Both the position numbers and the translations under genes were made by a program. The notes beneath the pieces were generated by a model. That model ran no database searches. It was given only the letters and a program-made list of their open reading frames with translations, and was not told where the DNA came from. This document shows, one piece after another, positions 1-64,000 of a DNA stretch of 64,000 nt (its first letter is position 1; each line of letters opens with the position of its first letter). The stretch is from Caecitellus pseudoparvulus (taxonomy: Eukaryota > Protista > Bigyra: Bicosoecida), in assembly GCA_965644315.1 (NCBI GenBank), contig CBFFRQ010000068.1, positions 310,001 through 374,000 on the forward strand, written 5' to 3'.

Positions 1-3000
1 GACATCAGCCCATATAGCCAGCCTGTGTTTTCTGTATCAAATGACTTCTCTGTCTTCCGAACCTACGGGAATGCTGACATCGACATCTTTTGCGCAGCAG
101 AGAACGTGGCCAGCTGTGCAGCAAAGATGGGCCCATTGCTACAGCACGCCGCCTCTGTCCCACAGGCTGGAGGGAACCCAATTTTTGGATGCAAACGACC
201 AGTCGTGAACCCCTGTTGGATCAGGAATGGGACAGCCATGGGCGTGGCGTTCGTTGAGGACGAGTGGCGCTCTGGCCGCTGCATGTCTTTCCCGTTAAAG
301 CCAAGCGTGCGTGCGCCGATCACCGTGGGCGAAGCAGTGCTCGAGTGCAGCGACATCATCGCACCACTGCAAGGAGTTCTGACAAACTTTGACACCCCCG
401 CGGTCCGTGAGCAGTACGAACAGCGGATGGCAGTCTCGCAGACCGCCAGCGCGCCTCCAGCCGCTTGGATTGGACTAAACATGACCACCCTCCCTGACCC
501 TGTAAAGGAGAAGGGCCCCTTTTGGGAAACGTCCACGTTTGGCTTCCATGAGTCCCCCACTGAGTACTGGTATGGCACGCTCAATGAGCTTGGCTTTATC
601 GCCGGGCAAAGCATTCAAGACGGCTCAGAGCGCTGTGCCCTGATGACCATCTCAAATGGAGGGTATGCGCCCAACCTTGGGTCCCCATACACAACCGGAT
701 GCACTGGTACCCACGATGCCTTGAGTTGCGCATTTCCTTCCCTCGTGCAGCAAGTTTACTGGAATGTCCCGTGGCATGGAGCGTACAGCCTGGGCAACGC
801 AACCGGGCCCCTGCGGCCTGGTCCTCCGCCAGTTTGCGCAGCCAACAGCATGCCCTCCCCAAGTGCCACTGCTTCGCCATTTCCGACTGTAAGTGGGACT
901 TCGACGGCCCATACAACGCCTTCGACCTCGTCCACTTCTTCGCCATCTTCAACTGCGCTCCCTACGGGCAGCGGGACCGCCACTCCACCCCAGACCCAGC
1001 CTCCTTCCCCTTCGCCATCGAGCACTTCCACTCCATCCAGCACTTCCACTGCTTCCAGCGCAAGGTCGCCCTCCGGAACAGCATCTCTAACGGCAACGGT
1101 AACCCCAAGCGTCACAGTCACGCCCAGTGCCAGCTCGACAGGCAGTGGAACACCATCTTCTTTCTCAACCCCATCGGTTACTGGCTCTGGAACTCCGTCA
1201 GCATCCAGCACACCCACAGGCACACCGAGTCACTCAAGCTCTGCGACAGGCACCCCATCAGCGTCTCCGTCCTCCAGCAACACAGCCAGCACTTCGCCGA
1301 CAGCAACACGCTCGTCAACGGCAAAGGGCACACCTTCTGGCACGCCATCCATGTCAGCCTCCAATTCCGCCTCTCCGACAGGGACTTCCACGGCATCCAG
1401 TACGCCTTCTCACACCGTAACCCCCACCCAATCACCCTCTACATCGCCGACTCAGACTTCCATGGCAACGACGACCAACTCGCCGTCGACCACCGTGTCC
1501 TTGTCTCCGTCTGCAACTGCTAGCGCAACGACCTCGGTCACGCCAACTGCTGCGGCGACGGGCACAGCATCGGCCACGTCCAGCAGGACAGCTGACCCCA
1601 CCTCCAGTGGCACGCCACGCAGCACGGCGTCACCGACAGCGACGGCCACACCGACACACTCGCCCACCTCCTCCCCGACCGCCTCTGGAACCGCAACGCC
1701 CAGCGCCACAAGCACACCGACAAATACCCCCTCACAAACCCCATCTCCTTCTTCGCCCATCTGCCCGCCACTCTTCGTCAGTGGTACACTTGGGAGTTGG
1801 CGCTGCTCGTCAGGTGACAGCGCACAACCAGTGCAATTCTCGCCAGGAGCTGCCACATTGCCAGCTGGAGTGGGTGCTCGCTGCCTGTTCAGTTGCCCGC
1901 CAGGTTTTGCCCCTTGGGGCCTTGTTGGGGCAAAGTGTGTCTTCTCCGGAGCAGGTGCATGGTCGTTCGCACTGCTGCCTGACAGCAGCCCACACACGCT
2001 CGCCTCTGTGTGGGAGGCCCCCTCAGTATGGGATACCGCACCCTCGGGCGCGGCCTTCCCGTCTGCCCCTCAGTGTGTCCGTGTCGCCCCCTTGGCTCCT
2101 GGCCAGCCCACTGTGCTGCAAGTATGTCAGCAGCAAGCAGCGCTGAGCTGGCAGCCGGGGCCTGCACAGCAGCCGCTCTCCTTGCCACCCACCAGCTATG
2201 CATGGTCGCGGCAGCACTTTTCGTGGTTGCTCTCGCTTCCTGTAGGCGTCTCGGGGGGTGCATCATCAGGTGTTGGCTCCGCCGCACTGGCACCCTCTGC
2301 AGCCTTCTCTGGCGCGAACGTGACAGCACTGGCGCAGGTGCTGCGGCAGCAGTGGATCGGGCTGCATGCGGCAGTGGCCACTGGCCTCAGCTTCTATGCT
2401 GTGTTTCCCCACGTGAATGGGACGCAAGCTGAGATCCCAGCAGCAGTGCAAGGCAGCGTCGCGGCGTACTCGCAAGCCACTGGACAGAGCGCCCTGTTGG
2501 CGACGGTGCTTGACCCTGCCTTGGTCCCGCGAGGCAACGTGGTGGGCATGCCGGTGGACACGCTGGTGTCCTTCACTGTCAGGGCTGGGAATGCCTGGGG
2601 CATGTCGAGTGCTTCTACAGAGTCGCGGCCAGTGCGGTTTTCGTCGTCAGAGTGCGGCGCAGTGGCCTTCTCCGCCCGGGTCGCGGGCGGAGCATCGCTC
2701 ACTACGGACGCGAACAAGGGCAACCAGCCGCCTCCGATAGTTTTCGGCGCATCAAGAACAAGAGCCCACGACCGCCGCCTCCTGCAGAGCGGCCCTGGCG
2801 TTGTGCTGGACGCCCGAGTGGGCACGCTGCCGCCTGATCTGACGTGGCCCGAGGTGCCACAGCAGCCGGGCGCGCCAACTGCAGACACGCCCATGTGGAT
2901 CGGCCCCTCGCTGACTCCTCGAGGCGTCGTCATGGCGCTGAGTCTGAGCGACCCGCCAGGCAGATTCGAGAGGGTGGACATCGCCTGCTCTGTAGCCAGG

Positions 3001-6000
3001 CTTGGTGCTGGCGATGCGCCTCCTGCGTTGGCAGTCGTGCCCGAGGCCGTGACTGGCTGGGGCGACCAGGCTGCACCACAAGCAAGTTCGACCTCTCCCG
3101 ATCTTTTAAACCTGGAATTCCAACTCCTGGCTCCGTGGGACGTGTCTCCCTCCCGCTTCAGCGAGCTGGCTGGCTTGCACCGCGTGCAGTGCAGCATTCA
3201 GTCGACTCTCGTGTCCGCTGCCCCAGCCAGCGCCATTCAAGTGTATGCAGGCTTGCCAAACCTGGAGCTGCATGTAAACTACTTGCCGAGCATTGTGCCG
3301 ACCATCGGGGACATGCTGCTGCAGCTACCAGACGGCGCCTGGGCATCCTCATGGACCGGAAGCGCGCCCACTGCCGCAGACTTGGGGCAGGTTGAAGGTG
3401 TGACTGACAGTGCTGCTGGTGCAGGTACTGTTGCTGTTCTTCCTGGCGAGGTTGTCGCCGCGGAGGCGCTGCCACGGTCCCTTGCCGAGGTGTTTCGAGC
3501 CGCCCGCAGTGCCCCTCTGATCCCTGCCCCCGTCGCCCCACTCTCCCCGACTTCGTCCCTCCTCGAGCACTTTCAGTACGCACCAGCCCGCGCTGGGGCC
3601 GCTCCGTCGGCTTTCTTCTCCATGACAGTGACCGGGCAGCAGCGTATTGCGCTGGTTGGTCCCAGCTTGCAGGGCGTGTTGGTGTCCCCGCCTGGCAGCC
3701 CGGTTGGCGAGCCCAGGGACAGGGCCTCGCAGCCATTCACCTTTGCCCCAGGCGTACGGGCATGGTTGGGGGACGCGGAGGTGAACGTCTCACATGTGTC
3801 CTGTGATGGGACCGTCCTGCTTGCCACAACGCCGTCGTTTGCCGCCATGTGCCCCGGGGGGGGGGCGTCCTGCACCGGGGACCGCGCATACCGAACACTG
3901 TGGATCGCTAACCCCCCCATCATTCCACCTGGCTTCTTGCAGCTGGTTGAGGACACTTGGCAGCGCCGGCGGGCAGGCCTCCCGCCGACCTGCGACTGGA
4001 TCCGACCAGGCAGCAGCCTGTATTCGTCTGGCCTGCGAGCATGGGGTTTTGCACCCACCGCAACAAACGCTTCGGCACGTGTGGTGCTGGCACCCGGTGA
4101 CGTGTCTGGCTCCAGCATTGCCTGTCCAGGTGCTTGCCCGGGACTGTCCGCTGCGACCACCTCAGACGGGTCTGCCGCCAGTGCACCGTATTCCTACGGT
4201 GTGTATGTGACCGACCAGTGTGTTGGATTCCCCCCCTCCGGATCGCTGTGCTTCGAGCCTCAGTTTCGGTCCCAGTGCGCTTTCGGCGCGGCAGATGACT
4301 GCGAGCCGTGCGGTGAAGGTGCGGTGTGCCCGGGGGGATATCGCCGGTGGCCCCTGCCTGGCTACTGGGCGGACGGGGAGGCCAGCCCGGCTGGGGTGAT
4401 GAAGTGCGACCCACCCCAAGAGCGATGCCTGGGGTGGGACGTGGACTCAGCCTCGGCCGCGTGTGGGGTGGGATACAACACCCGCGCAGTCGCATGTGGA
4501 GCCTGCGCTGATGGCTACTTCCCCGAGCCATCGGGGGCTTGTGCTGCATGTCCCGAAGGTGTAGGCTTTGTCACAATGCTGGTGTTTCTTGGCTACTTCG
4601 CAGCGGCCTGCCTGGCGCTGTTCCTGGCCACGGCCGCAGCCATCCGAGTGGCCATGTGGCTGCGTGGGGGCACGTTCTCGGGTGGAATTGTCAGGGCAGC
4701 CGAGTTCGTCATGTGGACCGTCACCACTCTGCAAGTCCTGGTGCAGGTGGGCCGTTCTGCCAGCCCCGGTCTGCCAGGGTACATGGCCACGCTGTACGCT
4801 CGTCTGAATGTCTTTCAGTTCGACTCCTCCAGCCTGCTGCACCCCGCCTGCTACGCACTGGGGGTCTTCACCATGGAGCTCATGCAGCTCAGCGGAGCGC
4901 TCGCGCTGGTGTGCATGTCTGCTGGGTTGACGGTGTGGAAGCACACGCAGGCCGTGCAACGACCTGCCACCCTGTTCTCGTGCGCCGGCATGTGGTGGGG
5001 GCTGTCCGCTCTGAAGCCGTGGCTGCGCAGAGCGGCGTTCACGCTGATGACGCTGCTGTATCCGCTCCTCACGAACACAGCCTTTACAATGCTGCACTGT
5101 GTTCCTGTTGCCATGGATGTGACCTCCGAACAGAGCCGTAGTGGGGTGTTGCAAGGCCCAGCGGTGAACACCAGCTCCCTCCGGCCTCAGGCGGCACAGT
5201 CAGTGTCTTACAGGCTAGCTTCCAACACATTTTACGAGTGCTTCGAAGGGCCGCATGTCACCCCCTTCTACCTCGCCATCCTTGTCGTCGTCCTGTACGT
5301 TGTGGGGTATCCGCTGATGTCATTCCTGTGGGTCCGCAGCCGTCTGCAGCGAACTGTGCGCCGCTCCAAGGCAGGGCCGGAGTATGCAGCGTTGCTTGTG
5401 CAAAAGGCCAAGCAGGAGCAGGTGGTGTCCACCAACCGCAGGCAGAAGTGCCGTGCCTGCCTAGCCACGGCCCAGGTCTCCTTATGTCCCTGCACGGTGC
5501 GCCGCACGGCCAGGGGGGCTGGCCCACGGCGTCGCAGCAAGGCCGTCAAGACCATCCTGCACGACCCCCCGACGCAAGCAAGCATGGACATCACGCGGAC
5601 CCCCATGAGCACGACAAACCCGCTCCTAGCAAGCCAGGGCACGCGGGCTCACCGCCGCGCGTCTGTCGTGATGGCCAAAGCCAACCCAGCCTTCGGCAAG
5701 GCGCACACTACCAAGGCCGCGGCACGCAGTGGCAAGGCCCTGCGGCACGAGGGCTTGTCCCGAGCAGACCGACTGCAGGCCATGCGGAGGAAACGGTCCA
5801 AGCGCCGAATGGCCATGGAGAGCGCTGGCGTGTCCCCTCATGCTGTGGCCGGAGGCGGCGGCGGCGGCGAATCCCAGCGCTCTAACATTGTGACGCCAGG
5901 CATGCATGCCCCTCGCGGGCACGATGGGGAGCTGGACCAAGACGAAGAGGAGTGGCTGGCAAGCCGCTTTGGCGGCGGAACAGGCACCCAGACTCCAGGC

Positions 6001-7560
6001 AGCGGCGCCAGCAAGGCGCACTCCTCCCTCGCCGGCGTGCTGCAAGATCGCTACCAGCAAGCCCTGCAGCTAGAGGGCTTTGCGGGCATGGACGCCGTGC
6101 GGGCACGGCAAGCACTGCTGCGGGAGCGTGGTGCTGGCGTTGGCAGCGGGCCCGCTCTGACACAGACGGCAGTCTCTGGAGCCAGCAAGCTCGTCGACGA
6201 CCCCCTGCTGTCCACAGCAGGCAGCGGAGGACAGGGACAGGGCATGGTGAACCCCTTGCTGTCAGGCGGCGGCCCGAGTGCCTCCTCTCCCGTGCCAGAG
6301 AGGAGCCGTGCCCGGCCTGCCCAGGCGCCTGCGCCGCCCAGCGTGTGTCGGCTGTCGCTGTGCTGCTGCCTGCCCCCTGCGTGCTACTACGTGGTGTGCA
6401 CCGTGCCACAGGCCCGCCTCGCTGCCTGCGTACGGAAGGTGGGGCAAAGGCTGGGCTGCAGCATGCTGCGCGGGGCAGCGACCCCCCTGCAAATCACTCG
6501 GGCACGCTTGGACAGCATGCTGGATTCCAGTGTCGAAGTACAGGCGCACATCGGCCTGCAGCACTTTGTCAGCGTGGACTACCGCCCCAGCAAGTTCTTC
6601 TTCCGCCAAGCCGACCTGCTGCTGCTGGCAGTGCTGTCAGTCGTGTTGGTGTTCATGCCGGGCGACTCGTCAGCCTCCTGGGCGGCAGGCGCCTTAGCAG
6701 CCACCCTGCTCCCAGTGCTGGGCCTGGCCGCGTGGACTGCCGCGGCGCAGCCGTACCTGCGTGGCCACGAGTGGAAGGGGCCTGTGCGTGTGGGCGCTTT
6801 GCTCGTCACGGCCGTGGCTGCCGTGCTGAACTACGTCACTGTCTGCACACACGTCCTGCGCACCTGCGCCTCCTCCCAGCCGCTCGTGGAGGGGCTGTCA
6901 GTCGGTGTGGTGCTGCTGGCGGCAGTACTGCTGGCAGTGCTGTTTGTGTCGTTTTGGAGGGTCTTGCTGTCAGGCGCGGCGCTGGAAGCAGCCCTATCCA
7001 GGGCCAGTGCCAAGCGCACCAGGTCACCGGGGTCGTTGCCCGCTGACCCCATCAAGTACCAGCCTGGCGGCAACCCCCTCCTGCAGCCCTCTTCGGCGCC
7101 TCGGGCCCCCGGCACGGAACACCGCCGACCTCTGTCACAAGCTCCTCGACCGGTGGCCTTGCAGCCGAAACCACTGTCTGCCTCCACGCGCAAGCTGCTC
7201 ACTGCGTCACACACCTTTGCATCTGGAGCCGTTGCTGATGCCCGCACCTTGGCCACGCCTGAGCGCGCCCGGCAGCGGCGGAGCAAAGCTGAGGCTGCAG
7301 CTGCGGCAAAGAAGGCAAAGCTGCAGCGGATGCGCACGGAAGCTGCCATCCCCCACGGCATTGCCGCATTCAAGGGTCTGGGGGGGCGAGTGTCGGCTAC
7401 TCCGTCACAGCCAGGTGACATTGCGCCCTCGTCCGTGCTGGACAAGCAGCGCCCAGCTACTGCCGTCCCTGAAACGAAGGGCGGCCCGTCAAAGGCCCAG
7501 GCCCTGTCGGCGTTTGCAAGTCGCCCAGTCAAGGCCAGGGGATCGCGCCAGTCTGTGTGA
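1..7560 (+). CDS. Large cell-surface receptor-like protein, 5'-truncated: C-type-lectin-like domain, Ser/Thr/Pro mucin stalk, Sushi/FN3/IPT-like modules, Cys-rich region, multi-pass TM domain, long cytoplasmic segments
   Basis: The frame is open from base 1 (DISPYSQPVF...) to TGA at 7560. Motifs: lectin-like AWIGLN...ERCALM; CLFSCPPGF Sushi-like; FTVRAGNAWGMS FN3-like; CEPCGEGAVCPGG..WPLPGYW and CGVGYNTRAVACGACADGYF Cys-rich motifs. Several hydrophobic helices follow ~4570 and ~6610. Confidence 0.8.
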   Translation, partial: DISPYSQPVFSVSNDFSVFRTYGNADIDIFCAAENVASCAAKMGPLLQHAASVPQAGGNPIFGCKRPVVNPCWIRNGTAMGVAFVEDEWRSGRCMSFPLKPSVRAPITVGEAVLECSDIIAPLQGVLTNFDTPAVREQYEQRMAVSQTASAPPAAWIGLNMTTLPDPVKEKGPFWETSTFGFHESPTEYWYGTLNELGFIAGQSIQDGSERCALMTISNGGYAPNLGSPYTTGCTGTHDALSCAFPSLVQQVYWNVPWHGAYSLGNATGPLRPGPPPVCAANSMPSPSATASPFPTVSGTSTAHTTPSTSSTSSPSSTALPTGSGTATPPQTQPPSPSPSSTSTPSSTSTASSARSPSGTASLTATVTPSVTVTPSASSTGSGTPSSFSTPSVTGSGTPSASSTPTGTPSHSSSATGTPSASPSSSNTASTSPTATRSSTAKGTPSGTPSMSASNSASPTGTSTASSTPSHTVTPTQSPSTSPTQTSMATTTNSPSTTVSLSPSATASATTSVTPTAAATGTASATSSRTADPTSSGTPRSTASPTATATPTHSPTSSPTASGTATPSATSTPTNTPSQTPSPSSPICPPLFVSGTLGSWRCSSGDSAQPVQFSPGAATLPAGVGARCLFSCPPGFAPWGLVGAKCVFSGAGAWSFALLPDSSPHTLASVWEAPSVWDTAPSGAAFPSAPQCVRVAPLAPGQPTVLQVCQQQAALSWQPGPAQQPLSLPPTSYAWSRQHFSWLLSLPVGVSGGASSGVGSAALAPSAAFSGANVTALAQVLRQQWIGLHAAVATGLSFYAVFPHVNGTQAEIPAAVQGSVAAYSQATGQSALLATVLDPALVPRGNVVGMPVDTLVSFTVRAGNAWGMSSASTESRPVRFSSSECGAVAFSARVAGGASLTTDANKGNQPPPIVFGASRTRAHDRRLLQSGPGVVLDARVGTLPPDLTWPEVPQQPGAPTADTPMWIGPSLTPRGVVMALSLSDPPGRFERVDIACSVARLGAGDAPPALAVVPEAVTGWGDQAAPQASSTSPDLLNLEFQLLAPWDVSPSRFSELAGLHRVQCSIQSTLVSAAPASAIQVYAGLPNLELHVNYLPSIVPTIGDMLLQLPDGAWASSWTGSAPTAADLGQVEGVTDSAAGAGTVAVLPGEVVAAEALPRSLAEVFRAARSAPLIPAPVAPLSPTSSLLEHFQYAPARAGAAPSAFFSMTVTGQQRIALVGPSLQGVLVSPPGSPVGEPRDRASQPFTFAPGVRAWLGDAEVNVSHVSCDGTVLLATTPSFAAMCPGGGASCTGDRAYRTLWIANPPIIPPGFLQLVEDTWQRRRAGLPPTCDWIRPGSSLYSSGLRAWGFAPTATNASARVVLAPGDVSGSSIACPGACPGLSAATTSDGSAASAPYSYGVYVTDQCVGFPPSGSLCFEPQFRSQCAFGAADDCEPCGEGAVCPGGYRRWPLPGYWADGEASPAGVMKCDPPQERCLGWDVDSASAACGVGYNTRAVACGACADGYFPEPSGACAACPEGVGFVTMLVFLGYFAAACLALFLATAAAIRVAMWLRGGTFSGGIVRAAEFVMWTVTTLQVLVQVGRSASPGLPGYMATLYARLNVFQFDSSSLLHPACYALGVFTMELMQLSGALALVCMSAGLTVWKHTQAVQRPATLFSCAGMWWGLSALKPWLRRAAFTLMTLLYPLLTNTAFTMLHCVPVAMDVTSEQSRSGVLQGPAVNTSSLRPQAAQSVSYRLASNTFYECFEGPHVTPFYLAILVVVLYVVGYPLMSFLWVRSRLQRTVRRSKAGPEYAALLVQKAKQEQVVSTNRRQKCRACLATAQVSLCPCTVRRTARGAGPRRRSKAVKTILHDPPTQASMDITRTPMSTTNPLLASQGTRAHRRASVVMAKANPAFGKAHTTKAAARSGKALRHEGLSRADRLQAMRRKRSKRRMAMESAGVSPHAVAGGGGGGESQRSNIVTPGMHAPRGHDGELDQDEEEWLASRFGGGTGTQTPGSGASKAHSSLAGVLQDRYQQALQLEGFAGMDAVRARQALLRERGAGVGSGPALTQTAVSGASKLVDDPLLSTAGSGGQGQGMVNPLLSGGGPSASSPVPERSRARPAQAPAPPSVCRLSLCCCLPPACYYVVCTVPQARLAACVRKVGQRLGCSMLRGAATPLQITRARLDSMLDSSVEVQAHIGLQHFVSVDYRPSKFFFRQADLLLLAVLSVVLVFMPGDSSASWAAGALAATLLPVLGLAAWTAAAQPYLRGHEWKGPVRVGALLVTAVAAVLNYVTVCTHVLRTCASSQPLVEGLSVGVVLLAAVLLAVLFVSFWRVLLSGAALEAALSRASAKRTRSPGSLPADPIKYQPGGNPLLQPSSAPRAPGTEHRRPLSQAPRPVALQPKPLSASTRKLLTASHTFASGAVADARTLATPERARQRRSKAEAAAAAKKAKLQRMRTEAAIPHGIAAFKGLGGRVSATPSQPGDIAPSSVLDKQRPATAVPETKGGPSKAQALSAFASRPVKARGSRQSV
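850..1760 (+). repeat. Low-complexity Ser/Thr/Pro mucin-like coding repeat (TPSxS/T)
   Basis: About 300 codons dominated by S/T/P/A with recurring TPS, SPT and GTPS units. Confidence 0.85.
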
Positions 7561-7758
7561 GAGCTTGATGTCCAACCGGCGTGGAACCCCCCCCCCTCAC
7601 TATGCTCAAATGAACCTACCCAATCAAAACATACCTCACAAATACCGAGCTTGATCACGGAAAGCGCAGCATCATCATTCTCAAAGCAGCCAGGTGCTGC
7701 AGAGCTGCGTGCTCTTGCTGGCTACGCTGGTGTTTGGCGAGAACAGGGCAGCCACACC

Positions 7759-9872
7759 ATGTCAGAGCTTGCCACGGCGGCGCGTGAGTTCACGACCCGC
7801 CTGCTGCGTCCTGCATAAGCAAGTTACTCATGTGCTGCCCTCCCCCACCTCTGCCACAGATAGCCGCCGTGAGCGCTACGTGCAGGCCATCGCGGAAATG
7901 GTGGCGGGGCTGACGCAGGTGAGCCTCTCTAAATCCGTGCCCAGGGCGCGCACAGTCGCACCCCAGCCCTGTCCCCGCAAGCAGGCATACGATAACAAGA
8001 AGCCGCTGAACTTCTCCAAATTCAAGCTGGACATCGCGCGCAAGTACAAGCTGGAGACAACTCCAAGGGTACGTGGCCGTGTATTTCCGCACCGCCACAC
8101 CAACGACCTGCCACACTCCAGCCTCCTTGCTCGAAGTACAGATGGTGGACATCATTGCGGCCATCCCCCTTGACTACAAGGAAAAGCTGACACCATTCCT
8201 GAAGGCAAAGCCCATCCGCTCTGCCTCGGGCGTGTCGGTCGTCGCAGTGATGAGCAAGCCACATCGATGCCCGCACATCCACTTCACGGGCAACGTGTGT
8301 GTGTACTGCCCTGGCGGGCCTGACTCAGACTTCGAGTACTCCACCCAAGCATACACTGGCTACGAGCCCACAAGCATGCGTGCCATCCGGAGCCGGTATG
8401 ACCCGTACCTGCAGACTCGGGACCGGGTGACACAGCTGCGAAGTCTGGGCCACACTGTTGACAAGGTGCGTGGCGTGTCTGTGGCCTGCCCCAACGCCCC
8501 TGTCGCTATACCCTGCCAGTGCCACCCCAGGCCAGCAGCGGCACGTAACAGGAGGCAACATGGAACCCGGGCGGGTCTCTGGCGCGTGGGCTGACACCCC
8601 CCTCACATGCGTTTGTACCTTGTCCACACCCCCCTCCTTTCTCAGGTGGAATTCATCGTCATGGGCGGCACGTTCATGTCTCTGGACGCCCAGTACAGGG
8701 ACTACTTCATCCGCAACCTCCACGATGCGCTGAGTGGGCATTCCTCTGCCTCGGTGCCGGAAGCCGTAAGCTTCTCGGAGCAGGCCAACACCAAGTGCAT
8801 TGGCATCACCATCGAGACGCGGCCTGACTACTGCCTGCGCCCGCACCTGAACGACATGCTGTCGTACGGCTGCACCCGCATCGAAATTGGGGTGCAGAGC
8901 GTGTATGAGGACGTGGCACGGGACACGAACCGCGGGCACACCGTGGCGGCCGTGTCCAACGCCTTCGCTCTGAGTCGGGACTCGGGTTTCAAGGTTGTCA
9001 CTCACATGATGCCAGACCTGCCCAACATGGGGTGGGAGCGGGACTTGGCAGGCTTCGCGGAGTTCTTCGAGAACCCTGCCTTCAGGCCAGATGGCCTGAA
9101 GATCTACCCCACCCTGGTCATTCGAGGGACAGGGCTGTACGAGCTGTGGAAGACGGGCGCGTACCAAAACTATCCCCCCGAGCAGCTGGTGGACCTGGTG
9201 GCACGGGTCCTCGCCATGGTGCCGCCCTGGACTCGCGTGTACCGCATCCAGCGAGACATCCCCATGCCGCTTGTCACATCCGGCGTGGAGAACGGCAACT
9301 TGCGGGAGCTGTCCCTGGCTCGGATGCGCGAGCTGGGGCTGGCCTGCCGGGACGTGCGCACACGGGAGGCTGGCATCCGGGACATCCACCACCGCGTGCG
9401 GCCCGATCAGGTGGAGTTGGTTCGGCGGGACTACTGGGCCAACGGCGGCTGGGAGACGTTCCTGTCCTACGAAGACCCCGCCCAGGATATCCTCGTGGGG
9501 CTCCTGCGCCTCCGCCGCCTCTCCCCCGCCAGCACCTTCCGCAAGGAGTTGTCCTTGCCAGGTGGCGCCATGCCCGGTGCAGAGAGCCTGGACGACTCGG
9601 TGCGCTGGGACAGTGCGCTGGGGGGCACAGGGGTGTCCATGGTGCGGGAGCTGCACGTGTACGGCAGCGCCGTGCCAGTGCACGGGCGCGACCCCACCAA
9701 GTTCCAGCACCAGGGCTTTGGCACGCTGCTCATGGAGGAGGCGGAGCGCATCGCCAGGTCCGAGCATGGCTCGGACAAGCTTGCCGTGATTGCCGGCGTC
9801 GGCACGCGGTACTACTACCGCAAGCTGGGCTACTCCTTGGACGGCCCGTACATGTCGAAAATGTTAATGTGA
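7759..9872 (+). CDS. ELP3: Elongator complex protein 3 (radical SAM + GNAT acetyltransferase)
   Basis: Motifs: [92 protein letters not shown]. Phase-compatible GT-AG introns at 7784-7859, 7919-7984, 8069-8141 and 8466-8645. Confidence 0.97.
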
Positions 9873-9921
9873 ACTGTTTTGCGAGCGTGTTTGTTCTCAG
9901 CCAATGCAAGCGTTTGTCTCA

Positions 9922-10998
9922 TCAGCCCTCAGTGGCTTCGGCAGGGGTGGCAGCGTCCGCTGGCACTGGGAAGACAGCAGACGCTGACGGTGCCACACCG
10001 GAGGCAAGTAAGGCGTAGAAGTCATCCCCGGCCTCCACGCCAGCCCGCTTGCTGAGGGCTCGTGCAGCGCGCTGCTGGGCCTTGGCCAGGAAGGCCAGGA
10101 ACTTGACCTCTTTGCTTGACAGCTGCGGGTGCCAGATGTCCGCGATGAGGACCAGGCGGGGGGATGCACACCAGTTCCACGCCTCGTGCTGGAAAGAATC
10201 GTCAAAGAGGATGGGTTCGCCCTGGCGGTGCAGGACCACTTCGTCTGCCACCCGCAAGCCACAACCTACGGCCAGCCTGTCGTGCGCGCTGCCGCGCTCA
10301 CCAGGTGCGACTTGATCCGGAGGGACGCTGATGGGGATTTGCAGGCGCAGTTTCTTGTTGGTTGGGCCGTGGTGTGGCGTGATGTGGGTCCCCGCAGCCA
10401 TGGCGGAAAACATGCTGTGGTTGTAGGCTCGGGGGAGCGCCCCGAGGACCCGCATCGTCACGGGGCAGGCGCTGGCAGCCGTCGCCGTGTCCACGTCGTG
10501 CAGGTGCAGGTACAGCACGTTCCACTGGCCGGAGTCTGTGCCCAGGCGAGCTGCTGCACTGCCATCACCCGACCATGTTGGCGCCTTGTACTCTTGGAAT
10601 CCCACAGCTTCAGCCTCGCCGCCCTCGCCCGTCGGCTTGCGCAAGGCGAGCACTTCTGCCTGAATGTCGGGCAGCGCAGGGGCCACCACATCCCTCAGCC
10701 ATTCGTCGAGGCCTGGCACGGCGTCGGTCGACCACAGGGGCTTTGCTGTGAGGGAGGGGAGCACCTCGGGGCATCCAGCTTGCCACTCAGAGGGGGGCTT
10801 TGCCCTGGCACCTCCTCGCCGGTGGACAAGCTCAGCTCGGAGCCACTCTCCAACGGCAGCAAAATCCGCACCGCCATCCTCCAGCGCACTCGCCACGAAC
10901 CGCTGAGCCATGACAGCTGAGAACTTTGACAGGCCCATGTCACTCCACATCTCATCTAGGCTGTCGCTCATGCTCGGTGCATCATCTGTCGCTGCCAT
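9922..10998 (-). CDS. Aspartyl/asparaginyl beta-hydroxylase-family 2OG-Fe(II) oxygenase
   Basis: GQWNVLYL, CPVTMRVL, MFSAMAAGTHITPHHGPTNKKLR, FDDSFQHEAWN and RLVLIADIWHP are hallmark Asp_Arg_Hydrox motifs. Start assumed at ATG 10998 (MAATDD). Confidence 0.9.
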   Translation of the reverse strand: MAATDDAPSMSDSLDEMWSDMGLSKFSAVMAQRFVASALEDGGADFAAVGEWLRAELVHRRGGARAKPPSEWQAGCPEVLPSLTAKPLWSTDAVPGLDEWLRDVVAPALPDIQAEVLALRKPTGEGGEAEAVGFQEYKAPTWSGDGSAAARLGTDSGQWNVLYLHLHDVDTATAASACPVTMRVLGALPRAYNHSMFSAMAAGTHITPHHGPTNKKLRLQIPISVPPDQVAPGERGSAHDRLAVGCGLRVADEVVLHRQGEPILFDDSFQHEAWNWCASPRLVLIADIWHPQLSSKEVKFLAFLAKAQQRAARALSKRAGVEAGDDFYALLASGVAPSASAVFPVPADAATPAEATEG

Positions 10999-11237
10999 GC
11001 TCAGGAGCAGAGGGCTGTTTCCCGGCAAGGCAAAGCGTGGCTGGCTTGCGAGGATGTTTCGATTCACGCCAAAGCACTAGGAAGCCAGCAGGCTCTCCCT
11101 GTTCCAGTCGTCAGTGCAGGCGCACATCGAGGGTGGATGTCTTGGTGCGGTTGGATTGTGCAACCGTCCCCACAAACAACGTCACACGCACACACTGCGT
11201 GGCAAGGATGCCCCGCTGCAACAACACGATGGCCCTC

Positions 11238-13550
11238 TCACGCTGCGGGTGCTGTCAAGTTCTGGGGGAGCCAGGTGGGATGGGCGTTGGCCAGTTCGAA
11301 GAAAGTGTCCACTGGCGTGAGTGTGAAGATGCCCTCGGGCAGGCCGTCGATGATCTGCTGCACTTTGGTGACTGTGCTGAACTCCCGCACGTGAATGGCG
11401 AGGAAGTAGGGCCGCACAGTGTTCACAGTTGCCAGGGTGGTGAGGTCAGCGATGGCTTCCTCCACGGATCGGCCAGGGTCCAGGTAGTAGTCGAAGCTGG
11501 CAAGGGAGCGCTGCGTCGCGCTGTCGTGGGCGAAGGTGAAGGCCGGCGCGTACCCGTTGAGGAAGCCGACCGTGCGGTTCATGGTGTCGGCAGCGAAGTA
11601 GCTCTGCACCACCCGCGCAGTGAGGTTGGTGTCCCCAGTGACAGTGTGGGCGCCCACAGCGTCGGATGCATCGAAGATGATGAAGTGGCGCAAGTCCAGC
11701 GTGGCCATGTCAGCCTGCGCCAGGGCCAGTCGAGCCGGCAGGTCCGCAGCAGGAACTGCCTTGGGGTACATGTAGCCTGGGCCGCCCAGGGCGCCGACGA
11801 AGAAGTCCTTGGGGGTGGCTTGCGCGTAGAACATGGCCAGCAGTGCCGGCTGCAGCTGCAGGTCGGGCAGGGTCACTTCCCATGCGTAGGGGATGGCGCC
11901 GCGGCCAGGCTTTGTCCAGGCCCCCAGGCCCAGCCCATCTGTCTGCACGAGGCTGATGACGACGCTGTTCAGGGCTGCAGCTCGCTGGGCGGGGGTGAGC
12001 GGCGGGGAGGCAGGGTTCACGAACTTGTAGTTGGCAGGCAGGCGGACCTTGTTGCTGAAGGACAAGTTTGGGTTCGTGTTCAGTCCATGCACGCGCCCGC
12101 CGTTCTGGGACGCCAGAGTCGTGAAGGTGTGCTCTTCGTCTTGCGGGCTGCAGTAGGAGTGCCAGCCCATGACGAGCGGCGCCGGGCCCATGCTGCCCAC
12201 AAGCTCGTTGGCCAACTCGTACTCTGACGCAGTGGGCGGCCACAAGTCGGGCGGGGCAGTGCTGAGGTCCACGAAGAAGGCCCGCTGGGACACGCCCCAA
12301 TCTGCGATGCCGGGGCGCATGTACGGAGCGCAGGCGCCGCCCATCCAGATGATGTAGCTGTCGGAGGTGACCTGCCAGTACTTGTCCCGCGCCCACGCGA
12401 ACACCTGGGTGGACGTCCACCCGTCAAAGACGCCCGTCAAGTTCACGGCCATGGGGATGCCCAGCTCATGCATCAAGGGCAGCTGCGCAGCCGTGATGGG
12501 GACAGCGTCGTGCACGCCGGCCACTGTCAGGGCGACCACAGCGCTGTCGCGAAGGGAGGGGTCGTACAGCACGAAGCCCTTGACGACGCTGACGAGGGAC
12601 CGCAGTGCCTCTGCCGGCGAACCCAGCTCGACGAAGTCATACCCGTGGGCCTGCGTGTAGTACTCCTTCACTTCGGGTGTGTACGTGTACGCCCACGTGG
12701 GGGGGTACGTCAAGTACAGCACGGGCTCCTCGCCGCGGTTGGCCAAGCCTTGCAGGGCGATGGCCAGCAAGTTGCCCTGGAAGGCGGTCGAGGCAAGCTT
12801 CCAGTCAGCCGTGAGGTTCAAATTGTAGGCCTGGCGGCGAGGTGCACTGGGGTCCAGAGGGGAGTATGTGTGGCGCTTTGGGTGTGGGTGTGCGGCAGCA
12901 GGCGCAGGTGGAGCGCGCTGCGTTGGCGTGCGAGGTGCAACGTGCTGTCCGGGGGTGTACCAGAACGTGTAGTTCTGAGGGAGCGGCGCCCCCGACGACA
13001 GCGTGTACTTCAGTGCCCCGTCATCCTGCACTTGGAACGAGTGCGTCTCCTGGGCCACAAATTTTGCTGCTGAGCCCCGCATGGGGGCTGACCGCTGCAG
13101 GGTCAGCGTGGTGGAGGTGTTGTGGACAGTGCGCCCCAGCTGACCCCGGCTCGCCGCCAGGTCGTACTCGACCCCCATGAAGACGTTGGGGCAGAAGACC
13201 CGGCTGTCCAGGGCAGAGGTGGCGTCGGCAGGGCCTGTGCTGGCCAGAAAGCTGTCTTGCACGGTGAGGATACCGCTGGTGTCTGTCCAGTTGCGCCGCA
13301 CGCGCAAGGCGCCAGGCCCGGCATGCTCCAGGGACAGGCCGCTGGGCGCGAGCAGGGGGAGCACCGTGGAGTTCTTGGCGTCGTCCAGCACCCAGGACCC
13401 AATGACACTTCCCGAGGTGCGAGTAAGTCCAAGCCTGCGGTCAAACGTGAGACGCAGTGCGTGCTCCACGCAGAGGCGGGGCGAGGCGGGCACAAGGCAA
13501 AGCACGAACATGCATGCATGGAGGGCGAGGAGCCCCGCAAACCCTCGCAT
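11238..13550 (-). CDS. Secreted GxGYxYP-motif putative glycoside hydrolase
   Basis: Signal-peptide-like N-terminus MRGFAGLLALHACMFVLCLV. Family motifs: ALQGLANR..PVLY, KGFVLYDP..VALTVAGV, VMGWH, GRGAIPYAWE, ATPKDFFVGALGGPGYMYP. A small in-frame intron near 12830-12960 is possible. Confidence 0.85.
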   Translation of the reverse strand: MRGFAGLLALHACMFVLCLVPASPRLCVEHALRLTFDRRLGLTRTSGSVIGSWVLDDAKNSTVLPLLAPSGLSLEHAGPGALRVRRNWTDTSGILTVQDSFLASTGPADATSALDSRVFCPNVFMGVEYDLAASRGQLGRTVHNTSTTLTLQRSAPMRGSAAKFVAQETHSFQVQDDGALKYTLSSGAPLPQNYTFWYTPGQHVAPRTPTQRAPPAPAAAHPHPKRHTYSPLDPSAPRRQAYNLNLTADWKLASTAFQGNLLAIALQGLANRGEEPVLYLTYPPTWAYTYTPEVKEYYTQAHGYDFVELGSPAEALRSLVSVVKGFVLYDPSLRDSAVVALTVAGVHDAVPITAAQLPLMHELGIPMAVNLTGVFDGWTSTQVFAWARDKYWQVTSDSYIIWMGGACAPYMRPGIADWGVSQRAFFVDLSTAPPDLWPPTASEYELANELVGSMGPAPLVMGWHSYCSPQDEEHTFTTLASQNGGRVHGLNTNPNLSFSNKVRLPANYKFVNPASPPLTPAQRAAALNSVVISLVQTDGLGLGAWTKPGRGAIPYAWEVTLPDLQLQPALLAMFYAQATPKDFFVGALGGPGYMYPKAVPAADLPARLALAQADMATLDLRHFIIFDASDAVGAHTVTGDTNLTARVVQSYFAADTMNRTVGFLNGYAPAFTFAHDSATQRSLASFDYYLDPGRSVEEAIADLTTLATVNTVRPYFLAIHVREFSTVTKVQQIIDGLPEGIFTLTPVDTFFELANAHPTWLPQNLTAPAA

Positions 13551-13765
13551 TGTGAGCACTGAGTGGGTGCGCAAGCGGGGGGTCGGGCCAGACGGAGGTT
13601 GCGGAAGTTGACCCAACACGCCACCGGGCTGCTCGGCAAGGCTGGGGAAACGGAAAGCGCGCGGCGAAGCATGTGCGATGCGCTTGCCTGGCAAAGGAAC
13701 AGGAATTGGATTTTGATGTCCACGTCACGAGGGCGCCAGGGGGGTAAAGCCTGGACTTGCGCTGC

Positions 13766-15658
13766 CTACAGCTGAGCGTACTGAACTCTTGGCCTCGGTC
13801 GCTGGCAGCGAGCAGCACATGGCCACAGGCACAGGGGAAAGAGGGACTCCAAACTCGATACTGCAAGGCTGTGCTGTTCGATTTCCCGCTGCACTTCCTC
13901 TAGTGACTTGCCCTGCGTCTCAGGAAGCACGGCCACCACAAACCCAGTTGCAAAAGTGGTCAGCACAGCCACAATCACCATGAAGGCCGACCAGGAAGTG
14001 GCCTCTGCAATGCTGAGCACCGTCTGATTGGCCACTGCTGACGTGGCCCAGAATGCCGCAACGGCCAGGCCCATGCCTGTGCCCCGGCTGCGAGTGGGGA
14101 GCAGCTCGGAGCACACCACCCACATGCCCGGCGCCCAGGAGCAGTCCCAGGCTAAAATGAACACCAGCATGCCCACTGTGACAGCAGCTTGGAGGCCAGA
14201 TGATTCAGCAGGCAGCGCCGTGAATGCAGCCGCCATGGCAACGCAGGCCGTCACCTGCGTCACCATGCCGGCGCCAAGCAGCAAGCGGCGAGGCAGGCGC
14301 GCCAGCAGCGGCAGAGCGATGGCGACGCCAGCAAACTTCGCCAGCCCCACTCCAACAGACGGGAGCCAGGAGGAAGTGATGCCACCTGCCTCGAAAATGG
14401 GCCGTGCGTAGTACAGCATGGCATTTGAGAAGGCGAGGTTCTGCGTCACTGCCGCGCTGACTGCCAGGCCGAGGGCGAAGCGCCCCCCCGGCACAGCCAG
14501 CGTCGCACGCAGCTCCTTCCATGTGCGAGAGAGCTCTGCGAGGCAGCTGCCAGCGCTGGACTGCCGCGCCGCCTCGTTGCCGTGCTGGCTGCGCAGAAAG
14601 CCAGCGACAACCCCAGCCAGCTCTTGCTCGGCGGAGCGCGGGGTGATGCGAAGTGGCAGCAGCAGGTCCAGGGCGGGACGTAGGGCGTTTTGTACATCAG
14701 GAGGCAGCGCCTCCCAGCTGTCTTCTGGGCGGGGGGTCGGCGTGTCGGGGCAGCCAGGCGGCGCCCCTCCTCCGCCGTCACCCGGACCCGTCAGCGCCAT
14801 GCCAGACAGCAGGCCACCATCGCAGCAGGCGTGCAGAGCTCGAACGGCGAGCCAGTGAGGTGACACCGGCAGCAAGGATGCCCCCATGAGCTGCAGGGCG
14901 GCCGGCACAGCAGACAAGCCCAGGCTCCAGCGCCACGCGTCAGCGGCGCCGGTGTCCTGCAGCCCTGCAGACACCAGGAGCGCCACCAGGCAGCCAGTGC
15001 ACACCGCGAACTCATTCACCGCCACGAGCGGTCCCCGCAGGTGCGGCGGGGAGATCTCTGACATGTACACTGACACAACCATGCCGCTGGCGCCGATGGC
15101 GAGCCCGACACAGGCCCGCCCCAGCAGCAGGACTGCGAAGTCAGGCGCTAGGGCCATGGCGCCGGCGCCGGCACAGAAGATGCCAGCACAGAGGAGGATA
15201 CCTCGCCTCCTGCCAAGAAAATCCGCAGTGGCTCCGCCAAGGAGAGCGCCGACGGCCGCTGCCGCCAGCACGACTGAGACCACCTGCATGACGGGAGTGA
15301 CGTGATGTGTAGCGGCGGGAGCGTGGGACACACTCAGCTGCTCTGCGGCTCACCGCCTCCTCTCCTGCAGTTCCCAGTCGAAACTCGGCTTTAATGTCAT
15401 GGAGCACGTCTGGGGGCAAGCAGCGAGCGGTCGGTGAGGCGTGGCCAGCTGCGGAAATCGCTACCCGCAGCACGCACTGGTGATGACACACAGGTCATAC
15501 CCGAAGAGGAGCCCGCTGATGCCGGAGAAGGTCGCAATCACAATAACCCGTGACATTGTGAACGGCTCGCTGTGGGCACCCTGGAAAGCAGGACGACAGG
15601 GAGCCACACCAGAGTTGCCGTCGGGCTCAGGTCGGCGTGCAGCTGGTTCTGACGTCAT
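13766..15658 (-). CDS. MFS sugar porter (myo-inositol/polyol/hexose transporter-like), spliced at the 5' end
   Basis: Motifs: ISGLLFGYDLCVI (exon 1), ADFLGRR, GRACVGLAIG, YMSEISPPHLRG, WRWSLG, WVVCSELLPTRSRG, LPETQGKSLEEV. The 5' exons lie between 15290 and 15658; junctions are approximate. Confidence 0.92.
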
Positions 15659-15817
15659 GGTCGTGGATCGAGGAAGCGCGCACGCATGGAAACTGGTGGA
15701 GGCCGCAATGAAGATTTCTTGTAAGACACCGCACAGTATGAATTGTTCGTAGTGGAGCTTTATTTTGAGCAGCAAGCGCCCACCCCCGTGTGCTCTGGCT
15801 TGGCGTGGCGGACAGGT

Positions 15818-18800
15818 CTACTCCCACGTTTTGCCCTGCACCGCCTGCTTGGAGTGCTTCGACATGCAGTCCGCAACGACAGCACCAAGCGCATCTGTTT
15901 TGTTGTGCAGCAAGTCCTGCGGCAGCTGCAGCAGCAGGGACCGCACAGCCACCAATCGGCGCCCACCAGCTGCAAGGAAACGCACCTGCACAACTAGCGC
16001 AGCGAGCAGCACCAGCCAGCCGATGGCGATGCTGCTGTTCTTACTTTGTGTCAAGCTTGTGGCGGTGCCCACGGCTCGATCCTTCAGGGTGGCAGCTGCG
16101 ACGCGCATGGCGTCGCGGGCCAATCCTTTCTCGAGACTTGTCATTGCCACCATGCCCTGCTGCAGCTGAGGAGAGGTTGCGTAGCGGTTGGCGCCGGCCT
16201 GGAAGCCGCCTTGCTCGTCGAGAGTGGCCAGCATTTGATTCCCCTCTGAGAACAGGCGCAGGTAGACTTGCAGGGTGCCGCCTGTGGCCGCGACGCCGTT
16301 GAAGGCGGACGAGCAGTTCACTTGCCACCGAGCGAGGGCGGGCGGCAGGCAGGCATCCTGGACGAGGAGGCCCATGAGGGCATCATCTGCCGGGAGGGGT
16401 GCGAGGGGTGTGCCCATGGGGCCGGCGGCGGTGCCGTGCAGGAGGTGCCCCATGTCGGCCAGGAAGGCGGCTTGGGCGGCCTGGGCGCGGCCAGGGGCCT
16501 GGGCGTCTGCACCGCGCACGGCGTCGTGCACAGCCATGCGGAAGTGCACCGCTTGCAGGGCAGCTGACTGCACGAGGACCAAGCGGGAGGTGGCCATGAG
16601 CACGCCGCCGTTGCCGGCGACATACACCCACGTGAGCAGCACCATGATGGACAGCATGACGAGGACGAACGGGAGTGACGCACAGCAGCCAGTGCCGAGG
16701 CACTGCATGCGCCCCTCGCGCAGTCCACAAGTGCCCTGGCGGTACTGCAAGCCATCACCCTTGTACAGTGCGCGCTGGCTCCCCGAACGCTTCCCAGCAG
16801 CATTGCGGGCATGGTGCCTGTCTGGTGCCGGCGGCTTGCCGTGCGCTGCAGGAATGTCCTTCACAGACGCAGCTTGCAGCTTTCGGTGCGGCAGGGGCTT
16901 CGAAGTCATGCCAGTTGAGGCCAGGTACACGTGATCTGTCTCAAACGTGGCGTCCCCCGCCTCCACATCGCTGTAGTCGCCCTCAGCCTCCATGTCGGAC
17001 AGCAGCAACTCCATGCCATCGTCAGCCGACCGCCCCGACCCGCCCTGGCGAGCCCCGATGTCAGCCAGCCGCTCGATGGTGCGCCGTTGAAGCTGCTTCA
17101 TGGCAGGCTTTTGCAAGGACCGCACCGCGAGCAGCGGCTGCAACAAGTCGTCCGAGAAGGTGCCGGCCAAGGCGCACATGAGCCACATGCCCAGCACAAC
17201 GCAAAGCAATGGCAGCGTCGCGAAGAGCAACGTGTCGACACTGCCTGACCCCTCCACATACTCCCGCCCAGTGAAGGACTGCAGCATGCCCGCCCGGGCA
17301 CGGACAGAGGCGTTGAAAGCAGGCCAGACGCGGTCAGGCATGGCGGCATCGTACGTTGCCACGGCGGAGCTGTTGGAGAAGGCAGCAGCGCTGCCCAGTT
17401 GGGTGATGCTGCGGAGCATGTGGGCACACCACTGGCCCACTTCGAACGTGGACATGATGACGGAGGCGGAGCCAGCATCTGACAGGGGCACCCACCGCAT
17501 GCGGTCAGAAGGAAAGGCGAGTGAATCCGCGTTCTCTGCGAATGCGGAGAGAATCGCCGCCTCAGATGCGTTTGCGGGCGGCACGTACGCAGCGTCCGTG
17601 TCGATGCCCCTGGACGCGATGATTGCCTGGATGATGTCGGCTGTGCGGCTGTCGCTGGCCCGCATGGCGGACGCTGCCATGTCCATGTCGGCTGTGAGCG
17701 CGCCCAGCTCCAGCAGCGTGAGCTGCTCTGGCTCCGCGAGGAAGGTGGCCTGCGTCAGCATGCGGGAGTGCGCCGACGTGACCAGCTTGGAGCTGAGCAG
17801 GCGGACGCCCGCTGCCCACAGGCCGGTGCTGAGCGATTCCAGCACCACCAGCAGGGCGCCGTCCAGGGAGGAGCCAAATGACGTCAGCACGATCATGGAC
17901 ACCAGTGTGAAGAAGAGGGAGCCCACCACGATCTTGGCCAGCGTGACGTCGCGGTACACCGCCCGCGCCCGCTGGCCAGTGTCAGTGCCCCACACCTTGC
18001 AAGCCTCAGTGGCCTGCTTGTCAGCGCCCACCCGCAGCAGGGACAGGCGCAGGGATGCGACGCCTCGCATAGCATGACTGGAAGAAGTGACCGAGCTGGC
18101 CTGGGACCTGGGGGCGGGTGCAAGGTGGGGAGCTGTGCCGGTGTTGGCGGGCGGTGCAGGACCGCAGTCGTCGTGCAGGGTGTGAGGAGTGGGAGACACC
18201 CGCCCCATGCCCTGCCCCAGGGAGTGTGGATCTGTGGACAGCTCGTGCAGGCTGCCCTCTGCCTGCCTGGCAGGGTGTGCCTTGCTGTCCGCGAGGAGGT
18301 CTGCGCCTCGCAGGTGTGGCCGGCTGCCACGCATGCCGTGGAAGGGCAGGCCACCCGCGCGCGACTGCAGGGTGGTGGAGGACATCAACGCCTGCCCCCC
18401 GCCTTGTTCGTGCTCAGGTTGAGAAGAGCGCCCAGAGTGCTGCACCAGCGCCTGCAGAGGAGGCATGGACAGGTGAGGGGCGGGTGGCCCGACGACGCTT
18501 CGAGTGACGGCGCTGACAAGTGCACACGTCTGCCCTGCGCCTACCTCCTCCCCGTCCCACAGGTGTGCCAGCGTGAAACGAGCCAACGCGGGCGTCGTCG
18601 TCCCGTGCACCGCGTGCGTGATGTCGATGCGGGGCAGGTCCCGGGAATCGTCCCCAAGGTCAGACAAGCTCTGCCCCTTGGGTGTGCTGCCCTTTGGGCC
18701 AGCAGCCTTGAAGACGCTGCTCACTGTGACTTGGGCGGCCGCAAAGTCTGTCTTGCGTGAACCCAGTCCCGTCAGCGCCAGGCCTGCCTCACAGGCGCCC

Positions 18801-21679
18801 ACCACTGGGCATGCGGCGAAACGCGACAGCGTGCTGGCCAGCAGGCCATCTGCACGCCGCGCTGCCGCCCCGCTGTCGGAGGCGGGTGCAGACTTGACCC
18901 CTGCGCAGTCAACCAGGAACAACACGGAGCTCGTGCGCACCTCTCGCAGGGACACCTCCAGCTGCGGCACCGTGAGTTTGGCCAGGTCAGCGCCCGTCGC
19001 AGAGCCGAAGTGCTCACTGATGCACATGAGCATGGGCACCAAGCACCGGCGCGAGGCGTGCCAGCCCAGCCACAGCTGGTACTGACCCAGCGCAATGCCA
19101 GCAGGTGTTGTCCTCATGCCGCCCACCTTGTGAGGGCGGCGGGCGCCGGCGCCGGCACCCACGTCAATGCCAGAGACTGCGAACCCCAGCGCCCGCACCA
19201 CGGCGCCAGAGATGGCTGCAGGGAACAGCGCGCCCACAGATGCGCCCAGGACATCGTGCGGGTGCCGCCCGAACATGCGGGCTGCCGCCGCGTTCGCAGC
19301 GATGATGGGGAACCCTGCGTCCACGTCGCCCGACAGGGTCAGTTGTGGCTCAAGCTCGTCATCGTCAGAAGGCGGCACGACCCCGTGCCGCACCTTGCCC
19401 AGCTGAATGTCCTGCACTGTGAGGACTTGCTCGGCGTGCTGTCGCTGGGCAGCGATGCGGTGCAGTGCGTCGGCACGGCTGGTGCAGAAGGCAGCCTCGG
19501 CTTTGAGCCCCACGACATTTGCCAGGAAGTCACCGTAGTACTGGTAAGCAGTGCTGGACTCGGGGTTGCGTGCGACGGCTGCTGCGTAGTGTACGTGTGC
19601 TTGGGCGACAAGGTCGGCAAAAGACTCCGCAGACGCCGTGGCCTGAGCGCTGGTCCCTTCTGCGTCCGCCATGGCATTCCATGCCGCCAGCAGGTGGCGC
19701 ATGGCACCTTCATCAGCGCTGAGTGCCGCTTGCAGTGCTTCTCGAAAGCCGTGCAGGCTGGTGGGGGAGACACGCCTCATGGTGGGCTGCCTGCCTTCGT
19801 TGCGGTCGTCCAGTGTGCTGCTGATGGTGCTGCCGTCCATGCTGGCGCCGTGCACAGAGGCCGATGATGGTGTCATGGTCGAACCAGCTGCTCCCTTGAA
19901 TGCCTGAAAGGTACCAGCAGTGCTGGACAGGCCAGCTGCCCGCTCACCACTGCTGCCTGCAGCAACAGTCGCATCCAGCAGCGCCCGCACCTTGAGCGTG
20001 CACCGCAGCGCCAGCAGCCACCCGTCCACCTCATACCAAGCTAGCGACGACACAGCGCGGTGCAGGTGTCGGAGGGGTGCCGTGGACAGCCCCTGCACGC
20101 GCACAGCTGCACCTTGGCCCGGTCCACTTCCATGAGCCTCTGCCGTGCGGAGGAAGTGCACTGTCATCCATGCCATGTTGATGTGCATGAGGGCACTGCC
20201 GTGAAAGTGCTGAACGCCCCATCGCAGGCTGTGCAGGACCAGCTCCTCGCACTGGCTGTGCAGCACCGCCTGGGACATTGTCGAGCCGGTAGGCAGCAGA
20301 TGGTACTGCTCTTGCATGGGACCACCCGGTGCATGTCCCGCTTGCGCGGCTGCGGTGCGTGCCCACTGCATGTGCACCAGGCCCTGTACCTCCGGGGCTG
20401 CTGTGCGGGCGTGGCGAACCAGGTACGTCCATGCTACCAGCTCAGTTGGCGTCTTGCTGGCTTGCCAGCCGTGGGCCAACTGGGCCCGGTATCGACCCTG
20501 CATCATGTAGTACGCCGTCAGACCTACCGCAGCCGCAAAGAGCACATGCCCCAAGAAGCGGCCAGATGTCCCGGCACCCTCAGGATTTGTGGCCATACCC
20601 AACGTGCTGGAAGCGCAGAATGCCAACTGCGCGCTGTACGTCGCGACTTCCACGGCATGGGTCGGCGGGTGCATCTGCAAGGAAGGAGTGGGGGGGGTGC
20701 AGGTGGATGCAGCCGTATGTATGGCCAGGGGCGTGAAACGCACGAGCTCTGGCAGCGTAACTGAGACGTAGACTTGGGCAGCAGACACCGCCAGCAGCAA
20801 GCACCCCACCTCGACGGCAACATGGTGCTGGGCAGGGCTGAGCAAGATGCCTGTGCCCAGGCCAGCGCCGGTACTGAGCAGCACGGCCACTGCACGTCCT
20901 TTGCCTGTGTTGTGGTGGTGCAGTGGCAAGGTGGTGCAGAGACGATGGGGTGTGCGGGTGGACAGGGGCGTCACGGCCTTGGTACGCACCAGCGAAGCGA
21001 ACTGTCGTCGCCTTCCCCGTGTGGACGTGGTGGACGTTGGTCAGGCACACCACCACAAACATGATGGCCAGGGGCAGGTACAGCAGCGGAGCAAGGGCGG
21101 AGTGGATGCCCGGCTCGTGCAGGTACAGGTGGGTGATGGTTGCGCCGTAGCGGAAGGCCAGCGCACCTGCCAGCTGCAGCTGGACCACTACTGCCCTGGC
21201 AAGCGCAGAGGGTGCCGAGTCGGCGCTAGATTTTCCGCAGCTGAAAGAAGGGGGGCATGAGGTGCAAGAGATTCGAGGATGGTGAAGACGTAAGTGGCGT
21301 GCGGGACAGCCGCAGCTGCAGCGAGAGAGAGCCAGTCGGGCACGTACGCGAAGAGGAGGAGCAGGCGAACAGACTCGCAGCTGGTCACAATCAGCCAGAG
21401 AAGAAAAGCGAGGGAGTGAATCCAACCCTGGACATCGTCGGTTTCCCCCTCGTTGAGTCCTCGCAGGTCAGGCGCGCCGAGATCGGAGGCGGCCTTGCCA
21501 ATCACGCAAGCGATGCTATCTGCCGGGCACTTTACGGAGCTGCCCTCGGCCGCAAAGCAGGCACCGACGAAGAGGGCGCTCTGGAGGGCAAGAAGGATGT
21601 AGAAAAGCAAGAATGAGGAGCCCTCAGCCTCGGTGTAGAGGTCTCTCCACGCAGAGAGCAGTCGGGAGTGGACGCCCAT
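15818..21679 (-). CDS. TmcB/TmcC-like (tiny macrocysts) membrane protein with TPR and PAS domains
   Basis: N-terminal multi-TM exons (MGVHSRLLSAW...), a TPR-like segment AVARNPESSTAYQYYGDFLANVVG, PAS motif IIAANAAAARMFGRHPHDVLGASVGALFP, then further TM pairs and C-terminal RSLLLQLP. The 5' exon structure at 20.7-21.7 kb is not fully resolved. Confidence 0.7.
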
Positions 21680-23187
21680 TTTTCGGTGCCAGGTGCGGAA
21701 TCACCAATGCGCGCTCGTCCTGGCGGGGCGAATCTGGCCTCGTCGTGGCGCACTGAAGGGTGCGAACGCGCCAATGGCATGCAGATGTCCTTTTGGGGCA
21801 TAGAGGGCGACAAGGTTTTGCTGGGGGTGGCATGTGTGGGCGGGGATCCCCACGCGGTGAGGGTGGCGCCACCCCTGGGCCACTGCGCGCTCTGATACGC
21901 ACACGTCACACCATGTGCGAGGCCGGCCGCTCCCCGTCAGGGGAGCGGGGGTGTCGGGTTTCAAATTGCGAACCTAGTCCATGAAATCTGGCTCCGCACA
22001 TGCGTGCAGCTCTCAATGGCAGCTCTTGCGGCATCTGGGGTTGAGTCTACTGTGGAGTTTCACGAGCTTCCCTATCCCACCTCACAGAGGCCGGCGTGGG
22101 ATGCGCGGGGCACCCGCGGCCAAGCGAAGCCACGGCCCTGCACGCATATCGGACTTTGGATGAACCCTACATGGTGTCGATGGAATGCTCGGCGGTCCTG
22201 GACGGTAGGATGTCCAGAGCACTGTGGCAGGGTAGTGGTTGTGTTGGACAAGCGCAGGTTGACTCAGGTGCACCAAGACCCGGACACAGACCTCGTGCGT
22301 GCTTCAATCTGCCTTTGTTGGGGGTGCTTGCCGAGACGCAGGTGCTGTGCATCAGGTATCCCTTGCGCAGACGAGGTGACTGCATTGACGAGGACATGAG
22401 ACGAAGGGGCAAGAAGCCACAGGTAAGGCGCAGCCCTTTGTGGGCAAGCCAGGGCGGAAGCTCCTCAAGGTTCGAGAGCGCGCCCAGCCACAGGGGGCTG
22501 AGATGGCCCGGCAGGCGAGCTGGAGCTGTGAGTGCTCGGAGGGAAGCCGACCTGAGACATCTCCAAAACGCGGCGGCGCCTCGCCTGCGGCGGCAAGGCA
22601 CTGGGGTTACAGAATGCTCGGCAGATGGGCCATGCACAAATGATGAGGCACCCGAAGCCTGCAATGATCGCCGCAAACGCCAGGATGGGGGCTGCCTCGG
22701 TGTCATCCAAGCGCTGGGCTTGAGTGACAAAGTACAGCGCAACAGCCCCGCCTCCAATGCAGCTGCATCCGACAATGAGTGGGGCAAGCAGAAGTGCCCT
22801 ATTCCTGCAGCTCAAGGCTATGAACCTGTCCTGTGGTGGGGGTGTGCGCAATGTCGTTCGGAATGCGCAGGGTTTCACTGGGAAGTGAAACGCAAGGAGA
22901 CATTCAAGAGCGCAGTTCCACTCACTTTGATAGAGAGCCCACTCCTCGCAGCCTCTCCAAAGGAAGCCATTGATGTGTATGTGTCTCTGACCAAGTGCCG
23001 CTTTCGTGGTTGGCTCCCCCGCGGAGTCTTGCCTTCGGGGCGCGTGACGTGTGCGTGTCACGAGCACAGGGCAAATTCGGTGCTGGAACCTGCAAAGAAC
23101 CGACCTCCCGCTGGGCCCGCAGCGGCGCGTGTACCGGCAGGCGCCTTGAAAGAACCTGTGAGCATGGGGGCTTGCATTCAGAGCGCT

Positions 23188-26145
23188 CTATCCTTCTTGC
23201 CCCGCCGCCTGGCAAAGGCTTCCTGGGTCGCTTTCAATTTGTGCGAAGCGTCGAAGTAGCAAGCGCGAGGCCATGCCGCCATATCTCCGCGCCGCAGCAA
23301 ACGACAGGAATGCAGCGTACGTGGCGGGCGTCCAGCACGCCACCTCTGCATCCAGCAGTTGTTCCACGCCCAGGACACACCTGGCCCAGTGTGCCGCCCG
23401 CGAGTCGCCTGCGTCCGCTCCACCGTGCGGCTGCCACGACCCCCGCTCCGCCGGCTGCACCAGTAACAAGGGTGCGACATCCACAGGCAGGTCGGGGTCC
23501 ACGGGCGTTGCCGTCACTGCACAAGCTACAGCTTCTGCCAGGCTTGCATCCAGTGGCAGCTTGTGCAGGTGCCGGAGCATGCTTGTCAGGTGCAGCGCCA
23601 GGTCTGTGTGGCGGGCTGCTTCAGCGAAGCGCAGGGCAGCGAGGGTCCACGCTTGGATGGTTGCCGGCGGCACAGTGTGGCCCGCGGTGGCTGGTCGCCC
23701 CGCTCCCCGCGCCCCACTGTCCACCAGCATGTGCTGTGCCCAGCTGAGGGCTGTGCTGGGCGCCACCTCCTCTGCGTGGGCTGCTGGGTGCACGGGGGGC
23801 CACTCGTGGCTGGGCGGAGTGGCTGGCTCGGCAAAGGGGGACACTTCCCCTGACCGGTCGCTGCCCAGGTACAGTACGTGGGCATGCCGTTGCAGGGCAG
23901 CTCGGGACCACCAGGCGCCCTTGCCCTGCAACTTGTACTGGTGGAAGGGCAGCGTGCAGGCCAGGTATGCGTCGTGGGCGGCGGCCTGTGGTACGTACAG
24001 GTCGGCAGGGCGCCCATGCCGCTGGGCGTGCCGCAGACAGTGCAGGATGAAGGCACTGGCGATGGGCATGAGGGTGTCCAGTTGCACCTCGCTGTCAGAC
24101 GCGGCTTGCCAATACCAGGCCGCTGCTGCCTGGATGTGGCCGAGGTGGATGTGTGCTGTGGCCAGCGCCGCGCAAGTGTGCCCAGGCAGCGTCCAGTCAC
24201 GCTGAAGGGCCAGCGCTCCCGCTGCTGCAGTGCAAGGGTGGTCAGCGATGTTGGAGGCGGCCTGCACCAGGGCAGCGGCGTGACCTGGCGAGTCCAAGCC
24301 CGGCACCATGCCCGCAGCAGCTGCGCCCAGGGCAGCAGCTGTGTCGGCAGTCGCGCCACGCCCACACAGCTCCGACGCAGCCACCAGCGCCTCCAGCGCA
24401 CCCGTGGTCAGCGCAGGGCGTGTTGCAGGCGCGGAGGCGGGCGCCGTCTCCACGCCCTGGCTGGGCGGCAGGCAAGCCAGGGCTGTGCGGGCGGCGGCAT
24501 CTGGGTGGGCGACGTCCCGCGCCAGGCTGGCCGCCACGCCCCCGGCGTGCTGCACACAGCCCACGCGGCGCACGAGGTCTGCGGCAGCGTACCAGTCCAG
24601 CCGGTGCACAGAGCAGGGCGCAGTGAGGCTGGCCAGTACCACGCGCACACAGGCGTCAGTGGCGGGGTGGTCTGGCGCCTGCCCTGCCAGGGCGGCGAAG
24701 GCCTCCACCTGCCGCGTGAGCCGAGCATGGGCTGCCTGCGCCTCCTCCCTGCTGTGTGGCTGGGGGCGGGTGAGGATGGCCAGGGCAGCGCTGGGGAGGG
24801 GCGCCACGCCGCGGGTGGGTGTCGGTCGCAGGGTGGCCAGGTCTCCTTGCAGCGTCACGGAGCGGAGGAGGGTGGCCACCGCCCTGGGCGCACCGGGGCC
24901 TGCCACTGCCGCTGGCTTCAACAAGCAGGCAGCCTCGGTGGGGTGCAGGGCCCCCCCTCGCAAGGTGGCCTGTGTCGCCAGGATGCGGCGGGCAAGGTTG
25001 CTGCCGCGGTGCGCCGTCAGCGCTGCGGCCAGGCGTGTGGCCACGTCAGGGTGCAGAGGCAGCCCCGCCGTGGCGCCGTCGTCGGCGATGCTGACAGCTG
25101 CCTTCAGCGCGCTGGGTGGTCCGGGGTGGCGCTGCTGGGGCACGCTGGCGCGCAGGCAGGTGGCGACGACCGCTGAGAGGGCGGTGGTGGAGGGGGGTGG
25201 GCCGTGGCGGCGGCGCCACATGTCCAGCACCAGCTCTGCGTGCTGCTCAGGGTGCTGTCGTCCACAGGGGCAGGTCGCACATGCAGAGGCGAAGGCGGCA
25301 GCGTAGGCGCCAGACACGCCGCCCTGCCCAGCGCCAGGCATGCCGCAGGCGAGGGGGGGGGTGGACGTGGCTGCAGGGGGGGGTGCGCTGTCCGCTTGGG
25401 ATAGGAGGGCCCCTGACGATAAGGACGCAGGGGGGTGCCGCCCGCCGCCCACGGTCCCCCGTGCGCACGTCGCCGCGGCGTGGGAGCACAGGGCCCCCAG
25501 CGCTTCCCTGGGCAGAGCGCGCCAGAGGTCCTCCCGCTCAGGGGGGGGGACGCCGGGTGCGGTGGCCAGGGCGATTGTGGAGGCGACGGTGTCCTGCACC
25601 ACGCGGGCGACGCGGTGCTGGTCCTCCTCCCTCATGGCTGCCGCTACGGCTGCTGCCCCTGCCGCGTTGTCCACGGACAGGGCCAGGGCGGCCAGGTCAG
25701 GCAGGGCGGCGTGCAGGGGCTGGGGCGCCTCGCCACCCGCCGTGCTCAGGCACGCGTGCACACGGTGCAGGTCCTGCAGTGTCTCTGCGCGCTGTGCCGC
25801 GACGCTGGAGAGGCAGGTCAGGTTGGTGGCGCCGGAGGCCGCCGCCATGGTCAAGCACTCGTAGGCCTGGCTGGCCGAGGCCAGGCGCTGGGCGGCGGCG
25901 CCCAGCAGGGCTGTTGCGTCATTGTCCAGGCGCAGGCCGGCCTTGTAGCTGACGCGCACGTCGTTCAGGAGGGAGGTGAAGGATTCCTGCGTCGTGCACG
26001 CCTGGGTGGCTTCCTTCAGGGCTGGCAAGCTGAAGAACTTGGGCGGTGCGGAATATGAGGCGAGCCCCCACAGCCCCCGAACCGGCGCCGCCTGCCTGCC
26101 AGAGCGGGCCCGAAGGAAGGCAGCCCAGGCCCAGGGAGCAGGCAT
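23188..26145 (-). CDS. Probable mitochondrion-targeted alpha-solenoid (degenerate PPR-like) protein
   Basis: Arg/Ala-rich, acid-free N-terminus MPAPWAWAAFLRARSGRQAAPVRGL; helical Ala/Leu-rich body; PPR-like segments PSTTALSAVVATC and TPATYAAFLSFAA. The upstream part of the ORF-track call overlaps another gene and was trimmed. Confidence 0.55.
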   Translation of the reverse strand: MPAPWAWAAFLRARSGRQAAPVRGLWGLASYSAPPKFFSLPALKEATQACTTQESFTSLLNDVRVSYKAGLRLDNDATALLGAAAQRLASASQAYECLTMAAASGATNLTCLSSVAAQRAETLQDLHRVHACLSTAGGEAPQPLHAALPDLAALALSVDNAAGAAAVAAAMREEDQHRVARVVQDTVASTIALATAPGVPPPEREDLWRALPREALGALCSHAAATCARGTVGGGRHPPASLSSGALLSQADSAPPPAATSTPPLACGMPGAGQGGVSGAYAAAFASACATCPCGRQHPEQHAELVLDMWRRRHGPPPSTTALSAVVATCLRASVPQQRHPGPPSALKAAVSIADDGATAGLPLHPDVATRLAAALTAHRGSNLARRILATQATLRGGALHPTEAACLLKPAAVAGPGAPRAVATLLRSVTLQGDLATLRPTPTRGVAPLPSAALAILTRPQPHSREEAQAAHARLTRQVEAFAALAGQAPDHPATDACVRVVLASLTAPCSVHRLDWYAAADLVRRVGCVQHAGGVAASLARDVAHPDAAARTALACLPPSQGVETAPASAPATRPALTTGALEALVAASELCGRGATADTAAALGAAAAGMVPGLDSPGHAAALVQAASNIADHPCTAAAGALALQRDWTLPGHTCAALATAHIHLGHIQAAAAWYWQAASDSEVQLDTLMPIASAFILHCLRHAQRHGRPADLYVPQAAAHDAYLACTLPFHQYKLQGKGAWWSRAALQRHAHVLYLGSDRSGEVSPFAEPATPPSHEWPPVHPAAHAEEVAPSTALSWAQHMLVDSGARGAGRPATAGHTVPPATIQAWTLAALRFAEAARHTDLALHLTSMLRHLHKLPLDASLAEAVACAVTATPVDPDLPVDVAPLLLVQPAERGSWQPHGGADAGDSRAAHWARCVLGVEQLLDAEVACWTPATYAAFLSFAAARRYGGMASRLLLRRFAQIESDPGSLCQAAGQEG

Positions 26146-26245
26146 GACTGTGCAGTGTGTGCTTGCGCAGGGCGCCCCCAGCGCCCAGCGTAGCACTGCA
26201 GCAGCAGCATGTATTTTGCCCTGCGCTGGCTGTGGCACTCGGCTC

Positions 26246-28746
26246 TCACTCGGCGGCGCCAGGCTTGGCGGCCTTCTTGCTGCGCAGGCCGCGCGCAGTG
26301 TCGGGGCGCCCCCACCGCAGGTCAGCCACGACGAAGACGGCGTTGAGGCGGCCCACGCCCAGGTCCCGCAGGCGCATGCCGAAGTGCGCTGTGGCCTCCA
26401 TGACACCGCCGCCGCCGCCACAGGAAGACCGGTCCAAGCCGAAGTACCCCGGTCGCCGCCGCCGCCCCTCCTCCTCATCCAGCACGTCCCCTGGCACGTG
26501 GGTGGCCCAGTACCCACGGTCCAGCCACAGCGCCCAGGCGGGGGGGCGCCCAGACACGCCGGGAGGGGCGTCCCCCCCCAGGGCACCGGCGGCGGGGTCC
26601 CCCCCCTCGCCCAGCGCCTGCAGGAGGTGCCCCACTGTCGCGTCTTCGTGCAGCTCCAGCGTGATGCCGGGGCGCCCGTCCACTGTGGCAGGCAGGTTCT
26701 TGCCGTGCACCACCACCAGCATGGCGTGGCGGGCGGCCAGGTCAGCCTGCACGGCGCCCAGGTCTGTGGGGGGGGGGCCCACAGACGGCGTGGGGGGTGG
26801 GAGGGGGGCTGGCGCGGCGTACCCTGCCGGCAGATCCCCTGCCAGAGCCTGCAGACTGGGCGTGTCCGCAGGCACGGGCGGCCAGGCCGGGCTCCGCCCA
26901 CAGTACGTGTGGGGGGACAGGGGCATGACAGCGGTGATGGCCCAGGGCAGGGCACACCAGGTGGTGGGGGTGTCCAGGGGGGGTGCGGCCGGCACCAGGG
27001 GGGGGGTCATGCCCGCCACCAGCGCAGACACAGCGGACCCGTGCAGCAGGCGCAAGGAGGCGCCGGGTCCGGAGGTGGCGGGGGTGGTACCGCGGGTCTC
27101 CCGGGTGTTCTTGGTGAACAGACCCAGAACACCCTCGCGCAGCCACACCTGCGCCAGGTCCCGCAGGGGCAGCGTGGGCGGCGCCACGCTGCAGCCAGCG
27201 ACGGTCGCCAGCGCCTGTTCCGGCTGCCCCTGTTCCGGCTGTGCCGGGGCAGGTACGGGCAGAGGCAGCCCGGGCAGGGCGCCCGGCCCCCACGCCTTGC
27301 CCCAGGCAGCGCTGAAGGCGGGGCCCCACAGGCCGCAGCCCAGGACGCCGGCGGCCCCCCCAGGGAGGGGCACGTCCCCCCCCCGCGCAGCCTTGGTGGC
27401 CCGTGCCTGGGGGCCGTTCAGCGCGACGATGCCGCCGACGGGCAGCGCCAGGCCGGCGGCAGCGGGGGAGTTCGCTGGTGCGTCTGAGGAGGGCGTGAGC
27501 AGGGCGTGGGCGACGGGCAGGGCGGCGCGGGGCTGGCGCAGCTCCAGGCGCAGGGGGGCGCTGCGGGCCAGCAGGGCGATAGCCACTGCCGCCAGGAGGT
27601 CCCCCACCACTGCGCCGTCCAGCTGGGCGTCGGTGAAGGTCAGGGGCACGTCCACTGCCGCCACGTGCAGGGGGGATGTGGTGTCGGGGGGGGGGCGCAC
27701 CACCACGCGCAGGGCCCACGGGTGGTACGTTGTGACTCCCAGGCTGTGCAGGCGGCAACGCAGCGTGTCGGCGGCCCAGTCGTCAGCCACCGCCCCCTCC
27801 CCGGGGGGCGGCGGCAGCAGTGACACGACCTTCTTGCAGCCCTGGGTGAGGGTGGCCACCAAGTGCCCCACGCCAGGCTGGCTGTGGAAGGTGTCCCCCA
27901 CTGATGCGCTGGTGATGCCCAGGGTCGTGGCGCCAGTGGCGGACCAGGCACTGCCCAGGCGGCTGTCCACCGGCACAGTGCCGGAGCCGTGCGCTGGGAG
28001 GGCCGCCACTGCCACCACCTGTGCCGAGTGCAGGGCAGTCGCTGCGGCGTGCACGGCGCCGAGGGTGAGGGGGGCTGTGGGGTGTGCAGGGGGGGTGCTG
28101 GCGCCGCAGGCCAGGAAGTGCAGGGACACCGGCAGCTCGGGCAGGCGCATGAGGGCCGTGGAGTCTTCCTCCTGCAAGGCCTGCGCCTCCCCCGTGCCGT
28201 GTGCGTGGAAGCCAGTGCCGGCCAGGGTGCGCGGTGGCAGGGCGGCTGTGTAGGACGGCAGGCACAGTCCGTGGGGCAGCAGCATGGGGGCAGCGTGGTG
28301 GGCGGGGCGGATGCCGATGTCCACAGGCGCAACTGACACGGCAGGCGCGTCGGGGGGGGGCTGCGCCTGCGCCGGGGCACCTGCGCCGGCTTCGCTGCTG
28401 CCTGCGGAAGTTGCGCCTGCCTCCGGCTCGAAGTGCAGGCAAAACCACTTGCCACGCTTGATGGCCAGGGCGGACAGGGGCGTGTCCGGGTCAATGACTG
28501 CTGCGTCTGTGTCCTTGCCGTCGTGCAGGGTGATGGCAGAGGCGTCCGGCAGCGGCATGCCCTGCGCAGGCAGGCGGCTTGGCGTGGTGGCGGGCTGCAG
28601 CACGCGCCCCCCTTCCCACACACCTTTGCGTGGAACTCCCGCTTCACCATGCGCAGGAGCGCCCCTGCATCCTCCAGTGCGGCCACGTCCACTTTCACGT
28701 TCAGCGTCGGGCCGCCCGACTGTGCGAAGCGGCAGAGGACCGCCAT
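26246..28746 (-). CDS. Uncharacterised protein with ubiquitin-like folds predicted at both ends
   Basis: ATG 28746 (MAVLCRFAQSGGPTLNVKVD...EFHAK). A GT-AG intron at 28562-28623 joins in phase to GMPLPDASAITLHDGK..IDPDTPLSALAIKRG. The C-terminus reads ITLELHEDATVGHLLQAL...RLRDLGVGRLNAVFVV. Confidence 0.55.
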
Positions 28747-29182
28747 GACGCCTACCTCGACCACTGGTGCTTGGAGCTGCACCGTACAGCGCAGGTGTGT
28801 GGAGTCGGCCTGTGGCGTCAACCCTTTCGCATGCAAGGTGTGGTTGTTGGATTTTATTGGAAGGAGGGGGGGGGGTGCGGTGCGCGGACGGGGCTGCCCG
28901 CAAGTGCCTGGCCCAGCGCCCCGCATCCGGCCCACCATCGAGAAAGGTGCTCAGGAGTGACGGCAGGGCGAAACGCCAGAGAACAAGTGGAGCTTGCTGC
29001 ACAGCTGAGGGGTGACAGCAATTCCCCACCGCCGCAGCAAGCAACCCCAGACACGGCATGTGTCTGGAAGTTGTGTTGCTGCTGACCGTGTGCTGCGAAC
29101 AAACCTACTCGCGCAGGTAGGCGCCGCTGGGTGCTGTGCCGTTCAGCTGGCGTTTCACTGGCGTCGTGTGGCTCTGGGAAGC

Positions 29183-31995
29183 ATGGCAGCGCCAGGCGGT
29201 TCCCCTGCGCCGTACGCGCACCTGCCAGACATGGGCGAAAGCATGCTGCCCCTACTAGACCGGGCAGTGTCTCTGTTCGCCGAGGGCGCAGTTGCTCGTG
29301 GACTGGTGGCTGCGTCAGCGGGCCCCGGAGTGCTGGAGGAAATGCGGAAACAGGCCACGGCACCCGGCGTGAACCGCTCCGCCATGGCGCTGAGCATTCT
29401 GGACCGGGCAGCCGCGGTGTACGGAGAGGTGGGGGACGATGCTGCCCTTGCGAACGTCCTGAAAACGCGAGGACTCGTGGACAGCTTGATTGGTGCGCGG
29501 GCGCCTGTCCGCCACCCACGGAAAGCGGCCACCTCACACGCCGCCGCCGCAACCCTGCGCTGCACAGGCCGGTACAAGGAAGCGCGGGTGTCGTTCGAGC
29601 AGGCGACAGAGAAGTGTGAGGCGCTGTTCGGGGCGCAGTCCCCCGTCACGTGTGATACGGTGCGTGCTTCAAGCGGTGTGTAGTTGGTCGTGTGTGGGTG
29701 GCCGTCACTGCGCTGTGCTTCTCAAGCTGCCACCCGAGCAGCGCGGGCTGACAGCGCAGGGCGCTGTTGAGTGCACTCCGCCCATCTCGGTTATGTTAAG
29801 TATGTCTGCCAAGCTGCCCTCTTGCTGCCGCGCGGGCCTGGCGTCGCCCTGGCGCACATGGCGTCGCAGTCACTTGCGTCGGTTTTGTGGCAGTGCCTGA
29901 GTGGGTGGTGCCTGGCAACCAGCAGGCCTGTGCTGCGCCTGTGTCCGCCCCGTGGCCACGCGCAGTGCCTGGAGTGTGGCAGTGTGTGCGTTGTCTGTGC
30001 TGGGCGGGTTTCTCGCCGCCCAGCCCCCCGGCTGCCCGCGGGAAGGGCGCTGGCGCGTGCAGTGCAGGAAGCGCGACTTCGCACACGGCCAGAAACGCAG
30101 CCCTCATGGGCGCCGCACATTGCGCAACTTCGGCTCGCTCCCCCGCCCCCTGCGCAGCTGTACAATGTGGCCATTCTAAACATGGTGCTGGGGCAGCACC
30201 GTCGGGCCGTGGGGCAGCTGCGCCACGTGTACGCTGTCACGGGCGCTGCGGAAGTGCTGCCGAAACTGGCTGCGGCGCAGAGCCAAGCCGGGCAGCAGGA
30301 GTTCTTGGAGTCTTTCTCGGCAGGCCTCTCCGCCCTGCAGCGCAATGACACGGAGACGGCGTCAGCGCACTTTTCCGCCTGTGCCGCCGCTGCCCAGTCA
30401 GTGGGAGACAGCCACGCCCAGGCACAGGCGCTGTACCAGCTGGCCTGCACGGCCACCTCCCAGGGCGCGTGGGACACTGCCACCGCCCGCCTGCAGCACG
30501 CCACTGCCCTGGACCCGTCCCTGGCCGAGCTGGCCAGTGGCGACGAGTCCCTCACGCGCCTCTTCAATGCGCGGCCAGGGGTGTTGAAGGGGGGCGTGCC
30601 GGCCAGTGGCCACGAGGCCGCGCAGGGTGGGCCCACGGCCGCCCCCGCCGCGCTGGCAGCCACAGCGCCGGCACCGCTGGTGCCAGCACCTGCCCTGCCC
30701 CCCCCTGCCCCCCTCGCCCACCCCCAGTCTCTGCACCCCCCCCCTCCACCACCACCACCACCGGCGGCGGTGTCAGCCCCCTCGGCCACGAAGCCATCCG
30801 CATGGCCCGCCTCGTGCGCACGGACTCCCGCGGCAGCCTCATCTCCCTCCTGTCCACAGACAGCCTGACGCCGTCAGGGCACGGCAACGGCAGCCCCGCC
30901 TCGGCCCGCCGCCGGTCCTCCCTGGATGACCTCGCCTTCGCCGCAGCACTGGATGGCAGCCCCACCCTGGGCCCCTGGCTCAGCCCCAGCGGCGAGGCGG
31001 GCGCTGGCGCCGACGCCAGCGCACCGCCCAACCGCCGCCGCTCCCTCTCCAACTCCTCCGACGTCGTCGTCACCAGTCGCACGGCGCAGTCCCTGGCGCA
31101 GGGCGGCCGCCGGGACCGCGGGGACTCCGCCGTGTCCACGCACACCCTGGGCCTGGACCTCGTGGACGCGCCTGGCGCGGAGCCAGGGGGCGTGGACACC
31201 GCCGCCTCAGCCCTCGCGGACCCCGCCCCGCACCTGCGCCGGCAGCGCGCACACCCGTCCACCCCCGCTGAAGTGCCCGGAGGGGGGGACACCGCCCCCG
31301 CCCAGGGCGCGCCCACATCCCCCCTCGCCCTGGCCCTGGACGAGGACGGCTTCGCCCTGCCGGCGCCCCGGCCCGTGTCAGCACCCCCCCCTCCCTCCCC
31401 CTCCCTGGGTGGACACAGCCCCCGTGCCGGCGGCAGCGGCGCCCCTGCCCTCGTCCCCCGCTGCATCAGTGCGGGCAGTGGCGTGTTCGCGCCGCAGCAA
31501 CCGGGGGGGGGGCTGGCCCTGGCGTCCCCCCCCGGCCGCTCCTCCATCCCCTCCAGCCGCCAGAGCTCCATGGGCAGTCGCCAGAGCTCCATGGGCAGTA
31601 CGTCGGGGGGGTCCCCGCCCCAAGTGGCACGGCCCCACCGCAGCCACACAGCAGGGGCAGAGGCCCTGACAGGCGGAGGGTGGGCCCAGGGGGGTGCGCT
31701 GGCCACCCGCCAGCTCAGCCTGGGCAGTGGCAGGGAGGGGGAGGAGGGGGGGGGGCCACTGCCCCATGGGCCCACCCCCCGCACCCGGGCCAGCACAGAT
31801 GGCAGCTTGATGTTCAGCATGCCCCCCCTGCCCCCTGCCCCCGCCCTGCTCAAGGGCAAGGGGGGCGCCGGCCCACCCCCCCTGGGGCTGGGCCCACTCG
31901 CCTCCTCAGCCAGCCGCCTGCACCAGCAGCAGGTGGCGCCTGCCCAGCTGGTCAGTCGCGCCGGCAGCTCAGCAGAGGAGGCCACACTGCCGTAG
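29183..31995 (+). CDS. TPR-repeat protein with a disordered Ser/Pro-rich tail; apparent frameshift in the C9 run at 30736-30744
   Basis: TPR-like helices GRYKEARVSFEQA, LYNVAILNMVLGQH and LYQLACTATSQGAWDTA. Introns at 29493-29567 and 29660-30157. The plausible C-terminus (..RMARLVRTDSRGSLISLL..) is in another frame after the poly-C run. Confidence 0.7.
31558..31599 (+). repeat. Perfect 21-nt tandem duplication encoding RQSSMGS x2
   Basis: CGCCAGAGCTCCATGGGCAGT occurs at 31558-31578 and 31579-31599. Confidence 0.95.
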
Positions 31996-32050
31996 GGCCC
32001 AACCGCAATGCATGCATTTGTCGCGAGGAGGAGGGGGGGGGGGGCACCCC

Positions 32051-32650
32051 TCAATACCGGCGCCCCCTCCCGCGGCCCCGGCCCCGCCGCCCACCACGCC
32101 GTCCGCCGCCGCCAGTGCGCAACTCGCCCTCGGAGAAGAAGGCGAAGTCCACGGCAATGGCCTTGCCCAGGATGTCCTTGCCGTGCATGCCCTCCACGGC
32201 GGCATCCGCCTCCGCCTTGGACCCGAACTCCACAAAGGCGTACCCCTTGGCGAAGCCAGTGCGCCGGTCCAGGTTCAGGCGCACGTCCTTCACGTCCCCG
32301 AAATCCGCAAACGCGTCCACGACGTCGTCTTCCTGCGCCTCCTCGTGCAGACCCGTGACAAAGAGCACCCAGCCCTCGATGGCTGTGCGGGGCAGGGGGT
32401 GCGAGCGGTGCGGGGCAGGCAAGGCAAGCTGCGGAATATGCTGCCCCTCCTCACACTTGGACGGCCCGCGCGGCGCCGAGTGCACCTTGTCGTACAGCCC
32501 GCCACGCGCAGACTCGGAGGAGGCAGGGGTCTCCTCGGGTCCCCGCGCGATGTGGTCATTCTGCTCCACCTGGCCGCTGCCCCCGCCGGCGGCGACTGGC
32601 CCGGTATCTGCTCCGCCGTCCACCTCCATGGGCCCAGCCGGGGCTGCCAT
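32051..32650 (-). CDS. RBM8A: Exon-junction complex RNA-binding protein 8A (Y14)
   Basis: Removing intron 32383-32454 gives [25 protein letters not shown]...[18 protein letters not shown], followed by an RG-rich tail. Confidence 0.96.
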   Translation of the reverse strand: [199 protein letters not shown]

Positions 32651-32936
32651 GCTGCACCTGTGCAGCGGCGTGATATGCAGAGTGGGTACACCTAGCGTGG
32701 CGCGAGGTCGGGGCTTGCCGGTGTGGGTGCGTGGTGCTTCGATTGTGGGGGAGGTGAGCTTCGCCGTCGCACATCCACGCCGCTGCATGAGCACCGACCC
32801 AACACAATCCCTCCCGCAACGCAACCAGGCCCTGCGTGGACTTCATTCTGTCAAAGCTCAAGACTCCACTGTCGTCTGTGTGCCCCTGCACACGCCTCGC
32901 TGGGTTTCGGGTGGTGTTTCGGCGGCGTTTCGAGTC

Positions 32937-34175
32937 ATGTCCAGCCGCTGCAGCAGCGTGCTGCGCGCACTGCACGCACCGCGGCGCAGCCTGAGCACCA
33001 CCCCAGTGCGAGACACCGTGTACATGTTCCCCGGGCAGGGCTCGCAGCGGCCAGGCATGGGTGCGGACCTGATGCGGGACTTCCCCGCCGCACGGGAGGT
33101 GGCGCAGGAGGTGGACGAGGCGCTGGGCTTCGGGCTGTCCAGGGTGATGGCAGAGGGAGAGGTGCGCTGGCCGCCTGCACGCCCGCACGGACTCCCAGCA
33201 GGCTGCACGCTCACCACCCCCCCTCTTTCCCCCCCCTCTGCGCAGGCCGCCGCCTTGCGGGACACTCGTGTTGCACAGCCTGCCATCCTCACCGCCAGCA
33301 TCATGGCGTGGCGCGTGGCGAGGCAAGAGCTGTCCCTGTCGCCAGACGCCGTGTGCGGAGTCATGGGGCACTCAGTGGGGGAGTTCTCAGCACTAGTTGC
33401 CACTGGCGCCCTCACTCTGCCCCATGCCGCCACCATCCTAGCCGCCCGCGGTGCCGCCATGGCCACGGCGGGGGCGGCAGCTGGGAACACCAGCATGGTG
33501 GCGGTGTTCCCAGTGGACCCCGCCGCCGTGCTGGCCATCACCCGGCGCCTGTCCCGCCCAGGTGCAGTGGTGGCGGTGTCCAACTTCAACACGCCATCTC
33601 AGGTCGTGCTGTCGGGGCACGCCCCAGCCGTGCAGGCCGCCGTGGAGGCTGTGAAGGAGGGCGCCCGATGTCGGGTCGTGCCTCTGGCGGTCTCCGCGCC
33701 CTTCCACTGCCCCCTCATGGCACCCGCCATCCCCGCCATCGCAGCTGCCATGGGGGGGTGGGGCGCAGACTCCCTCCTGCCCGACGCCGTCCTGGAGGGG
33801 GGGTGCACCGACGGGCCGACCCCCCCTGCACAGACCCTTGGGGACCTCGCCGCTGAGGTGGGCGCGCCCCTGCCCCCCGCCACACCCCCCCCCAGCCTGG
33901 TCCGCGACAGCCCCCTACCTCTCTTCTCCAACCGCCAAGGCGCTGTTCTATGTTCCGGGTTGGACCTCGCCGCGTCCCTGCTGGGCCAAACCGTGGCTCC
34001 CGTGCATTTCACGGCCAGTGTCGAGGCGGCAATTTCCGCAGGCGGCAGCCGGTTCCTGTCCTTCGGCCCAGGCAGCGAGCTGGCCGGCATGGTGCGGGCC
34101 GTGGCAGGCAAGGGCGCCGGCGTAAAGACAGTGGCGGTGGGCACCGCTGAAGACATGCGTGAGGGAGGGGTGTGA
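32937..34175 (+). CDS. MCAT: Mitochondrial malonyl-CoA:ACP transacylase (FabD)
   Basis: Presequence MSSRCSSVLRALHAPRRSLS; motifs FPGQGSQ, QPAI, catalytic GHSVGE, NFNTPSQVVLSG and VSAPFHCPLM. In-frame 84-nt intron at 33162-33245. Confidence 0.93.
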   Translation: MSSRCSSVLRALHAPRRSLSTTPVRDTVYMFPGQGSQRPGMGADLMRDFPAAREVAQEVDEALGFGLSRVMAEGEVRWPPARPHGLPAGCTLTTPPLSPPSAQAAALRDTRVAQPAILTASIMAWRVARQELSLSPDAVCGVMGHSVGEFSALVATGALTLPHAATILAARGAAMATAGAAAGNTSMVAVFPVDPAAVLAITRRLSRPGAVVAVSNFNTPSQVVLSGHAPAVQAAVEAVKEGARCRVVPLAVSAPFHCPLMAPAIPAIAAAMGGWGADSLLPDAVLEGGCTDGPTPPAQTLGDLAAEVGAPLPPATPPPSLVRDSPLPLFSNRQGAVLCSGLDLAASLLGQTVAPVHFTASVEAAISAGGSRFLSFGPGSELAGMVRAVAGKGAGVKTVAVGTAEDMREGGV

Positions 34176-34195
34176 CACCCCCTCCTGCACACCCC

Positions 34196-35393
34196 TCACG
34201 CCCCCGGCGCCTCGTGCTGCCCAGCCAGCTTCGGCTGCAGCGCCGCATACAGCCCTGCATCCCGCACTGCCAGCAGACCCCCCTCCAGGACTGCCTCGGA
34301 GTCAGCGGAGTATGCGATGGGCCCACCCGCCCAGTCCGACATGCCGCCGGCCCACCCGCCGCCGTCCTGTGCCGCCGCTGCGCGCAGCAGCGCATCCCCC
34401 GCGCACACATCCCACTTCTTGATGCGTGTGGCGTGCACGTATGCGTCGGCTGCCCCAGCCAGCACCTGCGCCACCTTGTACCCGGCCCCCCCCGCGGGGG
34501 TGATGCCGGCCACCTCCAGCCCCGCCTCTGTCAGCTGACTGGCCACCTTGCCCGCATGGGAGCGAGAGACGATGGCACGGAGGCCAGCGGCCTGCCAGGA
34601 GGGGGGGGAGGGGGGGGGTGCCACAGGCTCCGACACCCCCCCTGCCAAGCTGCTGTTGTGGGGGGGGGTGCCGCTGCCCACCCAGCCCCACACCGTGCGC
34701 TGCGTGAAGGGGAAGTGCACGACGCCAGCCACGGGCACGCCCCCCACGGCCACGCAGGCCATCACCGTCACGTACTGGTGCAGGCCCTCCGTGTACTCCT
34801 TCGTCGCGTCCAGGGGGTCAATCCACACCACGACGTCCTCCGCCGCCACGCGGCTGTCACCTTGCGACGCCAGCACAGGGCCCACCGCTGCGTCGATGGC
34901 CTGTGTCACGGAAGCCGGCACGGACCCCTCGGGCGCCGCGTCCTGGCTCCCCTCCGAGTCCTTCTCCTCCGACACCAGCGTTACGGAGGGAAACGCTGCT
35001 CGGAAGCCTCGGCTGAGCAGCTGGTGGGACAGCAGGTCTGCCGCCGTGACAGGGTCCACCATGGAGCCCATGATGATGCCCTTGCTCTTCTCCTTCAAAT
35101 TCCCGCTCTTGGCAATGGCAACTATTCTGCGCGCCGCAAAGCCGACGGGTGCTGCCGCGAAGCTGCCGCCTGCAGCGCCTCTCGCCAACTCACTTGCGCC
35201 CGGCAGCGGCCGTCTCGTGGATCGCACGGTGCAGAAGCGCCTTCATGGACACGCCCACGGGCAGCTCTGCCTGCTGCAGCACTGTCCCATCAGTCCCGCT
35301 CACCACTGCACCCAGCCAGGCCACCAGCAGCACGCCTGCGACACCCAGCAGCAGCCGGCTCAAATACCGCGGCTTGCTGGACGGCGGCTGCAT
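34196..35393 (-). CDS. BPNT2: Type II membrane inositol-monophosphatase-family PAP phosphatase (gPAPP/IMPAD1/BPNT2-like)
   Basis: N-terminal anchor RLLLGVAGVLLVAWLGAVV; intron 35127-35193; motifs DPVTAADL, VSEE, VWIDPLDATKEYTEGL, IVSRSH, AGGAGYK, YVHATRIKKWDVCA. Confidence 0.85.
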
Positions 35394-35687
35394 GGTGCTG
35401 GGCCATGAACGAGCAACGCCCCAACAAGCGGTAAGCTTCTGGAGCTTAGGCTGTGTGGCTGGTGTGCAGGTGTTTTGTGCTGCTGCTCTCCACTGTGCAC
35501 GCCTCCAGGCGCCTGGGAGCCGGCATGGTGCTGCTTCTGTGCCAGCCATGCCCGCGCAAACAACACAGTTCGCCAAAACGTGGTGCATTTTCCTGCACAC
35601 CCCAGGCCAGAAGTCGCCCGTCCTTCCAGCTGCAGACCCGCATCGGTGCTCTCAGCCCGTGCACGGCGTGCCTACACTCCACTGCGC

Positions 35688-37539
35688 ATGGCGGCCAAGT
35701 TCCGCAGCACGCTGGTCCTGGACCACAACCGCACCAAGCGCAGCGTCACGGTGCTCCCCCGCGACGAGGCAGCTGTGCGGGCCGCTGCATGCCAGAAGCT
35801 GCGCATTTCCGCGAAGAAACTGCGAGGCCTGTGGCTGGAAGACGCCAAGGGCTCCGCCGCCTGGCCCGCCTCGGCCATTTCCTTGCCTGAGGTGGCACAC
35901 GACGGCATCACCGTCGTGGCCAGCACCACCCGGGCAGCGCCCGAGGCGGCCCTGCTGCAGCAAGGCCAAGACAAGGACCCCCCCGCCGTCGTGCGGGTGC
36001 TGGCCCACGCCTCCTGGCTGGAGGATGGCGCGGTGCAGCAACTGGTGGCGACGGCGGGGCTGCCAGGCTGCCGCCTCGCAGTGGGCATGCCAGACCTGCA
36101 CCCCGGCAGGGGCTACCCCAACGGCGCCGCAGTGGCCACGCACGACCTGTGGCCACATCTCATCGGCACAGACATTGGCTGTGGCATGAGCCTCGTGCAG
36201 ACGGACCTGCCGTCGGGGGGCGCCACGCCCAAGTCCCTGGAGCGGTGGGCGGGCGCAATTTCCGCAGCGCTCTCCTCCGACGAAGCCCCGGACGCCGTGC
36301 AGGCCGTGACGCCAGCACAGAAAGCGGTGCCCGCCAGCCACCCCAGTACGCCAGCTGGCCAAGGGGGTGCGCAGGAGGTGGCTGCAGAGCCCCCTCCCCC
36401 CTGCACTCCCCTGGCCTGGCCCAGTGCTGGCCCGCACGCAGCAGTGGTGCCGCCCCTCGCCCCGCCGGGGTCCACGCCTGAGGAGGTGGCGGCACACCTC
36501 CTGCACCATGGCCACACCCCACAGGCCTGCACACACGCTCTGCCCCCTCTGCCCCCCTCCCTCCCCCCTCCCCCCGACGCGCCCCCCCCCGGATGCCGCC
36601 GCCTTCTCCTCCTTCCTCGGCACTGTCGGGCGCGGCAACCACTTCGCAGAGCTGCAGGTGGTGCAGGAGGTGCTGGACCAGGCCGCCTGGGACGCCCTGG
36701 CCCTGGATGCTGCCGCCCTGCAGCTGGTCGTGCACAGTGGTTCACGGGGGTACGGCGCCGCCGTCCTGGACTGGTACGTGACGCAGTGTGGGTCGGGCAG
36801 CACGCCAGCCGACTCGCCCGTGGGGGCGGCGTACCTGGCCCTGCACAACCACGCCTGTGTGTGGGCCAAGCACAACCGCGCCGCCATCGCCGCCCGCTTG
36901 CTGGCGGCCCTGCCTGGGTCGCACGGACACGGCACCTGTGTCCTGGACGCCTGGCACAACTTCGTGACGGCGGCGCCGTTTGGAGACAGCGCACTGGAGC
37001 CGCTATCCGTGCAGCCAGGCGCTGCGGAGGCTGGGGCGGGTGGGGACGGGGGTGCCACCGTTCGCCAGCATGCGGGGGGTGTGCCGGTGCAGTGGGTGGA
37101 GGGGCCCCTGCCCCCCGGCCAGGCGACGGGGGGTGGGCAGGGGCAAACGCTGTGGCTGCATCGCAAGGGCGCCTCGCCGTCGGATGGTGGGCCCATGCTC
37201 ATCCCTGGCAGCCGCGGCACGCCGACGTACCTGGTGCAGCCGACGGCCGATGAGGGCGTGCTGGAGGCGAGCGGGCGCAGCCTGGCGCACGGGGCAGGTC
37301 GCAAGTGGTCGCGGGCCAAGGGGCGTGCCATGCTACGGGACCTCGTGCACCGCGCCAGCGACCTGCGCCAGACAGAGCTGGGGGGGCGGGTCGTCTGTGG
37401 CGACGCTGACCTGCTGCTGGAGGAGGCGCCGCCGAACTACAAAGACGTGTCGGCAGTGGTGGCGGACCTGCAGGAGGCTGGCATCGTCACCGTCATCGCC
37501 ATCCTGCACCCCCTGCTCACGTTCAAGACGGCCGAGTGA
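35688..37539 (+). CDS. rtcB: RtcB2-type (release-factor-H-coupled family) 3'-phosphate/5'-OH RNA ligase with an extra N-terminal domain; one frameshift at the C9 run 36582-36590
   Basis: Motifs: VGMPDLHPGRGYPNGAA, IGTDIGCGM, LGTVGRGNHFAELQ, VHSGSRGYG, WAKHNR, HNFV, WLHRKGASP, IPGSRGTPTYLV, SLAHGAGR, LGGRVVC..LLEEAPPNYKD, LHPLLTFK. Confidence 0.9.
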
Positions 37540-38767
37540 GGGGGGGTGCGGCCGGGTGCACTGGGAGGGGTGCGAAGTGCAGTGCGTCGCGAGCAGCTGC
37601 GTCCTGCAGGCGGTGCAGGTCCGCGGCCATATTCCGCAGGCCCACCAACGTGCAGGTGTCCAGTGCAGGCACCTGCCCCGGCGCCGTGGCGGGGGCGGCG
37701 TCCTGCACGTGTGCAAAGTCAATGAGGCACAGGCGCAAGGAGGCGGGCGTGGGGTCCCCCGCGTCGTACGCGATGAGGAGGGAGGAGGAGAAAAAATGGA
37801 ACTGTCGCTGGGACTCGAACCACGCCAGCACCTCCCCGACGCGCTCTGCCAGCGCAGGCAGCAGGTCCAGGCGCAGGCGGCGCCCATCGAACAAGAACTC
37901 ACACCACCCACGCGCCATGTCGGCGTGGTGCAGGGCGCGCCCAAACCCCCGCCGGTGCACGACAACGCCACTGCCGGCTGCCGACACTTGCAAGTCACTT
38001 CCCTCGCCACTGGCCGGCGCGCCAGGCACCTGCAGAGCAGCGCTGCTCGAACCCGTCAGCTCCATGCCTGGCCTATGCACACGCATGCCGGTGAAGCGGT
38101 ACCCTGCCACGAGCTGGTGAGGGTACCGCTTCACTGCCTTGCTGCGTTTCCGCGCTGAGCTGCCGGGGCTCCAGGAGATGCAGCCCAGCTTCAAATCCAA
38201 CACGCAAGGCTCCCGCATCCCAGCCGTGATGTCGTCTAACTGCAGCCACGCTGTGCCTGCCGCAAGCGCGCCGCTGCAGGCTGCGGCAGGCACCGAGTCA
38301 CTCCCCGCGCCTGCGCGCACAACGCCGTGAAACGCAGGCATGAAGGAGCGGGGGGGCTGCCCAGCGGCAGTCGAAGCGGCAACTGCGGCGTAAAAGTCTG
38401 CCTCGCGGCGCCCCCGATGCCCACTTTGCAGCGGCTTCAGCACCACCTGCCCGTTGCTCAGCATGCCGTCGTGCCCGCCCACCACCTGAACACGCTGCCA
38501 CGGCCCGCCGCAGGGGGACGCTGGCAGGCCAGGCCCACCTTCCACAGCAGCAGCCACGGGGCCATTGCTAGCATCACCCTTCTCTGCAACCGAAGGGGGC
38601 CGAGCAACACCCACCACGCGAGCCGTCAGCGCAGGGGGGGGCACAGAGTGCTGCGGATTTTGACCCTCACAGCCTGCCACACTGTGCACTTGCGCAGCCG
38701 ACCCTGCGCCTGCCACAGACACTGCAGCGGCCACACGGCGCAGCATGCATGCCAAACTCCTGTGCAT
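37523..38767 (-). CDS. IPMK: Inositol polyphosphate kinase (IPMK/IP6K family)
   Basis: Motifs: QVVGGH, READFY, PxxxDxKxG (PCVLDLKLG), GYRFTGMRV, SSSLLIAYD, IDFAHV. Start is ATG 38767 or 38746. Confidence 0.88.
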   Translation of the reverse strand: MHRSLACMLRRVAAAVSVAGAGSAAQVHSVAGCEGQNPQHSVPPPALTARVVGVARPPSVAEKGDASNGPVAAAVEGGPGLPASPCGGPWQRVQVVGGHDGMLSNGQVVLKPLQSGHRGRREADFYAAVAASTAAGQPPRSFMPAFHGVVRAGAGSDSVPAAACSGALAAGTAWLQLDDITAGMREPCVLDLKLGCISWSPGSSARKRSKAVKRYPHQLVAGYRFTGMRVHRPGMELTGSSSAALQVPGAPASGEGSDLQVSAAGSGVVVHRRGFGRALHHADMARGWCEFLFDGRRLRLDLLPALAERVGEVLAWFESQRQFHFFSSSLLIAYDAGDPTPASLRLCLIDFAHVQDAAPATAPGQVPALDTCTLVGLRNMAADLHRLQDAAARDALHFAPLPVHPAAPPLTRPS

Positions 38768-39021
38768 GGCCTGTACGCCTGCGGCTTTCCCGAAGCCCGT
38801 CTCCTGACCTGTGGCCCAAGCCTTGTGGCTTGCAAGCCACGTCAGCCCACCAATGCTGCCCAGCGAACACCAGCGCACCGAACCCCTCGCAGGTCAAGGA
38901 CCCCTGCAAGGACACTCAAAAAACTACGGTACCCCACAGAGCAGGCCAGTCACCAACACACTGCCCGCCCTGCGTTGTGTTTGTTGTGCGCTGGGCCTGG
39001 GCCTGTGCCGGCGTGCATTGC

Positions 39022-40702
39022 TCACGCCCCCAGCCACGCCTGGTACTCAAGAAACAGCGCCTTGCGCTCCTGCACCAGCGGCAGTGGGTCGTTGGCTGCG
39101 GGGGTGTACAGGTCCTGGCAGTGGGCACACGTGCCGTTGACGCAGTCCACCAGGTACGCAGGGCGGGTGGGTCCCAGCGTGGACCGCACGCCCGCCCACT
39201 GCCACGGGTCGGCGCCGCCGTTGAAGAAGAAGACATTGTCCACCGCCACATCCGTGCCCCCGTAGTAGTTGTTGGTCTCCTGCACCGCCGGCAGCTCGTG
39301 CAGTCCGAACACCTTGGCGCACAGCTCCTCGTGGTAGCTCGTGTTCACCCAAGCGGATCGGATGGCACCCTGCGCCGGTGCCACCTGCCAGTACGCCAGC
39401 TCAGTGCACTTCTGCCACCACCAGGAGCGCCCGTTGCCGCCGGTGCTGGGGTTTGCCAGGGTTTCCCAGTTGTAGTCAGCGGGGGAGTTCCCCAGCACCC
39501 GCACGAAGTAGCCATTGACGTAGGACACCCAGGCTGGGTAGGGGTCCCCCCCCGCTGTCCACACGGCATTCAGCGCGTCACACAGCACATCCCGGTGGGC
39601 GTACTGCATGGCCTCTGCCGCGGCATCTGCCATGAAGTAGAAGAAATCCCCCGCCACGCTCAGCTCCTGGGCATGGAAGTCAGCGGCCACAGCGGGCCAC
39701 CGAGCCTCCAGCTGGGCCGTGATGTTGCGCAGAGCAGCGGCACAGGTGGGCCCAGCGGTGGTGCCCACCTGCTTGTCAAAGTCGGTGAACTCCAGAATGG
39801 CCTCCACCTGCGTGCAGGTGGGGGGGAGGGGAGGTGTGGCTGGTCTGGGGCATGCTCAGCGGGCGGGGCACAGCACTACGCACCACGCCACTGCTGCTGT
39901 GGCTGCCCACAGTGAGGGCTGGGAACTTGAGGCGGTACCACGCAGCGAGGGCGCCGGGGTAGGAGCCGCCGACGGCCACCCACTTGTTGCGTGTGCCTGC
40001 CGGCAGGCCGTGCGCGGCGTTGATGTGGGTGTCCTGGAACCACTGGGAGAACCAGGCCAGATCGCTGATGGCCTGGCGGCTGTTGTGGAAGGCCAAGTGC
40101 TCAGTGGTCAGGCCTGGCAGCGGCATGGACTCGCCGAAGAACCTGCGGTGGGCCAGGGAGCAGCGTGCAGCGTGGGGGGGGTGGAGGGGAGGATGTGGTG
40201 CCGCCCTGCTCACCTGTGCTCCACAGACACCACCAGCGCCTTGTACTTCTGCGCCATGACCAAGGGCGTCAGCCGAGCAGGCATGATGCCTGGGCACGTG
40301 TACTGTGCAGGTTGCGCCGCAGGGACGGGTGAAGGGGGGCGAGCGGCAGCGCCAGCGCTGCTGCCTCACCTCGCCACAGATGTGCAGGATGACGGGCCCG
40401 TGAGGAGGGGACCAGAAGTCGTCAATGACAAAGTACCGCTGGCTCCAAGTGCGGCGGTCAGTCATGTTGAAGTGGTCCAGGATGGCGCCGTCGAACCAGT
40501 GCACAGTCTGGTTGTATTGGATGTCTTGCACCCTGGCGCGGGGCGCAGGAGGGGCGACGCTCCTGCGGAGGTCAGAGGGGTGTTTTCCAGTGCAAGCGCA
40601 ACACGTCTACGTGGAAAATCGCTTCACCTACATTTTCCAGGGCGCTGCCTGCGCAGTGCAGGCCGCTGCCGCCAGGGCGGCGATGCCCAGAATGGTCCGC
40701 AT
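39022..40702 (-). CDS. Secreted/lysosomal serine peptidase family S28, multi-exon
   Basis: Signal peptide MRTILGIAALAAAACTAQA; motifs LDHF..TWSQRY, ICGE, EHRFFGES, QAISDLA, GGSYPGALAAWYRLKFP, WWWQKCTELAYWQ, FNGGADPW, HCQD. Confidence 0.92.
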
Positions 40703-41110
40703 GACGCACGAAACGCGGGCGAAACGACGACTATCAAGGTGCTCCCAGCAGCTCTGCGAGTCGGCAAAGCTGAAAAGGGGGCAGGCGTGAGAAGTATTGG
40801 GTCTTGATTTTGTTTTTGCGTGAGTTGAGGGTGATGGCTTTCATTCCCCCCCCTCTTGCTTCGGGCTGGTAATCCCTGGACCAGCGTAAAACCTACCTGC
40901 GCAACAACACCTTCGCGACTTCACCTTCAATGCGATAGGAGCTTTTTCTGGTGATATTTTCATTTCTTGTTGTGGAGCTTCCTCTCTTTGTTACGAAAAG
41001 CTCCCGGTTTGCGGCCCACAAGGGAGCGAGGGCAGCCTGGCGTTACGCCCGAAACGCCTGCTTTCGTCTGCACGATCGTCGACCCCCGCGGGACTGCTGC
41101 GGCATGCAAC

Positions 41111-42247
41111 ATGGAACCCAACATTGCTTCAAAGTGCAGTGTGTTTGGTGTGGGTGAAGAAGTGGAGGCCGCTGTGCAAGCCAGCGTGGAGCCTGTCGAG
41201 GCTGCCCGGGCTGCTGAACTGGTGGCTCGACGGTACCAGATCCAAGCATCCCAAGAAGCGCAGGGCTACGACATCCTCCGGCACCTGGGGAAGGGACACG
41301 AGTCCCCTTGTGCATCTCGGTCAGCAGGTGAGCCGTCGGGTGCTGCCTCCCGAGCACCCTCGCGCTGGGGGGGGCCGGCGCACGCCATTCCGCAAGCAGT
41401 ACGCCCCCAGCCTGGGGAGGGACACAGCGGCCCTGCTGCGTTGCTGGATGTGACTCCAAGCCTGAACTACCTGCGTGGACACAGTGGTGGCCCCATCATG
41501 CGCCCGCCCACGGCGCTAAGACACGCCCACGTGGCCGAAACGCAGGAGCCGCCTGACCCCCTCCCCAGCACCACAGCAAGCCACCCTCGCCCGTGCAAAG
41601 GGGGCACTATTCCGAAGGCCGCAAGAGGGCCACAAGGGGGCGCCAAGGAGGGCCCCACCCCAGGCCCTGGCCCCGTGATCGCCGCCCCTTGCACGCGCCT
41701 CGCAGCCTCCATGGGCCAGGCTGAGCGGTGGCGCAACTCCAAGCACTGCGCCGACACGGCATCCGAGGCGGACGTCGCTGAACCGTGGAAAGTAAAGGAT
41801 GCCGTGCTGAAGCAGACGTGTAGTGTTGGCTTCGGCACGGCGCCTCGCTTTCCCGCTGAGGCGGCACCGGCGCAAGGTGCCGTGCAGGAAACGCCCCCTC
41901 CGCGTCGCGCAGCAGCATCACAAGGCGCGGGCCCCCGCCGCCACTCACGGCGACAGTCTCAACGCCGCCGTCAGCAAGATCTCCGAAGGAAGGCCCATGC
42001 GCGAGAGGCTGCTTCCCAGGCAGACACCCCGGGCCCTGGCGCATACACGTTGCCTGCGGCTGCGTTTCCAGAACGTTGCAAGTCCGCTGCAGGTGCCGTG
42101 CGTCAAGGGGTGTCGCACTCCGCCGCCCCAGCGCATGCCGAGCACTCCAAAGTTGTACTTCCACCACACGCATCCCCCCTTGAGCGCTTTGAGGCGGTGC
42201 TGGCTTCGCAAGGCTTGGCGTGGCACGGGCTGCCCAACACACCGTGA
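41111..42247 (+). CDS. SHIPPO/PG-rich-repeat (STPG/ODF3-like) candidate axonemal protein, N-terminal part
   Basis: GTIPKAAR..PGPGP, VGFGTAPRF and DTPGPGAYTLP match the PGPGxY / FGxxxR repeat pattern. It may be one gene with the next ORF. Confidence 0.5.
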   Translation: MEPNIASKCSVFGVGEEVEAAVQASVEPVEAARAAELVARRYQIQASQEAQGYDILRHLGKGHESPCASRSAGEPSGAASRAPSRWGGPAHAIPQAVRPQPGEGHSGPAALLDVTPSLNYLRGHSGGPIMRPPTALRHAHVAETQEPPDPLPSTTASHPRPCKGGTIPKAARGPQGGAKEGPTPGPGPVIAAPCTRLAASMGQAERWRNSKHCADTASEADVAEPWKVKDAVLKQTCSVGFGTAPRFPAEAAPAQGAVQETPPPRRAAASQGAGPRRHSRRQSQRRRQQDLRRKAHAREAASQADTPGPGAYTLPAAAFPERCKSAAGAVRQGVSHSAAPAHAEHSKVVLPPHASPLERFEAVLASQGLAWHGLPNTP

Positions 42248-45200
42248 CCTTGAGCGACTCAGAGCTGCCAGGCCGCGAAAATTCCGGCGCAGTGCACCCC
42301 ATGCAGCGTGTGGAAGGTGCGACACGCCACGCTGTGGCAGCTGCCTCGGCCGCCTCTCGAGCAGATGACGTCATTCGGAGTGCAGGTGCAGAACCGCCCC
42401 CCGCCAGCGCGCACCGCACTCGATTGGCGGCCCCTAAGCCGCACGCCAACGCCATGCGACACGACGACTACGGCGTCGCGGATGGGCGGAAGGTGCCTGG
42501 GGACAGTGCACGCGCACAGGGACTTGTGTTCCGCTCACGCCTCCGCGCTGCCGGCGATGCACGAGGGCCGGTGGCGTCAGGCGGCCAATCAGCGCGTGTC
42601 GCAGCAGAGGCGCGGGGCGGGGGAGCAGAGGCAGTGCCCAAGGGGCGCAGGGCAGACCTGAACTTTGCCAAGGCCGGGCCGCGTTGGGCGGATGGACGGC
42701 CCGTGCCGGCCTGGCGCCCCAGCTGGACGTACAAGAAACCGCCTCAACCGTCACCGGCCGCCTCCCCGCCACGCACGAAGGTAGTGTACGCGACGGGCGA
42801 GCGGCAGTCGGGGGCAGCGTGGGAGGAACAGGACGGGAAGGTGCAAGACGACCCTTCGCCAGATGAGGGTGGTGGGCTGGACACGTCGCGTGGCGGCTTG
42901 CGCCGTGCACTGCAGCATGCCGTGCGAGCGTTCGTGACAGGGCTAGGGTTGGGGGGGGACCCCGAGCACCGCCCGCCACCCTGGCTGAACAGTGTTCTGG
43001 ACGAAGCTGATCTGGAGCCCGCACATGTGCACATGCCAGCTGAGCCGCTGGAGCACGCGTGCGAGGTGTGCCGTGTCGGCACGAATCCCTGCGCGCACAG
43101 CTCCACCACGGAGCGGTTGCTGGACCCTCACGGCACCGAGGCCCGACTGGCGCTTAGCCAGGAGGTGGTGCTCTTGACACCTGTTGAGTACTGGGCTGGG
43201 GTGCAGGGGGATTGGGAGGCAGTGCCGGCGGCACAGGCCACTGCGTGGGGTGACCTGCGTGTTGTCGCAGCTGCAAGCGCGCCGCAGTGGGTGCACTTGC
43301 TGCAGGCCATGACCGCCGACATTCGCGCATGTGTGCGTCGCCACGCCGATGCCACGGAAGGTGTGGGCGCCTGTGATACTGCCAAGGTCGTGCCTGCATA
43401 CCCGTACATCGCGCCGAAGGAGCCACGCACGGATGTCGAATCAGCGGCGCCCGACGACTCACGGCACCCGACACAAGCACGCGACAGCCCACCCCGACCC
43501 CGCGTGCACCTGGGCTCCACTCCCTCTGATGCATTTGCACAGGCCATGGCCACTGCCAGCCGTATCGGGGACATTGGTCGCACACAGGCTGCAACAAAGG
43601 CGGCGCGAGTCAAGAAAGGCCGTGTGCGTGCAAGACAGCGCGCGACCAAGGCGAGCGTCGCGATGCGTGCAGACACACCCGACGGGGGGAGCGCATCAAC
43701 TTCATTGCAAACCCCCTACAATTTGGGCAAGCACGCTGTGGGCCGCCCCGCCGCTGCCTTTGGCTCCTCTGCGCCGCGCCTGCAGGGGCGTGTGCCGGGT
43801 GGAGTGACGGCCCAAACGGGGCCTTGGGAAGAGGTGGTGGTGGTGCGGCGTCGCTCGCGGCCCTTCCCCAAGCCCCAAAGAGCTGAACCTGTGCTGGGGT
43901 CTGAGGATGAGGACAGTGACGCTTCGGGGGGGTGCAAATCCGACGAGGAGGAGGGAGGGGTGGGACACCCCCCCCACTCCCCTTCCAGCAGCCCCCCCAG
44001 GTCCACGACCGGGAATGGGGAAGTGGAACCCGCCCACGCTGGTCCCCTCCCCTCCCATGCTGGTCCCTGGTCGGAACGGCGAGTGGGGGGGTACACCGTG
44101 CAGGAGCGCCTGCTGGCTCAGCACGATCACCCGGACGGCGGGGTGGTGCAAGTACTGCTGAGCCGGCGGCCTGCGCGGAGGGGCGGTGGGCCCATGTCTG
44201 CGGGGGGAGCCTCCCCCACCCGACCGCGACAGGGCAAGGGGGTGGTGCGGTGGGGCGTGTCTCGGGGGGGTCAGACCCCCCCCTCCCCGCCCTCCACGGC
44301 CTGGGCAGACGTCGTGGATGTCGCCACCACCGGAGTGCGCCAGCCCCCCTCTGCCACCCCCTCCACGGCCACTGCCCAGCGCCTGGTGTGGGTGGACGAG
44401 GCGTCCTTCCTGGACGCCGCCGAGGCTGTGGGGGCGGCACTCCTGCGGGGCCGGCGACCCCCCTCCACGCCAGCGTGGGAGGCCATACAGACGGCACAGG
44501 CGTGGCAGGAGGCCCAGCGACGGCAAGCCCCCCTGCACCCCGCTGCGGCGGTGCATGGCAAGGACACCCCTGCCTTGCAGCGCGGCGGGCGGGGGGGCGT
44601 GGTCATGGCGCCGCCCTCCAAGGAGGCCGCTGCTGCAGCGGCCCGTCGCCAAGCGGCACAGGCGGCGGCAGAGGGGCAGCGCCAGGCCAACCCCGCCACG
44701 CTACACGCTGGGGCGGGGGGCCTGCCGCACCGCGGCATCTCAGGTGACGTGTCCCCCGCCACGAAGCATGCCTTTGGGCGGACGCTGCCGCCAGGGGCGC
44801 CCGGACCCGGCCCCCTGCCCCCCCCCACCGCTGCAGAGGAGAGTGGGGACGCCTCCCCCCCTCACGGCCCCGACATGGTGCTGCTGGACATGGCTGTGCA
44901 TGAGCAGTTCGGGGGGGGCAGGCGTGCCCCGGCGTGGAGGTTCGGAGGCCCACTGGGGCCCACGCCGCCCCCTCGCTTGGTGGATGCGGACCAGGGGGGG
45001 GAGGCGGTGCTGCCTCTCGGGGCCCTGCAGGAGGCACTAGCTCTGGCCCAAGCCCTGGTGCAGGCGCCGGGCCCCGCGGCGCCCCTGCCGTCCCCAGCGC
45101 TCGACCGACCGGACCGGATGCGGCCCCGAGCTGCGGAATTTGGATCCGGACCCGGCCGAGGGCTCGTGGACGACGGCGTGTCTCAGACCCTCGCAGACGC

Positions 45201-45714
45201 CGTGGTGCATGGCGAAGCGGCTGTGGATGCCCGCCTAGTGCTGGAACACTTCACGGGCGTGCCTGTGGCGGGTGCGGCAGGGTTGGGCACTGCGGACGCC
45301 TTCGGGCCTGCCGCGCAGGACGCTTCCTTGCGCTCCTTTGCGCAAGACCTGCTGCGGGGGGGTGTAGATGCAACCAGTCGTGGACAGGGGCCAGTGGACA
45401 GCAGTGCAGGGTATGCAGTGCGGCGCCGCCCCCAGTGTGGCGTGGACATGGCCCGCGCCACGGGCCGCAGTGGGCATGCGGGGCCACCGTGCACACTCCC
45501 GGAACACACCGCTGCCGTGGCACCTGGCGCGGCGGAGGGGGTGGATGCAGGCGTGTGCATACAGCGTGAGGAGCACGGCGTGGTGGGCCAGGCGCCAGGG
45601 GCCCCCTCAGGACACCCTGCGCGGTCGGTGCGGGGAGGGTACATGGCCCGCGCAGCAACAGGACGTGGCCACCGCCCCGGCTCCCCGCCACTGTGGGCCT
45701 TCGCTGGAGAGTAG
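42220..45714 (+). CDS. Long low-complexity protein, probably the continuation of the PG-rich gene
   Basis: 1164-codon ORF with similar short motifs (AFGSSAPR, WRFGGP, EFGSGPGR, DMARATGR, YMARAATGR). No clean splice junction to the upstream ORF was found. Confidence 0.45.
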   Translation: MARAAQHTVTLSDSELPGRENSGAVHPMQRVEGATRHAVAAASAASRADDVIRSAGAEPPPASAHRTRLAAPKPHANAMRHDDYGVADGRKVPGDSARAQGLVFRSRLRAAGDARGPVASGGQSARVAAEARGGGAEAVPKGRRADLNFAKAGPRWADGRPVPAWRPSWTYKKPPQPSPAASPPRTKVVYATGERQSGAAWEEQDGKVQDDPSPDEGGGLDTSRGGLRRALQHAVRAFVTGLGLGGDPEHRPPPWLNSVLDEADLEPAHVHMPAEPLEHACEVCRVGTNPCAHSSTTERLLDPHGTEARLALSQEVVLLTPVEYWAGVQGDWEAVPAAQATAWGDLRVVAAASAPQWVHLLQAMTADIRACVRRHADATEGVGACDTAKVVPAYPYIAPKEPRTDVESAAPDDSRHPTQARDSPPRPRVHLGSTPSDAFAQAMATASRIGDIGRTQAATKAARVKKGRVRARQRATKASVAMRADTPDGGSASTSLQTPYNLGKHAVGRPAAAFGSSAPRLQGRVPGGVTAQTGPWEEVVVVRRRSRPFPKPQRAEPVLGSEDEDSDASGGCKSDEEEGGVGHPPHSPSSSPPRSTTGNGEVEPAHAGPLPSHAGPWSERRVGGYTVQERLLAQHDHPDGGVVQVLLSRRPARRGGGPMSAGGASPTRPRQGKGVVRWGVSRGGQTPPSPPSTAWADVVDVATTGVRQPPSATPSTATAQRLVWVDEASFLDAAEAVGAALLRGRRPPSTPAWEAIQTAQAWQEAQRRQAPLHPAAAVHGKDTPALQRGGRGGVVMAPPSKEAAAAAARRQAAQAAAEGQRQANPATLHAGAGGLPHRGISGDVSPATKHAFGRTLPPGAPGPGPLPPPTAAEESGDASPPHGPDMVLLDMAVHEQFGGGRRAPAWRFGGPLGPTPPPRLVDADQGGEAVLPLGALQEALALAQALVQAPGPAAPLPSPALDRPDRMRPRAAEFGSGPGRGLVDDGVSQTLADAVVHGEAAVDARLVLEHFTGVPVAGAAGLGTADAFGPAAQDASLRSFAQDLLRGGVDATSRGQGPVDSSAGYAVRRRPQCGVDMARATGRSGHAGPPCTLPEHTAAVAPGAAEGVDAGVCIQREEHGVVGQAPGAPSGHPARSVRGGYMARAATGRGHRPGSPPLWAFAGE

Positions 45715-45820
45715 CGCCGCAACGCCTGCATCCAGTGTCTTCTGGCTCCTTCGTTCCCCCATCCGTGGTGTTGATGGTGGTGGGCCCCACCTCCACGGCG
45801 CCGGCGCTGGAGCTGGCGTG

Positions 45821-46272
45821 ATGGCATTCTGGCCCCGCTACGAGCGGGAAATCGACGGCGCCGCCATGCTCTGGGGCATGCAGGCCGCCATGAACACCTG
45901 CCAGGCTCGGCTTCACACCATGGATCGGATCATAGAGGTTCGCACGTGGCTCCTGAGGAGGGTCTGACTTGCGAGCAAGCCATCCCATTGACAGCACGCC
46001 TCGTCTTGCAGGAGTTCAACTATGGTGTCGTCATCCCCCTCGCTTTGCGTCAGAGTCAGACCTTGCTGGTGCGTCTCGTTCACGTTGATCAGCATGTTAT
46101 CGAGTATGTTTGCGTGACAGGCAAGGAGCCCAGCCAGCGCATGTCTGGTTGCGTGGGACATCACCCTGAGAAGGCCATTTTTCCAGGTGTCAGCCCCAAC
46201 CCCTTCATCGCGAGCATTGATGACTGCTTTGCGCAGAGGGCACTGAGCAGCAATGACAACGTCCTTGCTTGA
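45821..46272 (+). CDS. Short spliced ORF or 3' exons of the upstream gene; function unknown
   Basis: GC3-rich MAFWPRYEREIDGAAMLWGMQAAMNTCQARLHTMDRIIE, then GTTCGC...TTGCAG (45938-46011), then EFNYGVVIPLAL... in phase. It overlaps the next gene in antisense. Confidence 0.35.
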
Positions 46273-46882
46273 GGATGACAGCGTCTTTCGAGAGGAGCTT
46301 GCCTTCTGCTCATTCTCTACGAGTTCAAGTCTCTCCAACATCACCAGCAACATCTCCAAACGAGTGGACTCGCTCAGTTCACTTCCTGTGCAAGGGAACG
46401 AAGATATACGCGCGCCAGCTCAGCTTATCAGCTCAGCCTTGGGAGTGGGTGGCAGTTGTGGTTGCCTCAGCCGGCAAATGCAGCGCCTACCCTCTTCTGG
46501 AGCAGGAAACCCCAACTTCTTGCACAGAATTTTCGTGATGCGCCTGTTGTGTGCGGTAGATGCTGTGGAGTGGGGTGGGGGCAAGCATGGTTGCAAGACC
46601 AAGGATGCGGCTTTTGAATGGGATTGAGCAAGACATACATGATGGCTCCATGGCTGAGCAGTTGCTTCTCAAGGCTTTTGCGTGAACAGGAAATGCACTG
46701 GCACTTGTCTCAAGAGTTATTGCGCGCAGTGTGGTGATAGTGTCACGTTCTGTCTGTGGTGCGCCGTGTTGGTTTTGAAGGGTCAACGATTTCCGCAACT
46801 CGGGCTTGCCTTCGATTGACTGGGCGTCTGGCGGACAAAACCTATTGAATTTCGAGCTGCTTGCTGCTACAACTATTCTCAT
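45913..46882 (-). CDS. Three-exon orphan gene divergent from the transposase (candidate element accessory protein)
   Basis: Exons 46882-46639, 46562-46491 and 46385-45913. Introns 46563-46638 (GTATGT..CCACAG) and 46386-46490 (GTAGGC..TTGCACAG) are both phase 1 and join three separate ORF-track frames into one ORF (..AMEPSSSTAHNRRITKILCKKLGFPAPEEGSELSESTRLEMLL..). The 3' end is uncertain. Confidence 0.6.
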
Positions 46883-46983
46883 AAAACCTCTGCAGCTTTT
46901 CCGTCCGTCGTTCCTCTACTCAGTGCTACTTTATCTCGTATTGCGGGTTCGACAACGCACTTCGCGGCCCTTCCGAACTGACT
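46883..46983. promoter_or_regulatory. Probable bidirectional promoter between the orphan gene and the transposase
   Basis: 101-nt pyrimidine/AT-richer spacer between the divergent ATGs at 46882 and 46984. Confidence 0.4.
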
Positions 46984-49900
46984 ATGGCTCATTCACACCT
47001 TCACGCCGAGAAGCCCCACAAGTGCGCGACTTGTAAGCGTGTTTTCAAGCGAGTATCAGACCGCAATCAGCATCTCAAGCGTAGCAGGGCGTGTCGGGCA
47101 GAGGCGGCTCGTCAACTGAGGGCATGGCTCCAACCATGCCCACTGGCTCAAGAAGGACGGGATGATGGGGGTACCAGGGCGGGGGCTGACGACACTGAGA
47201 GCCTGTCTTTCACTGATACAATTATCGACCCGACACAGTTCTTTCCTGATCTGGTGTCGCAGACAGGGGCGGGGGCCGCGTCAAGTCGGAGCCTTCCTTG
47301 CAGAGAAGGAAGTGGCTCCGACACCTCGTGGGAAGAGTTGGAAGGGGAGGAGGTAAGTGAAAGCGACGAAGGTGAGCCGGCCTTGTTCACAGGCAGGTAC
47401 CTACATACGGAGGGGGAGGCGCAAGATGCTTCAGTTGGTCGACAGCATGCCCAGGGCGTGTCAGTGTTTGACGGAGTTGGACCCCCACCCCTCTCGACAA
47501 CGCGCCCGACGGTCCCATCCAACCTGAACATGAACGCGGTAAGATGCATCCGGGAGGTTGCTGAGGCCAGGGCGTGCTTCCCTCGGGAGGATGCGGAAAA
47601 GTTTGAATTTCTTGTGAGGGTGTATCGCACCGGGCTGTCGGCTGCGAGTGCGTTTGCCATCGCTCGTGACCAGTGGGCAAAAGATGTTCACAGATTTGGC
47701 AGGGAAGGAGAGCCTGGATGCAGAACGTCTAGGCCTATCAAACCACTAGACCTCTTGGCCGATTTCCGACACAGGGCAGCATCAGATCCAGGAGTGCTGC
47801 CCTTGTGCGCTCACAAGGTTCCAATGCCCATGGGCCTTCTCACAGGCGACAGAAGTCTGGGGCATCTCACCCTGTATGGCACAAGTATCGTCGACGCAGC
47901 GATTAATATGCTAGCCCGACTGGACCCCCTGCGGCTCCTGCCCAATATTGGGTCTGGAGAATGGGCGGATCCCGTCCTAACCCCAGGGGTCGACGTTGAA
48001 ATGGGGGCAACACTCGCAGGTGAGGTCTCCGCCGCTTGGACACAGTCTGATGCCATAAGCCAAGCTGCCTTTGACACTCAGTGCAGGCAGCGATCCAGTG
48101 CTGGTCGTTGCGAGCCTCCACCCCCACCTCTATCGACGCCCATGCTCCGAAAGCCGGCGGTGCAGGGTGGGAGACTGCAAGGCCTTGTCATGGCTGGCGT
48201 GCAGGCTTCTTCCCCCTCCACACTCTCCGAGTTCCAAGGGGGGGAATGCGCGCGGCAGAGCTTGGCACTTACCCTCCCACACGGTGCCCTCCCCTTAGTC
48301 CTCAGTCTTTTCCTCGACGGAGCCAGCGCCGGACGGCATGGGGCACACGAGCTGACACCGCTCAGCGTTCGATGCCTTCAGTTGCCGACCAAAGAGGCGA
48401 GAGGGGTCGCATCAGCCAGTCTGCTTGCCATGCTCCCGTCATTCCAAGCCATGACTGTGGCGTCGAAGGCTGTCGAGAGAGGGGGGGCATCAGCAGCTCT
48501 CGTTAGACATCGGGCATTTCAGAACACCTTGGAAGCCATTGTCTTCAAGCCCTTGGCAAACATCTGGGCTTCCGGGGGTTTGGCCGTCCCTGTTCCTCAC
48601 GAAGCCATACAGAGTCTCCAATCGATTGGGGTTAAGGTGACTGTGGTCCGCCACGCAGGAAAGAGCGTGCCGTATGCCCGAGTCTTGCCCGTCATCGGAC
48701 TCCTAAGCTTGGACATGAAGGAAGCCTGGAGGGTCTTCAACCTGCTATCATTGTCTCAGGTGGCCTGTAGATGTAAACCGAAGCAGGCAGGGACACCAAC
48801 GGACTTGGGAGTGTCTGCATCTGTCCATTTGCGCACGCGGTGCCGGCTACGTGGAGGCCAAGAGCACCTCCTTGCACTACGAGGATCACAAGGGCAAGAG
48901 CCCGGACAGGACGTCGACCAGGTTCTGGGTGGGCGGAAGTTCCCAAGTGACGTGTGTGCGGCCGAGCGATACGCGTGGATGTTCGCTGGGGAAAACCCGT
49001 ACGTCGCGCGCCCTCCTGACCGCTTGCACGTCTTTGCGGCAACTATTGCGGGCGATCAAGTCTGGAAGCACTTGCAGGCAGCGATGAGGGCTCGCCCAGC
49101 ACGGTCTGCTCGGCCATTAAAAGAACGACAAGACGTTTTGCACCAACGTCTTCGAAGCACGTGGTCCCAGGAGGTCGACGGGACGAAGCTTACAGGGGCT
49201 CTCCAGTCCACTCTCCATAGACTACTCTCTGGCGCAATGTTGAGCATAGAGCAGAGACTTGGAATACTGCCCCACCTGGCCTGGATCATTGGGAACGACA
49301 ACTCCGTTATTCCTAGCGTTGAAGTGCGACAGCTCTTTCAGTTGCTTCTTGGCACAATCGAGGTCGTGTGTCACTTCCTGTATGTGCGGCCTGTGTCTGC
49401 ACCAGGTGACCCATGTCGCATCTCTCAGTGGCTTGCGAGACTGAACACTGTGTACAGTTTGCTGGCAGCACACGTCGCTCGCCGATCCCTGAAGCGAATG
49501 AGGCCCGGGTTCAGCAGTCAAGGGGCGCATGCTGGCCTTCAGATGTCAACGAATGCTGCCCCACCAGACCCCCAGAGCGTGGACTACCCCAAGGCACACG
49601 AGAGTCTACACTTTGGAAGTGCATTGTGGTGGTTTGGGTCCCTAGAAGCTACAGATGCTGATGTCGGCGAATCATTCCACACCGTGGTCAAGGGGGCATG
49701 GCGAAGCCTCAACACTGGTAAGTCCAATCTACTCCAGCGGGTCGCCGAGCGAGTACTCTTCATCACCTGGCACAGCAGTTTTGACCTCCAGCCGACGTCA
49801 TTCGAACGACGCGCTTCTGAATGGCACACAAGGTGCCTCTCTTGGCGCGCAGCGTGTGTCCTAAACCCAGATGGAGTTGCGTACTCAACCCTGGCAACCC

Positions 49901-50550
49901 CCGTGAGATCTCGACGATTGACGTCGAGCGAAGGAAACCTCTTTTCCCGCGTACCTGGCGGTGCCATCCAACCATTCAGTGCTTGGGCTGGCAAACATGT
50001 CTTCTTTTCCCAGTCTTTAGGCTTGTCTGTGAGGCTTCCAGCTGGGACACTTGTTGGGCCCGAGCCCCTCCCACAAGGCAAAATACTGCAGATCTTCACC
50101 AAAGTGAGGTTGCGTTTCCCATCAGGAAACACCAACATGATCTCCCTTCCAGCCTACCTCGACACCGTCGTGGAAACTCCTTTCGAGGGACAGGACCGGC
50201 GAGCTTTGAGCCCAATATTGGCGGTCCTGTGCTTCGCCCCTGCACCGCCTACAGTGGCCACAGCCTCCGGAACACCAACACCGGATCTTGACAACGGTGA
50301 AGTGTACATACTGTATACGGACCTGAGACCGACAGTCACAGATGTTTCGGGGTGGGCACGAGTAGCGAAACCGGATGAAGGCAGCCGCGTGGCACTCATG
50401 AACTGCACAAGCATTCGTGGGGAGTCGGTGGTTGCATTGCGGCCGTCCTTACTTCAAGAAGAGGATGCCACATATTTGCACCACTGGCTTCAAGCCGGAC
50501 TGGCCGGCAAGCAACGCCAAACATCCCAGTCCAGGCGATGGAGACGATAA
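46984..50550 (+). CDS. C2H2 zinc finger + Plavaka-type DDE transposase, intact
   Basis: N-terminal KPHKCATCKRVFKRVSDRNQHLK zinc finger. Core motifs in Plavaka order: LSLFLDGAS..GAHELTPL..CLQLP..R..LLAMLP; LSLDMKEA; PPDRLH; YPKAHESLHF..LWWFGS..TDADVGESFH..VKGAWRSLN. The C-terminal beta-rich segment VALMNCTSIRG resembles Plavaka/CACTA tails. Confidence 0.8.
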   Translation: MAHSHLHAEKPHKCATCKRVFKRVSDRNQHLKRSRACRAEAARQLRAWLQPCPLAQEGRDDGGTRAGADDTESLSFTDTIIDPTQFFPDLVSQTGAGAASSRSLPCREGSGSDTSWEELEGEEVSESDEGEPALFTGRYLHTEGEAQDASVGRQHAQGVSVFDGVGPPPLSTTRPTVPSNLNMNAVRCIREVAEARACFPREDAEKFEFLVRVYRTGLSAASAFAIARDQWAKDVHRFGREGEPGCRTSRPIKPLDLLADFRHRAASDPGVLPLCAHKVPMPMGLLTGDRSLGHLTLYGTSIVDAAINMLARLDPLRLLPNIGSGEWADPVLTPGVDVEMGATLAGEVSAAWTQSDAISQAAFDTQCRQRSSAGRCEPPPPPLSTPMLRKPAVQGGRLQGLVMAGVQASSPSTLSEFQGGECARQSLALTLPHGALPLVLSLFLDGASAGRHGAHELTPLSVRCLQLPTKEARGVASASLLAMLPSFQAMTVASKAVERGGASAALVRHRAFQNTLEAIVFKPLANIWASGGLAVPVPHEAIQSLQSIGVKVTVVRHAGKSVPYARVLPVIGLLSLDMKEAWRVFNLLSLSQVACRCKPKQAGTPTDLGVSASVHLRTRCRLRGGQEHLLALRGSQGQEPGQDVDQVLGGRKFPSDVCAAERYAWMFAGENPYVARPPDRLHVFAATIAGDQVWKHLQAAMRARPARSARPLKERQDVLHQRLRSTWSQEVDGTKLTGALQSTLHRLLSGAMLSIEQRLGILPHLAWIIGNDNSVIPSVEVRQLFQLLLGTIEVVCHFLYVRPVSAPGDPCRISQWLARLNTVYSLLAAHVARRSLKRMRPGFSSQGAHAGLQMSTNAAPPDPQSVDYPKAHESLHFGSALWWFGSLEATDADVGESFHTVVKGAWRSLNTGKSNLLQRVAERVLFITWHSSFDLQPTSFERRASEWHTRCLSWRAACVLNPDGVAYSTLATPVRSRRLTSSEGNLFSRVPGGAIQPFSAWAGKHVFFSQSLGLSVRLPAGTLVGPEPLPQGKILQIFTKVRLRFPSGNTNMISLPAYLDTVVETPFEGQDRRALSPILAVLCFAPAPPTVATASGTPTPDLDNGEVYILYTDLRPTVTDVSGWARVAKPDEGSRVALMNCTSIRGESVVALRPSLLQEEDATYLHHWLQAGLAGKQRQTSQSRRWRR

Positions 50551-50700
50551 GCCGGGGCACTTCAAGTCTCAAGGCGGCGGACCAGTGTCCAACCCACGAA
50601 CAACACCTTACAGGTGGGGATAGAACTTGTCGCAATGGTATACAGAGTTGTAAGACGCAGTTGAAACAGCGCCATGGCTCACTTCCTGACGGGGTCACCC

Positions 50701-50745
50701 CACTCGAGACCACCTCGAGACACTCAGAGCAGACCAGACTCGAGC
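50701..50745. repeat. Short imperfect ~10-nt repeats containing three CTCGAG palindromes
   Basis: CACTCGAGAC CACCTCGAGA CACTCAGAGC AGACCAGACT CGAG, about 150 nt after the transposase stop. Confidence 0.6.
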
Positions 50746-51432
50746 CTCTGCAGGGGCACCATGAAGCGGGAGAGGCGAACACGGCTCATACTGCCAGAAA
50801 GCGCGTGAAACCATCCAGGAGGTTATGAGAGTCCATGTGGAGCTTGCTAGCATGCCCTCCGTAGCGCGCAGCTCAAACCCTGTACATGGGCTGGCGCAAC
50901 AGAGCGTGAGGGTCGACATACACCCCCCAGAAACATGACGGCTCCCCCTCCAGAAAGCAGTTTCGCCACCTCACCCTCTCGCACCCAGACATCGGTGCAG
51001 CTGCGCTGGAACGCTAATGCGAAGCCAAATCTCATGCACTCTGCAGGTTACCCGCCCTGCTGAAGATAAGCAGGGAATACATCTGATTACGCAGCCCCCT
51101 AGTGTGCACCTCGCGTGGAGTGTGGTTGGCGGAAGTGCTGCCTGCACTCCTCCGACGGGAGGGAAACCCACACACGCGCTGTCCCTCACACAGCAGCTGC
51201 GGTGAGATCTCCGCGCATACCAGCGCAGCAAGTGAGTCAAGCTGCACTCCAGTATCTCTGCTGCCATCCATGCTCGTTGACAGCGCCCACCCTGCCAAGG
51301 ATCGCTGCTTCTGCAGCCTTGCACTCCGCCCCCCCACACACACCTTCGACACGCCGCCCCCTCCCGCCAGCTTGCGGCATACGCGAGGCCCTTAGAGCAC
51401 TCCACGCCAGGACTTGATTCCCGTTTTTCGCA

Positions 51433-54400
51433 ATGCCCACTGCTCTGGCACTCTTGCATCGTGATTGGGCCCCGCGCGCCCCCCGAGTGCGGCTTCCATG
51501 CTCCGCGTTGGCTGTGGCTCTGATGGCCGTCACAGGGTTTGCGTGTGTGGCAGGTGAGGCCCCAGGGAGCCCCGCCCAGCACCGTGCCCACAGCAGGCAG
51601 CACGCCCAAGGGGGTGAATATCGTGGGCTGCCAAGTCTGGGCTTGACAGCGACGCCTGCGGCACGGCAGCACTTGCGCCACGGGCGCCGTCTCGCCTCAG
51701 CACAGGCCACGCAAGTGTCAGCTGGCGGCGGCCACACATGCACAATGCTGCAGGGCGGGAACATCATGTGTTGGGGGAGCTCTGTGTATGGGCAGCTTGG
51801 CTATGGCAACACTGAGAAGATCGGGGACGACGAACACCCATGGGCTGCAGGCACCGTGCCGCTGGGGAACGGGCGGGCAGTCGCCAACATCTCCACTGGC
51901 GGCCAGCACACGTGTGCACTGCTGACTGATGGCAGCATCATGTGCTGGGGCCGGGGTGCCGATGGCCGCCTCGGCTACGGCAACACAGCCAACATTGGCG
52001 ATGACGAGCTGGCATCCAGCGCAGGCACAGTGCAACTGGGGGCCGGGCGCACAGCCATCCAGGTATCAGCTGGTGAGCGGCACACGTGTGCTGTACTCAC
52101 GATGGGGGAAGTGATGTGCTGGGGCAGCAACCAGCGCGGTCAGCTGGGCTATGCCAATACCAACAACATCGGAGACAAGGAGCACCCCGAAGCAGCTGGG
52201 CCCGTGCAGTTGGGAGACGGGCGGCGAGCGATGCAAGTGGCAGCTGGCTCGACGCACACATGTGTGCTGCTGACAGACGGAAACATCATGTGCTGGGGGC
52301 AGGGAGATGGTGGCCGCCTGGGGTACGCCAACACGAACACGGTGGGCGATGACGAGCACCCAGCTGTGGCTGGCACGGTGCAGCTGGGTGCTGGGCGGCT
52401 CGGGGTGCAAGTCGTCGCCGGCAGCACGCACTCGTGTGTGCTGCTGATGGATGGAAGCGTCATGTGCTGGGGCCGGGGCGCTGAGGGCCAGCTTGGCTAC
52501 ACGAACACGAGCAATGTGGGGGTCCTTCGCCACCCCGCAGAGGTCGGCACCGTGCAACTCGGGCAGGGGCGCCGAGCTGCCTACATCTCCGCCAGCGGCT
52601 ACCACACATGCGTCGTGCTGACTGTCGGTGATGTCATGTGCTGGGGGGTCGGCCACGATGGCCAGCTGGGCTACGGCAACACCGCCAACGTTGGCGACGA
52701 CGAGCTGCCGTCCAGCGCAGGCACAGTGCAAGTGGGGGCCGGGCGCACAGCTGCCCTGGTCACCGCGAACGTGTATCATACGTGTGCGCTGCTGGTGGGG
52801 GAAGGCATCATGTGCTGGGGGCATGGCGGCTTCGGCAGCCTGGGCTATGCCCGCGTGCGCGGGCACGTCGGCGACGACGAACACCCGTTCACCACGGGAT
52901 TGGTGCAGCTCAACCAGCCCACCGCGCACCCAACCTGCACCTCGACCGCCACCAACACACAGTGCCCTTGGCTGTCGCCTCAAGCCTTCAGGTCTGTGTG
53001 GTCTGGCTCATGCTGGGCGTGGCGGCCACTGGGAAACACCAGCCTCTCCTTGTCCCCCCTGCAGCCCGCCTTTCCTGGCTCCGTCACGTGTCGTCATGGC
53101 TGCGACCATGCCGGCACGGCCCAGATCATGCCTTGTCCGCGCCAAGGCGCATGTCCAGTGTCGAGTTCCTTGGCGGGCATCACAGGCTGCGCGCCGGGCC
53201 ACACTGGGCCCGCATGTGGCATGTGTGCACCTGGCTGGGCAGCCACATCGCCCTGCACACCCTGCACGAAGTGCCCTGACACTGGTGTGTCGCCAGCAGG
53301 CGCGGCCATTGGCTTTGCCTTGGTGCAAGTTATCGTAGCCCTGGCGCTGGCGGTGTTCGCGCTGTTTCAGTACGCCAAGGCTCCTGAACAGCTGACAACC
53401 AGCCTGTTCACAGGCGGGCTGAGAACAATGCTCTGGTTCATTGGCATTTCTGCGCAGGTCGCCATCCTCGCTCCTTCAGGTCCAGACTCCCTCCAAGCGT
53501 CAGCACACTCCCTGCACCAGTGGGCAGGCGCATGCGAGCTGGCCAGGCCGTGGGCAGGCCAGTCCACGTCAAATTTGAACGGCACGCTGTACACTCGTGA
53601 TGCTGGCGCTGAATCAGCTGGCACAGGTGTTATGGCTGTGCTGTCTAGCATCACTGGATCCAGCAACTTTGCCAGCCTGCCATCTGTGGCCTGTGCTGCA
53701 GGTGGTGGCGACCCATCCAGTCCAGACAACGCTGGGAACCTGTTCCTGGTGGCGCTGGGCGCCTTCCTGCTCCTGGCATCCGCACTGACGCTGGGTCATA
53801 CTAAACCTGCAGCTGGCGCAACGCGTGGTGTGTGGTGCAGTGTGTTGCTGTTGCTTCCGGCAGCTGCATACGTCCGCCTGCTCCCAGCTCTGCTGCAGCT
53901 GCACGCCGAGTTGGTGGGGCTGCGGCCCCAGTATGAGGGTGTTTGCGATGCCAGCTCACCAGCTGGTATCGCTACCGCTGCACTGCCGTTCCTTATCCCG
54001 CTTGTGCTGCACATCTTGGCAGGCAGCGTGGGCTTCGTCGCCTTCATGGCTTGGCGTCAGTGGCGAGGAGCGGCCACCGCTGCATTGCGAGGCGCCACGG
54101 TGCGTGGCTTCCTGTCCAACGGCTACCGCATTCAGATGACACCAGAACAAGCTCGGAACCTTGTGACTCACGCAGGTGGCGACAAGAGCAGTGCCATCGC
54201 GGAGGCCGCTGTCGCTGAGGCTGAGCTAGCCCAGGCGGCATGCTGGGGCTTTGCGTGGCTGCTGCCCACACACACGTTTCTCGCGATGCAGACCACTCTC
54301 GTCGCTGTTGTGGCGTGCGTCACGTGGCTGACCACTGACATCATGCTCCGTCTGTGCATGGTGGGTGGCGTGGTGCTGGGTAGCCTGCTCCTCGTGCGGT

Positions 54401-55614
54401 GGCGGCGGCCTTGGTGTCTGGAGGAGCTGACTGACCTTGATGTCATGGCCCATGGCGGCATCCTGCTGCAGGTGATCCTGGTGGGCGTGCACAGCCTCCG
54501 CCCACCTGAAGGCGTGCGTGGAGTCACGGATGCTCTCCTGTATATTTCACAGGGCGTCATCCTGCTGGCCATTCTGCTGGTCGTGGTGCGTGGGTACAGC
54601 TCAGCGGCACGGGCAGTGCTGGCTCGGGTCGGAGCCCGCATCCGGGCCCTGCTGCCTGAGCTGGGCAGTGCCGACAGCGCAGGGGACAGCACTGTGGGGC
54701 AGATCGTGGACAGTCGAGTGCCGACTCTCGTGGACATTGCGTCAGCCTTGGCGCAGCGACTGACAAGGGGTTGTCGCATCCAGCCAGCCGCCCCACGCGC
54801 CGCCACCAGCTTGAGCACTGTGTTGTCGTTTCCTGGTGGCATGGTGCAGCAAGGGGTGACTGGTAGCCCGCGTAGCGATGCCGATGCCGTGCTGCAGGCA
54901 CTGGGTCCCAGGGGAGCCGCCCTCGTGTCGGTGGCATCCACGCAAAGCTCTGCGCGAACGAAGGCCGCAGCAACAGAAACGACAGAGGAGGAGTCCAGTG
55001 CACGCCCAGCCCAACCGTTATCTTTGCTGGCATTACAGGAAGCATCTCTGCTCCCCATCACCGAGGCAGGTGCCGGCAACGCGACGAACCCTCTGCGGGC
55101 AGGCAAGGCAGAGCCCGCCCCTGCACGCAGCGATGAAGCAGCTGGTGCTGAGAAGCAAGCTTCGACGCCATCACAGTCAGAACAGGCAAAGCAGACGCCT
55201 GATCTTCCAGCCAGTCGAGCGCGAGCACCAGGCCAACTCGCAGACCTGCCAACTTCTGTAGTGCGGCGCAGCTCTCAAGCTGGGCTTGCAGACTTCAGTC
55301 AGTCAATGATGGGTGTTTCAGGCGCACCTTCAGCCCCCAGTGCTGCCAGTCCGCGTTCTAGCTTCAGCGAGGGGCCAGAGCTGGGTGTGGAAGGCGACGA
55401 AGCAGAGAACCCTCTGCAGCGCACACGCCGTTTGAGCATGGGCCACATGGCGGCCATTGCAGACATGGCGGAGCAGCAGCGCACCCGGCGGGGCTCAATG
55501 GCGGCCAGGCGGTCGTTTGATGACCGAGGCCGCATGTCCTTCACCAACACAGCTCGCAGGCGCTCGTCAAGCACCCGGCGCAGAAGCAGCGCCGCCAAGC
55601 CGCCTCCATCGTAG
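51433..55614 (+). CDS. Receptor-like protein: RCC1/BLIP-II seven-bladed propeller ectodomain, Cys-rich linker, multi-pass TM domain, phospho-motif-rich tail
   Basis: Hydrophobic signal segment; seven repeats of the form xxAGxxHTCxLxxxGxxMCWGxGxxGxLGY; CAPGHTGPACGMCAPGW..CTKCP; multiple TM helices at 53300-54590. Confidence 0.85.
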   Translation: MPTALALLHRDWAPRAPRVRLPCSALAVALMAVTGFACVAGEAPGSPAQHRAHSRQHAQGGEYRGLPSLGLTATPAARQHLRHGRRLASAQATQVSAGGGHTCTMLQGGNIMCWGSSVYGQLGYGNTEKIGDDEHPWAAGTVPLGNGRAVANISTGGQHTCALLTDGSIMCWGRGADGRLGYGNTANIGDDELASSAGTVQLGAGRTAIQVSAGERHTCAVLTMGEVMCWGSNQRGQLGYANTNNIGDKEHPEAAGPVQLGDGRRAMQVAAGSTHTCVLLTDGNIMCWGQGDGGRLGYANTNTVGDDEHPAVAGTVQLGAGRLGVQVVAGSTHSCVLLMDGSVMCWGRGAEGQLGYTNTSNVGVLRHPAEVGTVQLGQGRRAAYISASGYHTCVVLTVGDVMCWGVGHDGQLGYGNTANVGDDELPSSAGTVQVGAGRTAALVTANVYHTCALLVGEGIMCWGHGGFGSLGYARVRGHVGDDEHPFTTGLVQLNQPTAHPTCTSTATNTQCPWLSPQAFRSVWSGSCWAWRPLGNTSLSLSPLQPAFPGSVTCRHGCDHAGTAQIMPCPRQGACPVSSSLAGITGCAPGHTGPACGMCAPGWAATSPCTPCTKCPDTGVSPAGAAIGFALVQVIVALALAVFALFQYAKAPEQLTTSLFTGGLRTMLWFIGISAQVAILAPSGPDSLQASAHSLHQWAGACELARPWAGQSTSNLNGTLYTRDAGAESAGTGVMAVLSSITGSSNFASLPSVACAAGGGDPSSPDNAGNLFLVALGAFLLLASALTLGHTKPAAGATRGVWCSVLLLLPAAAYVRLLPALLQLHAELVGLRPQYEGVCDASSPAGIATAALPFLIPLVLHILAGSVGFVAFMAWRQWRGAATAALRGATVRGFLSNGYRIQMTPEQARNLVTHAGGDKSSAIAEAAVAEAELAQAACWGFAWLLPTHTFLAMQTTLVAVVACVTWLTTDIMLRLCMVGGVVLGSLLLVRWRRPWCLEELTDLDVMAHGGILLQVILVGVHSLRPPEGVRGVTDALLYISQGVILLAILLVVVRGYSSAARAVLARVGARIRALLPELGSADSAGDSTVGQIVDSRVPTLVDIASALAQRLTRGCRIQPAAPRAATSLSTVLSFPGGMVQQGVTGSPRSDADAVLQALGPRGAALVSVASTQSSARTKAAATETTEEESSARPAQPLSLLALQEASLLPITEAGAGNATNPLRAGKAEPAPARSDEAAGAEKQASTPSQSEQAKQTPDLPASRARAPGQLADLPTSVVRRSSQAGLADFSQSMMGVSGAPSAPSAASPRSSFSEGPELGVEGDEAENPLQRTRRLSMGHMAAIADMAEQQRTRRGSMAARRSFDDRGRMSFTNTARRRSSSTRRRSSAAKPPPS
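51712..52911 (+). repeat. Seven tandem 174-nt (58-aa) RCC1-like repeats
   Basis: The Cys codon of CWG falls at 51769, 51943, 52117, 52291, 52465, 52639 and 52813, an exact 174-nt period. Confidence 0.95.
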
Positions 55615-55673
55615 GCACCTGTGTGGACACCAGTTTTTACAGCAACAGTCGATCCATACAATGCATCGTCGGT

Positions 55674-58600
55674 TCAGTGTCTCTCGCTGGAAGAAGCTGG
55701 CAGAGTGTGCCGGCTTTCTACGTCAAGGTGGGTTGCGCCGCTCACCGCGTCTGCGTGGGGTCGCTCTTCGTGCACCACTGCACTCAGCCCTTCGCCCACC
55801 GAGCTCAGGCCCTCCAAGACGTCCACCACCTCTTCATCAGCATCCCCAGCGCCGCCATCGAGCACCCCCCCGCCTTCAACGCCGCTGGCTGTCGGCACGT
55901 CCGTGGCTTCCATGGGGCTTGCGGCGGTGCCTGGAGGGAAGTATGACTCGCCACTGTGCACTTCACCGTGCAGCCCCTCGCCGTCAGCCTCGTGCGTGTC
56001 GGTGCTGCCGCAGCAGGAGGCAGAACTGCGCAGCATGTCGTGCAGGACGCCTCCGGGTCGCGGGGTGCCTTCAGCTGCGAATGCGCTTTCCCTTGCAGAG
56101 GCCAGGGATGATGAGGTGGCGGCTGCGTGCTTCGGTGCAGGTGGTGGGCGTGCATGCATGCGATGCCCGTGAGCGGCGCTCTCGGACGGCCCATGAGCAT
56201 GCCCTGCGGCGCTGTGAACACTGTCAGAGTGCGCGCTTTCTGAGTCCGCCTGCCACTCGCTGGCCATGGTGCTGGCTGCCGCCCGAGCGTGCAGCTCAGC
56301 TGACGACAGCATTGGCCCGCCCATGGACACACCTGCAGCACTGTGCAGTCGGTCTTGCTCCTGCTCCCACACGCCATCCTGCCAGAAGTAGTCGTCGGCG
56401 TGGCAGCAGCAGATGAACTTGCCCGTGAGGGCGTCCCTGCGGTAGCACCGAGGGCGGCACAGGCGCTGAAAAGCGGCTTTCGCCCAGCGCAGCAGCACGA
56501 ACGTGCAGGAGGCAGCAACTTTGGCGCCGCCCAAGAACAAGATCAGCACTGACGCGGCCAGGGCAAAGTGAGACAGCAGGCCGAAGCTGCTGATGATGCC
56601 CAGAAACAGGAGGTTGCTGCCGATCCACACGCCCAGCATGGTCATGCGGAACTGGTTGAACTCCAGCTCGGCGGCTTCTCGCTCCAGCTCCAGGCGGGCT
56701 GCCTGCATGTCCGCCCGCTGAGCGGCAGTGCGGTGAGCCTTCAACATGCGGCGGGCTTTGGCCACCAGCAGGCGCTGCTGCTGCGGCAAGACTTTGTCCG
56801 CCAGCTGCACCAAGGCGTCAGCTTCACTCATCATGTCGGCTCCTGCGGCACTGCTGGACTCGTCCTGCGCTGAGTGGGGCTGGCGGGTGCCGCCGGACGC
56901 GACGCTGCGGCCGTCAGCAGCGGGGGGCCGACCCAACACGTGCAGCCCCACGGCGCTAGGCAGCGTGCCGGGAGAGGGGGGCTCACTGTCATGGTCACCT
57001 TCGTCACTGCCCGCCTCTGATGCAGCGTGCCTCGCGAGGAAGCCCTCCAGCACCGCCTCCATGCGCTGGGCGGACTCGGCGTTCTTGGCGGCAAACTGCA
57101 TGTGGGGCAGGCGGCTGTTGGCGGAGGGCTTGGTCGCCTTTGTGCCCCAGGAGATGTCGTTCAGGCGGCACATACTGTACACAGTGAACATGGTCAGGTA
57201 CGTGGGCATGAGCACCAGGTACTGCGGCATGTTGAAGAGCACCACTGCCGCTTGGCCGTGCAGCAGGCCCGCAAGCGCGTACAAGGCAAAGGTGGCAAAG
57301 ACGGAGATGGCGATGAAGGCGTCGCTGCTGAAGGTTGTGAACAGGTACAGCCCGCAGACCAGGCCCAGGAGGGTGATGGTGCCGAAGACGGTGGCCACGA
57401 AGCGGTAGAAGGTCTCGTTGTGCTTGACGCTGCCCGCCAAGCCCACGATGAGCAGCGCCAACACCAGCAGCGCGTACACAGAGGCGAAGCCGAAGCTGAT
57501 GCCGCTGCCGCCATCCCCCAGCACTGACAGCACGGAGGCGAAGATGACCTCGAAGCTGAGGTACAGGGAGGACACGCCCAGCCAGGAGCAGACGGTGGCG
57601 ATGAGGATGAAGCAGTACTGCAGCAGGAAGAGGCCCTTGCGCCACCAGGGGTGCGCCGCCTTCACCAGCTTGCGCCAGTGTTTGAGGAAGTACAGGGTGT
57701 TGAACAAGCTGCCGTTCAGCCACCTGCGGCGCTGCTGGCACAGCTCCGCGAGGGTGTCGGGCACGTCAGTGGTCGCGACTGCCTCCGGCACGAAGCGCAG
57801 GACCCAAGGCCGGGTGGGGCGGGTCACGATGTGGAAGCTGAGCACGCGGTCCTCGGCAAGGTGCATGTTGGCGTTGAAGGGCCCCAGCTGCTTGACGCTG
57901 AACTCCTCTGCTTTGAAGTACTCCTTCAGCGGCTCGCCGCGAATGGCCGACCAGCGGTACGCAGAGAAGGCCCCCGGCAGGACGCTGATGAAGCCAAACA
58001 GGCTCTCCATGGCTTTGTCTGTCACATGTGCGATCTTGTACTCAAAGTTCTGGCTTGCCGTGAGCACTGAGAAGACGCTGGCGTTGCGGGCGGCGATCTC
58101 CCCACAGCAGCCGCCACAGAAGGGGTCCTCCTCGAAGCACCGCACCAGGTGCACGATGGCCTTGCGCTTGGGAATGGTGCCGACGTCCAGCAGGACGAGG
58201 TACTTCGGGTTCAGTTGCCGGGCAAAGGCCTGCATGACCCAGCTGTGGCTGTTCAGCTTGCCGCCGTTGCGGGCCTTCACCAGTGCCACGACCTGCATGG
58301 GCGCAGAGTAGCGCCGGCGGGTGCGCTCCTGGCGCAGCTCCACCGTGCGCTCAAACATGTGCATGGTGGTGGGGGCTCCCATGACGCTGGCGCGCATGAT
58401 GGAGGGCTCCAGCAGCATCAGTTCGTGCTGCAGGTAGTCCACCATGGAGTGGTGCATTTTCTCCTGCGCAGGGGCGGCGAGGGGCAACGTGTGGGGCCGA
58501 GCAGCGCCCTGCTGCGCCGCGCCTGCACCCACAATGCCGTCGAAGACCACCATCACCAGCACTTGCTCGGGGCTGATGCCTGCATCCTTCAGCGCGGTGA

Positions 58601-58962
58601 CGTTGGCCGCCACGCCTGACAGCGTTTCCCGCAGGAAGGCGCCTGGCTCGCTGTACACTGTAATGCTCAAAAGCGCCACAATGCGGCGGCCCTCCTCAAA
58701 GGCTTTCAGAGTCGCCGTCACATCGATGGGCAGCTCTGTCGTCAAGGCGCTGTAGCCTGCGGTGCGCGCAAGTCACACGAGCAGCCTGCACAAGTTCCGC
58801 AGAGCGCCTGCCACGACGGCCAACCGACGCACGCAGCAGGCGGGTGCTGGGCTCCACCACGACGGAGAAGTTATCCGAGGACAGCTCTCGAGTGACATGG
58901 ACGGCTGTGTGTCCAACTTCCGGCACAACGCCTGGCACGTCGGGCAGTTCGTCCGCGTCCAT
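55674..58962 (-). CDS. CHS: Chitin synthase (GT2; division-1/oomycete-like)
   Basis: Motifs: RYSALTT, TVYSE, VFDG, NGGKLNSHSW, LLDVGT, GGCCGEI, QNFEYK, SVLPGAFSAYRW, LAEDRVL, QRRRWLNGS, DISWGTK. Introns at 58757-58832 and 58464-58532. Start is ATG 58962 (alternative 59061). Confidence 0.95.
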
Positions 58963-59087
58963 CACGCGTTGCTGCTGAAGGCTCGCGTGCTGCAACGCAG
59001 AGGGCAACGGAGGCGCCAAAGGGTTGGAGGGCTGCTCGCCGCAGGACACTGAGGCATCCATCAGCACAGGGGGCGTTTTGAGGCGGT

Positions 59088-59984
59088 TCAAAAAATGCAC
59101 GATGCAGCTGAGTCTGCGCCGCCAAGAAATGCCTCAAACACAACGCCCGTGGCGGCCAGCACTGCCAAGTCGCCCAGAACGCCCAGCACCAGCTTGACAG
59201 CGGTGTCCACAGCCTGCAGACTGGAACCAACCTGCCCTAGTCCCAGCATGGGCAGCACTTGAGCCAGCTGCGTCGGCAGCAGGCTGTGACTTGCCCGTGC
59301 TGCGCTGCCACACGCAAACGTGTGCGTGCCCCACGCCCAGCGGCCCAGGCGCAACACGAGCAGTGCACCCAGTACTGGCACGCGCAGGTGCACCCAAGGC
59401 AGCGGCACAGTAAAGCTGGCCACTGCGCAGGCTGGCTGGAGGTCGGCGTAGTCGGCGGGGTCAAACGCCACGTCAGCCTCCGCGTGGCCGTGTGTTCCTG
59501 CGTCGATGGGTGCAAAGACAGCTTCATCGGCGTCGGGGGGTGGAGAGGCAAGGGAAGGGTGCTGAATGAGGGCCTGGCAGTGCAGGTTGGCTGCCGCGTG
59601 CGCCAGGGCGAGCAGGCACAGGACGGCGCAGTGCAGCAGCTCCACACCGGCCAGGGCCAGGGGGTGCCAGCGTGCCCCGGGAGTGGGTGGAGGAGGGGAG
59701 GCGAGAGGGGGAACAATGGAAGGCGGGTGCTGTGTGTCTGTGCTAGGCGCTGGGTCCGCGCTGTGTTGCGTCTCCTGGCTGGCAGGTGGGTAGGCGCTCG
59801 CCGGGAGGGTCGGCGCGGAAATTGACGCTTGTGCACCCTGGCGGCTGCCCCTGGGGCGCGCCCCGGGCGCCTGTGCGACAAAGTCGTCGAAGTCCATGTT
59901 ACCACTGACCATCTCCATGCGTTTCTGGCTGGCAGCCTTGATGCGCGCGCGCCGGCGCTCGGCCCGCTGCTGGCTGGTCGGCAT
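59088..59984 (-). CDS. GET2/CAML-like tail-anchored-protein insertion receptor subunit
   Basis: Basic N-terminal motif SQQRAERRRARIKAASQKRMEMVSG, a disordered Pro-rich linker and three hydrophobic segments, the last being VLGDLAVLAATGVVF. Confidence 0.62.
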   Translation of the reverse strand: MPTSQQRAERRRARIKAASQKRMEMVSGNMDFDDFVAQAPGARPRGSRQGAQASISAPTLPASAYPPASQETQHSADPAPSTDTQHPPSIVPPLASPPPPTPGARWHPLALAGVELLHCAVLCLLALAHAAANLHCQALIQHPSLASPPPDADEAVFAPIDAGTHGHAEADVAFDPADYADLQPACAVASFTVPLPWVHLRVPVLGALLVLRLGRWAWGTHTFACGSAARASHSLLPTQLAQVLPMLGLGQVGSSLQAVDTAVKLVLGVLGDLAVLAATGVVFEAFLGGADSAASCIF

Positions 59985-60144
59985 GGCGGCAAGCACAGCA
60001 GACCGCAGCCCCCGCGCACACACCAGGCGCCGAGGCTTGTCGCGACACGCTCAGACAGGCGTGCATGTGAAGCATCACACGTGCTCTGTGCGCTGTGTGT
60101 GGGGTGTGGCGTGGCTCGTGCATTGCCCTGGCGCAGCGTCCGCC

Positions 60145-61590
60145 TCACTGGCCCGTGCCACCCTCCTTCGACCCCGCCACAAGGGCAGACATGAACATGT
60201 CCGAAGGCGGAACACCCTGGCCCCCCCCCTGCGCCGGAGCAGCGCTCTCGGACTGCCCCCGGTTGCGCGCTGCCTTGCGGTTGGACCCCCCCTGGCGGCC
60301 CTTGCGGGACCCCCCCCGGGACCCCCCCTGCATGGCAGCACTGCCATCTGCCGAGGCCCCCCTGCTACGCCGGGCCGCCTTGGCGTCCCCCCCCTCCACT
60401 GGACCCCGCCGCAGGGCGCCCCAGTCCAGCTCAGCACCCTTCTTGGCGGACCCCCCCTCAGCGCCGGAGCTGATGGAGGAGCCACGAGAGCGGGTGCGGG
60501 GGTGGGCTGATGCTGATGCGCTGGTGATGGCGGCCTCGGACGGCGTGGGCCCACCCGCGCCCTCCCACCTCCACGACGCGCCAGACGACGCAGAAGCGGT
60601 GCTGTCCACGGAGTCGCTGCGACCTCGGCGGGTGGAGGCAGCATGCCCCGCCCCAAACGCGCGCCGGCCTGAGCGGGAGGGGGTGCCGCCCCCCCCCTCG
60701 TGCCCGGATGAGGGGGGGGGCCTGTGCAGCGTCTGCACTGGCACGCCCTCCTCCGTATACGCGATGATGTTCTTCTCGGACAGCTTCACGGGGTCGGCGC
60801 GCTTGTAGGCGACGGTGAGGGAGCCGGCACCGCCCTCTGCCGCCGCCTCGGGGGGGGTGGCGCCATGCAGCGCCTTGGCCGCCTCCGCCGCCGCGTCCAG
60901 GTCAGCGTACCTCAGCCACACCTCGCCCTTCTCCCGCAGGTGCAGCTCCATGGCGGTGGGCAGGGGGTGCACGCTGCACACCGCCCGCAGCGCGTCAGAG
61001 CGCGTGGCCTGGGAAGGCAGCCCCCGCAGGACGAGGGAGTTGCTGCAGGGCACCTTGAGCTCCTCGTGCTTGGCCAGGGAGATGTGGAAGGGCGGCATGC
61101 CGGGGAAGACGGGCATGCCACTGCACTGCACGGCCATGGCGGCCGACGCCGGCAGCTGGAAGGTCACCACGCCCAGGCCGGTGGAGGAGGAGAAGTCGCA
61201 GCCCACGACGTGCCCCAGCTGCATCTCGCAGCACTTGATGAGCGCCACGGTGTCCACGCTCTTGGGCACGGAGCGGAAAATGACCCGCGTTTCGGTCATG
61301 GGCGGCGGCGCCCCGCCCACCCCCGGCGCGCCCACGCCCATGGCCGCGTACATGGCTGCCATGTTGCTGGCAGGGGCTTGCCCTGCCTTGGCCCCGCCGG
61401 CGCCCGGCACGCCAGGGCTGGCCCCTGTGGTGGGGGTGCCGCTTTGCTGCAGTGCACTTGGTGTGCCTTCGGAGGAGGCGGTGCCGGGCGTGCCGCCCAG
61501 CATGCCCGCCACAGCGGCAGAGACGGAGGTGGGGTCAAACGCTGCTGCGTTGACGTTGAACTTCAACGGCTTGGGCGGCTGGGATGCCAT
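60145..61590 (-). CDS. PAM2-motif + two-RRM RNA-binding protein (PABP-interacting)
   Basis: N-terminal LKFNVNAAAFDP (PAM2-like); RRM1 RVIFRSVP...GLGVVTF; RRM2 SLVLRGLP...GEVWLRY..AAKALHG; RGG-like tail. Confidence 0.7.
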   Translation of the reverse strand: MASQPPKPLKFNVNAAAFDPTSVSAAVAGMLGGTPGTASSEGTPSALQQSGTPTTGASPGVPGAGGAKAGQAPASNMAAMYAAMGVGAPGVGGAPPPMTETRVIFRSVPKSVDTVALIKCCEMQLGHVVGCDFSSSTGLGVVTFQLPASAAMAVQCSGMPVFPGMPPFHISLAKHEELKVPCSNSLVLRGLPSQATRSDALRAVCSVHPLPTAMELHLREKGEVWLRYADLDAAAEAAKALHGATPPEAAAEGGAGSLTVAYKRADPVKLSEKNIIAYTEEGVPVQTLHRPPPSSGHEGGGGTPSRSGRRAFGAGHAASTRRGRSDSVDSTASASSGASWRWEGAGGPTPSEAAITSASASAHPRTRSRGSSISSGAEGGSAKKGAELDWGALRRGPVEGGDAKAARRSRGASADGSAAMQGGSRGGSRKGRQGGSNRKAARNRGQSESAAPAQGGGQGVPPSDMFMSALVAGSKEGGTGQ

Positions 61591-62019
61591 GGCGGGAGGC
61601 GGGCGCGGCGTGGCCGAGGGTTGGACGCAGCTCAGCCGCAGTGGCGTGCAGCGCGGGGCGGCTGCCTTGGCACACCGGCGTGGGTGCCTGCCGATGAATG
61701 GCGTGGAAGTAGTTCGATGTGGAAGCAGTGCCTGCCGTGGGGGCGGTGCGGTGGTCGGGGAGCGTGGAATGTGGGTCTGGGGGTGAACTGCAGCGAAACG
61801 GCGATGAAACGGCAGCGCATGCTGCAGAGGCTACCGGGCGCAACATTTGAATGACACTAGCACGCGGTGCGATCCAAAATTCATACAGCACAGCGCCCTG
61901 CTCACACCTGGCGTGGCGTGGACGCTGTGTGTGACTGCCGGTTGTGCACTGGCCAGCACACACTGGCAGCGAGACAGGGAGACGTGCACTCCCGCGGCTC
62001 ACCTTGACATTGCGGCGCC

Positions 62020-64000
62020 ATGTCGCACAGCGACGCTGCAGTGCGGGCAGCTGCCCTCGCCCCAGGCGCGGGGCCTGAAGAGCTCTCCGCCGCCTTCGCG
62101 ACGCTGCTTGCCGCGGAAGCCAGTGCCATCGCGCAGCCAGCGCTGGGCCTGCACCCGTCAACGTACGCCCTGCTGGCCGAGCGAGCAGTGAGCGCAGAGG
62201 AGTATGGCCTGGCCAAGGCCATCATTGCCAAGTTCATGTTCAAGGAGCCTGCGCGGGACCAGGTGCGTGGCAGGACGGGGCAAGCTGGCGGGTGAAAACG
62301 CCCGCCACCTCAATAACCGCAGGTGCACCCGTTGCACCGGCCCGCCGCCGCCGCCGCCGCACTGCCTTGCTGCACCACACTGCCTTGCTGCACGCCCACC
62401 CTCGCAGTACTTCGTCCGGGCGCTGTTCATGCGGGGCCTGTGCGAGGTGGACGCAGCTGCGCACGTGACCGGCATCGCGGCCCTCAAAGGCAGCCTGCGG
62501 GCCATCAGCAGCATCATGGGTGGGCTGACAGCAGCGCAGGCGCTGGGTGGGCCTTCTCATGCCTTTCTCATTTACAACGCCTCTGTCTTCCATTGGTACG
62601 CCATGCGGCCGCTGTTCCGGCCAGGCGCGCACGAATTCGCGCTGCCGTCGCTGCGACGTGTCGTGCGTGCGCTGGAGGCGCTGCCGCCGTCCGACACGCC
62701 CTGGCGCCTGCGCAATACGCTCGCCCTCGCCACCGCCCTGGACGCCGCTGGGCTCGTGGAGGAAGCTTCTGCCACTGTGAGTTCCGCACTGGGACTGCTG
62801 CGGCACCTGCCACAGGGGGCCGGCCTCGCCGCTGGCCTGCGCACAAGTGCACTGCACTTGGCTGTGCACCTGGGCCGCAGCACGGGCGGCTTGGGTGGGG
62901 GGGCCACCAGCGCTGCAGCAGCGGTCAAGGCCGCTGAGGAGGAGGCTGCGGAGGCGGGAGGGGGGGGGCGCGTGGCGGGCGCCGTACAACGCAGCATGCT
63001 GTTGACTCTGCAGGACCTGCGGTCGCGGCACGCGGCTGCGCTGCACCACCACCAGTGGCTGCAGGCGCAGCGGAGTCACGGAGGTGCGGAGGGTGGCACC
63101 ACTGCCGAGTCAGGTGGCGCCACTCGCCGCGGCTCAAAACGCTCCATGCGCTCCACCGGCTCAGCCCGCAGCAAGGGCGACAGCGGCATGGGGGGGAGCG
63201 GGACGGGGGTGGAGGGGGGCCTCACCCCCCTCCACCCCCCTCCGTACCCCCCCCTGACCTGGCGGAGGTGGAGGCCACCCTCACCCGCATCCTGCGCCAG
63301 GTGGACCCCGCCCTCGCCCGCGACTATCTAGCCCGCACCGACCCCGCCGCCAGCGCTGTGTTCTGGGAAGAACAGAAGGGCGCCGCCTTGGCGGGTGTCC
63401 AGAGCGGCGGACGGGGGGGGGGGTCCGACCCCCCCTCCGCCATGCTCCAGGCAGAGGCCCAGGATGCCGCCCTAGCCGCCCTGGCCGCCCCGGGTCCCCC
63501 CCCCGTCCTGGCCGCAGTCGCCCTCGTGGCTGCAGAGAGCGGTCTGGTGGACTTGGCAGGCCTGGTGTTGGCCCGTCTAGAGGGGGGGGGGCAGGCCCTT
63601 GCACCGGGGGATGCGGTGGCCATGGGTTTGGCCCAGGCGGCGCTGCTGAGCGGGGGCGGCGCGGCACCCGCTGAGGCGGTGGAGTGCCTGAAACGCATCA
63701 AGTCAGGGTCAGGCGCAAGCCGCGCCCTGTGTCGGGCCATTGCGCCACCCAGTGGCGGACATGGGCCCATCCTGCCCGCACAAGCCGCCGCCCCAGACGG
63801 AGTGCCGGACGGGGGGGTGGATCCGCACGTGCAGGTGGGGGCGGCATCCGCCCTGGACGCCGCCAAGGCTGGGGAGGCTGTCGACGAGGGTGGGCCCATG
63901 GCCCTCCTCACGTTGCCCCACCAGCACCGCCTGACGCCGGAGCAGGTGCACAGCGTGAACAGCCTCCGCCGCTTCGACGCGTTGGGCGCCCTGGACCGTG
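62020..64000 (+). CDS. CFAP46: Cilia- and flagella-associated protein 46-like, 5' part; runs off the window
   Basis: Intron 62263-62407 gives KEPARDQYFVRALF; FLIYNASVFHWYAMRPLFRPG..LPSL matches the CFAP46 N-terminus as recalled. Frame break in the C-runs at ~63225-63255. Confidence 0.7.

Follow-up and report, generated by a model that had tools for sequence, protein, structure and literature searches.

A left-truncated copy of a divergent Plavaka-like transposon in a marine protist, with an open transposase gene and a predicted RAG1-like catalytic core

The 64,000-nucleotide stretch of Caecitellus pseudoparvulus DNA analyzed here (the window) contains an island of low GC content with one very long open reading frame, and the question that it raises is whether this is an intact and recently active transposon, possibly acquired by horizontal transfer, as the original prediction held. 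The ORF (positions 46984–50550, plus strand) runs uninterrupted from an ATG start through 1188 codons and encodes 1188 amino acids; at 58% GC, the expected chance of 1188 codons without a stop is about 5e-19. The protein has the same length as that of another copy, on contig C147, and is 95% identical to it in amino acid sequence. The description "intact" is appropriate for the ORF but not for the surrounding element, which is missing its left end and some of the sequence next to its right end.

All of the motifs originally named are present in the expected order and are kept across seven paralogues with 23–95% identity: FLD445(GAS), D577-M-K-E580, P677-P-D679-R-L-H682, Y-P-K870-A-H872-ESL-H876 and D-V-G-E896-SF-H899. 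Asp445 (48316–48318, plus strand, as for the other core residues), Asp577 (48712–48714) and Glu896 (49669–49671) are conserved in order in the seven paralogues and, on the basis of alignment and predicted fold, would be the catalytic residues. Between them lie a Cys pair, C595-x-C597 (48766–48774), in which the cysteines are separated by one residue and not two, and a His pair, H872-x3-H876 (49597–49611), which is present in the window protein, with His876 not being invariant among the paralogues; Cys620 is also invariant. The zinc finger proposed at the N terminus is real (residues 12–36; 47017–47091, plus strand), but it is a C2HC-type variant, C-x2-C-x12-H-x5-C, rather than a C2H2 finger. 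Its Cys14, Cys17 and His30 are invariant in the seven paralogues, it is modeled as a beta-beta-alpha unit, and the paralogue profile matches the consensus C2H2 finger with an E value of 4e-4; the Pfam zf-C2H2 family matches the window protein itself at only 0.43.

The family to which the protein belongs is less apparent from direct searches. The window protein matched neither Plavaka nor Transposase_21 in Pfam, even at an E value of 10, and Transposase_21 was likewise unmatched by every paralogue and every distant match. For Pfam Plavaka (PF18759, gathering score 26.3 bits), two of the seven paralogues reach an E value of 0.005 at best, far under the gathering threshold, and an intermediate protein, P0005, scores 22.7 bits. 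A profile of the seven paralogues matched 17 proteins among 1.84 billion, and the only annotated distant matches among these are proteins that score 46–103 bits on Pfam Plavaka; an exact-sequence cluster look-up contained neither the window protein nor its C147 counterpart. When the profile of the seven paralogues was compared by hhalign with a profile of four PF18759-positive proteins (those with 46–103 bits), the two aligned over 462 columns with a probability of 99.2% and an E value of 2e-19, in a register that superposes the two aspartates and the PxDxLH, PKxHxxxH and GExxH motifs. In a quick tree that covers only the window family and the Plavaka-positive proteins, the window family forms a separate clade, with at least four deep lineages within this genome. 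On the basis of this profile match and a structural match to the RAG1 core, the reading of the ORF as a putative Plavaka-related DDE transposase holds, in the sense of a divergent sister lineage. The novelty of such an element outside the fungi is weaker than was claimed, since the literature already describes Plavaka elements in red and green algae and in Amoebidium.

The predicted structure of the window protein (pLDDT 70.9, pTM 0.73) contains a RAG1/Transib-type core fold, comprising an RNase-H domain with an inserted zinc module, at residues 202–936 (47587–49791, plus strand), as judged from structural alignment, Foldseek and hhalign. In VIA-align comparisons with RAG1, ProtoRAG (BbRAGL) and HzTransib (6dbx, 6b40 and 6pqx), the model gave Z scores of 15.2, 11.2 and 11.3, respectively, over 413–469 residues, the longest alignment being with RAG1 residues 481–1023. 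The architecture of the core is thus shared over about 470 residues, whereas sequence identity to these proteins is only 10–14%. Every one of the 33 chains that Foldseek matched at E values of 1e-3 or lower is RAG1, with BbRAGL and HzTransib next in rank; when the paralogue profile was searched against PDB sequences, it returned zinc fingers only and did not find RAG1. The model therefore bears out the expectation of an RNase H fold at the level of predicted structure. The spacings from the second Asp to the Cys pair (18 residues) and from the His pair to the Glu (20 residues) are close to those in RAG1, where we take the counterparts to be D708–C727 and H942–E962.

A second folded region follows the core. 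Residues 969–1168 (49888–50487, plus strand) are predicted to form a beta-rich domain with a BAH-like fold: the whole model aligns with the ORC1 BAH domain at a Z score of 8.3, and when these residues are folded alone and ranked against 48,161 PDB representatives, BAH domains take all of the first 12 places (top Z 7.9). Foldseek gives a weak match for this domain (E 0.09), comparisons with Atlas Plavaka/DUF6830 and BAH clusters give TM scores of 0.41–0.49, and Pfam BAH (PF01426) has no sequence match in the window protein. A C-terminal BAH-like domain akin to the tail of fungal Plavaka/DUF6830 proteins is therefore a moderately supported prediction from the models.

The form of the complete element can be seen in other copies. 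A near-complete copy of about 6.84 kb on contig C147 has CCGTCATGTTTC ends, and the full element reads 5'-CCGTCATGTTTC...GAAACATGACGG-3', with the terminal form CCGTCA...TGACGG and with GACATAC heptamers that cluster in the outermost 70 bp or so on either side. It carries two genes on opposite strands, the 1188-residue transposase and an orphan gene. The full orphan gene, ORF2, encodes 440 amino acids (C147:573–1895, minus strand); it matched no Pfam family and shares 31% identity (E 1e-55) with its counterpart, the second gene in an element on L024, a metagenome contig from a near-identical relative. The C147 contig starts 7 nucleotides inside the left end, which is an inverted repeat of the right end. 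A further copy is present on contig C161, and C147 and C161 have all of their assembled left sequence in common; both contigs start inside the left terminus, so that neither includes the left tip of this subfamily or its target site duplication (TSD). Their right flanks diverge directly past the terminus, and the possibility that they are alleles of one insertion was rejected for this reason.

The copy in the window is much reduced. It occupies positions 45921–50941 (plus strand), with 95% DNA identity to G000:C147:1457–6452 and to the C161 copy, and it is left-truncated: the first 1.46 kb are missing, and with them the left end and two-thirds of ORF2. What remains of ORF2 is a 148-codon frame on the minus strand (45913–46359) that stops 6 nucleotides past the truncation point. 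The spacer between the divergently oriented genes (46360–46983), which by its position may be a shared promoter region, is part of a segment (45921–46983) that is 95.7% identical to C147. On the right, an internal deletion of about 350 bp with its breakpoint at 50915–50916 (relative to C147:6453–6802) has left only one of the three GACATAC heptamers of the right end, and the terminal 26 nucleotides of the right end are regained beyond it. The right terminal inverted repeat (50927–50941, minus strand) reads CCGTCATGTTTCTGG inward, the element ending ...GAAACATGACGG at 50941. An inverted-repeat search of 45500–51600 found no terminal repeats for this copy, and a hidden left end was rejected since pattern search finds only the right terminus in the window; an autonomous element would have both terminal inverted repeats and a TSD. 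The ORF is intact despite the lost ends, an observation that could mean something beyond simple decay and was counted against the explanation preferred below.

The prediction that the window copy was recently active is not supported. The copy has lost the left terminal repeat and most of ORF2, dS to each of the two nearest copies is about 0.11 (0.08–0.11 among the three), the truncated junction is also present in another labeled organism (run X5), from which contigs bridge both junctions, and no empty site was seen in the Logan contigs examined. The right junction is probably present in a third labeled organism. It should be noted that this junction survey used Logan contigs only and that the three copies collapse inside the ORF. 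A search of metagenome contigs returned no relative of the locus and a second search, with the junction pattern, returned no match; near-identical genomes are possibly absent from both collections.

The transposon family, in contrast to this copy, is mobile. As the copy count that had been suggested shows, it is a multicopy family, with 44 genomic matches, some 20 of them having open frames of at least 1000 amino acids. The same terminus adjoins unrelated flanks at three places in the genome and at a fourth on L024, where the sister element sits at a site that is empty in G000; similarity to the empty site begins exactly past the terminus. An 8251-bp paralogue nested in the C161 copy is flanked by a 2-bp TSD (CC) and has inverted ends that match at 13 of 16 positions. 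For the window's own subfamily, comparison of copies gave no TSD, the 2-bp duplication coming from the nested paralogue.

The explanation that best accounts for these observations, to which we assign a probability of about 0.85, is that 45921–50941 is the decayed remnant, with a single end, of a two-gene cut-and-paste transposon of about 6.8 kb, from a divergent Plavaka-like lineage of the CMCT (CACTA/Mirage/Chapaev/Transib-RAG1) group. To bind the ends, the transposase would use its N-terminal zinc finger together with a DNA-binding region like that of RAG1, and DNA would be cut and rejoined by an RNase-H-type active site formed by Asp445, Asp577 and Glu896. As in RAG1 and Transib, this site would be braced by a zinc module of Cys and His residues (C595-x-C597 and H872-x3-H876). 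Insertion would involve a 2-bp staggered cut, as seen directly for the paralogue nested in the C161 copy, and the BAH-like domain may anchor the transposase on chromatin. Because the left 1.46 kb and about 350 bp near the right end are lost, the window copy is probably immobile as a unit, and its unbroken transposase could, at most, serve in trans those copies that keep both ends.

In a decidedly unlikely alternative, selection has preserved the transposase gene of the window copy after the loss of its ends, which makes it a domesticated or "stationary" gene that either serves the host or supplies two-ended copies with transposase in trans. The open frame would then have survived while the left end, two-thirds of ORF2 and 350 bp of DNA near the right end were lost, and the sharing of the junctions among labeled organisms with no empty site seen would be in keeping with this. 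The dN/dS of the ORF relative to other copies is 0.19–0.22, and a three-way split of distances places about 0.23 on the window branch, but low values are equally expected if the divergence predates the loss of transposition, and the C147 and C161 branches are equally constrained. In addition, the flanks differ from those in X5 by only about 1.8%, a divergence so small that a 3.6-kb ORF could have stayed open by chance (estimated at roughly 0.2). A rather unlikely extension of these ideas is that the conserved BAH-like domain is a chromatin reader that steers cutting or insertion to marked nucleosomes and, separately, that the window copy may be in early domestication.

The low GC content of the island was correctly noted: it is 57.2% in 45921–50941 as compared with 67.3% in the rest of the window, and GC3 of the ORF is 0.59 as compared with 0.69–0.84 in neighboring long ORFs. 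If the island had recently arrived from a lower-GC donor by horizontal transfer, as opposed to being a long-term resident of the host, this would also account for the lower GC3 relative to other subfamilies of the family (0.64–0.80) and for the GC3 of 0.57 in the L024 sister element. However, L024 was rejected as a lower-GC donor organism because its flank is 96–97% identical to G000; the closest outside relatives, P0002 and P0018 (about 50% amino acid identity), are from this near-identical organism, and no donor lineage was found among the 1.84 billion proteins. The low GC3 is common to a sister element in a near-identical relative and does not demonstrate transfer. The divergence already accumulated among the three copies, the presence of the window copy in different labeled organisms and the deep lineages of the family in this genome also argue against recent acquisition, which appears very unlikely, although the number of deep lineages fits long residence and repeated entry alike.

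The known elements most similar to this one are Plavaka transposons, the RAG1, ProtoRAG and Transib transposases, and EnSpm/CACTA elements. Like Plavaka (PF18759), it has a homologous catalytic core, with the order D, D, Cys pair, His pair and E, and a 2-bp TSD (in the nested paralogue, not the window's own subfamily), and its predicted C-terminal beta domain resembles that of fungal Plavaka/DUF6830 proteins. PlavakaA elements have 2-bp TSDs and TGT...ACA termini, whereas PlavakaB elements have 2–3-bp TSDs and CATCA...TGATG termini (Kojima 2025, PMC12730594). The CCGTCA...TGACGG ends found here match neither, but the core of the terminus, CGTCA, resembles CATCA of PlavakaB (common core CRTCA). 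Accessory genes are common in Plavaka, but the one found here is an orphan that is not TET/JBP and, as compared by Pfam domains, lacks those reported for PAG2. Other differences are the C-x-C rather than C-x2-C pair, the missing Pfam match with placement in a separate clade, and the host, a GC-rich marine protist. The element differs from RAG1, ProtoRAG and Transib in having no RAG2-like partner, a TSD of 2 rather than 5 bp, unlike termini, and an additional finger with a disordered acidic linker at the N terminus together with the predicted BAH-like domain. EnSpm/CACTA elements fall in the CMCT clade too; their TSDs are short, a second gene is often present, and an Atlas cluster of Transposase_21 proteins resembles the C-terminal domain; they differ in that Transposase_21 is unmatched here, the termini are not CACTA, and their TSD is 3 bp as opposed to 2 bp.

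The window copy itself reflects ordinary decay but is a useful case of an immobilized copy whose transposase gene is still open. The family extends the Plavaka/CMCT group, where the ancestors of RAG1 are found, by a deeply divergent branch. This branch is nearly missing from public databases, as the 17 profile matches indicate, and its host is distant from the fungi and algae with known Plavaka elements. If the BAH-like domain is a chromatin reader, the transposase would be a single-chain analogue of the arrangement of RAG1 plus the RAG2 PHD. The predicted RAG1-like fold, with a C-x-C zinc module, 2-bp duplication, CCGTCA ends that bear heptamer repeats and a BAH-like tail that possibly binds chromatin, may provide a tractable model for end recognition in this group.

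The transposase reading frame of the element, at 46984-50550 on the forward strand, runs from its ATG through 1188 codons without a stop, as originally predicted, and the chance of so long an open stretch at the local base composition is about 5e-19. The predicted motifs are likewise all found in the expected N- to C-terminal order (FLD445, D577-x-x-E580, P-x-D679-x-L-H682, Y-P-K870-x-H872-x3-H876, and G-E896-x-x-H899), and these residues vary little or not at all across seven aligned paralogues, all of which are 23-30% identical to the window protein except for one copy at 95%. The C2H2 finger is present at residues 12-36, but in the variant form C-x2-C-x12-H-x5-C; the family profile matches the consensus C2H2 finger at E 4e-4, and the Pfam zinc finger model reaches the window protein only at E 0.43. 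Between finger and core lies a long acidic linker (residues 44-165, window 47113-47478), predicted to be disordered (pLDDT 24-45) and of low conservation among the paralogues. In X5, a sequencing run labelled as another organism and seen as Logan contigs, all 11 listed differences lie in residues 5-321, an N-terminal stretch spanning the linker, 7 of them at codon position 1 or 2.

The window protein has no Pfam match to Plavaka or Transposase_21, even at E 10, and PF18759 is reached by only two of the seven paralogues, at E 0.005. The seven-paralogue profile retrieved just 17 proteins from 1.84 billion representative sequences. Among the 10 of these that were scanned with Pfam, four long proteins (P0009, P0011, P0012, and P0013) exceed the Plavaka threshold, with 46-103 bits, a closer intermediate (P0005) lies slightly under it at 22.7 bits, and Transposase_21 is absent from all. 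Profile-profile comparison of the family with the four Plavaka-positive proteins gave a probability of 99.2% (E 2e-19, 462 columns), in an alignment that pairs both aspartates and the PxDxLH, PKxHxxxH, and DxxxGExxH motifs; in a quick tree with long branches, the family forms a clade apart from the PF18759-positive proteins. Structure prediction, which had been proposed as a check, gave an AlphaFold model from a 17-row alignment (pLDDT 70.9, pTM 0.73) whose core matches RAG1: every one of the 33 PDB chains found by Foldseek at E≤1e-3 is RAG1, with amphioxus RAG1-like and Helicoverpa Transib ranking next, and VIA-align superimposes 469 residues (model 202-936 on RAG1 481-1023) with a Z of 15.2. 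Because of the profile-profile match and the RAG1-type fold, the window protein is regarded as a DDE transposase of the CMCT clade with Plavaka as its nearest named relatives. The Plavaka-type assignment is thus supported in the sense of a divergent Plavaka-like lineage, but the protein falls outside the present Pfam Plavaka definition.

The CMCT clade comprises EnSpm, Mirage, Chapaev, Transib/RAG1, Plavaka, ESTA, and Lanisha (Kojima, PMC12730594), and the features of the window protein fit that description, but its Cys pair is C-x-C rather than C-x2-C. PlavakaA elements end in TGT..ACA and PlavakaB elements in CATCA..TGATG, with duplications of 2-3 bp (Kojima, PMC12730594); a 2-bp duplication and a CRTCA-like core also occur in the present family, which differs in its CCGTCA ends, C-x-C zinc motif, and orphan partner gene. 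The premise that Plavaka is known mainly from basidiomycetes holds for the original reports, but such elements have now been published from red algae, where giant forms with accessory genes make up one third of the Bostrychia genome, from the green algae Auxenochlorella and Spirogyra, and from Amoebidium, a relative of animals.

Residues 969-1168 form a beta-rich C-terminal domain. In the whole-protein structure search this region matches BAH domains (ORC1, Z 8.3; DNMT1 BAH1, Z 8.0), and a model of the domain alone (pLDDT 75.9), matched against 48,161 PDB representatives with no use of Foldseek, has BAH domains of different proteins in each of the first 12 places, with a best Z of 7.9. The best Foldseek match is the ORC1 BAH domain at E 0.09, and the ESM Atlas returned fungal "DUF6830/Plavaka transposase" clusters, a Transposase_21 cluster, and a BAH cluster at TM 0.41-0.49. 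Since these structural scores are middling, a BAH-like fold that this domain has in common with the tails of fungal Plavaka proteins is moderately supported, and such a tail might read chromatin. A limited literature search found no report of a BAH domain joined to Plavaka-like transposases.

In the genome of the same organism (G000; 30.6 Mb, 215 contigs), 44 matches to the transposase were found, of which about 20 keep a frame of 1000 amino acids or more open, at 27-35% identity. The two close copies lie on contigs C147 (95%) and C161 (94%), and their DNA similarity covers window 45921-50915. On the right, both continue for 377 bp beyond this similarity and end in ...GAAACATGACGG, after which their flanks differ from each other. 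Window 50916-50941 contains the same final 26 nt; the window copy therefore ends at 50941 and has an internal deletion of about 350 bp relative to C147. On the left, both continue for 1456 bp past the point at which the window copy stops, and their contigs start (L021:1 and L022:3) with GTTTCTTG..., the inverted repeat of the right end less its first 7 nt, from which a complete element of about 6.84 kb with CCGTCATGTTTC... ends is deduced. The left tip and target duplication of the subfamily are assembled nowhere, and only three right ends occur in the genome. L024, a metagenome contig from a near-identical relative, likewise starts inside left subterminal repeats. The left ends seem to be points at which assemblers break, so that left tips and target duplications of the subfamily go systematically missing. 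In the C147 element, four copies of the heptamer GACATAC/GTATGTC lie in the outermost 62 bp on the left and three in the outermost 70 bp on the right, against a background of 0.08 per kb window-wide; the window copy keeps one, at its retained end. The description of an intact element thus applies to the reading frame but not to the termini.

The C147 element carries a second gene of 440 amino acids (L021:573-1895, reverse strand) with no Pfam family, and its counterpart in L024 (730-2091, reverse strand; 440-453 amino acids in the two elements) is 31% identical (E 1e-55). It is best conserved near the C terminus (LLPxxAGAWxxLRVEQWxxPRxAWVV). The window retains 148 codons of this gene (45913-46359), the C-terminal two thirds lying in the missing left part. 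Upstream, a putative 1164-residue frame at 42220-45714 (+; 71% GC, no Pfam family) stops 206 bp short of the truncation point and is single-copy in the genome over 44500-45920, the part searched. Downstream, a 1393-residue frame at 51433-55614 (+) encodes an RCC1-like propeller (Pfam WD40_RLD, E 8e-60; RCC1_2, E 2e-49) and is a member of a repeated family, with DNA matches of 64-68% spread over many contigs.

Because it is without one end and most subterminal repeats, the window copy is probably not excisable as a unit. Both of its junctions are bridged by X5 contigs, one covering 45400-46917 with 27 differences and the other 50887-51399. In X12, a run labelled as a third organism, a low-depth contig seems to cross the right junction and to have the subterminal region undeleted; no empty-site joint was seen in the Logan contigs of these labelled runs. 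The insertion and left truncation are therefore older than the split of these lineages, and the original view of a recently active element is not supported for this copy. Pairwise dS among the three copies, which the Logan contigs collapse inside the transposase frame, is 0.08-0.11 and dN/dS 0.16-0.22, with about 0.23 on the window branch when distances are split over a three-way star; this does not demonstrate selection in place, because constraint is expected if most divergence arose during transposition.

The predicted island of lower GC is evident, with 57.2% over 45921-50941 against 67.3% in the rest of the window, and a GC3 of 0.59 in the transposase frame against 0.69-0.84 in neighbouring long frames. 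Low GC3 is common to the L024 element (0.57), and other subfamilies have host-like values of up to 0.80. The profile search of the 1.84 billion proteins found no donor lineage, and the quick tree places at least four deep lineages of the family in this genome. Horizontal acquisition of the window copy is accordingly not supported, and horizontal transfer of the element is neither shown nor excluded.

Mobility is evident elsewhere in the family. The C161 copy is broken inside its transposase frame, at a point equal to window 50061, by a complete 8251-bp element of another subfamily (G000:C161:5599-13849; L022:5599-9900 and L023:1-3949), which encodes a paralogue at 32% identity. Aligned with the window and C147 copies, which are uninterrupted, the insertion shows a 2-bp duplication, CC, and the ends CAGTCAAGAGATTTTC / CCGTCGTGAGATTTTC, imperfect 16-bp inverted repeats followed by C/G runs. 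L024 contains a sister element that has the two-gene layout and ...GAAACATGACGG terminus of the window subfamily and encodes P0002, a transposase at about 50% identity to the window protein. Its site adjoins a giant reading frame (4402 amino acids open in G000). The flank matches contig C31 of G000, with 97% DNA and 96% protein identity, and there the orthologous site is empty and similarity starts at the first base past the terminus, so that the right boundary is fixed to the base (L024:1-6960 versus L027, G000:C31:469500-473500). G000 has no member of the sister subfamily. Relatives of the window element have therefore moved recently in this species complex.
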